DNA from: Bigelowiella natans CCMP2755
Taxonomy: Eukaryota > Protista > Cercozoa
Length of the DNA: 64,000 nucleotides
Direction: 5' to 3'
Assembly (NCBI GenBank): GCA_000320545.1
Contig: ADNK01001887.1
Span: 1-64,000 of the forward strand
Positions 1 through 64,000 of the stretch are shown piece after piece; position 1 is the stretch's first letter, and the number at the start of each line of letters is the position of its first letter. The position numbers and the translations under genes were made by a program. The notes under the pieces were generated by a model that made no database searches, was not told where the DNA came from, and was given only the letters and a program-made list of their open reading frames with translations.

Positions 1-36
1 TGTGTTGGTCGCCGTGCTTTTGCCCACTCGTCAAAG

Positions 37-289
37 GATGATGGCGTCACGTTAAAGGGGTTCAATGTAGTCGTGGGGGGGGGATGGGAAGAACGCACAA
101 AAAGGTCCTCTATCTTCATCAAAATCTGATCGGAATATGGCAATTGTCATTCATTGCTGCGAGAACTTTGTGATGAAGACGATTTGAGAGCTGTTTGATC
201 TTTGCCGCGTTGATTAGGAGAGCACCTTTGCGCGCGCCGCCGATCATCTTGGATTCGTGAAGCCTGATCAAGTAGTCGAGTTGTGCAAG
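37..289 (+). CDS. SiR: Ferredoxin-sulfite reductase, two internal exons (fragment)
   Basis: Exon 37-104 reads DDGVTLKGFNVVVGGG-MGRTHKK and exon 218-289 reads ESTFARAADHLGFVKPDQVVELCK. Both are bounded by AG/GT and match the GFNxxVGGGMGRTH..TFARxAxxLGFV segment of plant/algal SiR. The G run at 75-83 is one base short of frame. No downstream SiR exons were found. Confidence 0.8.
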
Positions 290-411
290 GTTACCTTTTT
301 ACGCGTGGCGCTTGAGTGAGCGTCTTGATCGATGCGTTGTTTGCTTGCCGTTCTACTGAAGTATAATTTCGTCGTGTGTTTTTTGGTGTTTTGGTTAGAT
401 TCATGTAGTTG

Positions 412-413
<2 letters not shown>

Positions 414-499
<86 letters not shown>

Positions 500-505
500 T
501 AGTAG

Positions 506-546
<41 letters not shown>
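414..546. repeat. Compound microsatellite (CT)n(GT)n(TAG)n(AG)n
   Basis: Directly visible tandem arrays. Confidence 0.97.
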
Positions 547-552
<6 letters not shown>

Positions 553-605
553 TGAGAGATCATATATGTGCTGACCACGACTGCTCGACACAATATCATT
601 TGAAG

Positions 606-951
606 ACTCTTCGGCGGGTGATTACAATGATGGCGCGCCATCTGGTATGTTTCACAGCATCATCTTGTAAATCTAAAATTATTGGTAGATGATGACGCAA
701 GTGGCCAATTAGGAGCTCCAGAGCAAAGCGGAAGCAATTCTCGTTTTCCTCGAAGTAAAGGTTACTTATCATGTTTTCATCATTATTCTGATGGCTCATT
801 TCATTTTCATGTTTGTTGGCGTCGATGGTGCTTTATCACACATTGAAATCAACTGATTTTGCAGTTGACCTCGCCAGTACTAGGAATAATGTGCTACCGT
901 CGCAAGGTGCAAATGCATCCCTTTCAGGTCGGAATGACACAGATAAAAAAT

Positions 952-998
<47 letters not shown>

Positions 999-3900
999 AT
1001 TGTAAAGGACATGTGAAAATAAAACAGATGGGGAAGAGGAAATGCCTGACAGTCGTATTTAAATCAGTCTTCATTTTTAACGTTTGCGTTGCACACTCCC
1101 GTTCATCTATTTGCGGAATATAACTCTTCTCTGTTCTCTTGTGGTTGCGATCCATCGTTTCTTAGAGAGTGCGCACGGGTTTTTGCGGCACATAGACCGC
1201 ACCCGATCAGAGATATACCTCACGTTGTATGACCCTCGAAAATACGATAAGAACTGGCGGAAGACAGCGTTGCACCAAGACATGGTCCGCATGTACATGA
1301 AATGGCATCAACACAACAACGAACTTGGAACCTTAATTATTGAATAGTACTCAATAATACTATCCTTATAATTGTCTCCTTCGTACCCTCCTCCCCGCCC
1401 AGGTTGCTCGCAATGGAGTCGCATCGAGCCTCAGCGCCTTTGAAAAGAAGCTGCCAAAGTCAATCGCCGCTGATAATAAGGCCAAGGTACTCGCCCGAAG
1501 TGGTTGATATGGCTGCTGGTTTGACATAGGATGATTCTCTTCTTTTTCCTCTTGACTGCTACGGTAAACTTCAATTGAACAACTGAGCGAATCGTGGGCG
1601 TTGTTGTGATGCGCGTAGGCACAAATGCTTCAATTGAGAGACTTAGGGTTGGAAGCGCCTCTCCGGAAAGAAAAAGTCCAGCAATATCATAACATCCCCA
1701 ACACATGCACAGACACATGCACACAAGCGCATACTCGTAGACGAAGTCTCATGACCTATTCCTCTGGCCACAACAGTACAGTAGATCCTTGCTGCATCAA
1801 TCAATATAATCTTCAAACCCATTTTGCAGCAGCTTGACTTGGGGGATTGTCTCTCGATAAACACTATCCATTTCACTGCATCCCTCTCCCTCTATCACTC
1901 TAACTTGTTTTTAATCTGAATCGTCATGCTACATATGTGTTTTTCTTCCCCTGCCAGTGGATCGAAAATATGATCTGGAAGTCATTCCTGTTAAAGCGCA
2001 AGCAAGATAGTGTGGATGCGTTCCATAGAGTTCCCCGCATGGAAATGAGCGATTTCTTCTTATTCATTATCCTCTTCGCCGATGGTAGAGGTACTTCTGG
2101 GGCGCAGCTGCAATGCAGCATTCGTAATGTCGATGCATCTTGTCGCGTGAACAAACTGCTTATCCATTAGAAAACCAGCATAAATTAGGTTGTTGTCGTT
2201 GCGTGTTGGATAGGTTCCAGCAGCAACCCCCCCCCCTCCTCCTATTCGTCATTTGCTGATCAATTCACCGAGTACGATCGCATCGGAAACGGCGGATCTG
2301 CAAAGATGCCAACGTGCAACGCGGCGGAAATGAGAGTCCTAGCATGGAACCTACTGCACTCTCTGTGAGAATTCAACAAAGAAGAAGAAGAAGAAGAAAA
2401 AAAGAACGACGGCCATGCCGATCATTCTAACGATTGCAGACGACAACGACGATGAATTATGAAAAGCGGGAAAAATAAAACCGATATACATGATAGGTAT
2501 GTATACGCTGGGAGAGGCAATGTGTTGGCGGAGATCTTTCTCAACTTCCTGGAAGGATGGTTCAAACTCGACACGCTGAATTTTGTGCTGGATCTTATTC
2601 GTATAACTGCAACCTGCCACGTGGGAATAACGTAATGCTCATCACCCGACCTCAATCCCCCATCTAGACGAATGGAGCTGATGCATCATTCTTTAATGTT
2701 CGAAAAACTTACGAGAGATCACGGGCTTTCCTTATTCATAATCTTTTCACACAAACACACTCTTGTTGCGATTTTACCGTATCAGGTTTCCTTCGGGGGA
2801 CAACGCTACAGGTACATTAACGTGCACGAAATCTATCACAAGAAAAAGCAGCACATCCAATATGCTACATCGTGTTGTATTTGAGATATGACGATGATGC
2901 TGACGAATGCTCTCTCATTCTCATTAGGAGATTATCCTGGAGACGACGACAATGGTAAATATCTCCCCCGCTACACTTTCGGCGCAAACCGAGAACATTT
3001 TCCTTGCATACGTCTGTGCTGATAAATAAAAGCTGAACGGTTCCATGATTGAGAATCTTCCATACCTGTTAGGATCGACACCGTACTGGGTCTGCTACCT
3101 CAGGTGTAGATGGGTAATTTTGTGATACAAGCAGACGTATTCAAATACACAGTTGAGAGCAATGGAACACCATCCTAGCTCATTCTCGGCCTAACCATCG
3201 ATTTATGTAAAGGTGGTTTCCAATATGATGCAGCGTTTTGGCCCCGCCGCTATCAAGTAAGTATTTAGTGTGTCGAGGTGATGGGATGATGACGTATGAT
3301 GATTAGTGAGATTCGTCAATGCATGTTATCTTGCTCTCTTGATTTCTTCATTGGAACTACTGTGGTCTTTACCGTAGGAGCTTAAACTCAAAGATAAAGG
3401 AAGCTTCTGAGGTTGGTTGCAGGGAGGGTACAAATAAGGGCATGGTAGTTCATGAAGAAAAGTCGATATGACTGCTGGCGAGATCGTGATTCATACAAAC
3501 AATTGGCGACTTTGCTGCAATACTAACAGTCTCTCTATCTTCTCTTAAAAGATTGCTGATGATGAGGTGTTGCGTATGCGAAGAAGAGCAAGACGAATGG
3601 TAGCTGTTTCAGTAGAAGAAGATGAAATACAACGATATTGTCGTCATAAGAGAGGCTATATTATGCATTTATGTGTACGTGTAGTTACGCCTTCTCAATA
3701 TGCAGCGACGATGGCAACGATGACACTGAGATTGATATCGGTGTGATGTTGTGAGGAGGGGTTATTATAACTCACTGACTGATGCGTCATTGTCGTCGTC
3801 GTCGTCGTCGTTGTTGTTGTTGTTGTTGTTGTTGTTGTTACTGCTGCTGCTGCTCATTCAGTTGCTGGAAGACCCTTTGGGAGAAAACTATTTGGGGATG

Positions 3901-4618
3901 GAGACTGAAAAAAAGTAGTTAGTAGTGTAAGTAGTAGTAGTAGCAGTGATAGTAGTAGGTGTAGTGCGATTGGTTTCCTTCCTCTCTGTATATCATTATT
4001 GTTATTATTATTATTATTATCATTATTCAATGAAGTACGATGATCATGTTCTCACTGTCTTACTCATCTGCACCCCCCCCCCCCACACTCCCTTCGCCAG
4101 ATATGAAGAAGCCACGGAAAGGAAGGCCAGAGCCAAGCAGATTGAGCTGGAAAATCTTCGGAAAGGTACACTTCGCCGCTGGAACGGCAGACTAGTGTGT
4201 TAAGTAATGATGGAAATTTCAGTGACTTTATAGTGCATTGAGCACAGTTATTGATGAAGCCTATTGACAACCATTAGGCGAGGGGGAAAAGAACAAAAAA
4301 ATCGTTAAGAAGAAGAAGAAGGCGGTAAGACTGACCCGTTATTTATGTCTACATGTAACTAATCCCTCAATATATGTTTTGGGATCACTCTAGGTCATGC
4401 ACCGCAAAGTTCGCTTTGATCTTTTTATCAAGTTTGCCATAACGGTAAATGATAATTACAATCGTAGTAATAGTAAGAATAATCTTTGCACCTTTGCAGC
4501 GGTGACAGTACCATCATCGAGTGAACCCATGGTTCACGTATTTTATGTTGCTAGAGAACTAATCGTACCTGGCAGATTTATTTCGCAGATGCCATTTTTT
4601 AAGATATTAAATATATAT

Positions 4619-4667
<49 letters not shown>

Positions 4668-7217
4668 AATATGTGTGTGTGTGTGGTGTATTATGTATCA
4701 TACACAGGAATACTGCAAGCAAAGCAAAGCTTACTTCGATTCGATATGCCAGTCCCCAGGTCGTGAGCATCAACGCTATTATTTCCCCTCCTCCTCCTCT
4801 TTCCCCCGCTTCCATCTCATGCCTTATCTTCTACCGCTCACGCCTCTTGGCAGCGGTCGGTTATGAAGTGTGTGTCAGTATGCATCGTGCCGTTGTGCAC
4901 CGCTGGTTTTGGATGAAAGATTGCCATTCCATTTGCATCCTCCTCCTCCTCCTACTGCTACGACTAATTATCGACATAAGTCTGCAAATGATAATTCACA
5001 GAACTGGGTGGCAGCGGCAATGACAGTAGCAGTAGTAAAGGTGCAAAGGGGAAGGCTTCTGGCGATAGCGTTGATGGCGGTGAGAGAGAAACTATTTAAA
5101 TACCATCCAAGTGTATGCTAGGTCACAGATAAATCACCTCAAAGCGTATTGTTCATTACACGGGCATCGTTCCTCACACCTTCTAAAATCAGTGGGTTGG
5201 AAGGAGAGGGAGAGGAAGAGAGAAAGTAGAGAGGTTTATAGGCTGAAGTATTGGCCAAAGTAACAAATGCTGTGTCGTAGTTCCATACAAAGCGCTGGCG
5301 ACTGTTATCGGGAAGGTAATTTCGCATAACTTATACATAGTAATATCGCCAAGTATAGGTTATGGAACGCTACGCACACATGCACAGAGAGGGGGAGGGA
5401 GAGAGGGGAGGGGGAGAGACGTATTATTTGTTGATCGTCTCTATAGTGTGACTGACCTGACTACTGTGTGGTATTCAGACGATACCCGAATTCGCTAACT
5501 TTGCTTACTTGCGGAGGCTTTACTACAATACCATCAAAAAGTAAGGAAAGAAGAATCATCATAGCTGCTGTTATGAAGGAAAAAATAGGCTGAAAAAATG
5601 GAGAAAGGAAATACATACTTATCAACTACTGTAACTACACTAATTACTACTACTTCTACTATTAATAATAATAGTAATATGTAGCAAGTGCAGATCAAGA
5701 ATGCCTTTTTCATTCTGCATGCAACAGGAGCTCTGAACCGTCTTCAGGACTCTCACAGGAAGGCACTGTTATGGCCATCTCCAAGCTCCTCTCCAACGGG
5801 GTATGCTGCGTCATCGTCATCATCATTATCATCATCATCATCATCATCATCATCCTCATCATCATCACCGTGCTTTCAGCTTATGTTAAACTATTTTTGG
5901 GCGACTGTGACTATACGGTTTTTTGGGGGGGTACTCCTACTACAAGACTGAACGAAAAAGTAATTCCTATCGTGCAATGACCACAACAACACAGGGCTGC
6001 ATGCTTTCGGTCGAAAATCCATGCGGACATCAAGCTAATGTCTCCACAGCAAGGTGCTGGTGCGCTTTCGGATAACAAAGACAAACTACATTCCACTGCT
6101 TAATGCTTCGTTGATGATATATTAACCATATTATTTAAACAATAGGATTTCCGAGCATCTTGGTGCTAAGTTCCTTGCATTAGTGCATGGAAGTTGGAAG
6201 GATTTGGCTCCGATCTACGATAAAGTGGTCGGCGCATTGAAGTCGAAGGAACTTAAAGAGGACAAGATGCTAGAGTTTACGATGGGGAATCAGGTACTTG
6301 AAGCAGCTTGCAGCGGGACTAACTATGCTTGTGATCATGGTGATGACGACGATGAAGATGATGATGATGAAGCAGATACCTTCCATTATAATACATATAT
6401 TAATTATATCGCCGCAGCACTGCACAGCTACGTTAGGATCACAATTGAAAAGATTTAATCACTTCATTACATCTGTCTCATATATGTATATGTATATATA
6501 ATTCGTATATCGTAGGTTTTAGTCCAGATGTTAGAACAGCGGAAAGCCCGATTGAACTCCCTGTTGGAACGCACCACAGAGCAGCTGAACGTAACCGAAA
6601 TCAACGCATGTTATTCGGAGCTGCTCGCAGATTTGGAGCGATTCTTCGACTACCGAGAAAATCAGAAGCGAATAAAGCTTGGGAACCACACTGTCGCCCG
6701 CTTGCAGTTCACGGATGGCCAGTTCCCAGAATTGGCAAAACAGGTCCTACAGCTCCTCATCTCCTTTCATAAAATCGTTTTCTTTAGAGGGGAGAAGCAG
6801 GGTGTTGTAGGTTAACGTTGAGATATGCTATTGTCTATATGTTAGAGAGGGAGGGAGAGAGAGAGAGAGAGAGAGAAGATGTTAGGCGAAAGAGTATGTA
6901 TGAATGCTTGCTCGCTTCTCTCTTCCTCTCTATTTCCAGGGTTATTTCTTAACTTGATTCTGTTGTCTATTAGATGACGGTGGCTACCTCCATTGCTAGG
7001 GTGAAGATGATTAAATTCATGGATTCTGTTAAAGAAATGATCAACTAAGCTAATGATAAGATGATGTAGGCATGCTACAATCCACGCGTGTAAGCTTGCT
7101 ATCATGAGGTGAATTTAAAGTAATTATTAGCAAATGATTGCGAGATCGACTTTAATCAAATTCACCACGAAAGCATGTAGAAAGAATGATGACGATGATG
7201 CTGATGAAGATGAGTAA
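606..7217 (+). CDS. Multi-exon hypothetical helical/coiled-coil protein, 5' end not identified
   Basis: A chain of mostly phase-compatible GT-AG exons, e.g. ESAHGFLRHIDRTRSEIYLTLYDPRKYDKNWRKTALHQDM, WIENMIWKSFLLKRKQDSVDAFHRVPRMEMSDFF, EYVYAGRGNVLAEIFLNFLEGWFKLDTLNFVLDLI and MLEQRKARLNSLLERTTEQLN. It ends VKNDDDDADEDE* at 7217. Confidence 0.7.
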
Positions 7218-8249
7218 TCACTCATCAATAATGCGCACAACGTTTACGAACAGCTGGTAGTTGCACTCGCATTCATTCAGAATCTATCTGCAAGTAGTGT
7301 GGTAGATTGATTGAAAAATCCATGATGCACAGACTATAAGCTGCTAAGTGTTGACTATCTCACGATTTTAAGCGTTTTATTTTGGCTTGCACTAAAGATG
7401 GGTATAGCGTATTCCCACATGCAAAAACTAAATCAAATAAAGCATAAGAATACCCATGAACTTACAACGGCTTAGTGCTTAAATGCAGCAAGAGCAAGAT
7501 ACCAAGGCGCACCACCTACATCGACCCTTGGAAATATAAATAGGCGCGTGTTTTCTTTCATGATCCTGCTGGGTCACAATTAGCACAAACGTTAGCGATT
7601 GTTGCACACATGCGTATGTAAATTTGTATCTGCGGCTCGAGCAACAAATGATCTCATTTGTATCTATACCTTACGTGTTAATAGTGAAACTGCTACTTGA
7701 AGCGGGTGAGCCTAAGTCCGCACGCTCTACACACTTCATTGTCGTTTTAATCCCGACGACAAATCGAAATGAGCTGAATTACTTGACATCAATCTTCTCA
7801 CCATCGTGTGAATGCCGGCTTAGCACGAGGATTTCGTGTACACGGACAACGTCTTGGGCAAACAAGAAAACATCAAAGCATTGGATCGAAGTTGAGCTCA
7901 GAAAGACCAAAGCCACCAGAGCTCCATTGTTTTTAACTGTGCATTGCCACCCAGCACGCAGCTAGCCGCTAATCGAACAAATTCAAAAAAAGCTCCATCG
8001 CGGAAAATCAACGACGACATCGTTATACAATTTGGCCTGATGAAAATCGCCTACATTTCAAACTTTTCTCCCGGTATGCCGATTTTGGTAATGCGAAGGC
8101 GCAGGAGATAAACGGCATCAATTTATGCAAATCCCGACGGAATAGCGGGTATTGGGCGAAATCCATATCACGTACGGAGGAGCGTCACCCTCTGCAGTGA
8201 TGATGATTAAACTGACGACGATGACGACGGCGACGGGGTCTAAGCCTTA

Positions 8250-8921
8250 ATGTCTTCCACATCACATGCTCCTAAAGCATGGTTGAAAATACGTCAGTTT
8301 TCAGTGCCGTGGCTCTTGATGGTAATATGTTTTCTAATTCTTCGCCGGTGCGTAGACCTCACTCCGCAATTTCAATCCCCTCTAGCTCGTCGTCGCCCAT
8401 GTTATGTGGCCTCCTTCAGCCCTGAGGACTCTCCTCGAATCCGGCTCCGAGATTTCCCAGAGAAGGAAGGTTCACAGCTCACGTTGGCGAACAACCGCCT
8501 TGAAGATCCGAGGAACCGTGATCAACCAAGGCAGACGCGACGCAACATCGCATTCCACAAATGAAGAAATTGCAGTGGCCCCTTGCTTGCCACATATCCC
8601 TAGCATACGACAGTACCATCATCACCATTATTGTGGGAACAGAGATTATTTGGTCCCCCAGGAAATGCATGGAGGGCAAAGCCTGAGAGACTTCGTTGTT
8701 CGTAAAAAGGGAGAGCAGCGCTGTGGTAGCTGTCCTCACCATTACTTGCTTCAAGCGCTGAGGGGTGGTGCTGCTGAGCCAGCAATTGATTTGGATAAAA
8801 AAACTCATGAAGTGAAGACGGCAAGGAAAAAGAAAGGAGTTGGCACTACAAACAAGGAGAGAAGCCACAAGCGTCAGAAACAACACGGAGCGCAGCGGTT
8901 CGTCGAAATCACTCTTTGCAT

Positions 8922-8952
<31 letters not shown>

Positions 8953-11900
8953 CGCGCGCTTGTGAAATGCACATATCGACTCGCATCACACTTATACAAT
9001 ATATCCTTCGGTATAAGAAAAATGCGTGTGGTTACTACACGCATGCTTGTATGTGTGCTATCTGGATTTCAGATATTGTGCACATCTCCCCAAGCTTTTC
9101 AGATTTACCATTTGTGGAACACTTAATTCTCAGGAGAACAAAAGAAATGCCACGCGAGCAGTTACCTGAGGGAATGGTTGGGTCGGCAAAATGCAGGCGG
9201 TTGTTGGTGGAAATCGGCGGCAGTGTTTATAGGGAAGGGGCCACTGCCCCCACCGAAAAGGCAATTGACGACTTAATCAAATTTCTCACCAACACGACGA
9301 AGAAGACGAAGGAGGAATCAGAAAATTGTAAGATTCCTGCCAGTCTTGCTAGTGAACATGGTTCTTCTTCTTCTTCTTCTTCCTCTTTGTCACCCATGCC
9401 TTCTTCAACGGACGCCAAGTACAGCTTATATCGCAGCATTCGGTCGCTTTATACATCCCACCGAGGGGCGCGGCGGGCATTCGAAAAATGCATCACCCGT
9501 CTTCTACTGACCCTTCCTCATCAACTCGCTGATGTTGACGATGTCCTAGCGGCCGCCATAAAGCTCAACCCCATCACGAATATGGGGGGGGCAGGCAAAG
9601 ATCGGAAAGTGGCTCAAATAGCCTGTATTTCTGGCATATCCGCAGTCGCTGAGAGCGGGAGACTCGTCAGCTCCAAGAAGAAGAAGTTTGAAGGGCTGCT
9701 CAAAGCAGTGGAGGTCCTGGCCGATCTGTGTATGGTTCCCAAGCTCAAAGGGTATGTCAATGATTATCATGTTACCGTGCCTTCTGCACACGCTGTCGTA
9801 GTTAGTATAATTTATGATTTGGCTATGTTTACTGCTGTCTCTTTAGCCAAGCATCGAGCTGCATGGCTTCTCTGCTGATGAGCATTAGCTCTGACCAGCT
9901 GCAATGGCTCCTGGGATCTTCTCCGGTTTTTGGAAGAGTTGCTTTCGCCGCCGACGAGGAGGAGTCTCTGAAAGAGAAACCTGATCGCAGCCAAAATCGA
10001 GGTGTTAGGAGGAAGAACAGGAGCCAGGAGAATCGTGACGACAGACATACCGATAATGACAACGACAGAGGCAATGACGATGATGATTCTGATGATGATT
10101 CTGATGATGATTCTGATATACTAGCCGCCAAAGCGCAAGTCTCATCTTCGTCGTCAACTTTCCTGGGTAGAATATTCATTAACAGCTCCACACGCCAACC
10201 CCACCCTCCCCAAGCACTGGCCACTCCTGGTGAGCTCTCAATCGCCCTGGCCCTCCACCGCCGCGTCACAAACAAGAAAAGCATATGTGGAGACGAAGCT
10301 GGAGGGTTGCGAGCTGCCTTTCGGGTTGCAGAGGCCTTCTTCGCAGCTCCTGACACGTGTGCAGAATTGATGGTAGGCACGGTCACAACGGAGGCTACGA
10401 TCCCCCTTGTGTGGGGCCTGGCATTTGGACTGCTGCAGCACTCTGATGATAGTAGGAGGACGAGGAGGAGGAGTAACGCTATCAGGCATCATGGGGCTGC
10501 TATATGCCATGACGACAACGATGATGATGGTGGCGACGACTATCACAATGATGGGGGGGAAGATGAGGAGGAGGAAGAAGGTGTGGAGAAGAAGCGGGGG
10601 GACAAGAAGATGGGGACTGCTCTGAGTCGTAGTGCACGCAGAAGGGAGAGGTATGGCAGTGGCAATGGTGGTGGTGGTGGTGGTGGTGGTGATAATGGGG
10701 ATAATGACGATGATGATATGTGATGAGAAGCATGCTGATGAGAAATTATTGAAAGAGAGGAAGGGAGAGAAATAACTTGATCATTACCCATTACCATCAT
10801 CATCATTATCATCATCAATCACCTATGGCTGCTATTGCGGCAATTAGGCATCGTTTGGTCTCCCTGTGGCACACACTCGTGGAGTCGCATTTGTGTGCTT
10901 CCTCAAGCAAGATCAAACATCAGCAGCTCGCATTTCTCATCTTCAAGTCGACCCTCCTACCGCCGTCTCCACTAGCAGAAGCATCCTCCTCCTCCTCCTC
11001 CTCCTCCCTCCTCCTCACTTCTAACCTGCTCTCACTCACCCGCTATCACGTATCGAATCCGAAATCCACGCTACATGCCGCGGCGGTGGACGTTTTGAGA
11101 TATATGATCGGAAGCTGCTCCAACAACTCGGCAAGGGCGGAGGCTACCCTCATGGCGCTGATGCACAACTCTACCTTAGCGACGACAACGTTAGCAGGGC
11201 CTGCTTCAGCAGTTTCACCCGCCTCTCCCCTGTCCTCCTCTCCCCCCTTTACGTCTATTGCAACCACAACGACGATAGGCGGGAGCAGCAGCAACATGGG
11301 AGTGATCTCTTCATTGATATCCCACTTAGAAGGCGGCGCGGTGGCGAGATGCAGCCGCACGATTCTCGATAAATTCCTGGTATTCAGGGGGGCACATGAG
11401 AGTGACGATAAAGACCGGAATGACGGTGGCGCCTTAAATATCGATGCTCAAACGAATGGGCTTGAACGACGTAAACGAAGAGTCGACCAAGATATTACCA
11501 CCGGCTTTGACGGGAAGAGCGACAGTCACAACGTCATCAACAACAACGAAGAGCACGACGCTGATGACGATGACATGGCACGTACAAACATCCAGCGCGG
11601 TGTGTTACTTGAGAATCTACAAAGGCTGGCAAAAATAGCTGCTCGATTTAACCAAACGGAGACGCTCGAATATATCGGCAAAGGGCTTTTCGCTGGTGCG
11701 TATCCCTCCCTCACCAACGAAGCTAGTTTTACAGCCAACTGCAGGAAGGATGATAAAAACGTCGCTAAGACGCAGCAGCAGGAGAAGGGAGGGGCAGGAG
11801 GAAACAAGAAAATAAAGAACAAGATTGGAACGAAGGGGCAGAAACAGGAAGAAATGATGAAGGATAGCGTATCACCATCATCATCGTTGTCATCATTTCA

Positions 11901-14295
11901 AGTCCTTTCTTCTTCTTCTTCTCCTTCGATTTTCCGTCCACCAGATCCCCCCCTCCCTCGTAGTCTTCAGCTCCGTTGTGCGGAGAGGCTTTACTGGGTC
12001 GTTCGCACTCTAAGGCGCATGCTGCCCACTACCACAAATCATCGTAATAGCAGGAGAATAGCTTCTTCTTCTTCTTCTTCTTCTTCTTCTTCTTCTTCTT
12101 CTGCTTCTACTTCTTCCACAACCTTTGCTGATGCAATGGAAACTTTGCTCCTGCCGCTCTCGTCGTCGTCCCCGGAGAGGCTGCTGGGGCGGGGTCATGG
12201 CCTGTTTGAAAAGAAAGAGCGAACCCTTCAGGATCATGCACTTTCTTTGTTACAGATTCTGGACCGTCGCCATCATCAACACCGTCTTGACCACAAATCT
12301 CGGAACAGTCAAAGCGGTGATGACGATAAGAAGGGGGGGGGGGGGGGAAGGGCGGTTCAAGTAACCGGCACCTACGATGTACGTGGCACAATTGCAGTGC
12401 TAGCGCTCCTGCAGCTAGATGTGCGGTATCGAAGATTCGCTTCTGAGGCTTTGGAAGGCGTCGTTGGCTGGGCAGAGCACAATTACTGTGATGATGACGA
12501 TCGAAGGATAAGCAGACGACAAGCTAACGAGGAGGACCATGCCGACAGAACCAACGACTTTGGCACTGGTGAGAAGGTTTCTGAGTAGTCAGGGGGGAGG
12601 GACGGCAGCTTGCAACACCAACGGAAACGACGACGACTGCGAAGAAGCCATCGTTTTATTCTTCTTTACCTTTCCTGTCATCTGCAGTTTCATGGATGTT
12701 TTTGATTGTGAGGATAATGATGATTTGAAGATGTTGATGAAGAAGAAGATGGTGATGAGCCATCATCAGTGCAGACAGCTTGCTGCTAGATGCTCAACCA
12801 CCACCACGTCTGATTCATGTGATGATGCCTGTGTTGTAAAGGCAAGGCAGCTTTGGAATCGTCGGTCATCTCCTCCGTCATCGAGGCGCGACATCTGGAT
12901 CTGTCCTTAATACGTGAGGTGTTGAAGCCAATCTTCCGCACGATTTCGGCGCAAAATCCATTCCTCTGTTTGGAAGCTGTGCTGCCTCATCTCTCTCCAA
13001 GAACAGCAAAGCAAGGTAGGTGTTATGTATAAGGCGTCGTCGTGTCACACCTTATTCGATAACGATGTTGACGAGGGCATGATTTCCCGTCTGTGGAGAC
13101 AAGGATTCGCCGTCACACGACTCCACTGACACTCCCCATGCATGTATTTCGCACAAATTATGATCTATACATTTTCAGCAATTTTACCATCTTGATCCTC
13201 GTCGCTCAGTGATGATATTATCCACCCAATTTCTCCTTCTCCTTCTTCTCTTCCTTCTCCTTCTTCTCCTCCTTCTCCTTCTTCTCCTCCTTCTCTTTCT
13301 TCTTCATGATGACCTTAACAGACACTGTTGAAGAAATGGATAAGCAGCGGACGAAGAAGGGCGATGATCATCAATTACCCAAAGGTAGTAACGATATTGG
13401 CAGCAATGGCAATGGCAATGATGACAAGGATGGCAATAGCGACGGTGAGGAGGACGACGATGACGACGATGACGTGGCTTCGTTGCTTAGCAGAAAAGAA
13501 ATTCCCATTGGGAAGTCTCGCCACTTGACTAGAGACGAGTTCATAGACCTTCTTGGGGAGGATAATGCCGCATTGTTTTCGAATTTCAGTGCCTTGGGAG
13601 GTGATGATATAGATAATGAAGAGCACAGTGGAGGTGGTGGTGCTGGCCTTCTCACTGGCCAGAATAAAACAAGCAGCAGCTCAAACCTAGTCTCATCAAG
13701 CGGCAACGATATTTTTGAGACGAAAGACCAGGGAGTTGCGTACGATCGCGCTAAAGGCGATGATAGTAGCGGTGAAGAAGATGACGACGATGTTGACTTT
13801 GGAATCCCCGAGAAGATATTGCTCGCTTCACAGAAAAGGATGAAAAGTTCTTTCCGGCAGAACCCTTCGACGACAGGGTCATTGAAGAAGAAGAAGAAGG
13901 CTGCTGCTCTATCACCTGAGCAGCGATCGGCCCTCCTTGGCTCGATGAACGTAAAGCTCCGCGCCCTGGATCTGATTGAGATCTGCATTCAGCATCTTGG
14001 GAGGAAGGTGGGTGACAGTAACGATGAGCAGAAAAGGAGAACGAAGGGTGCTAGGGCTATGAAGATGACGACCAAAAGAAGAAAGAATAGTGACGGCGAA
14101 ACAGAAAGAGTTGATGGTGGTGGTAATGCTCCTATTGACGGCGCGGGTGGAGAGCCGTCCATTGCACTATTGCTTCTGAGATCGCTTGCGTCGCTATTGG
14201 AGCTGCAAAGAAACGAGCTCCTTCTTCGTTCTCCCACGCAGAGCAAGGTAGCAGCTGTGGAAAGAGAAGAGAAGGAGTAGTAGTAGTTGAAGTGA

Positions 14296-14337
<42 letters not shown>

Positions 14338-16521
14338 TAGTAGTAGGGACGTCATTGCAGCACCTAAGAAGGAAGAAAAGGCATTCATAGATAAATGGCA
14401 AAGCTGTTGTCGCATAACGGCTGCGTGTGGCGTTCGCATAGTACTCAAAGCATACGACGAGCAGTAGTAGTAGTAGTATAGTAATAGTAGCAGCGGCAAA
14501 TGATTGAATGATTGATTCGCACAACGCGACAACAACGACGACAACAATAACAATAACACAATAAATGCTACACCCCTCAGGCCCTGCTCCATCGTATCGG
14601 CAGTATCATTCACAAGATCGTGAAGATCCATCCATTATTCAGTGTTGATGTGGACGGTCAGCAAAAAGAGACGAATGGTCGTAGTAATGAGCCGTCAGTG
14701 ATGACGCGGCTGTTGGAGGTTACTCGCAACACCACAAGGCAAATCATGGATATAGGCTCCTCCTCTTCGTCGGTAGCGAATAAAGCTCTGAAGCCTATGT
14801 TACCGGTATTGTTGTGTAGTTTTTTAAGACCGTGTGTTGTGGACAGTGCTTTGAAGAAGAAGAGTGCCGTGTGGGCGATGATGGGATCATGATGATGACG
14901 ACTATATTATTACTCTTTACTAACCACTATATTGCTACCATATGGAGGACTGTGTTGCGTTGGTCGCTGCACTAGCATGCAAATGCAAAGCTTGTATGTG
15001 TGAGACGCTGCAGTGGAGGTGAGGATGGTGGTAGGGGGTACGATGATCATGTGTGGTGACCCATCCATCTCCGCTCTTACTGGTGCTGCAATGAATGTCA
15101 ATGCTCAGGAGTTGAGCGTATCCCTGTCTTACTTTTTGCGGTCGGTACAAAGCAAAGTAGAGGCGGGGGGGGGGGCGAGGGAGGAAAGCGGCGATAACAA
15201 CATGTGGTGGGGAGAGGCTAAGGGTGAGTTTAAAGGACTGCTGGAGCGCTTTTTCAGTCGACGTGTACCCGGCTTGCCGCACGATCTCATCCTGAATGTC
15301 CTTCTCTCTAATCCCAGGTAGGTGTTTGCGTGTGTGTGGGTGAGAGAGGGGGGGAGGGGCATAATTAAGGAGAAGTCGTACAGTAGTTGCAGTTGTAGTA
15401 GTAGTAGTGGTGGTGGTGGTAGATCATCCTCCACAACAAAAAGGGATTTTGATATTGGTGTTGCTTGTGCTTTCGAATGTGATCCCTCTTTCTTTCTCCT
15501 CATTCCCTATGACAACCCATGGCACCGCTGCCTCCTGATGAGTGAGTGCTGCTCTCCCCCCCTTCTCGGTGCTCTTTTTGGCTGTTGCTGTTCTTTCATG
15601 GCGATTGATTTCTAGGCTAGCTGCGGAGCTGACACCGAATATTGCTAGATTGGGGGCAGTAGAGTGCAAGTCACGATATCTCAGGGCACAGTCCCTTACC
15701 ATTCTCTCCCGTCTCATATCAAACAAGCAATACACCTTCTGGCTGAACCACAGGGCGACCGCCATCGTGCGGAAAGAAGTACATATTCTGCAGCAGTTGT
15801 TGAGTCGTGCTTGTTTGATCGCTGGAACAAATCAGATGAGAAGATACTGTTTTTTCCCTTTAGAAGTGATGCAGATCTGAATTTTTCCTTCTTTCCCCTT
15901 GGTGTACATGCAATCACTTACTGCTCCTTCTTCTGTTTTCTTTCTCATTATGTTATCGATTACAGGTCCTCGAAGGCCTACAAGCCGTGATGCTCAGACT
16001 TGATAATGATGATGATGACGATGATGATAAGAGTAATGATAATGATGATGGAGATAGAGCAAAGGCTGTTCTCCATACACCACTGCATCAGAATCATGCC
16101 AACCAGACAAATGCGGCTGCTAAGAGGACGAAATCGAAGGCGAAAAGCCGCGAAAAGTATAAACGAAGATTCGCCACAAGCTATAAGATGCTTCTAGTTG
16201 AGGTATGCTAATATGTCGTCAAGTGAGTCTTAGATGTCGGAATATAGTGACCATTGCAGTGTGAAGTACTTTGATGATCCGTGGAGAATCGTGACGTTGA
16301 GTATTGAACAGATGAACTCGCGGAAGCACAAGCGCAAATCTGGTAAAAGCACAGCAGCAGTAGATAGAGGAGTAGCAGCTGAAGCCACGGCGACAACTCC
16401 AGTTGCCACTGCTGACGACGACACCCGCAGTGTGTTCACGACAGATAGACTCGAGAGTGGAATTCTTCAATTGAAGAAGAGGCGAAATAGAGGGAAAAGA
16501 CAACGCCGTGGTCCAAAGTAG
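8250..16521 (+). CDS. MYBBP1A / DNA polymerase phi (Pol5) family nucleolar protein, divergent, with N-terminal bipartite leader
   Basis: Family-like motifs: KYSLYRSIRSLYTSHRGARRAFEKCITRLL (cf. YALKRLxRGLxSxRxxARxGF), ISGISAVAESGRL, LIREVLKPIFRTIS, an acidic region, VKLRALDLIEICI (cf. FKLRxLDLxEIY) and a basic C-terminus. Phase-compatible introns include 8322-8385, 8898-9133 and 10651-10847. Confidence 0.72.
13231..13305. repeat. Intronic (TCTCCT/TCT)n pyrimidine tandem repeat
   Basis: Visible degenerate tandem array. Confidence 0.85.
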
Positions 16522-17299
16522 TCCAGCGACTGAAACTCCCAGATGCGGTTAATACTTCGCTTACATGTTTCATCATATTGCTACAGATTTGTATCTACAA
16601 AACATAAGCACAGTTAATTCCCTGCAGTCGCTGCAGAGAGGCAGACACGCTGCCATGCAAAGTGTTTGCACACGCATAATGCGCAATCATGGATACTTTG
16701 GCGATTCTAAGAGCAGTAGATCCATCGTACATGTATATACAATCTACTACAGACACAGTACATATGCATATAATATATATGGTATATACGTTGCGTCTTA
16801 TGTATCTAAGCCAAAAGACTTAGCTTTTGAGGCGAGAAAAATAAGGGCCAAATAGATAAAGTTTGCTTCATTATTGATTGCCCACCGCGTTTGCATGTAA
16901 AGTATATAGGTGTCGCCCACACACGATGAAGATTAGATAATTAAAGGTTGCTTGCGCATACGTGCGGCGCGCTACATAGCTTTTCACCATGTAGCAGCTG
17001 TGGTGTGTATGTACGCGTGGAAAAAGAAAGTCTGCAGATCTTGCTTTGAACGTGCCAGGGGCGGCTGGCAATGACAGATGTCTTAATGTGGATTGTCCTT
17101 AAGGGAGCTCAGTACGCGGAGCATCCGCATTTGAACGACCACGTAAGTAAGTAAACACAATCATGAAGAATCTGCGTAATGTTATTGCACATCTATGCCG
17201 TACATTCACATCTTTAGTTGTTACACTCTTTTTCATTTGTACATTTGATGACACTAAGGCGGAACTTCCGAGTTGTAGCGAACACGGTTGTGGCTGTCA

Positions 17300-18253
17300 T
17301 CACACAAGGTGTGACTTTACATCTTCAATTTCCTCATGATCGCGATTATTGGGGGGCACTTCTGGCTGAAATATATTCTCTCTAGTAGGCTGTAGCGACA
17401 CGGCTTCAGCATCATCGCCAATGTATGTTGACCCTGATAAGAACATTTCACGAAATTTCAATTTGTGCAAAACATTTTGAATGACCAGTGGAACAGAACA
17501 GCGAAGTTCTGGTCGAATATCACCCTCTTGCCTCCGCAAAGAGCGTGTCGCTCGCATGAACGAGACCCAACGGCGTCGCTGATAGCAATAAAACCATGAG
17601 GAGAAATATGATAATTAAGTTGTGAAGTGGAAATTATAATCAATGTCAATTTACATGGTGTCGGGTATACTCCACCCAGCCGAAAGTTTCGAGCAACATA
17701 ATTACGATTACAGCAATAGCAGTTCCAAGAAGGTCTGCTCCAAAGTCCTGCAGATAAAGCGTGTTATTGCATAAAGTCTAATCCAGTCTTTGACGACAAG
17801 TTGATCAGTTTTCGAATAAAATACATTTGGAACTCACCATATATGATGGGTCACCATACCAAAACCATTGCGTGTAATCCAACAGCTCTTTCAACACTCC
17901 AGCAGCTACAGACACCTATATTGCGCAAACAATGCGATGTGTTTCAGTCGGGCGGCTGCAGAACTTTCAACCGAACATATACTGGTGTTTTATGAATTGA
18001 CCAATATTGCGGTGAAAACCCTAGCCCAGCGACGATGCAGTCCAATTCGAGTGAGGCAAAGGCAAGACTGATAAGCTGAAAGACGAAAAAGAAGGACACA
18101 GCCGGCACAGTGGATTGCAGTTGATTGATTGATCAGTTCATTAATAACGAAGACGACGACGACGACCACGACGGGTTTTCGACCGGAAAGGGCGATAATG
18201 AGGCAAGCGGCGATGTGCTGCTTCTTGTCGGTTGCAAGCCACTCAAAGGCCAT
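17300..18253 (-). CDS. Small multi-pass membrane protein, YfiM/DUF2279/VanZ-like (DKxxH...KE..D...D..AD..G)
   Basis: Spliced translation: MAFEWLATDKKQHIAACLIIALS-AYQSCLCL..RVFTAIL-VSVAAGVLKELLDYTQWFWYGDPSYM-DFGADLLGTAIAVI. The 3' end is uncertain. Confidence 0.7.
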
Positions 18254-18721
18254 CAGTTGGCTCCATCATACTTTCGACCCTGTCTAACTTCTCTGCCCGC
18301 CCCTCTTTCCTCCTCCCGTCGCGTGTTTCCGATTCCGATTCTCTGGTCTGCGACAAAAGCATCAACGATCCAAAAAGAAAGAACGTAGGCTATTTTATCA
18401 TCAACAGGAAACTCAAACCAGGGCCTTTTTTAATCCGAGGTTTCACCATTTTCATTGGAATTTCTTGCTGTCGGGAAAATAGGAAACATAGTTTGGAGTG
18501 TGCTATTCCAGCGGGAAGAAACAAGTAAAATTGCCTTTATTTATTGATCTAAAGTTTCAAATTTGGAACACACAAACGGCAATAACTAGCACTTGGCAGA
18601 TTCTTCCGGATCCCGCCCCCCTGCGGTGTTCCACCAACGTGAGTGACTTGTGAGTGGTGTGAATGACCGCTTGTGTGATGAAGTGGGGGGGTTTAAAGGA
18701 TAGGGAGAGTTTCCGTGGGGT

Positions 18722-19941
18722 ATGCGTCCATGTGCGCCACTGTGCTTCTCTGCGGTCGCGTTTGCGAGTTCCAATAATTATCTGGTGTTGTATAACGTCG
18801 AGCAGGAGGTCAGAAGCATGTGGAAGATATTCTCAACGTCGAAGCAGCCGCTTCTCCGTCACATACCGTTTTTCCCCTGCAGCGTCAAGTTTAAGAAGGT
18901 TCTTCCTCTGGCTAAATTCAAGGAGAAGGGCGAGAAGGCAATTCTGGGCCGGGAGGAGGACAACGTCCACTACGTTATTGATTCGAAACGGAAACCTAAT
19001 ATGATCAGGTTTGGTTACATGCAGATATTCGTATTATGATTAATTTTATTGATTCTAGAGTTTCTTCGATGTGCCACCACATATCTGACGAATGACTGCC
19101 AACAAAACTACCGTCAATCAGCCGAAAGCACGCGTCGATTCGCTTCGAAAACGGTCAATGGATACTGGAGGATGAGCGGAGCACAAACGGCATGTTTGTA
19201 AATAATAAGCGTGTATCGAGGGTCGAATTGAAGGATGGGGATATAGTCATCCTCGGCGGTGGCTCCGGGATTCCTATCGGCAACTACAAGGAGCAGAAGG
19301 AGTCAGAATTCATATTCCGCTTTGAGCTGCACGGCGATCCTACTGAGAATTCGTCAATATCCTCTCGGTTAACAACTGCGGTGAAGTCGATCGCATCTGC
19401 TAAGAAGAAACGAACTGGGAATCCCTTGAAAGCTGCAGCACCGACATTAGCAGGGACTCAGGACTTCGGAGAGGGATTAGAAAAAACAGGTCTTTTTTCA
19501 AAGAATCCTCTTCCATCACTCAACGAAGCAAACACACAAGACTTTGTCGAGGAGCCACCCGATTTGGAACATTGTGTTACCCAGGAGTTCTCTGCGGCAA
19601 ATCCAATAGAAGAAGGAGGTACGCAAGAGTTTGCAGATGCCGGTGTCGGTGCGGTGAACGACGGTGGGGGGGGGGCAGTAGTTGTGAGAGAACTGGTTGA
19701 GCGTGTTGGAAACCTCGAAAATGAAGTTAAATTCTTAAAACAAATAATTATGCAATTTATGAAATCTCAAGGCGTAGTTGATAACAACCAATTTAGAACG
19801 AAAGCAGGAATTAAGAGGAACAGAGATGGGAGTAATTCCAGTGAGCTTACCACAGATTATAAGTCAGATAGCAGCAGTAATAATAGTTCAGTGAATAATG
19901 CGTCCAAAACAAGACGAAAGAAGTCTAAAATTTCTTCTTAG
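18722..19941 (+). CDS. FHA-domain protein (RNF8-like FHA) with four TQxF motifs, short coiled coil and basic NLS
   Basis: Spliced LGREEDNVHYVIDSKRKPNMISRKHASIRFENGQWILEDERSTNGMFVN shows the GR..SRxH..STNG FHA signature. Downstream are TQDF, TQDF, TQEF, TQEF, then LVERVGNLENEVKFLKQII and KTRRKKSK. The exact start is uncertain. Confidence 0.85.
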
Positions 19942-20749
19942 TAGTGCTACTACTGCTGCAGCAACCTGCCTGAAATACAGCCTGGCATTTGTCGTGTTCA
20001 GTCATTGCGTCAACGTCATGCGATCGATGTTCATGCTAGATCAACTTCCATTGTGCAGCAGCACAAAAACCACATGAATAATGCATGCAAATTTACAAAA
20101 TATATACAGAAAGCTGCTGCAGCGGCCGCAGGTGCGTGTTCATTTCAGACCGTCATATGTTGTGCAATCGACACAGCGCGGAAGTCGCATGTACGCATGG
20201 CGGCCGCTGCCGATGCGCAACAACGTCCAGCGACACGAATCAAATGCAACGTACAAGGTGCGATGCATGTAATGAGTTACTATGCTCCTCGTGCGCGGAC
20301 ACACGGTGCGTGGCGTGCGCATGTGTCTAGCTGTCAATTTAGGAGCGTAGCTGTTTCCATGTGCGTGTTGTGTTAATGTATATGCAGCCGTTCGTTCGCG
20401 CTTTAATTTTGCGCATCTTCGCTCACACATGCTAGCATGACTAACGGGGACTCGTGCCATGTGACTTTGCTGAGACTTCCAATGTAAGGCCTACTTGTAA
20501 TGATATGGATACACAAGTTCGCATGCCGCAGCTCTATATAAACTTGTAGCTAGACTCGATAAGTATGAGTGTATAGGAGCAATTATGCGCAGCACTAGCC
20601 ATCATCTGAATCATTCGATAGCAAGCATCAGTCTTATCCCAACAGTGGGCATTGTAGTACTTGATTTTATCCTTAATTTCGTGTTGTCGCGATTTACGGC
20701 TACCAAACTTAGAATTACGTAATTTGGGTTGCTAAGCAATTTCTATAAT

Positions 20750-20905
20750 GGCCCAGGAGATCGATAGGCGTCCATCAGCGAACCCTTCTTATTCGCTCGG
20801 GAAGGGCTGGTAGGGTCGTAACGAGGCACGCGTGGCTTAGCTCCCTGCCATAAGTCGGTAACACATTCATATTAAAAACAACCAAACCTTTGAAAGAAAA
20901 AAAAA
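20750..20905 (+). other. Short GC-richer structured element with A-rich tail (possible SINE/retroelement end or ncRNA)
   Basis: Complementary pairs agcgaa/ttcgct and cccttc/gaaggg, followed by attaaaaacaaccaaacc...gaaagaaaaaaaaa. Confidence 0.3.
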
Positions 20906-20949
20906 CGAGGTGGGGAAATATGCAAGAGTCAAAATTGCATGCATCTGCT

Positions 20950-23900
20950 ATTGAACAATGATTTCTGAGTAGAAAACTCCTTGTCTCAATACGAACCTGT
21001 TTCGGTCTGAATCCAAGACCGTAGCTATCTGTTCATATTCAAGGGCACGACGAAATCAGCCAAGGCGACGTCGAAGGCAACAAAAAGTGCGTTAGACTGA
21101 AGACCTGTAGTCTTAACAAAGTGCTTCTTCGGGGCTTCCCAGTTCATGAAAACGAACGTTCTGAATGTTGTTATTAGGTATCATTCATATTTTAGTGCTC
21201 GAAAGCAATAATGGTATCGATATGCGAAAAAGTGCTACAGTAGATCGTAACCATCTGCGTCCTACCCCTTTGCAGAAGTTGCTGGTGATGCCCTCTTGTA
21301 GGTGCCGTGGTGGTTAAAATCAGTTCGAACTGTGGAGCCCTTTGTAAAGAAGAGCGGTTATTATAGAGTACGTTGATGCAGGACAAAATTTCTTATCAGT
21401 ACAGTTTGTTGGGCGCCTCTGTAAATTGTATTTCGGCATTAAATGATAGATTTCCTTGTTTTCTGCAATATACCTTCTTGCCCTTGTGACCGCCTATAAG
21501 TACGCTCGTTTTCTTTGCAAAAACGAGATCCTCTCTGCAATGTATTGTTGTGTGAATGTGCATAAACGTCAGTGTCACAGTATTTGGCATATCTAAGGCT
21601 TCCTAATCATTCAATCCAAAGATACTTAACACTCTAACAATCAACTCAGCTCTATCATTGGAATAGAATTTCGATTTTCAAGTAAGAGATACATCCCACC
21701 TCTTATGGTTTCCTTTGTGATGTCGGTAATCCATCGTTGTTGTTTTGAATTGCTGACATTACAAGTTGAAGAAATAAGACCATTCTGATAGATTCTTTTA
21801 AATGTAGGTTGCTTAATATGCCTCACCGCATATCTAAGTATGTATTTTTAAAAGATTGAGACATACCTCATCCTTGTCTCCTTCCCAGTTCAAAATATCC
21901 TCTTTATTTTCAGGGCTACGTCGCGGCAATGTGCCTTCATTCAATCGGCCGGATCTCCAGGCCGATTCTGTAATATATTAATTCACGGTCATAACTCAAC
22001 TTCTCTCCCCTATCATATATGTGTGAAATACAAAAAATGAGACCTTGAGTGGATTCCAGCTTATTTTTGCCAACTGAGAACGAATGTGTCATTTATTAAT
22101 TATCTTAATTATGTTACCGGGTTGTGCAGTTGCCATCGAACGTAATTTTTCACGCATGATAGATGGAAAAAACAAGAATTCATAAGCTGCAAGATTACCA
22201 ACGTAGAAGTTATTCAGAGGCCTATCCGTAGGTTTATGCTTCACGACTTTCTCCATCAGCACAGGACCCCTAGTCAGAACATTTCGTACAATCGTATTAT
22301 AATCTACACTCAAAGTACGCTCGATGTAAACAGGACAACACGCTTGCTCGAGCTCATATTCACGTTATGACACAGGTCTACATTTGGGTAAAAATAGTAA
22401 TATACATCCGGTTTCATGAGGAATCAATTGTTAAGAAACCGACTTTCCGCGAGCCCCTAAATATGTGACGCCGTACGAATTATCTCCGACACGCGCATCG
22501 AAGAATACCTATGGAGGAGTTGCATCAGAGTTTCGTATAACACATTGTATTTATATCACTCATGGCACTAGAAGCTACAACGAGCAGATAAGAAGAGAGG
22601 AATCAGCGACGCACCGATGTCTTCTTGGCTTCGGGGATCTTGGTCGACTTCTCTGGTAATGGCGATTTTGCTACTATTTCATTCTAAGATTGAATGGGAA
22701 GGCAGAAGTACGATGTAGATTATGAGTGCAACGAGACGTTGGAATTATAACTCGCTATCAGCTTTGCATATATGTACACATGTGCCATCCAGTGTAGGCA
22801 CGTCACGTACCGCATGTCGTATAGTCGAAGTGTAAATCATAGGTTGATCGGCATTTTCTGCGAGCACTCTGTCCATTACGGTTGCTGCCTGAGGCCCGTC
22901 TGATCCCTTTTCCTGAACAACAGTAAACAACGATAAGATGAGCAACCTTTTAACACCGAACGACGACTCGACATGATATAATAAATAGAAACAATGAGCG
23001 TGTGGAGTACATTTTGCGTCATAGTGCGATCAATCTGTTATCTTAGCTCCCATTGGTATTATCGTTTGTTCTAAGGAGTTTTCTTGGTTTCGAAGCAAGT
23101 ATTTTGTATTAAAATTTACCTTCCTTAGCCGAATAAGCATCTTCTGATAATCATCATGGGATTCATCCATCATCGCTACTATTGTTTGACGTAGGCCTCG
23201 TTTTCCCAAAATCCTTCCGTCGTTTCAAGCGATGAATGATACCCGAAAACGGAGTTGCCAAGAAACCTTTATTGAGGAAACATTGCACTTTAATCATATC
23301 TTTCACACTATATCGAGTGTTGCACATCAAGGAGATGAAACGAAGCAAACCTCCCTATACAATGTATCACGTATATAAATAAATTTAACATAGATCTAGA
23401 TCTACCTGCAAATTGCAGAGGGGGACTGATTCGGTTACAGGAACAAGCCACAAGCACTTCGAGACTTCGGTTATCGATGATGCTTACGGTTTTAAATAAT
23501 AAGTGTCAAACCACGTTGATAATCATAGAGCGTCTTCAATAAATTGATGTCGCAGAAAAGTATTAAGTTCAGCTGTTTTCTTGTATCTCTCGAGTTCTTG
23601 GAGAGACTCGAGGACCGACGGGGTTCGATCGGTTGGAATGTGGCTGCAGGAAAGACCAATGAGCAATCTATTCGAAAACGATAAAAATAAAGCACTTCCT
23701 TGAACTTTCCCTGTCGCAAAGGGGACATATCGTAAATTCCTGAACTTCCCGAGTCTCTCAATATTCAGATTTGAAAGCAGTGAATTTTAGAAATTCCCAC
23801 ATAACTTATTATGTATGCGACGAATTCTTTCCAAGAAGGAATTTGTCGATGTAATGTTAATTACATGTTTCTTTCGTCGTATTGTCCCAGAATTAGTCTG

Positions 23901-24300
23901 AAGAACTTTTATCAGAGAATCCCGGTATTCCAGATATGGTTGCATATTCTGGGAAAAACATGGGGTTTTTGCAGCATTCAAGCAAAAGGAGGAGGCCATC
24001 ATCATCCAAAAGGCGAGGAGAAAACATTGAGGAGGAGGAAGCTATCAACCAACAACAATGTGCTCCACCCCGCCCATGTAGTCTAGTCCCACGAATGAAC
24101 CTTTTCCAAACTCTGTTTTACAATTTTGAATAATGTGTTATGGAATTTGGTGCAAATGAATTGCGAGAGTATCCCGTCAACGAGAGTTTTGAGCGAGTAT
24201 TACATTCCTAGCGATCAGACCTTTTGTGCTGGGCGGTGTTGCAGTTTTGTCGCCACCACCCACAGTTCGTCATAACCTCATTGATGCTAGCTTGTGTTGG
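20950..24300 (-). CDS. One or two hypothetical multi-exon genes (unresolved)
   Basis: AG/GT-bounded open segments on the minus strand include MMDESHDDYQKMLIRLRK, EKGSDGPQAATVMDRVLAENADQPMIYTSTIRHA and ITESAWRSGRLNEGTLPRRSPENKEDILNWEGDKDE. Phases could not be fully reconciled and no family was recognised. Confidence 0.35.
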
Positions 24301-24406
24301 GAAACTTCATACTCACAAAAAAGAAAAACTCTGAGCCGATATCGAATTCTCAGAGAGGAGTGAGGCAGTTGTTTCGGAGACGGATTGGAAGAGCCAGGGA
24401 AGCAAA

Positions 24407-25525
24407 ATGACGAACTCAGGCTCCCTGGGCACTATCATTGGGCCATCCATCCTATTCGCATTAGTCTATATGACAGTCTTCGAAATTCTGCGAGTTAGAT
24501 GGCCTCAGTTTTTTTCTCCAAGGGAGCATGGCGTCGTACACGCGGTAAGTACAACGCCTACTAACACAAGGCCACTCAAAATAAGAACCAAAGTATCTAT
24601 ACCATTGCTCCTATATTATTCAATAACGAAGAGTCTCTCACACCTATCTCAGGGTTTCTTGGAGTGGATTCCAAATACATTCTTAGTCCCCGAAGAGGAA
24701 GTAGTGCGTCGGAGCGGCATGGACGCGGCAGTGTATCTGAGAGTACAAAGCATGGCGGCATTCATAATGATGCTTCTCACGTAATAACAACTTAGAATGA
24801 GGAAGCAAAACTAAAGGAAGAATATTGCTTTGCGCGAAACTCAGATGAAGCATCATCGCTGTCCCCATTTAGGTTTTTTGGATGCGTGGTGCTAATGCCA
24901 GTCTATTACATGGGCGAAGAAGGGCTAACCGATCTGAACGAGATCTCCCTCTCCAATGTGCGGCAGCTAAGTGACTTGCTATGGGCTCCTTCAGTGATGA
25001 TGTGGGTGTTCACATCCATCTGCTTCTGCGTTATCATGACGAATTACAACGAGATTTACAAGATGAGGCTCAACGTAATGGGCAGTGGAGAGGGCCAGGA
25101 GTAAGTGAAACAGATTCTACAACTTAAAATGATGGTGATGATGATGATGATGATGATGATAATAGAGAATGCGAGGGGTTGACGATTCACCTTGTGAAAT
25201 GCCTTTATTTTACCCCCACCACCATCACCACCTCCAGAATCGATCCAGCTACTAATTTGTGACATAATCGTCCTACTACTTCTTCCTCCCAATGACGTCG
25301 TCGTCGTCGTCGTTGTCCCTGTATTAGATACTCAGTCATGATTACAAAGGTTCCCGAGCACTTTGATAGCGATGAGAAGATCCTCGACGATATCCAGAAG
25401 AAGTATCCTGGGCGTGTCGTAGCGGTGCAGACCATCCATGACGAATCCCTTCTTGAGGACATAATCGCCAGCCTCAAGCAAGAAAACCTCAATCTTCTTC
25501 GATCGCAGCAACGCAAAGTAGTAGT

Positions 25526-25566
<41 letters not shown>

Positions 25567-25993
25567 TAGTAGTAGTGTGTGATGGGAATGGATCCTGGTG
25601 AGAGAGAGAAGGGTTGGATGGAGGGGGGGAGGGGCAATTCGCATTAAACGAGTTCATAGATCAACATTTCAATCGTATTCCCGTCCCGTCAACAACCACC
25701 AGGTGAAGAATGGAGGGAGAAAGTACACAGAGAAGATAGGGCCCTTCAGTTGGGTTGGAGTAGGCAAAACAGTGGATCCTGTCGCATACCATGCAGAAAA
25801 TGTAAAGAATCTGACTGAGGAAGCAAAGAAGGTGATCATATTAATGATGATGCTTATGAGGATGATGATGATGACGATGACGATGATGATGATGAGCTTC
25901 TGGTTCTCCAAGGACGGGGAAAAGGGGGGGGGGGGGGACGAATGACTAAATTGGAGTTTGAAGGAGCAGGAGGATCAGAAAATATCGTAATCT

Positions 25994-26025
<32 letters not shown>

Positions 26026-26269
26026 TATCATCGCTTATATATCTCTATCTCTCCTTCTGCTTTGGCATCATCATGTAGTCACAATCTTGTAAGGGACCAT
26101 TCGTTGGCGTGGCTTTCGTGATGTTCGACAGCATCGCTACGGCTACAAAGGCGGGCAGCACGCCTCTGTCTGATAATCCGGATGCATGGATCGTGCAACC
26201 AGCGCCCAAACCCACCGATATCATATGGGAAAATGTCATCAAAATACCGTCGGCGAGGTAGGCACAGTA

Positions 26270-26321
<52 letters not shown>

Positions 26322-28017
26322 GTGTGTGTGTGTGTGTGTGCGTGAATGTAAAATCTTTCACGGGTTTGCCATTATTCTAGTGTGAAGGCTATGCTTGACT
26401 TGACGAAATCATCGGCGCTGTTTACGATCTGCATCTTCTGGTCGATTCCGGTGGCATTCGTCAATGCGTTCTCGAACTTGCATACGCTGGCAGATCAGTA
26501 TCCTTGGCTTGCATTCGTACGTCATGCCGATCCATTCTGGCAGTCAGTCATCACTGGCCTATTACCCGGGTAGTAGAAGTAGCAATAGTAGCAATACTAC
26601 TAGTAGTTTTGGTAGAGGTAGTAGTAGTTGTTGTTGTTCTAGTAGTAGCATAGTGGCTTCATATGCCGAGGAATGATTTAATTATTGAGAACAAATTGGT
26701 GTGTGCGCGTGCTTGTGTGCGTGTGCGTGCGTGCGTGCGTGCGTGTGAGTGCGTGCGTGCGTGTGAGTGCGTGCGTGTGAGTGGCAGAGTCGTAGAACAA
26801 AATCATGAGAGTTTCATAAGTTACAGTTGTGATAACAATTTAGTTTGTGTAGGGGGGATATTGCATGGAACATGCTGCGCCTCCTCATCAATTCTACAAT
26901 TTATGACAGGTTACTGCTCGTGCTGCTGATGCTCCTGCTCTATCCTATTCTATGGTACTTCAACAAATCGACGGGCATACTAACGTACAGCGAGCTTCAC
27001 TACCAGTTTATGCGGGACTACTTCTTCTTCCTGCTCATCGATGTCTTCTTTATCACGCTTCTCTCCAGCTCCATTTTGGACACGATAAATGAAATCATCG
27101 ACCACCCAAAGTCGCTCTTTTCGCTGCTCGGCAGTTCCGTCCCCGCCGTTGCGATCATTGAAATTGGCTACATCCTGATCCAGGGCCTGATGGTAGAGAC
27201 CGAACGCATCGTACGCGTATTCTTCCTCCTCTATGCCTTTGTGTTCCACACAACTTCTACGACTGAGGTAGAGCAGGAACAGGCCAGCAAACCAGAGGAA
27301 TTTGCCTATGGGGGAAACCTAGCCTTCTCCTCCCTCATTTTCACTATCTGCTTCTGCTACTCTACCATCGCGCCTCTGATCCTTCCGTTTGGGCTGCTGT
27401 ATTTCTCCCTCAACTACATCATTAAAAAGTACAAGCTGCTCTACGTCCACGAGCTACCGTTCGAGACTTATGGACGATTCTTCCCCAAGGTAGCCGACTT
27501 CATGTTCACGGGGATGATCATTGGGCAGGTTGCGCTGATGGGCGTGATTGGGTTGAAGTTCGGCTACTGGCAGCAGCTGATTCTATGGCCGCTTCCCATC
27601 TTCACTTATCTCCTATCGAAGTATCTTCACAGCTACTATGGCAACGAGCTTTCTAACACGCGATTGCCGCTCAGTATAGCTGCAGGTAAGGATGCGCGCC
27701 GCTCGGAGGAACGCGTACGCAAGTACCTGCGCGAGTGGTGTGAGAGTGATTCGTGGCGACAGCCAGCTGTTTCCGTCGATATCTCCTCTCCTCTCAGGTC
27801 CCCGAGAGGTCCTCCCAAATGGGAGTCAAACCGTGATCCCTTGGAGATCAAGCTAGGGGGGAGGGCGGATGATGATGATTCCAAGGATGAGCATGGCTTC
27901 TCATCTACTTTCTCCATCATGAAGAGAAACAAGAAGGGCGATATTGTAAACGAGCACGCACCTCTTCTCAATGCTAGAGATACACGCCCAGCGGTCATAT
28001 TTGAAGAAAAATTGTGA
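24407..28017 (+). CDS. OSCA/CSC1/TMEM63 (ERD4-like) mechanosensitive, stress-gated cation channel
   Basis: Eight exons. Motifs: FEILRVRWPQFFSPR, FLEWIP..EEEVVRRSGMDAAVYLR, LSNV..LLWAP, YSVMITKVP, GVAFVMF..AW.VQPAPKPTDIIWEN, FWSIPVAFV, and YSTIAPLILPFGLLYFSLNYIIKKYKLLYV..FETYGRFFP. Confidence 0.95.
26272..26340. repeat. (AT)n(GT)n microsatellite in an OSCA intron; similar arrays at about 4613-4685 and 35087-35160
   Basis: Directly visible. Confidence 0.95.
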
Positions 28018-28545
28018 GGAGTTCGCATTTATTATCAATTTAGTCACTTAATGTAATTATTCTTAGATAATCTAGAGTATGCCCCACGAGCAGAATATTT
28101 AGCATGTGCTTTTTGGTGTCAATGTAATAAATATTTATAAACATCATGTATGTATGAATATGACATGTTAACATTTCAAATACCAGTAAAATACAAATTA
28201 AATGGACTTTGCTAATAATAGCACACGTTCTGATCGGCTGAGGCCATTATGGACATTATACATTTGGCATAAATGCAGGCAAGCGCAATGGTGCGTCATG
28301 CGGCTAATGCTTACAGCTTGCTTGCTTGTACGACGTACGCTGTATATATACAACGCATAGCCGCTCTGATCGATGCGCACTAGTCGCTCTGTCATAGTAC
28401 ACGCACATACACATCGATGTTAACACATGTACGACAGCAAACTAGCTATAGCTAGTCTCGAACGTTCTAGAAAACCATGCTAGCTAGCTATAGCATGCCC
28501 GCGCGCTGTTACATCTACGTGCCTAAGGTAGTGTGTGTACAGCAA

Positions 28546-28587
<42 letters not shown>

Positions 28588-28732
28588 GTGTGTGTGTGTG
28601 TCGTGTGCTCGCGCATAACGCAGCGCATGCACGTGCAGTATGCAGTACGACTATCATCAATTTAGTCAATATTCATATCATTCCGTGCTTTCTGTTGATA
28701 CGATGAAATGTGAACTCATCGCATCACCATTA

Positions 28733-29334
28733 TCATTTTGCTTTGTTCTCAGCCTCATCGGCTTTTTGGATTGCTGTCGTGTAATAGGTCCCGTAGTACT
28801 CCGAGTAGTACTCCGAGTAATACACAGAATAGTAGAGCTGGTAGTACCTGGTGAAAGGAAGCATGATCATAATGCTGAAGTCATATTAACGACGAGGACT
28901 AGAGGATGCTCTAAAGATGACCCAACGTGTATATATACGATCTCTCTCAATTCTCACTGCAAAGATTAAGTTTAGAGCAAAAATGCATGCTTGCATGGCG
29001 ATGTGTGTATTATTTTACATGTTTTCTGGTGACATCGAGCATTTAGAACATTGGCGTCCTTCCCAGTAGCACACCTTCCGGATAAAGCACCATCATCATC
29101 ATCATCATCATCCTTCACCACCATGACGTCACCATCATCATCATCATCATCATCATCATCGTCATCGTTATAACCAAGATCACGGGAAGAATGTCGAAAT
29201 ATTCACGTCAAAAACCCACCTGGCACATGGCAGCCGCGGCAGGGCGACTAGCTTGGTGGTGGTATGTGAGCGTATGCGTTAGAGTCGGCACGATGGCCTG
29301 CGTGAGTGAGCGTGAAAGCCGAGCTGTCACTCCT

Positions 29335-29368
<34 letters not shown>

Positions 29369-30272
29369 CCGCGACGATGGCGACAACAATATCATCATCA
29401 TCACCATGTCAATCAAATCGATTCTTCTTCTTCTTCTTCTTCTTCTTCTTCTTCTTCCACATCTCTCAAAGGAATCGAGCGAGAGATGACGGTTGCTGTA
29501 TCTATCTATACTCTATCTACAGCTCCTAGTCACTCACTGCTACTTCATTCACCACCTATAGAAATAGTCCTTGCAAGTGTTGTACCAAGATGTGTTCCTG
29601 AGGAGGAAAAATGACTCAGCCCCACAGGAGGTGTCGCATCATCATCAACCTACCTTTTGCTATACATGATGCATATTTGATGCTCTACTCTGCGATGACA
29701 ACAGAGCATCATAAAGACTGGATTCGACTACTGGTGGTGGTGGTGATGATGATGATGATGATGATGTTACCAAGATCCCTGGAGATACGATTCGTTAGGA
29801 TTGGCGACAACGAACGCGATAACGGCTCAATAATGTCCCTCTGATTTTGATAGAATCGATGGCCACGATGATATGATTATGAAGGCGATGGAACGTCAAA
29901 GAAATAGCGCAAAAAAGAGTTGTTCTTTGCTAAGCAAGTTACGAAACTCTGCTTCAAAATTCAAAAGTCACGCTATGAAATTGAATGACAAGTGATAAGA
30001 CAAAAAAGGCATGGGTAGGATGTAACTAGATGAAGTAAGCACAACGCACCGCGATATTCTCGGTGAGGTTCTTTTGGATCGATTTGGTGAGTTGTTTCGA
30101 TAAGGGCTTGTAGATCAACTTTGGTAATTTCTGCTCAGCGATAACATAAAACAAGTTTAACATCATCAAGGAGAACAAAATCACAGTGTCACACCGAGAC
30201 CAAGTAATTGTAATGCTGCCTGTGTCAAAATCGAGCGATTCCTCTATGCGCCTTCCCCCTCCTTTCTCTTTC

Positions 30273-30310
<38 letters not shown>

Positions 30311-32339
30311 TTTTTCTAGCAGTTGTCGCAGTACCTTCTTGATGTCTTTGGTGATTTTCGGCATTATGTGAGCTGCAATAGCTTGTGCGGAATCGTTGCC
30401 GATCTGAACATCAACGACATGGACAACAAAGACAAGAAAATGCACCAATAGTCTTGAGTCTGATGGCCATAAATGCGCCACTATCACGCATAAAACGTAT
30501 GCTTCAATTACGCTGGAAGAGAGACTCAAATCAATCCCTCCTCCACCGCAAGTTGCCGTTTTATCGAAACGAGTACAGGCAAAATGCTGATGACAACAAC
30601 TGCCACTGCTACGACGACTACCACAACCCAGCGAAGTGAGTGAAGAACACAAGAACTGTGATTTCGATGAAAGGAAGTTGTAAACTGCTAATGCTTACTA
30701 CCTCTGCTATCCCAGCTCCGGTTATATAGTCAATGAATGTCCGAAGCATATCCGTCGCCCAGAAATTCAATATCTAACCGGGTGGAGGGGGTGAGGGGGG
30801 ATGATTTAGTGTCACCACATCACCACTTAGCTGGCTTTCGCGTGAAAACTAACTAAATGAGTAACATTATTGATTCTTGCTGTTTGTAGTGTTGTTACCA
30901 CGTCCGTCGCGGCACAGACGATAGGAGGATCAGCCCACAGAAAGATTGGATCTCGCAAAAGCGTAGATAATCCGCTCTCACTCTCCAGAAAGCTACTTCT
31001 CGAGGAAGAAGAAGGACCCGTTTTCTTTCGGTATTTGTGCTTCTTCTGGGCCTCTTCTTCTTCTTCCTCCTTATTAGAAGCTATGTTCCAAGAATACGAA
31101 TCTGCTGTCGACCGTTTCTCCCCTTGTAAAGTCAAAATCTCACTTTCGGGGTGTGACTCGCTCAGTTTAGTAATTTTCAGGCTGGAATCCCTGGAAGTCT
31201 TGCTAATTGCATGGGAGCTGGCTGCTCCGTTATGGCGTCGTTGTTGCCGACTAAGGGCTGATGTTTGACTGAGAAAAAGAGTGCACGAACCTGCCTCGAG
31301 TGAGACGCGGAGCCGCTGCATATCTATTATTGTATCGTTGCTACTACTACTACTACTGCTACTACTACTACTACTACTACTCGGATCTCTTCTACTGCTG
31401 GGTTTGTTAATGTTGTTGCTGCTGCTTCTTCTTCTCTCGTAGCTATTATCATCCACATCGTGTTGATTGGAGGAGCCTTCTTCATCAGAGGAACAATCCT
31501 TCCCGATGCTAGCTAGAACGAGTCGGATATCGCTGCTCCTACTACTGCTTCTACCCCGAAAGGCAAAATTGTCGCCACCATCTAGGTTATGCTTCCGTTG
31601 ATCTTCGGAGTTGTGAAGGCTGCCGGGTGCGGATTGGTGAAATCTTTTTGCTACTACTGCATGCAGCCAGGTTGGATACAACTGGCGAGGGTGATGGTAG
31701 ACTTGATGATGTGGAGGATTAATCAAAGTCCACGAACAACCCCTTCTCTGCTGCTCTGATAACAATACTGACGGTCTTTGTAGAGGTATTTCCCTGTGAC
31801 CATCTGGGAAAATAGCATCAAATTTGCATTTTTACACCGATGTTGAGGTACAAGTTTGCATTCACTTAACTGGGCATAAGTGCATATCCATGTGCAAAGA
31901 ATTTTTACCGCATTCTAGCCTCCAGCCTTCCATCGTTGCGTTTCCATCGTCTCTTCCACGAGTACTACTCTTGCTCTCATCTAGGGCGCGAAAATGCTCA
32001 CTCATACCCCTCACCGCGCTTAAAGCCGATGTAGTGTTTGGGAACATTACATCGAACACTGCTACTCTCGACACCACCCTATCACTCTGAGAAGTTGAAG
32101 GAGGAAGAGGAGGAAGAGGAGGAGGACGAAGAGGAATTAAGTCCGAAGTGTGCACAAAAACAGTGGCGATGTTTATTAGAAATTAAGATGACCGATCGTA
32201 TTTTCCACCATCGATATTTAGCTTCCAATGCTCCACTGCCGTACTCCTCCTGTTCCACAGTTGTTAATGGCGCGGCTGCAAAAAGTCCCACACCCACCAG
32301 GGAGAGAAGAGCGCGGAAGCCATCGCTCTTCGGGCCCAT
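28733..32339 (-). CDS. Secreted hypothetical protein with amphipathic Leu/Thr/Ser helices, CxxC-x5-CxxC and a Tyr-rich C-terminus
   Basis: Signal-like start MGPKSDGFRALLSLVGVGLFAAAP. Phase-compatible 3' exons give ...RLSRSLTQAIVPTLTHTLTYHHQASRPAAAAMCQ-VCYWEGRQCSKCSMSPENM-YYQLYYSVYYSEYYSEYYGTYYTTAIQKADEAENKAK*. Confidence 0.75.
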
Positions 32340-32855
32340 TGATCTCGGTGAAGCAGTGGATTTGAAAATTTGAACACTGAATTTGTACAAATTTGGATGA
32401 TTGGCATTGCGACAAGCTTTTGAAATGAATCCTTTGCATTTCAAGACTGCGACAACCTTCACAACCCTAAAACATCAAAATGCTACGGCTGCAGCCAATC
32501 TCCACCACGAATTTCTTCGCAAATTTTGATAAAATAGTAGTCATTTTCATACCTGCGACAATGTCACAAGATATGTCTCAGCAGTCGAAGGGAACGTCTC
32601 TAATTGTTCACGTAGCCGGTGTCTCGATCACGTTGTCTGGTTCAATCCTAGGCCAGTAGGGTCAGTCCAATATGGTCAGAAATTTGAGCTGTATTTGACG
32701 TAAATATATCGATATTTTCTTTTTTTTGAGAGTCAAATTAGCGGTTTGCTTCTGTACACTATCCTCCTGTCTTCGATATTTTTCGTGAAAATATTGGATT
32801 ACGTCGTTCACGTTCCCCGAATTACCCGTCCCCTCTGCCCACTCAATAAGACAGA

Positions 32856-34276
32856 ATGATGAGAAAGGGCAGCAGCCTTTCGTTCCTAGCAACCATTGTG
32901 GTTGTTGCTTGCATCTGTAGTCTCGTCGTCGTTATCTGTGGCCAGCGCGACACCTCTCCCCGTGTTGGCACTTCTCTCATCAGGGCAAATGGCCTCCGGT
33001 ATCGATTCTTTTTCTACCGTATTCTAGAGTTACCCCCCTTCACACCTGGGCACGTGATCAACATCTTTGAATGTCATCTTACTGTTCATTGTATAAAGAG
33101 AAAACACAGTCTACTGGCAACAGTCCTTGATCGTTTGTGTGTATGAACTTTGCCATTTCTCAACCAACTAGCCAAAACCCGTGCACGACAGCACCACGAT
33201 TCCAGAGCCTGAACTTTGCTACACCTCGGGGGGTGTTCCATCCTCGCGCCAGCATGGACGACGAGAATAGGGAGGCATACAAACAGGTTGTGGAAAAATG
33301 TTAACACGACGATATTCGACTTCTGCTGCAGCGCCCTCTGTACGGCTGTGGCACGCGAACCTCCACTACTGACAATTTAACCATATCCACCACCAATTCT
33401 CATCCTGCACGTTGAAACCGTTGCTTGATCCGACTGTTGGTCCTAAATGGAACTACTATATGCTGACAGGTTGTCATGGAGTACGTCAAGGATGGGATTG
33501 CGTCTGAGTCGGTTGGCGCTTGGCGCAACGACATTAACGAGATGCTCTACCGGTAACTAGCACCATATTACAGCGGTTTAATTCGGACGATGGCTAGCCT
33601 CTTTTCCAACATGTTTACGAATTACCATTATATATAGTCTGGAGCCACTGAATCCTACTGAAGAGCCAGCCTACTCCAAATTGCTTCAGGGTAAACTACT
33701 TGCAGCTCAAATATCGGTGCTGCTGTATGAACATAGAATTAGCACAGACCTGGGATTTGCGACTGCGGGCACATCTAATAGTAGTAACGTGGGCATATTT
33801 TGAGACAAAATTTGTGTGTGTTGCATTTCCCCTCCTCCCTCCTTCACTCTCATGCCCACCGCTGCCCTTGCGAACTTAATGTTGTTAGGCGAGTGGGAGT
33901 TCAAGTTTGCTGGAAGCATGGGACAGGGTAACATACAGGGCGATGATGATCATAATAGGCGACTTAGAATCTTGAACAGAGCTTTTTATCGTCGTCATCG
34001 TTCTGCTTCTGAAACAACTGTTTGGTGAAGGACTTACACTGCTTTATGATACTGAGTGCCATTTCTTCGTTTCTAGGAATTCTTGCCTCTCCGACCCGAG
34101 AAATTGCTCTCTTACTGTAAGATAAAATGGGTGGGGGAGGGACCAGAGTGAGGGGAAGATATTGAAAGAGAGAACTAGATGTGTCAATCGTAGCAAGCAT
34201 CAACATACGTATGTGTTGCTGTACACTAATAAAAACAGAGAACGATGTATCCTATGCACACACAAACACACACAAT

Positions 34277-34315
<39 letters not shown>

Positions 34316-35091
34316 CTAAATACTTTTCCTTCTCCTCTTTACCTCTTCAAATAGCTACGCTGGGGGATATACGCCTGGTCGATTCGGGCTCGATGTTGCT
34401 AGTAGACTGCCAAATGTCGATAACACACCAACCATCCATCACACTTACAATTTCGTCTCCATCATCCTCCTTCATGAGATGTGAGACAAATACGATTGGA
34501 ATCATGGATATTTGCTATTTTGTTGTTTCTTCATCTTCATCTTCTTCATCTTCTTCTTCTTCCTTTTCCCCAGTGCCTGTTTCCCAACGACGCCTATGAT
34601 ATATGACCAGAGCATGTGTGTTGATACTATAGAATGTGATTGACGTCAAGTCCGTCACCTTGAGCGTCACTGACCGTGCTCCTACTGGAAAGATCACGGC
34701 CAAGCTCGGACTCCCAGGTGGTGGCGATGACAGCACGCATAAATAACACATTTCACATCACATCGTTGGGGTTTGTATCATTGTAAAACAAAAGAGGGAC
34801 ACCAGGTCATGCGACATCGGCATCGATTCTGCTGGAGATCATCGGCTTGTTCATCGATGAAACAATAATCCCTCCGGGGAAAATCTGCATATGTTATTAT
34901 CGTTGTTGTTGGTGTCGTATGTATTAATGAAAAAACTCCTCCTCCTCCTCCTCCTCCTCCTCCTCCTCCACCCCCCTCGGTTGTTACTACTATTTTTGCC
35001 ATCAAAGGTAATCGGGAGGTAGAGCTAGGATTGACTACAAATCTTGAGCCAGAAAGCGATTTCACAATGTCGGAAACTTATCAGGTATATA

Positions 35092-35143
<52 letters not shown>

Positions 35144-35761
35144 GTGTGTGTGTGTGTGTGTAAGGGGAAAAGGGGCAGTGATCGATGAGCAGAATACCAT
35201 AAACTACATGCATAAAATATGCACCACCAATTCACTCCCTTTCAATATTCTGATCATCATCGTCATCATTATCATCATCATCATCCTCCTCCTCCTCAGG
35301 GCCTGAGTGCGGTAGGCCGCTCCTTTGAGCTTCCGAGCCAGCTGCAGAGCAAGCGTCGTTTTTACATTCGCTACCTTGATGATGATCTAATGGTGGTGAG
35401 GGACGACACAGGAGTAGCTGGTAGTACTGACTAGTATTGTAATAGCATGGCCAGATATCACAACCAGTATTTGGACTTACCACTTAACTGTGCCTTATTT
35501 CTCACTTCGACTTCTCGCTTTTACTTTCAATCCTTCCTTTCTCCTTCCAACCTTTTCATCCTCCTCCTCCTCCTCCTTCACTTCCTCTTTGCGCGTGTAG
35601 ACGTCCTTGTGAAGAAGCCCATTGAGACGATACCGGTTGAGCCAGCAGACGCTGCTGCAACAACCCCAGAGGAACCGGCCAAGGACACGATGATGACTTT
35701 TGACACGGAGGCGACAGCAGCAGCCTCAACGGACAAGAAGGAGGAGGAGGGTAGTGAATAA
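32856..35761 (+). CDS. Plastid lipid-associated protein / fibrillin (PAP_fibrillin), bipartite plastid targeting leader
   Basis: Signal peptide MMRKGSSLSFLATIVVVACICSLVVVIC, then a transit-like region ending PRGVFHPRA. Core motifs INEMLYRLEPLNPTEEPAYSKLLQGEWEFKF and YIRYLDDDLMVVRDDTG..DVLVK are typical of fibrillins. Confidence 0.9.
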
Positions 35762-36900
35762 GCTGCGAGAAAGAATAAGCACCGTACCCGACGATGCTAC
35801 TCCAAAAGGAAAACGAAGCAAAAACTCTACTTCGATATCGAGCCGTTGCTTGAGCATTATTGTTGACATTTATATGCTTCATCCGCTGCAGCAGTCGAAT
35901 CCTGCCCTCACGACATACTTGCTTACATGCACTAGGGGTGGGTATTTAACCGGCGGATGGCAGTAGCATTTTGTTACTTTCGTTAGTAGCTCTTGATTGC
36001 CTACCTTCCCTTCGATGTACGTATCGTAGCAACTGCCCTGCAAGTATGTGCATGACTAAAATGTAATTACGACATAAATAACAAAGCTTTGAATCATTAT
36101 AATATTAAGGCAGCTAAGAGACTATCCTAATGCAACTTGTGCAAGGCCCATTCTTGCTTTAAGCACAGCGTGCATGGCTATTCATGCTAGCATGTAGCTA
36201 AGATTTACACTTTTGTGATCTTGCAATCCGACACTGTCTAGATGTTGGCGAGCCGCGCGGCTATAATGCATTGCTATGCTTGCGCTATCATCGGATCATA
36301 AAATAAAAATATGTGTCCATCGTACATGCATATATAGACATGGCTAGATGGGCCCATGAAAATTTGCATGTTTTGCTTTTGAGCGCAAACTATAGTATTC
36401 TCTGTGTATATACATACTTATAGACGAACGCATAATCCATGTCGCAATCAGACTGGCATACCTAGACATATTTGGTTTCTTATGTTATAAATGACATTCA
36501 GCAGCGTTCTCAAACTACCATGCTGTGCCAGATATATATATGCTACCAGATGACACCATACAGCTGGCCACGCACATATTGCTACAAACTTTTTGTTGTT
36601 TTTCCTCTAATGAGATACCTGCTTATTTTCTCTACGGGTATATTACTACTGCTACTGCTAAATTACATGAGGTAAGTTTTAAGGGATGATGAGGGAAGGT
36701 TGGGGGAGGGGGGGGAGACGGGGAGGAGGCGTATGGGAATAGTGTTGTTGTAGTTGTTGTAGTAGTAGTAGTTGTTGTTGAAATGAACAGCTCTTGGCGG
36801 CCATTATCGTATGCTAATTCAGTGGTAATGGGAATCATCCTCCTCCACCTCCTCATCATCCTCCTCCTTTCTTGGAACTATAACGTGCTCCTTTTTTTCC

Positions 36901-37343
36901 CTAGGGATTGTTACCGGGAGGAGGAGGAGGAGGAGGAGGGGGAGTTGCAGGTGCAGCATGTGCGGCTGGGGCTGCGGGAGCGGTACCAGCAGCACCAGGC
37001 ACAGGAGGGACTGGAGGAGGTGTCGCACCAACCTGTACAGAGTATCATCGTATGAACATCAATCATCATCAAGAAGAAGAAGAAGAAGAAGGAGAAGAAA
37101 TCGCTCTTTTCTTAATAGGGATGAGAATAAGAAACAGATTCAAGGGGGATGGGTGGGAGGAATGAAATAAGCCGGGGGGGAGGGGGGGGGTGGGGGGGAA
37201 AGGCCACCGTGGGGTTGGGCGTAGGCTGCGGCGTTGGCTTCTGGAACGGATTCGTGGCTGATGATGATGCGAAAGAAGAGAGGAAGTGAGTTTGTTAAAA
37301 TAATGGGACTTCAATGATGCAGCATAACATGATTGGTGTAGTT

Positions 37344-37384
<41 letters not shown>

Positions 37385-37625
37385 CTTTTGCTGTCCTTCT
37401 CCCCCTTGCCCCTCCCCTTCCTCCTCCTCCTCCTCGTCGATCAACATGGTATGGTTATCATTATGTATACACAGGCGGAGTAGAAGTAGTAGTAGGAGTA
37501 CCCGATGCAATTCCATGACAACAAGGAATGGGGTTTTGCGTGCAGCATCCACCAGGTATGGAGCAACAGCTGTCGAGTTGTAAATATAAATATATATATT
37601 CGTTACATGTGATGATGTGCTTGGC

Positions 37626-37658
<33 letters not shown>

Positions 37659-38258
37659 CATACAAACACGCAGTTGGCACCACCAAACGACTCGGTAACA
37701 TAGCGACGACAACAAAAAAAAGATGCTGCTATGAAGGGATGATACGCGTTAAGTAAGCTAATCTAATGTGTGTGTGCAGGTGTATTGCTGTTGTTGATTA
37801 AATAATCACCTCCAAGGCGCCCCGTGGAAGTCGATCGAGCATAACGGCGCACTGCAGCATATCACATGACGCACATTCACGTTCTCAGCACACCATAAAC
37901 AGGGAACAGCTGCTTGCGTGCAGTGAAAGCAGTCACCCCAACTAGCTACAAGCTCCTACTTGACTACAATTGTTGGCCCTTGAGCTGCTATTTTTTTGCT
38001 GCTGTCCTTGCTGTTGTTACTATTAATATATTGTGTTTTATACTACCCCTGGCACTGCCAGCTTGCAGCGTTGAGCTTATCTTTCGGAGCGGGTATCTTG
38101 TCGCCGCCAGGCTGTGTCGCGGCGAACCTAATGATGATGAAGCAAACAAACACAACAACCGTTAGATTTCAAGTAGTTGGTTGGTTCGGAATCAGCGGGG
38201 ATAGCAAGAGCAGGAGAGGGAGGAGGAAGAAGACTGAATGAGGGGAGGAAGAAGAAAT

Positions 38259-38300
<42 letters not shown>

Positions 38301-39067
38301 GAGGGGGGAAATTAACTACTTAAACTACTTTTCCATTTTTCTCTTTCTTTTTCTGCTTATTACTTCTTCTCTCTACAGCTACTTACTGTTATTATTATTA
38401 TTATAATTATTATTATTATTATTATTATTACCAAAGAGCATTGGTGAGGGAGAGACCATTGTCGAGCTCATCCACCTGCTGCACCTTCTCAAAGGCCTCC
38501 GTTGGGTTAAGAATAGCCAGAGCCATGTACACGAGCGATCTAACAGTATAGGAGGAATTGATTCAGAGAGATGGATTTCAGCGGCAGTGATTGTTGTTTT
38601 TGTTGTTGTTGTTGTTGGTGGTGGTGCTGCCGTTAACGGCTTTTAACTACTTCCATGCTTCCAATATGGGCGGATTGGCTCTTGTCAGCGACTTGGATAA
38701 AACCTGCGATGAGGAGAAGAGAAAGGGAAAGAGGGGAGGGGGGAGAGGGGAGGGAACGAAAGAAATAGAACTTAATACGGATCGTATACCTCGCTCAATG
38801 AATCAACGTACACTGCATCGAAGACACTATGACTCTACCCGCCACCACAACAACAACAACACCAACTACTACTACTACTACAAGAAACTACTGCTACATG
38901 TCCTAGTGCTATTATCACTACCTCGTACTGCTGCTTGACGTATGCCTTTGGAAACAGCAGGTTGGTGGCGGGAGTGAAAGGCATCATATTGACACAGTGG
39001 ATGTATTCGGGTAAGTCACCGAACCATGTGAAGTACGATGCCTAAAACCATTATGTATAAACGTGTG

Positions 39068-39109
<42 letters not shown>

Positions 39110-39905
39110 GAAGAATGTGCGTGTGGGAACGACTAAAAGATACAAATCCATGGCGCACATTACTCACCTTCGTTGAAGAGACGATTCCAACCATTTTATG
39201 CTGCTTGAAGTCCTCATTGTACACATGACTCCATGAAGGCATGTGCCAGTACCTCTGAGCAGCCTCCATCTCCATTCCCCAAAGCAACCGTCCCCACCCC
39301 TCGATGTTCCTGTCGCCCAGCGCCTTACCGAGAAGGGCGACGGAGTAGTACGCGTTCACCTAAGGGGGGAGGGATTGAGAGGGGAGAGGAGGAGGAGGAG
39401 GAAGGAATGAAGAAGAGTCGTAAATACATCGATTAGGTATAAGAAGATCATGGTGACCTCCAAGAGTATATTCTAACCTCTAATATATGTATATATATAT
39501 ATATATATATATTTATTTATTTTAACAATATGTATGATATATTATGAAAGAGCGATATTTATTCGTGTGTAGGGTGCGCAGTGCGTCCACTAATTCTATA
39601 CCGCTTCTGAAGAGGATTCCTGCGACTTGGAGTCGTCCATGACAAACAGCCCTGATGCCCATGAATGGAAGTCCCAGAAATCCTACAGACATTTAATAAT
39701 AATATGTATGTGAGTAAGGAGCGACAAAGAGAGGCGGATAATATACACGATGGCACGAGAACAGCCCCGTTAGTTGGTTTTCGTCTTTTCCGAAGTTGCA
39801 TTTAGTGACATCACTGCTTTCCTCGTGCTCACTTATAGTATTTTAAATAGTAGTCCTCCTCCTCCTCCTCCTCCTCCTCCTTCTCTAGCGTATACTACCA
39901 CTTCG

Positions 39906-39937
<32 letters not shown>

Positions 39938-40138
39938 GACTACTGCCACTACTGCAAGGATAGGGATGACCTTGTGTCTCGCAACAGGAAACATAGGATC
40001 GCTGCCGCTGGCAGCAGTAGTAGCGAAGTTGTCGCTGAGAAGTAGAACCAAATCAAACCGAACAACACTTGTGAATTGAGCCATTATTTCTTCATAGCGG
40101 AGGTATGTTCTTCGACGTATACTGCAAGAATGCTGCGA

Positions 40139-40173
<35 letters not shown>

Positions 40174-40546
40174 GTAGCGATAATGGAGCAGCACCTTAGC
40201 CCTGAAGTAGGATCGCTGGTACTAGCAGGGTGGGGGTTGGCGTAATCTGCTGCTATTTGGCGGATCTTGTCACCGTACTCGGAGTTGAAGTTCTTGTAGC
40301 TAGCAATGTAAAACCATTTGGGAGAAAGAGAAAGAGAGAGAATATGATTTTCATGGCGAAGCCGACGTAGCTGCTACTTAGAGATATGAGTTATTGTCGT
40401 ACTCGTATTTGATGAGAACTGCTGCAGCATAGATGAGGTAACCGTACTGAAAATGGTGATCATTGTACCATCTGTATAAGAACGGGAGAGGGGTGGGGGG
40501 AACAATTGCAATTGTTGGATTATTGTCAGCTACATTCCATCCCCTC

Positions 40547-40584
<38 letters not shown>

Positions 40585-40684
40585 TATACATATACACACA
40601 TCCATCCAACCTACTTCAGAAGGTGTGATTATTGTGATAACGAAGTATATTTTTTCCTTTAGCATCATGGATCACCCATTCGTG

Positions 40685-40721
<37 letters not shown>

Positions 40722-43700
40722 ACGTCCATCACTCATCTCTCCTCTTCTTCTTCCTTCCTCCTGTTTGATGAGTTGTGTGTTGTTATTGTTGTTGCCACCA
40801 CCACCACCACCACCACTACTACTACTACTCCTACTACCCATTGCCAAAATCTGAGGTAGGATTCGTAAGGCCAGCGCTTGTGACAATGCCGCCCCATACC
40901 TAATAGCATCATGGAGTTGTTACGTTTTCCTTAGGTGATTTCTATTTATCAGTAATGACGCTGCTGCTAGCTGAATAATCAGAAATGGTAGTTTTTGTGG
41001 TGTTAAAGTGGTAGTAGTAGTAGCAGTAGCAGTACCGTGTCGTACACCAAAGAGTTATCTGGTTTTGAGCCCGTGAGCCAAGGAATCATGGAAGTGTAGA
41101 GGTTGTCTAATGCCTTCTTCTGCGGCTCTGCAACGATCAAGAAGTAGGAGTGAATGGGATGATGATGATGATGATGGTGATTGGGTTTCTTCTTCTATAA
41201 GACTCTGCATCTCTCTACTACTTATCCTATCCTCTCTAAAACACACACACACACAAACATACCTCAATACCAACAACAACAACCACCTGGCTCATTCAGC
41301 TCTTCTGCAATTAAAGCTAGCCTTGCCGTTCTACAAAATATAGCACCGTCATCTTCATCATCATCATCATCATCGCCACCATCGTCGTCATCATCATCAG
41401 CAGCAGGGGCATGAGTATCTATAGCTGTTCTTCCAATGATTGTTGTTGTCATCGAAAACTCAACCCTCAGCATACAGCCCCCCTCCCCCATGCCCACCCC
41501 CAGCTTCTGAATAATTTGGGTGACAATGGAAAAAGAAGGGAGGTCTAAACGAATCATTGTCGTACACACCGAGCAGCTTGCTTTGTGTAGTTGTAAACGT
41601 CCCAGGAATCCATCATGCCATATCTGAACACATAGATGATGAAGGGTGCGGCGAATATATCAGTCTTCACGACCGCACACATGCACGAATTCTTCTGCAC
41701 ATTGGAGGCAAAAGATTTGACAGCAACATAAAGAGATATAATGAGGGGGGCGGGGTGCTGCCTTACACGTCTCTTTTCAGGCTCTGCTTGATCGCTTCCT
41801 GAAGAGGGGCGGGGACAGTCTAACGAAAATACAAATGAGGGGGATGGGAACAGTAATGATAATGAGGATGAAGATGATGTGGATAATGCTTCTATTTTGA
41901 AGACAATGTCGCCGTACTCAAGACTGCTTAACATGTTTATTATGTATCGATCTCATCAATTATGCACTATTCATGCCCTCCTACAACAACTACTACAACA
42001 CTAACAACAACTACTACTACTACAACCCGATCGGCTCCCCACGTAGCTCTTGGCAGTCGCATCGTCATGTCCCAAACGTCCCCGACGACTCCATAAAGAT
42101 TCCCCTTCATGCACTGGAATAGTCCATCAAAGCTTACTGGGACGCCGCGTCGCGCTGCAGAGTTTTGCGATCCGAGCGCGTCCATGTGGTGGCCTACTCC
42201 AAGCATCAGCAAACCGCCGTTGCCCTGCTGCATCAGCCCAAAAAGAAGAAGAAGAAGAAGAAGAACAACAACAACAGAGTAGGTGAGGAGGCGGAAGATG
42301 GGCTCTTCTAGATGGGGTCGCGAAATAAAATGACTGATTTGTCGAATCAATAACTTACCGTTGAAGAGGCTGATGACGAGGAAGAAGAGGAGGAAGAGGA
42401 AGAGGAGGATGATGACGACGACGATGCCGCAGTTGGATATGATGACGCTGACGAAGAAGAGCTGCCCCCTGATCCCCCCATGGTATAGCCCATCTTTGTG
42501 CTGTAGAGACTCTCCTCGGTGGTGGCCACATCCTTTTCTCCATCTGCAGAATCAATCAACAGGTACAAGATTAAGTCATTGTAATTCCTTGACTAACACT
42601 CTACATCTGAGCATCTATCTGCTGCTAGTAAGTAGTCCCCTAAATATTGAAAATATCGAGAAAAATGGGGCGGCGGAAGCAGCATCATCAGCAGGAAGTA
42701 GGACCGAGGGTTTTGGACTTAAAGCGGTACTGAAAGTTAGCCGTGTTGCCATCGCCACTGAGAGAGTATCCAAGAGTACCAGAAATAGGATATGTTTGCC
42801 AGTGCCTGTTTAGCACTTCGAATGCGGAGGGCTTCGGCACCTATGATGACAGGAGAAGTTACTGAGTGAGAGCAGCAGCAGCAGCAGCAGCAGAGGAGAT
42901 GCATACAATAAAAACCATTTGAGTAGTGGTGTTAATAGGGTGCTGGCCGACCGCAGCAACGCGTATGACGCCAATGTATCCAGAGCGACCAATGATCTGT
43001 GCTTTAGGCCCTCCCTTCATTCCTGGATTTTTAACGCTCCACTGTATTGCGGGGCTGGACCAAATCGCCCATTGCTCTCCAGTTTGGTAGGTCAGCTTAA
43101 TGTAGTTAGGCCCTTTCTCAAAGCCCTTGACTTGGTCGTAGGACCAAAGGAGCGGTTTAAGCTCCGACTCAGTACCGTCGTCAGAGTCTTTGAACTCCAC
43201 AGTGATGAAGGGGGAACCCCGCACAAGATATGTATCGTAGCGACCATTGCTCATTGTCGTCTTCACATTCACAGACAGTGTGTCATAGTCTGCGATTTCG
43301 AACCCTTCGTAGTCACCGTTCTGACCTGCAAGAGAGGCAGTAGAGGGGGAAATTTAGAGGAAACAAGAATATAAATAAATTTTTGAACATACTCGAAACG
43401 ACGACTTGAGCCGAGAACAGCTGGAGAATTTTGTCCTTGCTCTTTGTCGTAAGGCCCTTCGTCTGTGGATAACATATCTGCACCCCATCTTTACTAGGAA
43501 CTACTGTATATGGTTGAGGTGCAACTGCTCGGACAGGGTCCAGCACAAGGTTTAGCCACCACGCCTGATAAAATCGCAGAAATGCGTCACAAACAGAATT
43601 TAAGTAAGACCATATCTCAAAAAGACTTCTGATCGGGGGGGGGAACTTGGCTTTCGAAAGGAAAACATATTTCACGGATGGTTATGTGGACCCCAGTCGG

Positions 43701-44281
43701 AAGAGGCTGCTCTGTGGAGATATATTTGCCCCAAACTGTCGACGGTCGAATCGAATGTGCTGCGACATGGAAATCTGCCTCTGACTGCGCAGAAGCCAGC
43801 AAGGATGTATTGGTGCCTGGAGGAGTATCAGGAGTTCCTACAAATTCTGTGGTGGTTTTGCTCGCGAGGGTGTTGCTTGAATGCGGAAGCGCCATTCCCA
43901 CGACTATGACAAGGACGCATGTGACCAGACCTGTGAAAATAGTTAGTTTGGTTACCCGTATTATGTAGGAAAGAGTCGATTTAACTTTTGGTACGGAGTA
44001 ATTTGAATTACAGTCCTTGGTTTTCGTTTTTGTTCACAGTAACTTCCATTCACATGCGACACACATTGCTGAATCTTCATTACTCATATACCGGTTGCAG
44101 CCAACGCTTTGATTCTTCGACGGCTGCGCAAGGAATTATCCCCCCCCAAGCCAAGAGCATTGCTTAAACCCTCCGCATTAAGTAAACCAGTTCTTTCATT
44201 CTGGATCCTTGGAGTGTCCTCAATCCCACCCTCCAAATGAGGAAGAGAGCCATAGGAGTCTCGAGGGCTCGACGACTCCAT
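36901..44281 (-). CDS. Glycoside hydrolase family 81 endo-1,3(4)-beta-glucanase, type II membrane-anchored, with Cys- and Pro-rich C-terminus
   Basis: Motifs: PLPTxAWWLNL, YLVRGSPFIT, WYNDHHFQYGYLIYAAAV, FPVARHKDFWDFHSWASGL..SKSQESSSEAVNAYY (catalytic D and E-xxx-E) and EYIHCVNMMPFTPAT. There is an N-terminal TM (LVTCVLVIVVGMAL). The 3' end is approximate. Confidence 0.93.
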
Positions 44282-45869
44282 TCTTCTTATACTTAGTTTT
44301 TGGGGAATGTGTAAGATTTCCCTAAATCTTCGAAAGAGAATGTCACATAATGAAATTGGGACAACTATTACATACGACAATAGAATATATCATTTTATGA
44401 GAAATTACAATCGTTCCACAAACAACTCTGCCCAACGATGAGTCTAATATATTGAATGTTTGCCCTAATTCCAGATTACTCAGGAGGATTTGTCTATTTA
44501 AAGATTTAAAAATGCTGTGAATTATGCTAAATGATTATATGAAAACAATGTCGCAGAGACATAAAAAGAGATCAACAAGTTGCAGGTGAGACTTTATCTT
44601 ACTAAAAGATCAATAATTCGATTTGTAAAAATCACCTGTATTATACTATATTTTATCGAGTCCCCTGGCATCCCCAAAGAGAAGTCGTACATAGAAGTCT
44701 GAATCTCCAGACAACTAGTTCTTCCGGTACGCTGGAGGTCGAAGTGAAATATAGCACAAATAGATATAACGTCACATACTCAGAAGCTCATTTATATGGG
44801 GATTTATGCTCCGAAAAAATATTAAAAATCCAAATGTTGTAATTGACGACGCAATCGGCACTATTTCCCCCGACAAACTGTCCATCCGAAATTAGCCGAA
44901 ACCTGGGCGATTCTGTGAATACTGTATTGTTTAACTCCTAGTCCAGGGTCCCCTTTGTAACCATCCACTTCTCGTCGTCGACGAGCTTTCTTTTCTTCTT
45001 AATCAACGAATGGAATCGATTTGCATAACTGATTAGCTTTTCACTCATGTCGCAGATTGAGCTGAGAAAAAATACATGTGAATTAAAAAAAAATAGCCGG
45101 TTACTATGTTTGATGGGGAATGATCTATGTGAAAAACTCCTAAAATAAGTTTAAATTACATCGAAGATATTTCCTCAATGATATCTGTGCTTTTATTTAC
45201 AATATTCCGACAAGATAATTTCTACCATGAAATTGCCAGATTAATCGGAAAAGAACATACGAGGAATATCTACCAAGGGGGACAAAGAAGTCTCTTCGGA
45301 AAAGTCGGAAAATTCGCGGGAATTGCTCAAATACAAAGCACAGTTGCAATAATTAGTATGAACGCAGGGGATTTCCCATCTGCGGGATTGTTTTTGGGCA
45401 ACCTTCGTTTAAATCTGAGAAAGAGCCGAATAATATGATGAGAAAGAAGCTCAAGGCTACAGAAGGTTTGTGTCGGAAATAGATATGATTTATATCGAAC
45501 GACAACTATGTCTTCATGTCTTCGCATTAAATTATATTGAACTTTTAGCCCCGCCCAACTTCTTCCGCCCCCCTTTTTTATCTACCGAATCAAATAGATC
45601 GGCTACCCCGCTGGAAGCTCATTAAGGAAGGTCACGGTGTGATATATGTAAAAATAGGGAAGTAAAGAAGGTTCAAGAATGTTGATAGAATGAGTGGGGA
45701 GAGAGGCTCTTTCTTTCAGCATCCGTTGATGGAAAAGCATACAGCGGCGGGAATTATGCTCCCGTCGCATGTATAAATTTCAATCCCCTAGCTTCTCTGA
45801 CTGCCTTGGGACTCTGAACTCATTACTTTGACCCTTCGGTGTATATAACTAGGATTTAAATGATGTGAT

Positions 45870-47509
45870 ATGGCATTCACGACGGTAGCATTGGCTTTGG
45901 CCATCCTCCTTCGGCCGAGCGTTCCGGCTTGGTTCTACGCAAGCTTTTTGCTCCTGCCCTTCCTACTTGGAACACACAATGACAACCTATTGTCGAAGGG
46001 GACGAGGTCAATTTTGGCGGTGGTGGCGATGCTCACCATGGCAGGGTATGCTGCGGTAATTGTTTCGACGGAAGTGGATGTGTTCGAAGCCACGCCTTGG
46101 TGGCTAAGAGCCATCATGGAGGACACAGGTATTAATACAGAGAAGTGTCAGTGAAGGATCCTGAACTCCCCTGCTCCAATCTTCATCATATCCAATTATG
46201 CTCACCATTGCACACATCATTCTCACTCTTTCCCCATTGTTTCACTTTGACAACTCTCAGAAGGTAAAGCAAGTCGGAGGATATCTCGTTGGAATTTGTC
46301 AGTGCTAACACTGCCTGAGTGTTTCATTCTTCTGGGGATGGCATGCGACATTTGTGCTCAAAGGTGACATAAATGCAGCTCCACATTTGCCATCCGCTCA
46401 GCCTCCGAAAAGAGACCATCTAACTCCCCGTGGTTATTCTCTCTCAGGGCGTGGTGCATTAGATCCCCATTCGGCAATAGATGCACCATAGCTTCCGCTT
46501 TGTGGCCTGTGTCGGTCATAGACCAGTTTTCCCAAGGATTGCAACTCCTCCTGCTCCTAGTCCTACAACTCGTATTCCCGTCCCCGTTTGGCATTCCTCA
46601 TTGGGGCACATGCATCACAATGCTGTGGAAATGTGCTGTGATTGCAGTAGGATGGGACGTTCCACGACATCAACAACTACACAGAGGGGGCGATCGTTCT
46701 ATCTCATTAGCTGCATGGGAACGAATGCTCGGCAATTGGTTCGCGTACGTGCATATCATGGCCCTACAGGTTTTGTCGTCACAGATTCAGTCAGAGCCTC
46801 AGGACTTTCAACTCACTAAATATGATGTTGTTACATTGTTACCCAGGTGTTGTGCGCCCAACGTAGCGTCTTTGCGAAGTTCCCCGTCCTGCACTGGGTC
46901 TTCGGATTTGATGACGATTTTGTCGCCGCAGCTCAGATTCAGACTCTGCTTCTGACAGTCTTTGTGATGTGCTCCTCCTCCACCTCGTCGAAGCAAACAA
47001 CACCAGCCCCCAGCCGTCGCTACACGCGCCTGAGCTCCACGATTTTGACGACGCATCAGTTGAATTCAATGGAAATACCATTGCTTTCTCCGTTGTTGTC
47101 TTCGTCACAATCATTGATAATGCCACAACAGATACGAACCACGAGCTCGGAACTACTTGTCGCATCGGCAGGGTTCATTCTCGCACTAACTCTGCCTTCC
47201 GTCATTGGTGTTGCCCTCGCTGCTGCGTCCTTGCTCCTTGCTGGCTGCTCAGCTTCGAGGATTCACCCAAGATATCAGTCCATATATCACCCTGAGAAGA
47301 ATCAGGGACGACAGCAGCAGCAGCAGCAGCAGCAGCATCGTCGCCGCCAAAGTAAAAGCAAGGATCAGGACATGGAAAGAGACGGTGATGATGATAATGA
47401 TGATGATCATGATCATGATGCCAAAGAGGAAGTGTTGGTGGTGATGCCTAAGAAGCAGAACGAGAAGAAGGAGAAGAAGAACGGGAAGGAATTCGATGAT
47501 AGTAGATCA

Positions 47510-47540
<31 letters not shown>

Positions 47541-48223
47541 AGTACGGAGCTTTGGAGCGAGAGGTGCGGTTATCAGGGACGGCGAAATATAATGATATCA
47601 TTTGCCTCAAATCGCGGAGGAGGAAACAGGAAAATGACCAGCAGTCGCAACTCTTCTTCCCTTTACGGCGCCTCAGTAATTATACACGTCGTATCCGCCT
47701 CGTCGTCGTGGGGCTAGCAATGCTACTGCTGATGGCACACTCTGTCTTATCTGCGTTCTTTGTCGTTGCCCCTTCGGCAGCCATTTCGATCAAGACTCCA
47801 TACGGCCTAAGGGCGATCTCAGGAAGCATATCCAGGGACTTTTGGTATATATCTTGCACACAGATCGTGCTTCTCATGGTCGCCCTCCGTCCCCCCCCCC
47901 TCTATTACTTGACGTACGGCCCTTTCTCCCGGAAGATTACCGCTCGATTTGTCCATTTCACTGCAGCTGCACTCACGGTAGTAGTACGCTATCATTCTGA
48001 GAATCAAATGAATGGGGGGGAGGAAACAGCATTGTCACAGAAAGAGAAATGGGGGGAGAGTAGTAATAACAAGCAGTCGAATCATAGCGTAGCTATCCTC
48101 TAGATTATGCTGATCTTGCCTAAATTGCAAGAAGACAAGCACTTACATTTGTTGCTGGTGCTGTTGTACTGAAACTGCAGTAATCATGAAAGCTGCTCGG
48201 TTAATTGACTGTTAGCAGTCATG

Positions 48224-48269
<46 letters not shown>

Positions 48270-48486
48270 ACAACTTGCTCTATCGTTCATATCAGCTTAT
48301 GTGGAGTTCTTGCCATCCTGGAACCTTTGGGCCTTGCCTCATAACCATATTCATACTCGCCCGGATTGCTTCTACAGAGAAGAACGGGGCGATGTTTTGG
48401 CTGCTTTCTGCGGCCACCACAAGCCTAGTCTTGCTATACACACAGTAGGGATATGTGAGGGGTGGTGGTGGCAGTGATTGTTTCTG

Positions 48487-48520
<34 letters not shown>

Positions 48521-49581
48521 TGTGTGTGATTGTGTGTGTGTGTGTATGTGTGTGATAATTGTCGTCATCGCCATCGTCGTTCTGTGTTTGCTGAGAAGAG
48601 AGAAGGAATCGACATAATTCAATAGCACCCATCTTAATAATACTTAATGCTGTGACATATTTCTCTCCAATGGCAGATACGTCTGGGTCGTGCTGTCAAG
48701 GACGATGGGGTTATTTGACTGGACACCCGGCATCATAACAACGCTAGGCATTGATTTACTGCTACGGATTCCGAGCAGAATTCAGCCTCTCGAATCGTTC
48801 CTGCAGTACCCCGTAGCACTCTTAGAGCTAGGTTATCACCGCAACATATCATCCTCACTGTTCCACTGAACCGAAGTATTATTTCACATTAATCTAGAGT
48901 CCACTCAATTTTCTCAAACAGTTTCCCCCACTTTATCACTCTTTTTCATATTTTCCCTCTCTGATGATGCGGCTGCTGGGATTGATTGCCCTCGTTTCCT
49001 TTGTTCTGTAGCACCGCCCAAATTTGAGTGAGAGGTGTAATATTGCAAATTTGCAGCAGCAGCAGGGTGACTCGTATCAATAAAATTTTGACACGCCACC
49101 ATCCCATCCATCAGGTACGTGCATCATTCTGTGCTTGGGGTGTCAGCTACGGTGCTGCGATGATGATGATGATGATGATGATGGCCCAACCAGCAGTATC
49201 GATGCCATAATAACAAAGAGGAGCGGTCGCCATAACAGCAACGAGAAGGCAACTGCACGTCTAGGGACGAGCCTAGACAACAAACACTCAAGAGACTTAC
49301 CATACTACTATTCTCGGGATGGTGACGATAATGATGCAGGCGGGGTAGAGCGTCCTGACCAGAGGCGAAAGCCAATCGCCCGCGGTCTCTTCGCACGTTT
49401 ATGGGGGTAAGAGGCATGGAAAACAAGAGGAGGAGGAGGAGGAAGAAGAAGAAGAAGAAGAAGAACAAATTTATGGCTAGTGATATGATGATGATGATGA
49501 TCATGATGATGACACACCAAAATAGAAGACAACCACCACGAATGATTATCGACGTCATCAATATAATGGCATTTTATGTAC

Positions 49582-49613
<32 letters not shown>

Positions 49614-50091
49614 CGTATCCGTTGGAAGATATTTGTGTCAAAGTAAAAGCAGCAGCATCTCCGACAAAGGAATTCGTCAAAAGCTGTGCGTGGTGATGAG
49701 CATGGTGCTTTCAAAAGGACCCATTTCGCACACGGCAAAGATGTGGTGCGAGGCAATGGCATGGTAATGAAAAAGGGTTAGCACGACGATGATGATAATG
49801 AAGAGGAGGGGAGGAGGCGGAGAAGGAGGAGAGTGCTGCTGCTGCTACTCCTCTTTGCGAAGAATGTGTTGCTCCGATCTAGACATATACGCACGTTTTG
49901 CCACCGTTATCATGAATAGTATCCAGAAATGGGTCGGAAGATAGTCTCAATGCAATACCAATGATTTTTGGGATACCTCGCCATGTGTGTTCCAACTGAT
50001 AACAAAAGGGAGGGGAGGAAATGAATTCAAAGCAGAAAAACACAACAAAACATTGGGTTTGAAAGGGGGGAACAAATATATGTGATTGCGG

Positions 50092-50126
<35 letters not shown>

Positions 50127-53100
50127 TCACTACTACTTCTACTAATACTAGTGCTACTACGATTGCTGGTGATCAGGTTCTTCATCGTATGCTTCCACCT
50201 GTCATGTACGGCTGGACCTGTCCTGTCTTTGGGCTGTCAGCTGCTGCTCTACTATCCTGCTATCTTATTCCGCCGCAAACCACACAATACTACTACTACT
50301 ACTACTTCTACTGCTGCTGCTGCTGCTGCTGCTGCTCGTGCCACCTCCTCTTCACCATCGGAAGTCACAGTCGACACCTTTGCCATGGCATGGGGCTCTG
50401 TTGCTGCGGTTGTGTGGGGTTTCCGAGTCGCAATACGCCATTGCCTGGGAAATGAGGTAGTTATAGTAGTAGCAGTATATTCAAGTATGCGAAGAACAAG
50501 ATGATGATGATGACGATGATGATGGTGGTGGTGACAATGATGATGATACTGGTTTGTCACCTGCTATTATTATTCTCCAGCCGAGCTTGAAGCTGAGCAC
50601 TCCCACGTTGGGTACCAGTGGGCGGCTAGTGGAGGACGTCAAAGACGTGGCGCTCTTGTACGTCCTCGTCCGAATGATACGGCGCCTTGCCGAGCCCCCG
50701 CCGAAGGCCTCAACCTTCCCACCAATCTTGAGTCATCATCATCGCCCTCATCGTGTGAGGGGGAAGAGTAGTAAATGGGACATCTTGATGAATGAGCAGT
50801 CCAATGATGATGGGAACAATGAAATCTATGCTAGCGGGGGGGGAGGAGGAGGAAGCGCTGGTATTTCCAGGGACGCAAGCCAAGTCTCGATGATGGTCAG
50901 TTAGTTGTATAGTATAGTAAAGCAAGTAGATATAGAGCAAGAAGCAGCAGCAGCGATTGCAGCTAAGGATGCTGCTACTGCTGCTGGTGCTACTACATTA
51001 ATTGCAGAAGGCTGTCAATGTACATGCTGACATATACTACAACAAAACATGTGTAACCCCCCTCCCCACTGATGAATGACCTTTCAGGCGGCGATCGGCA
51101 GCTCTCAACTCAAGTACAAGAAATCACCGGAGTCGCCGCGTAGATTGATTCTTGATGATGGCTACTCGGATGCGCCTACTGCCGTTGCTGGTAAGGATGC
51201 GAATAATGGGGTGAGAAGAAGGAGGAGAAGAAGAAGAGGAAGAGATAATGATGATGGGCATGAGCAGCGAGATCAAGGCGCTGGCAGAGGCACAAACGCT
51301 GGTAATACTACCACTACTAGTAGTACCTCGGATGAGGTCAATCCCTTGGTTTTTGCTGCTGCTGTGGACGATTCAACCCGTATAGACACCCCTCCAGTCA
51401 CCCCTCCGAGGAGATTCCTGCGCAATAACAACGACGACAATGGCAACGCTAGTCATCATCCTCAAAACCGCCGAGTAGTCGGTAAAACAATCAGCTTTGA
51501 TTTCGATGAAAAAGAAGAAGATGATAATGATGAAGCGGGTGGTGAGATGAGGGGAGGCAATGTGGCAAAATCGATGGGAGGCACTACTACCAACAAGACG
51601 ACAACGGGAGATACAACAGCGGCAGCCACATGGCTATACTCTCTCTTCTCCCCGTCTGAACGAGCGGTTCTCTCCTCGATCTTCACCGCCGCAAATGTGC
51701 TGATATTCTGGGCCCTGGCACTGTGTTTGGTCGTCGCGGCTTGTGACGGGGAGGCATCAGTGCTCCGTGCAGGTTACGTGGGGCTGCTGGGGGGGCTGTT
51801 GGCTTTCCAAAACAGCCAGCACTACTACTACATCGTCGTTCTGGTGACCGTATTCTTCGTCGCGACCGATATATCTCTAACCTTTGCACTCGGCATGCTT
51901 GAGTCAGGAGTGCCCGGGTGGTTCATCACCGCTACTGCTGCCGCCGCTGCTGCAGAGCCATCTCCCGTATTATCCCCGTCATCCTACTATTATTACTATT
52001 ACACGGGAGGAGGACGACGAGGGGGAGAAGAACACCAGCAGCTCTTCTTTGGAGTGTCGGCCATGATGTGGGTCTACGTCCTCAGTATCCTCAAGCTGCA
52101 GCTAGCACATTGGCATTGCCAGGCGAAGAAGGCAGCAGCAGCAGCAGCAGCAGCAGCAGCTGCCACAATGGTGGAACCACCTAAAGAGCAGCAACAACAT
52201 CGACAAAAACAGCCGAACGACCGAAAGCCAACAGAATCGATGCTTCCCCTCCCCTCAAGTAGTAGGAGTAGTACGCGGTACTTGTCTCTACGGTGGATCC
52301 GTGAAAGGGCTTGGCAGGGCGACTTTGTGGAGCTTGCATGCTTGACGATAATGACAACCGTATTTCTCAGAGAGCGATCCAGCTTGCTGTCCTTCCTCGA
52401 CCTTGCAGCGGCCTCAATGCCCCTCTACATGCCGACTCCTTGGATAAGAAAGGCCTGGCCCTGGTGCACGCTCTACTGCGTTTTGGGCGCCGTCCTGCAC
52501 TCGATTCTCAACTCTGTCGAGCTGGTCCTCGCAATCCAAGGAGGGGGGGGGGGGGCACAACAAGTGCCCTCCAATCCCAATAGTAGTAGTAGTAGTAGTA
52601 GTAGCAGTCCAACAGTGTTGATGCTGCTGCCGAGGTGGGTGAGCACGGTGTTCGGCACACAAGCGCCAGGTCTTTGGGAGATACTCGCTATTACGATCTT
52701 CTGCCTGCAGCAATGCGCATTTTGGTCAAAGCCACACGATGCTGCTGCTGATGATGATGCTGATGCTGCCGATGATGATGCTGGCCATCACGGCGAACAG
52801 CAGCAGCAGCAGCAGTTCCGTAGACGCACGTCCTCAACAACACCATCTGTGCTTCACGGTGCCAGCACTTTTAGCGGTTATAATAATAACCGCCCTGCTC
52901 CATCACCAGCTGCAGCAGCAGCAGCGGCCACGGTAGTAGCATATCCATCATCATCATCATTCGAGGAAAAGAAAGGCCGGGCCACGCCTCCACCACCGTC
53001 GTCATTCCCTCCAGTGAATAGCAGCAGCTTTCATCACCAGCAGCCCATACATCGCTTCTATCGAAGCAATACGCCTCCTCCCGTCATTGGTGGTGGTGGT

Positions 53101-56100
53101 GGTGGTAGCATGAGGGGGGAGCAAGACTCCAAGGAGGGAGGCACGAAAATACCTACTACATATAATTTATCCACGCTTAAAAAGACCCATCATCATCATC
53201 AGCAGCAGCAGCAGCATCTTACTCCCCTCCAGAAACAGCATCGCTACTACCGCACAATACAGACAAGGCTGCTCATCCTCAAGGCCTTTTTGGTCCTCAC
53301 CGCTCTCTTTGCATTCGCTATTGGAGCTCTAAGGCTGGGCGGGGGGACGGGATTTGAGGCTTCTACGACATCATCGCCTACTACTACGACTTCAACTACG
53401 AGCAGCGGCAGCAGCAGCAGTAACTCTGGAGGTGTCTTAGCAGGATTGTACGTCGTTGCTTGCGTGAGCCTCATGGGCCAGCTACAAGGGTGAGAGAGGG
53501 AGGGAAGGGAGGAGGGTGGCGGAGAAACGGGAGGGGGGAGAACAAACAGAAGAGAATAATTAGAAAAGGACAGATTACCAATGGTTAGCGCTTTGAAATT
53601 GTTATTTGTTCTCATTTCATTTCCTCTGTTATCTGCTGTTGAAATGATGTTTCTACCGATCGCTCGCATCGCTACTATTTCCATCATTGCCTACACCACC
53701 ACCACACCGTCACCTTCATCGTCATTCGGTGTTGTGCTGGCGTTGTGTTACTTTGCTAATCATCATCCATCACCCACCACCACCACCACCACCGCCAGAT
53801 TGTTTTCAAAGCGGCGGCAGTGGAAATGGAGATTAGTCGGCCTACTGAATGGCTGCTCGTTGCTGGTGTCCCTTGCGATGCGTTTCTCATTGCTCGAGGC
53901 GTGCTTCGGTAAGCTGGAATGGCTCGGAGCGAAAGCATGCCAGCAATCCGTGATTCTCGACATCCTTCTGTTTGGCCTCCTCGGGCTCAGACGCCGTCTA
54001 TTCGAAAGGGGGTTTGGCGTGCAGCTGGGGCGGTACTGGCAGCTCATGAAAATGCAATCCCTCGGTAGTAGTCGTAGTAGTAGTAGTAGTAGTAGTAGTA
54101 GTCGTAGTAGTAGTAGTAGTAGTAGCAAAGCAGCACTTGATGCCTGTTGATTATGGCAATCATGTTTATTTCCGTTAACTCTACGATTGGGTTTGGTTTT
54201 CTCCGGGGGGCAGTTATGATGATCCAATAAGCAGGCACCCCACCTTCCCCACTACCACCACCACCACCACCACTAGCTTCACCTAAATATCATTATCTTT
54301 ACCTTGCGTCGCCGACGATCAAACATAAATCAGCGCGGGAGCATGCCAACCGTGAGCGCAGAAAGTGGCTCGAGAAGGTGACGCAGATAGAGGTCACGAT
54401 TGCGTACTTCAAGAGGCAGCTCAGGTATTATGAGAGATGGAAGCAACGGTCCGCGCCCAATTTAAGCAAAGGCGTGAGTTTGGTTCTTGACGAATGCGGC
54501 ATCGACCTCGATTTAAAGGTGGTGATAATAAAACTTGCGCATGGGAGAGTGTATTTCTGTGCCCGTAATTAGTGAATGTGTGGGGGGGAGGGGGGGGGGT
54601 TTGCGGGGTTTGGAGATGGATATGGGTGATGGCCAGATCTCCAAGAAAAATGAATAATTCACACAATTTGCTAATTTTCATTGTTGATGCTGCTGCATTG
54701 TTGGTTCTGATCTGCTCTACTCCTCCCACATCCCTCCATCCCCCCCATCATCGCCCTTCCTTCCTTTCCTCCCTCCCTGTGAAAAGCATGCGACAATGGA
54801 TTCTATTGCGGGGGTTGTGCGTTCGTTAGAAGCCAAGCGTGCTGCAATGGAAGATGATCCTGCGGCCGCACCACTAGCAGGGAATCATCATCATCATCAT
54901 CATCAAAACCACAATAACTACCACCAGAACAAGATTAAGCGCTACAAGTCCGCTCCCGACGTGGCGGGGAGAGGGGGGGAGATGCGAGGAGGAGGAAATG
55001 AAGACATACGAGGAGACCCTTTCCAGCAGCAACACAGCCATCATCATAACCAACGCCATCATTACAATCATGGCAAAATGATGCAGAAGCCGCACCAGCA
55101 GCAGCAAGAGCAGCAGCAGCAGCAGCAGCAGCAATTGACCGAGATATCTCTGGTTGCGACCTGTATTGTAAGTGGAGGGCGATTCGAGAAGAAAAAAAGG
55201 AAGAGCCTATTGAAGCAAGGTAATAGTGCTGGTGGCAAGGACCAACAAATCAGGCGCAGTATCAGTGGGGAAGGCGTAAGATTCAGGCAAAATGCTACAG
55301 GAGGAGGAGGAGGTGGGGCAGGTTGTTGATAATAAGTAGTCCGAAGTAGTGATTACCTAAATGACATTTGTCTTTCGTCAAGTTAACATGATTATCACCA
55401 TATGCCGTGATGGGATGGTGGTGGTGGTGGTGGTGGTGGGTGGTAGTGCTAAAAAAAGGGGGGGGACAAACCTCCGGTTCACTGCTCTTCCTCCTCCTCC
55501 TCTTCTCCCTTTTTTCTTTCTTTCTTTCTTTCATATATAAGCAGCAACTCCATCATCCCTCTCGTCCTCCTCCTCAGCTGTCTGGAACATGCCTGGTCAA
55601 GGAGCGGCGGAACAAGTGGAGGGGGGCGATAAAAAGAGGAAGCAGCAGCCATACTATCAGCACAAGCAGCAGCAACAGAGCCAGCGACAGCACTTCCTAG
55701 ACGTGTTTCACAGCGCGTACGTGCAGGTGCGACAGGGCCGACACACTCTCGCCACGTCGCCAGCCCCGGGTATTATCTTGAGTAAATCTGGTGGGAAGAT
55801 ATCGTGGGAAAAGCTGCATTTGACGATGGAGCTCATGTCGCCAGTAGAACCGGTTGATATTCGGTGGTTCATACCCAAATCATCCCTTGCAGCTACTACT
55901 ACTGCTGCTGCTGCCGGTGGCGCTGCATTTCCCTCCTCCACTTCCCCCTCCTCCCAGTTGTTGTCCCCCCCCTCTCCTCTCCTTCCAGATGTCACGGTGG
56001 GGTCGTGCAGTGTGAGTGTTGCCGATCTGCTAGCTGGGGATACAGCCAAGCACATTGTAAGAAGAAATTATTTACTGATGATTCACTGATTGATTGTAGC

Positions 56101-56781
56101 AGTAGAGTAATAGAGCTCCACAATCACTGTTTCCCATTGCCTCCTCATGCATATATTCTTGCTTAACCATAGACACTTAAGTCTGAATCATCCGATTGGA
56201 ACGGACATGGGGAGTCATCGTCGCTTCTGAAATCTGTGAAGGTGCTCATCCAGGAGGGCACGAGTGTCCTCGTACAAACACAGAAGAAGAAGAAGAAGAA
56301 AAGGAAGAGGACAGGTCGAGGCAACCGCGCTGCGACGATTGGAGTGATGCCAAGTAGTGGCAAGCTCAATAACAACATCGACAGCAACGTCAACGGCGCA
56401 AACGGTATTAACGGTGGCGGGGGAAATAAAGGCAACAACAGCAGCAACAAGAACAACAACAACAACAATGGGAACACCAAGTATAAGCGAACCGCCACTC
56501 AAACCGTCCAAGAACGCATTGTAAGTGCAGCCCCCCGTAGTTATTATTCGTGAATATAGTAGTAGTTCTTTCTCCTTTATTTCAATAATATATGTATATC
56601 TGGGGGTGATCTTCTCTTCCTCCTCCTCCTGCTCCTTCTCTTTTCCCTAACACCATCACCACTATCTTAGTAGACGAATAGTTTCTTCTCTTTCTCACTT
56701 AGGCCTGCCAATCACCTTTCTTCTCCCCCCCCCCTCCATGCTGCTTCTGCGAATGCTTTCCGCCGTTTTCTCCTCCTCCTT

Positions 56782-56827
<46 letters not shown>

Positions 56828-57569
56828 TTCTCTTTCTCTTCCTCTCAGTGGCAAGGGGTGTTCTACCGTGGCGGATCGGTGAACGAAACAGCAGATGGCA
56901 AACATGTCAATAGCAGTTTAGCACCAGTGGCACCATCAGCATCGAAGGACGTGCGCTATACACGTGCCCGGTCATTTCCACGGAGTGTCAAATCTCCTTA
57001 CTACTATGAACCCGGTGAAGATCCCATTCTGACCCATCTGCAGCAGCAGCAACAACAGCAGCAGCAGCAGAGTAAAGAGCAATGGTGGAAAGCTGCCCTG
57101 AAGGAGGCCAACAAGTGGGTCACGTGGGGGATTGAAACGGTAGTATGCTACCCATTGCTACCACGAAGAACAGTGTTGATGAGCACAGAAGCAGCAGCAA
57201 CCGAGTTGTAGTAGGGTAGTAGTAGCTAGTAGTAGTAGTTCCTTTCCTCCTCCAATATCTTACACATGAACGAACGTGTGGTGAATATGATCAGATAATA
57301 GCGACTGTCTGGTTATACTCCGATTATCACGATCTGGCGCAAAAGCCAGGCACGCAGCTGCGACGGTTTGGGCGTGCATTCGGATCATGGGTGTTATCGA
57401 ACACAGACGTGCTGTGCTATGCCACCTTCATTGCCGATCACGTCGCTGCCTACAACTTGATGTCGGTTGTGTTTCCATTGTCCATGTTCCTCGTTGCCAT
57501 TCCCTCTCCCACTTCGCGCCGATACTGGAAGTTTATGGCGACGTATTGCTCTGCCATCATCATGTTTAA

Positions 57570-57608
<39 letters not shown>

Positions 57609-57915
57609 TTTATGGATCTGTGCTTCTCTCTGGCATGCAAATAGTTAAATGACATTGCTGCATTCCGAGATGAGTGTGATGTTATCGTCATATGACCGCC
57701 CCTCTATGTACGTAGTAGCTTTTGATCACATCTGCTACCTTTTCATTGCATCCTCATCATCATCATCATTATCATCATGCTTTGGCTGATCGGACCAACC
57801 TCTGATTTTCTCATCAAACAACAATGATGTTGATAAAGACTTTCCTGAGGCTGCCGTTCATCGGCGATAACATCGTTGGACATGGCATCATCACGGTAGG
57901 AGTAGTAGTAGCAGC

Positions 57916-57949
<34 letters not shown>

Positions 57950-58573
57950 TTATCAAGCACCAAATGCAATCGCCGATAATAACAAGAATGATGCATGCAG
58001 AAGGGATGTATCTGAATAATCTTCTTCTTCTTCTTCTTTTTCTATTTCTTCTTCATCTTCGCCTTCATCGTGACCAGGTCATCTACTACCCCCGTGAATA
58101 CCCATGGGTGTCTGTGCAGCATCACCATCGCCATCACAACCACCACCATCAATATGAGCTGCGCGACGATATCCGGCCGATGCTCGAGTGGGACCTTGCT
58201 TTCGATCTCCTTGTGCTTCTTGCACTGTCGGCACATCGGCAGGTCATGATGCTGAAGGGCGTGTGGGACATCCATGATCATCTCACCAGTGCCAAAGCAG
58301 CAGCAGCTGCAGCTGCTGCTGCTGCTGCAGCTGGCGATCACAAGAAAAGACGGAGTAGTAACTCTGTGCTAGCTGCTATTGCAAAGAAGAAGAAGGGCAA
58401 GAATAAGGAGGTACACCAGCAGCTGCAGTTGTTTTACGAATCCGTCGAGCGCATGTCTTCGGAAGGGACAATGCCAGCAGCAGCGGGAGAAGGAGCAACA
58501 GGTATGCTGCTTCATCGATCTATGCGAAGCACCAGTACCAACAATAGGAGGAGAACGACGATGAGGATGAGAA

Positions 58574-58614
<41 letters not shown>

Positions 58615-59903
58615 CGTTACCATCCCCTTTCTTTCCCTCCTTCCTCAGAGCGACAACAGCAACCAGCAGAACAGCCACCGCTGCCTTCTCCTCCTTCTCC
58701 TCGACGTCATGCTCCTTCCGAGCCCCTTCTTCTCCCCCCCCACTCTCGCCAGCAAATGTCAGCAGCAGAGAGTCGGAAATTGGGCGGATCTCTGTATCAT
58801 CACCACAACCAACAACAACAACAACAACATCTTGGAGGCATCGTCTCGTCGCATGGAAGAGGAGCACTGGCATCAGCATCAGGAGAAAATAATAATAACA
58901 ACAATAATGATAATAGGCAAAATGAAGAGAGCAAGAAAAACGCATTTCTTGGTGGTGGTGGTGGTGGTGGTGGTAGCCGTGATGATAGAAAGCTTGCTGA
59001 TGCTGATGCTGATGCTGCTGCTGTGCTTGGTATTTCGAGAAGTGAGGAGAAGAGACCTCGTCTCCACGATATGCTCCAGCAGCAGCAGCAACAACAACAA
59101 CAACCGTGGCACCAGCCACAGCCGTCGTCATCATCATTCGGCTATCATCATCATCATCATCATCATCATCCTCATCCTCATCAACATCATCATTACAACG
59201 GTAACAACAACCGTCTCCTCGGCAACGACGTCGTGATTATTGACGAAGAGGTAGGCGGCCATGATCGTGGTGGAGATAACAACGACGACAACGACACCCT
59301 CTCTGCTTATGAGTACTTTATCGAGGAAGAGGAGGATGATGGCTTCGGCGGTGGCGGCAATGGCCAAAATCTGCTCTTCATGGAGGGAGACGAGGAGGGG
59401 AACGATTACTACCACGATGACAACAACACACGGAAACGCACACTCACAAGTTTAGTCAATCACTTCAAGCAGCATTATCTCCGGGTACAACGAAAGCGGC
59501 CACTAACGTCGAAGGACCTCTACGGCTGGATCTTCTGGACGGAAGTGATAGCATTCATCATGATCGTGACTTTCTTCCCTCGATTCTCTGGCAACTACGG
59601 GGACTCGCTCCAGGAGACGTTTGCCTCAAACAGAGTGCCTCTAGCCTTTTTCTTCGCAATGTTCACGCAGTTTCTACTCATCGTCATCGACCGTGTAAGT
59701 AGCAGTGGGTAGACGTACAGAGTAGTAGTAGGAAGGAAGGGGGGTGGGGGGGGGAGGAGAAGAACAGCTGCCTCTCATCGCAGACAGACCGACACAGCGA
59801 GAAGGGAGAAGGGAGGGGGGGGGGGGGGGTTACGAGTACAACAGGAGATCAGCAAATAGAGGAATGTGCGTTCGTCATCGTTTTCACCATTTAGAAATCC
59901 CTG

Positions 59904-59939
<36 letters not shown>

Positions 59940-61714
59940 ATTAGGTGCTTTACCTCACAAACTCTCGTACGTGGAAGGGCCGGTTGCAGGTTCTCGGCGT
60001 AATATCGGTGCATGCGACGGTGTTTCTGCTTCCCCTCTTCAACACACCGCCGCTCGGATCCAACCCAGGGCTGATGAACTCCGATGTGACGTACCGTGTT
60101 TACTCGATCTTTTACATCGTGAAGGCCATCTACCTCTTCGCTTCTGCCCACCAGGTCAGAGCAGGGTACCCGCCCTTTGCGAAGGAGGACGGAACCTTCA
60201 CCATCCCCTCTCTTACTGGCTTGGTCCTCTTCAGCATTTACCGTGCCATTCCATTCTTGTTCGAGGCGAAGACTATTCTGGATTGGACGTGCACAGGCTC
60301 CCCGCTCTTCTTTGGAGACTGGCTCAAGCTGCACGACATCCACTGCAACCTCTACATGGTGGAGTGCGACCTTGAGTACCGAAAGTCGCTCAAGCGAAAG
60401 AAAGGCGATATCTACCCGACAAGGATCAAGGTGGTAGTCGGCTTCTTCGCAGTGTTTGGCCTGGTTCTGATTGTGTGGCTGCCATTCATGATCTATCTCA
60501 CCGGGGTGCCTCTTTTCGTAAACCCGCTTCAATCGGTGACGCTCACGGTGAAGATCGAAGGGCAGCATAATTCCTGGAGGCTGTGCGAGCACTCCGATGT
60601 GATAGGCATTCATGAGGTGCCGGCAGGGCTCTCCCTCGACGTGCTACGCGATCACCCGTACAATCTACCCAACAACCTGGTGCAGGAGACTGTGCAGCAC
60701 GTCAGACTCAACGGCGATTCGACATACGCGTGGACTATCACGCCGCCTTCCTTAGAGAAGCTCATCGAGACTGTGGAGAACGACGACACGTGCCGTCTGG
60801 TCATGGCCTTTCGGTTCGAGATGGAATCAGGCTCCGTGTCGCGAGTGCGATATGAAGCCGACCTCAACAAGAAACTTCTCCTCAAAGCCCTCAACGCATC
60901 GCACGTGCACGACTACTATCGAGAAGAGCACGGCGAGGAAGGAGGGAGGGGGAGGAACAGAAAGATGGGATGGGCGGACGGCGAGGACCTCTCTGTAACT
61001 GTGGACAATGCGTATCCCCTCTACACGCACATCCTTGCAGCAGGGGAGGCAAGGGCAGCAGGGCCAAAGGTAAACCTGAAGCTCACTCGAATGTCGTCGC
61101 AGGGGGTTGAATGGTGGGCGATAAGGTCCACTTCGCTTGGTAAGCAGGACGAGACAACGGCAAATGGAGGAGGAGGAGGAGGAGGAGAGAAGACGACGCC
61201 GAAGGGAAGAAAACTGCCGCCTCCCCCACCACCAAGAGCAACAAAAGTACGCCGGCGGCGTAGAAAGGTTATGGGAATGTCCTCCTCTTTCCACGGTACT
61301 GATGATGGAGGCGATTGCCGCTCTCCCAAATTCTGCGATGACGAGCTGCTAGTAGAGGAGGAACACCTGGCTCAGCAGCAGGAGCCCGACGAAGACCACG
61401 GCGACGACAACGCTGCAAGTAATGAGGATGATGGAAACTACGACGAGAACGAGGAGGAAGAAGAAGAATATGATGATGATGAAGAAGAAGAATATAGGAA
61501 AGAAAATGACTGGAACAACCCATGGAGGGGGATATTCAGTGGAAACTCCCTGGTTTTCTTCACATTGTCGGACCAAATGCTTCTGGGAAAGCTCATTGAC
61601 TCCTCCATTTACGAGTATGTGCATGTCTGCGATGCGTGCGTATTTGTCATCGTGCTAGACAATTGGCAATAATTTGCTAATGTCAATACATAAAACGTTT
61701 ACAACAGTAAATGT

Positions 61715-61758
<44 letters not shown>

Positions 61759-62115
61759 TTTTCAAGTATACTCTTATTCTCGACATTCCTAAATGACTAC
61801 GATATTAGGTATGGAATGTTCGCACTCTATGTGACGTTCGTGTTCTCGCTTGGGAGATTTCTTCGAGTATACGTCGTTGGGATGAGCCATCGCATCATCT
61901 ATGAAGACTGGGGAGACGTTGAGTTCGTAAAAGAGCTTCTCAACGACATCTATGCAGCCCGTTGGGATAACGAATATGAGTTGGAGGAGGAGATGTACGG
62001 AGAGCTTATACAGCTGTATCGCTCTCCCGAGAAGCTCCAAGAGGTTACGCGCCCTCCGAAGAAGCTAATCGGCATTATGAACTGGCCATCCACCGCCAAG
62101 ACAAAAACAGACTAG
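45870..62115 (+). CDS. PIEZO: Piezo-family mechanosensitive ion channel
   Basis: Many TM units. Beam-like ILDILLFGLLGLRRRLF..REHANRERRKWLEKVTQIE, THU9-like SNTDVLCY..VFPLSMFLVAIPSPTSRRYW, QFLLIVIDRVLYL, the PFxxEx6W motif RAIPFLFEAKTILDW (60251-60286), and inner helix/CTD YGMFALYVTFVFSLGRFLR..ELEEEMYGELIQLYRSPE. Confidence 0.96.
55135..56271 (+). other. C2-like domain inserted in the Piezo cytoplasmic region
   Basis: Strand pattern ISLVATCIVSG / SAYVQVRQG / HTLATSP / GGKISWEKLHLTMEL / VDIRWF / DVTVGSCSVSVADLL / KHITLK / VKVLIQ runs across phase-compatible exons. Confidence 0.65.
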
Positions 62116-62954
62116 ATAAAAAAAAACTATAGCATTAGCATAATTGATATGAAAAAATTAAGAAAAATGCCATCTGTATAAACAAGAATTTCAGACGTGT
62201 GGTAGTACAATATTATTAGCAGAAGATAAATATCATCTAAAGCAACTAGTGAGCAAACGCAGAAAAGGCGACGCCAGTGCCAACGCAAGATTGCAACTGC
62301 AGTACGCTAGTATGTGCAGCGTATCGTACATGTATGTGCATCGGATAGTAGCATTAAGCTATGTAGCATATACATAGTCTATGCATGCTCTAATGCTGCT
62401 GGTAGCAGGTGCATAGAACGTTCTGTGTACGTACAACTGGGAAAATTGAGCGTACGCTTTGCATTGGATTATCTACGGAGCGACGTGATAACAACGTAGT
62501 TACATGTCTACATGTCTCTAGATGCCATGATTTAGCTAGATGATGGCTCGCACATTCATCATCTACTACGCTGCTGGCAACTGGCAAACTATCTAAACAG
62601 TGTGTCTAGTATATTAAGCAAGCACAGCGCAGCTAGTAGTATAGTCCAGATAGTACGTACGTTTACAACTGATAACAACATAGATTTTACCTCTGCCAAT
62701 GAAATAGTGCGCAGTCATAACGACAATGCACAAACATTCGGCATATATACATCAAACAAGTAAATCTACTGAAGATCGATCGCAGCAAACAAGACAATAT
62801 GCCATAACAACACAAAATTATAAGAGGATTTACATATTGTAAAATGGACAGTACATATTTGTGAAATGGAGGTAGTTGCAGCTATTCTGTCTATCAAGAC
62901 TCGATACATTTTCAGGCGCACCTAAAGTTGATGCTATTTCATAAAATTTTGACT

Positions 62955-64000
62955 TTATTCGACCCCTAGAAACTTGAGCATGTGCTCTTGATTGGCCATG
63001 CCTGGTATCGTCATCAAGGCTTGCATGTATCGATCTAAATCAGCTCGCCTCTTCTCAATGAAAGAACGATCAAAGTGATCCTACGGAAGTATCAGGAGGA
63101 AACTCATATCAGTGTACCATATAGTAAGCTCCGTCCTACTTATGCACTTACCGTTAAAATCTTGAAATGCCGAGGAGGAAACTTAGGAAGGCCACATTTT
63201 TTCAAGTCCTTCGCAATCTATCGAGAAGGGGGTGTCATTGCTACAACTTATTTTGCTTGCAGTATGATTTCACCTTTTGATGAAATTCGTAGAAAGCATT
63301 GAATCTCTTAAACGTGGCCCATTCTGCGTGTCCCGTCTTTACATCGATTTGATAAAGCTAACAAAATGATCATATGAAACCATTAAAAGAGAAATAATAA
63401 TTTTGGACAAGTTTCGAAAGGAAAAGATAATGTGATTTAGCACATGTTAATACCACGACTTGACTCCGTGAGCGCGCAGTCTGAACCCTTTTGATTGACA
63501 CGCTCTTAATCTCTGTTCCTATTGACTCGAGCCTTTCCTCATAATGTAGGTCCTCTTCTGACTTGCCTCCTCTCTTCTAAGAAAAGAAAGTTCGGGTTGA
63601 ATTTGAAAATGATCTTAGATTCCCTCAGCTTCTTTCTTTCCTTCCCTTTCTTCCTTCTAACCCTAATGACCTTGTGGCCCTTCGTGGAGGCATTTTGCTG
63701 TTGCTTCTTATTCTCGTTGGAAATGGAGGAGGGTGTAGATCCCTTGCCTTCTTCCATGTTTCCCTTCCTCTCCTTGCCGCTTCACAAAGGGGAGCGGGGC
63801 GGCTTTATGGCTTTCTGGTACTGGCCTGGAACGAAGAATATCAAAGTATTTTAGATAATTTTACCTGATTAAATTAATCTAATTCACTGCTATGATACTT
63901 TTAAAAAAGGATGAGGATTTCCGTTCCGCGACATTTCCAGGATTTCATTTCTTTTTGAAATGCTTACACAGTTTCGGCTTGGTTCAATGACGCCTCCTAG
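62955..64000 (-). CDS. PX (phox homology) domain protein, 3' part
   Basis: Spliced IKSVSIKRVQTARSRSQVV-LYQIDVKTGHAEWATFKRFNAFYEFHQK-IAKDLKKCGLPKFPPRHFKILT-DHFDRSFIEKRRADLDRYMQALMTIPGMANQEHMLKFLGVE* matches the PX consensus (RRYSxF..H, PxFPPK, FIExRR..L). Confidence 0.9.

What the first reader, a model, noticed from the sequence alone, without database searches (positions are those of the whole stretch)
55135..56330. Piezo channel with a C2-like domain inserted directly after the beam
Seen: between the beam-like helix (about 53950-54460) and the last blade unit (about 57390 onward), in-phase exons (introns 55322-55577 and about 56057-56172) encode eight predicted strands in C2 order. These include SAYVQVRQG, xxT, GGKISWEKL (cf. 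NPxWNE), VDIRWF and DVTVGSCSVSVADLL (cf. DDxIGxxxIxLxxL). Most Ca-ligating aspartates appear absent, and polybasic tracts (KKKRKSLLK, KKKKKRKR) lie within and after the domain. Established: animal and plant Piezos have a largely disordered loop here, and C2 domains bind anionic lipids. I know of no C2-containing Piezo. Inference: a novel architecture that couples the force-transmitting beam to a lipid-binding tether, giving phosphoinositide-dependent gating or sensing at membrane contact sites.
Basis: partly seen in the sequence, partly recalled or inferred. Interest (0 to 1): 0.8.

Follow-up and report, generated by a model that had tools for sequence, protein, structure and literature searches.

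The report
Piezo channel carrying a C2-like domain
One of the Piezo mechanosensitive channel genes of the alga Bigelowiella natans has a strongly basic, C2-type beta-sandwich (a fold that usually binds membranes) built into the flexible inner loop after its beam, an architecture not seen in the 80 other Piezos checked and not tested experimentally.

Summary
Window 46.3-62.1 kb (+) is a real Piezo gene of Bigelowiella natans (Pfam THU8, THU9-anchor and cap hits; JGI model Bigna1/40795 covers only a fragment). The exons at 54787-55321, 55578-56056 and 56173-56520 join in phase through GT..AG introns.

An intron-less transcript contig of a related organism (L001) is collinear with the whole gene. 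It carries the same insert in frame between conserved flanks.

No sequence method recognises a C2 domain (Pfam, PDB phmmer and profile, hhalign E 0.14). The fold evidence does:
- AlphaFold2 of the ortholog's insert gives an eight-strand sandwich with core pLDDT 70-83.
- In an exhaustive scan of 48,161 PDB chains, essentially all of the 50 best matches are C2 domains (Z 9.5-6.2).
- Language-model features of both orthologs point to C2 clusters.

No candidate Ca-ligand aspartate is shared by the two orthologs. Both are strongly basic, with a polybasic run directly after the last strand.

The domain sits in the latch-to-clasp linker, where mouse PIEZO1 has the tethered "wedge". It is absent from one B. 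natans paralog (C3532) and from a 40%-identical relative. None of 80 other Piezo loops has a Pfam C2, but three carry a PH domain there.

Lipid binding and any gating role are inferred. Verdict: a new variant of a known kind, of moderate to high interest.

The parts
46308..62106 (+). Whole Piezo gene (many exons), Bigelowiella natans
   Evidence: tblastn of ortholog transcript L001 (ORF1 + P0151) is collinear from 46308 to 62106. Pfam Piezo hits. Organism from EukProt/JGI name of P0001.
54334..54518 (+). Beam helix plus conserved latch-like segment (REHANRERRKWLEK...VSLVLDECGIDLDLK)
   Evidence: 97% identical to L001. The cDNA confirms junctions QSL|AREHAN and DLDLK|HATMDS.
54787..55321 (+). 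Exon A: conserved helix HATMDSIAGVVRSLEA, His/Gln-rich linker, strand 1 of the C2-like domain (55135-55170), polybasic KKKRKSLLK (55189-55215), start of the long basic loop
   Evidence: Strand 1 is equivalent to L001 model residues 9-22.
55322..55577 (+). Intron (GT..AG) inside the loop between strands 1 and 2
   Evidence: Frame-1 ORF stops at 55327. A pyrimidine tract plus CAG ends at 55577. Phase 1 is restored by the first two bases of exon B.
55578..56056 (+). Exon B: rest of the basic/Gln-rich loop, strands 2-6 (about 55718-56014), with an Ala/Ser/Thr/Pro-rich expansion (about 55880-55985) in the loop before strand 6
   Evidence: BLASTP to ortholog insert E 6e-7. AF2 strands have pLDDT 73-83. 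Atlas features point to C2. Foldseek top hits are C2 but not significant.
56057..56172 (+). Intron (GTAAGA..TAG)
   Evidence: An alternative acceptor at 56181 would also keep the frame.
56173..56520 (+). Exon C: last strands of the domain (about 56173-56283), polybasic KKKKKKRKR (56284-56310), Asn/Gly-rich linker, conserved YKRTATQTVQERI
   Evidence: The K6 sits at the same place in the ortholog and is the only K/R run of 5 or more in its 2708 residues.
56849..57139 (+). Exon D: conserved pre-THU8 cytosolic segment (WQGVFYRGG...KWVTWGIET), in the position of the clasp
   Evidence: cDNA junction TQTVQERI|WQGV.
57295..57570 (+). Start of THU8
   Evidence: Pfam THU_Piezo1 E 1.7e-7. 77% identical to L001.
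59383..62106 (+). THU9, anchor, outer helix, cap, inner helix
   Evidence: Pfam Piezo_THU9_anchor E 7.9e-44 and Piezo_cap E 2.4e-28.

Best explanation
One of at least three Piezo paralogs of Bigelowiella natans carries a globular module in the long cytosolic linker between the beam/latch and THU8.

The module has an eight-strand C2-fold beta-sandwich core of about 120-130 residues. In B. natans it is spread over three exons and inflated by low-complexity loops.

It lacks a conserved Ca-binding aspartate set and is strongly cationic. One polybasic tract follows strand 1 and a K6-9 tract follows the last strand.

The most likely function is Ca-independent electrostatic binding to anionic inner-leaflet lipids (PS or phosphoinositides). 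Flexible tethers of about 60-110 residues on each side would hold it beneath the blade and pore module, where it could tune gating, inactivation or localisation.

Shown here: Piezo identity, exon logic, presence in an ortholog's transcript, predicted C2 fold, charge pattern, lineage restriction.

Inferred: lipid binding and any effect on gating.
For: Gene identity and exon structure:
- Piezo identity.
- Organism.
- Exon phases.
- Ortholog transcript L001 has one 1965-residue ORF running beam, insert, THU8.

Conservation:
- Insert core is 22-28% identical between orthologs, with strand positions kept and linkers unalignable.

Fold:
- AF2 of the ortholog insert: 94 residues at pLDDT 70-90, eight to nine strands.
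- Foldseek: almost only C2 domains, best E 6.3e-4.
- VIA-align second look: Z 9.5-7.7 over 109-128 aligned residues.
- Foldseek-independent scan of 48,161 chains: essentially all of the top 50 are C2-type, Z 9.5 down to 6.2 at rank 50.
- ESM Atlas by shape: NT-C2, C2, Aida_C2, PTEN_C2, C2_PACS_N.
- Language-model features: C2 clusters for window exon B (0.92) and for the ortholog core (0.93, 25 of 30 hits).

Charge:
- Net charge +21 (window pieces) and +14 (ortholog).
- The K6 after the last strand is the only K/R run of 5 or more in the ortholog.

Precedent at this site:
- Mouse PIEZO1 has a tethered 'wedge' module in this linker that docks near a phosphoinositide and regulator site and controls inactivation (PMC13518315).
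- Three environmental Piezos carry a Pfam PH domain in the same loop.
Against: - No sequence method supports C2. Pfam gives nothing at E<=10 on the exons or on the ortholog insert.
- PDB phmmer and profile searches find nothing.
- hhalign against seven canonical C2 domains of the same genome aligns only 16 columns, E 0.14.
- The AF2 models rest on a two-row alignment, with mean pLDDT 57-59.
- The atlas recognition values (1920 and 2195) are below the tool's 2300 mark, so that evidence is weak on its own.
- The window's own domain was folded only as exon B, without its first and last strands, and its Foldseek hits are not significant (E 0.07-1).
- No B. natans transcript was found.
- Only two sequences carry the insert, so selection on it cannot be measured.
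- Basic low-complexity tracts are common in this genome.
Confidence: 0.6

Rival explanations
1. The sandwich is real but works as a protein-docking module, not a lipid binder. It could be a state-dependent particle that docks on the channel's own cytosolic face, like the mammalian wedge. It could also be a binding site for a cytoskeletal or regulatory partner, as in Aida, CEP120, Munc13 C2A or RPGRIP1-type C2 domains.
For: Many of the best structural matches are C2 domains used for protein contacts or with mixed roles: Aida, CEP120, anillin, RasGAP, Munc13-1 C2A. The wedge precedent lies in the same linker (PMC13518315). The lysine-rich groove of PIP2-binding C2 domains is not conserved between the two orthologs.
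Against: Both orthologs are strongly cationic, and the polybasic tract after the last strand is conserved. That fits a membrane surface better than a specific protein site. A different lipid-binding fold (PH) occupies the same loop in other Piezos.
Confidence: 0.2
2. There is no stable domain. The stretch is a fast-evolving, low-complexity disordered linker with some beta propensity, and the C2 call is an over-reading by AlphaFold2 and the language model.
For: All sequence and profile tests are negative. The MSA is shallow and mean pLDDT is 57-59. The atlas tool warns that shuffled sequences sometimes give consistent families. The insert is only 22-28% identical between orthologs whose beam is 97% identical.
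Against: The N-terminal blades of the same two proteins are also only about 30% identical, so the divergence is not exceptional. Strand positions and hydrophobic alternation are kept while the flanking linkers do not align at all. Essentially all of the 50 best matches among 48,161 chains are one fold, and rank 50 still has Z 6.2, against the tool's typical 4-5 for models without a match. Two diverged sequences give the same answer independently.
Confidence: 0.14
3. It is a Ca-sensing C2 placed beneath the pore. It would bind membrane when Ca enters through the channel, giving Ca-dependent feedback on gating.
For: A C2 fold sits next to a Ca-permeable pore. One aspartate lies at a candidate ligand position in each ortholog: VLDKK in L001 and PDVTVG in the window.
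Against: The retained aspartates are at different positions in the two orthologs. The loop that should hold the first two ligands is replaced by a basic low-complexity insertion of 80-110 residues. The strongest structural matches include many Ca-independent C2 types: PTEN, PI3K, SHIP2, RasGAP, Aida, anillin.
Confidence: 0.04
4. The three exons are not all part of the mature B. natans Piezo mRNA. They could be skipped, alternatively spliced or mis-joined.
For: No B. natans transcript or gene model covering the insert was found. The JGI model is a 228-residue fragment.
Against: The open frames, canonical splice sites and phases all agree. The ortholog's transcript carries the homologous segment in frame between the same conserved flanks.
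Confidence: 0.02

Closest known systems
Piezo1/Piezo2 family (animal and plant Piezos)
   Same: Same blade repeats, beam, THU8, THU9-anchor, cap and pore helices (THU repeats recovered by local jackhmmer). The insert lies in the THU7-to-THU8 cytosolic region that holds the beam, plug/latch, linker and clasp in human PIEZO1 (PMC12308237).
   Different: In human PIEZO1 the latch-to-clasp stretch (1426-1514) is unstructured apart from the short helical wedge. Here it holds a C2-fold sandwich with long low-complexity tethers. The loop from beam end to THU8 is about 560-600 residues. For comparison, the whole THU7-to-THU8 gap has a median of 294 residues in 84 representative Piezos.
Mouse PIEZO1 wedge domain (A1437-L1468; PMC13518315)
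   Same: A small globular module tethered by flexible linkers between beam and clasp. It is placed to reach the anchor/outer-helix region where lipids and regulators bind.
   Different: The wedge is 32 residues and two alpha-helices. The Bigelowiella module is an all-beta sandwich with a core of about 120-130 residues. There is no sequence or fold relation, and a wedge-like function was not tested.
Ca-independent C2 domains (PTEN C2, PI3K C2, SHIP2 C2, p120RasGAP C2, PKC eta/epsilon C2, Aida C2, NT-C2)
   Same: Predicted eight-strand sandwich superposes at Z 8-9.5, rmsd 3.2-4.8 A over 111-128 residues. No conserved Ca-ligand set. Basic surface elements.
   Different: No detectable sequence or profile similarity to any Pfam C2-clan family. 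A giant basic insertion lies between strands 1 and 2. The host is an ion channel loop, not a soluble signalling enzyme.
PH-domain-bearing Piezos (P0095, P0070, P0074; environmental eukaryote transcripts)
   Same: A membrane-targeting type of module inserted in the same THU7-to-THU8 loop of a Piezo (Pfam PH E 8.6e-11, 8.7e-7 and 2.7e-9, all above the cut-off).
   Different: Different fold (PH versus C2) and a different Piezo clade, so an independent insertion. These are recognisable by Pfam, the Bigelowiella insert is not.

Membership tests
Piezo channel | THU repeats, THU9-anchor, cap (C-terminal extracellular domain) and pore helices | tested here: met
   PF23188 E 1.7e-7, PF24874 E 7.9e-44, PF12166 E 2.4e-28 on window exons. 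1028 library hits at E<=0.001 to the C-terminal exon, the best 150 of which were listed.
Piezo channel | The insert is part of the same reading frame and mRNA as the channel | tested here: inconclusive
   Met in the ortholog transcript L001, which has a single 1965-residue ORF. In B. natans it is supported only by splice-site and phase logic. No transcript was found.
C2 superfamily (fold level) | Eight-strand antiparallel beta-sandwich superposable on solved C2 domains | tested here: met
   Ortholog insert model: core pLDDT 70-83. Essentially all of the top 50 among 48,161 PDB chains are C2, Z 9.5-6.2. Atlas shapes are NT-C2, C2, Aida_C2 and PTEN_C2. For the window's own sequence only exon B (strands 2-6) could be folded: the strands are predicted, but Foldseek E is 0.07-1.
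Pfam C2 (PF00168) and other C2-clan families | Match to the family HMM at or near the gathering score | tested here: not met
   No Pfam family at E<=10 for exon B, exon C or the ortholog insert. PF00168 finds 18 other places in this genome. hhalign against seven of them gives E 0.14 over 16 columns.
Ca-dependent C2 (synaptotagmin/PKC-alpha type) | Five conserved aspartates in the two top loops (after strand 1 and before strand 6 in this domain's own strand numbering) | tested here: not met
   By alignment of the two orthologs, the first loop is a basic low-complexity insert with no DPY-type motif. The second loop reads LDKKSS in L001 and IPKSS...PDV in the window. No aspartate is shared.
Lipid-binding C2 | Binding to anionic phospholipid membranes | not testable with these tools
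   Only indirect evidence: net charge +21 and +14, and a conserved polybasic tail.
PIEZO1 wedge | Two short alpha-helices that dock on the anchor-outer helix linker | tested here: not met
   The module here is all-beta. No Piezo chain appears among the listed structural matches. Only the position in the linker is shared (PMC13518315).

The most novel reading that the evidence does not exclude
The beam-to-clasp linker of Piezo is a hot spot where different eukaryote lineages have plugged in membrane-reading modules: helical wedge in animals, PH in one protist clade, C2-like in Bigelowiella. In the Bigelowiella channel the cationic C2-like domain would make mechanical gating or inactivation depend directly on inner-leaflet anionic lipid. 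It would be a self-contained lipid-gated Piezo, usable to dissect how inner-leaflet lipids control Piezo.
Probability: 0.3. Interest if true: 0.7.

Novelty: new variant of a known kind. Interest (0 to 1): 0.58.

Why it matters
How inner-leaflet lipids and the unresolved cytosolic linkers control Piezo gating is an open question in the animal field. A 2026 study showed that a tethered module in this very linker (the wedge) sets inactivation.

A natural Piezo with a much larger membrane-binding-type fold at the same site, plus an independent PH-bearing clade, would be an evolutionary experiment pointing at that linker as a regulatory socket. It would supply constructs (with and without the module, or swapped between channels) to test lipid coupling directly.

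It also shows that the B. natans gene catalogue badly under-annotates this roughly 16 kb gene.

Tried and rejected
Searches that led nowhere:
- Pfam on each exon and on the ortholog insert at E<=10: no C2 or any other credible family.
- phmmer and a two-row profile against PDB sequences: nothing.
- Word-index protein search with the ortholog insert as a region of the 1965-residue ORF, with the insert alone, and with window exon B: no hit at E<=1. This leaves no gene model of B. natans covering the insert and no other carrier.
- Two metagenome scans, one with the 97%-conserved beam and one with THU8: nothing, then a single 1 kb TARA contig with no upstream sequence.
- Own-genome search with exon B: only a spurious match with three stops. 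No source copy of the domain is detectable.
- Own-genome search with the ortholog insert: only Ser-rich low-complexity hits.
- HMMs of the insert against all fetched Piezos: nothing significant.

Readings considered and rejected:
- A hidden intron in the Ala/Ser/Pro-rich loop of exon B (acceptor-like tract ending at 55987). No upstream GT keeps the frame, by hand reading of the sequence.
- L001 as the ortholog of a different paralog. The other B. natans Piezo loci are only about 25% identical to it.

Step left out: the three B. natans exons were never joined into one sequence for a search or a fold. The ortholog's contiguous transcript stood in for it.
Full report
**What is in the window**

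The + strand from about 46.3 to 62.1 kb is one large, intron-rich Piezo gene. Pfam recognises three parts on single exons:
- THU_Piezo1 at 57226-57645 (E 1.7e-7).
- Piezo_THU9_anchor at 59945-61669 (E 7.9e-44).
- Piezo_cap at 61711-62112 (E 2.4e-28).

A full-library HMMER search with the C-terminal exon found 1028 proteins at E<=0.001. The best hit, P0001, is 99% identical and 228 residues long. Its sources name it EP00466_Bigelowiella_natans_P005665, jgi/Bigna1/40795. So the organism is the chlorarachniophyte Bigelowiella natans, and the public gene model covers only a fragment of this gene.

**Exon structure**

By direct reading the exon structure around the finding is:

| Exon | Coordinates | Content |
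|---|---|---|
| Beam | 54334-54518 | Beam helix and latch-like segment |
| A | 54787-55321 | Ends in phase 1 |
| B | 55578-56056 | Its first two bases complete the split codon |
| C | 56173-56520 | Last strands, polybasic tail, linker |
| D | 56849-57139 | Pre-THU8 cytosolic segment |
| E | 57295 onward | THU8 |

Each intron has GT..AG ends. Each open frame closes a few codons past its donor, so splicing is required.

**An ortholog's transcript**

P0151 belongs to the same 90% cluster as P0001. It led to L001, an 8619-base JGI transcript contig with no introns. Its 1965-residue ORF plus P0151 are collinear with the window from 46308 to 62106. Identity is about 30% in the N-terminal blades, 97% in the beam and 78% in the pore module.

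L001 confirms four junctions: QSL|AREHAN, DLDLK|HATMDS, TQTVQERI|WQGV and GIET|IIA. That moves the beam-exon donor to 54519.

The window's exon B aligns to it at 22-28% identity (BLASTP E 6e-7), with the strand-like segments in register and the linkers unalignable.

The other B. natans Piezo loci are only about 25% identical to L001. L001 is therefore the ortholog of this gene.

They were handled exon by exon, and the ortholog's contiguous transcript served by reference.

**Is it a C2 domain?**

Sequence methods say nothing:
- Pfam at E<=10 is blank for exons B and C and for the ortholog insert.
- PDB phmmer and a profile search are blank.
- The same genome has at least 18 Pfam-detectable C2 domains. 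hhalign of the insert against seven of them aligns only PDVTVGSCSVSVADLL with YDDFMGTCSLTRTAIL, at E 0.14.

Fold-level evidence is consistent:
- AlphaFold2 of the ortholog insert used a two-row alignment. It gives strands at model residues 9-22, 102-107, 110-114, 120-136, 144-150, 163-170, 179-186 and 196-205, with core pLDDT 70-83. Residues 24-87 are disordered.
- Foldseek returns almost only C2 domains, best PKC eta at E 6.3e-4.
- VIA-align gives Z 9.5 for p120RasGAP C2, 9.0 for BON1, 8.8 for PTEN and Aida, and 8.7 for anillin. It aligns 109-128 residues across the list, at rmsd 3.2-4.8 A for the compact matches.
- The Foldseek-independent scan of 48,161 representative chains puts C2-type domains in essentially all of the first 50 places. 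Z is still 6.2 at rank 50.
- The ESM Atlas shape search gives NT-C2, C2, Aida_C2, PTEN_C2 and C2_PACS_N.
- Language-model features point to C2 clusters for the window's exon B (0.92; 21 of 30 hits) and for the ortholog core (0.93; 25 of 30). Recognition values are below the tool's comfort mark.
- The window's exon B folded alone, lacking the first and last strands, shows the expected strands at pLDDT 73-83. Its top Foldseek hits are C2 but not significant.

I conclude that a C2-fold sandwich is likely, at about 0.8. Family membership by sequence is not shown.

**Anatomy**

Strand 1 (LTEISLVATCIV, 55135-55170) is followed by a basic low-complexity loop. That loop is about 110 residues in B. natans and about 80 in the ortholog. 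It starts with KKKRKSLLK and contains the A/B intron.

Strands 2-6 lie in exon B. B. natans has a 35-residue Ala/Ser/Thr/Pro expansion before strand 6. The last strands lie in exon C and are followed at once by KKKKKKRKR.

In the ortholog, the K6 at the same place is the only K/R run of five or more in 2708 residues. Net charge is +21 for the window pieces and +14 for the ortholog. No aspartate at a candidate Ca-ligand position is shared by the two sequences.

**Position in the channel**

The human PIEZO1 map (PMC12308237) reads:

| Element | Residues |
|---|---|
| Beam | 1305-1367 |
| Plugs and latch | 1368-1425 |
| Unstructured latch-to-clasp stretch | 1426-1514 |
| Clasp | 1515-1570 |
| THU8 | from 1657 |

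So the insert lies in the equivalent of the latch-to-clasp linker. In mouse PIEZO1 this linker contains the 32-residue helical wedge, tethered by 73- and 22-residue linkers. The wedge docks between clasp, anchor and outer helix in the flat state and controls inactivation. That region also binds phosphoinositides and regulatory proteins (PMC13518315).

'Largely disordered loop in animals' is fair.

**Distribution**

- The insert is absent from the B. natans paralog on contig C3532. Its loop is about 230 charged, low-complexity residues.
- It is absent from a relative that is 40% identical in the pore module (L006).
- I cut the THU7-to-THU8 loops out of 80 representative Piezos. The median gap, measured over 84 representatives before four short gaps were dropped, is 294 residues.
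- None of the 80 loops has a Pfam C2.
- Three related environmental sequences have a Pfam PH domain there, above the gathering score: P0095, P0070 and P0074.
- HMMs of the insert find nothing in any fetched Piezo.
- Word-index searches and two metagenome scans found no further carrier.
- Full-text searches found no paper on a C2-bearing Piezo or on a Bigelowiella Piezo.

**Mechanism**

Shown: a cationic C2-fold module on long flexible tethers, anchored at both ends to parts of the channel that sit just under the inner leaflet.

Inferred: it binds anionic lipid electrostatically and without Ca. This would bias the blade or pore module, or concentrate the channel in PS- or PIP-rich membrane. I put this at about 0.4 taken alone. 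The overall best explanation (C2 fold, part of the channel, probably membrane-directed) is at 0.6.

Rivals:
- A protein-docking particle in the manner of the wedge: 0.2.
- No stable fold: 0.14.
- A Ca sensor: 0.04.
- Exons not in the mRNA: 0.02.

**Verdict**

This is a real and apparently undescribed Piezo architecture, restricted so far to one paralog lineage in Bigelowiella and a relative. Support is consistent but purely computational. It is a new variant of a known kind. Interest is moderate to high for Piezo specialists, helped by the parallel PH-bearing clade and the wedge precedent at the same site.

Noticed in passing
P0095 residues about 1412-1528; P0070:891-1175; P0074:1292-1588 (proteins): A clade of environmental eukaryote Piezos (Logan and JGI transcript contigs, no taxon name) carries a Pfam PH domain in the same THU7-to-THU8 loop. 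E-values are 8.6e-11, 8.7e-7 and 2.7e-9, all above the cut-off. I found no paper on this.
   Followed up: partly
window 46308-62106 (+): The public JGI model for this locus (Bigna1/40795, 228 residues) is a small fragment of a Piezo gene of about 16 kb with many exons. No model covering the insert is in the protein collection.
   Followed up: partly
G000:C3532:6762-8604 (L018), G000:C1358:4875-6080 (L019), G000:C1587:744-824: B. natans has at least two further, very divergent Piezo loci, about 25% identical to this gene's ortholog. The C3532 copy has a plain charged linker and no sandwich between beam and THU8.
   Followed up: partly
L018:3736-5847, C-terminal part of that ORF: After THU8 the C3532 paralog has a stretch (..GSGVFAVGSNVMIMFDNQWLPATIHGL..) that looks by eye like a small beta module of the Tudor/Agenet kind. 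This is a recollection only and was not tested.
   Followed up: no
window 54474-54518: The conserved segment VSLVLDECGIDLDLK belongs to the beam exon (donor GT at 54519), as the ortholog transcript shows. A GTGAGT at 54474 is a decoy donor.
   Followed up: yes
L001:6018-6027: The ortholog contig has a run of 10 N between its two ORFs. This explains why the gene caller split the Piezo into products of 1965 and 743 residues.
   Followed up: yes
window 54040-54130, 55400-55440, 56780-56830, 57570-57600 and many coding loops: Trinucleotide and dinucleotide microsatellites (AGT, GGT, CT, CAG) fill introns and are also read in frame as His, Gln, Asn or Ala/Ser runs inside cytosolic loops, including two loops of the C2-like domain.
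   Followed up: no
L006:87-2801 (Logan SRR32456843 contig): A Piezo transcript 40% identical in the pore module, from an unnamed organism, has a beam-to-THU8 linker of about 230 residues with no strand pattern. It serves as an outgroup lacking the insert.
   Followed up: partly
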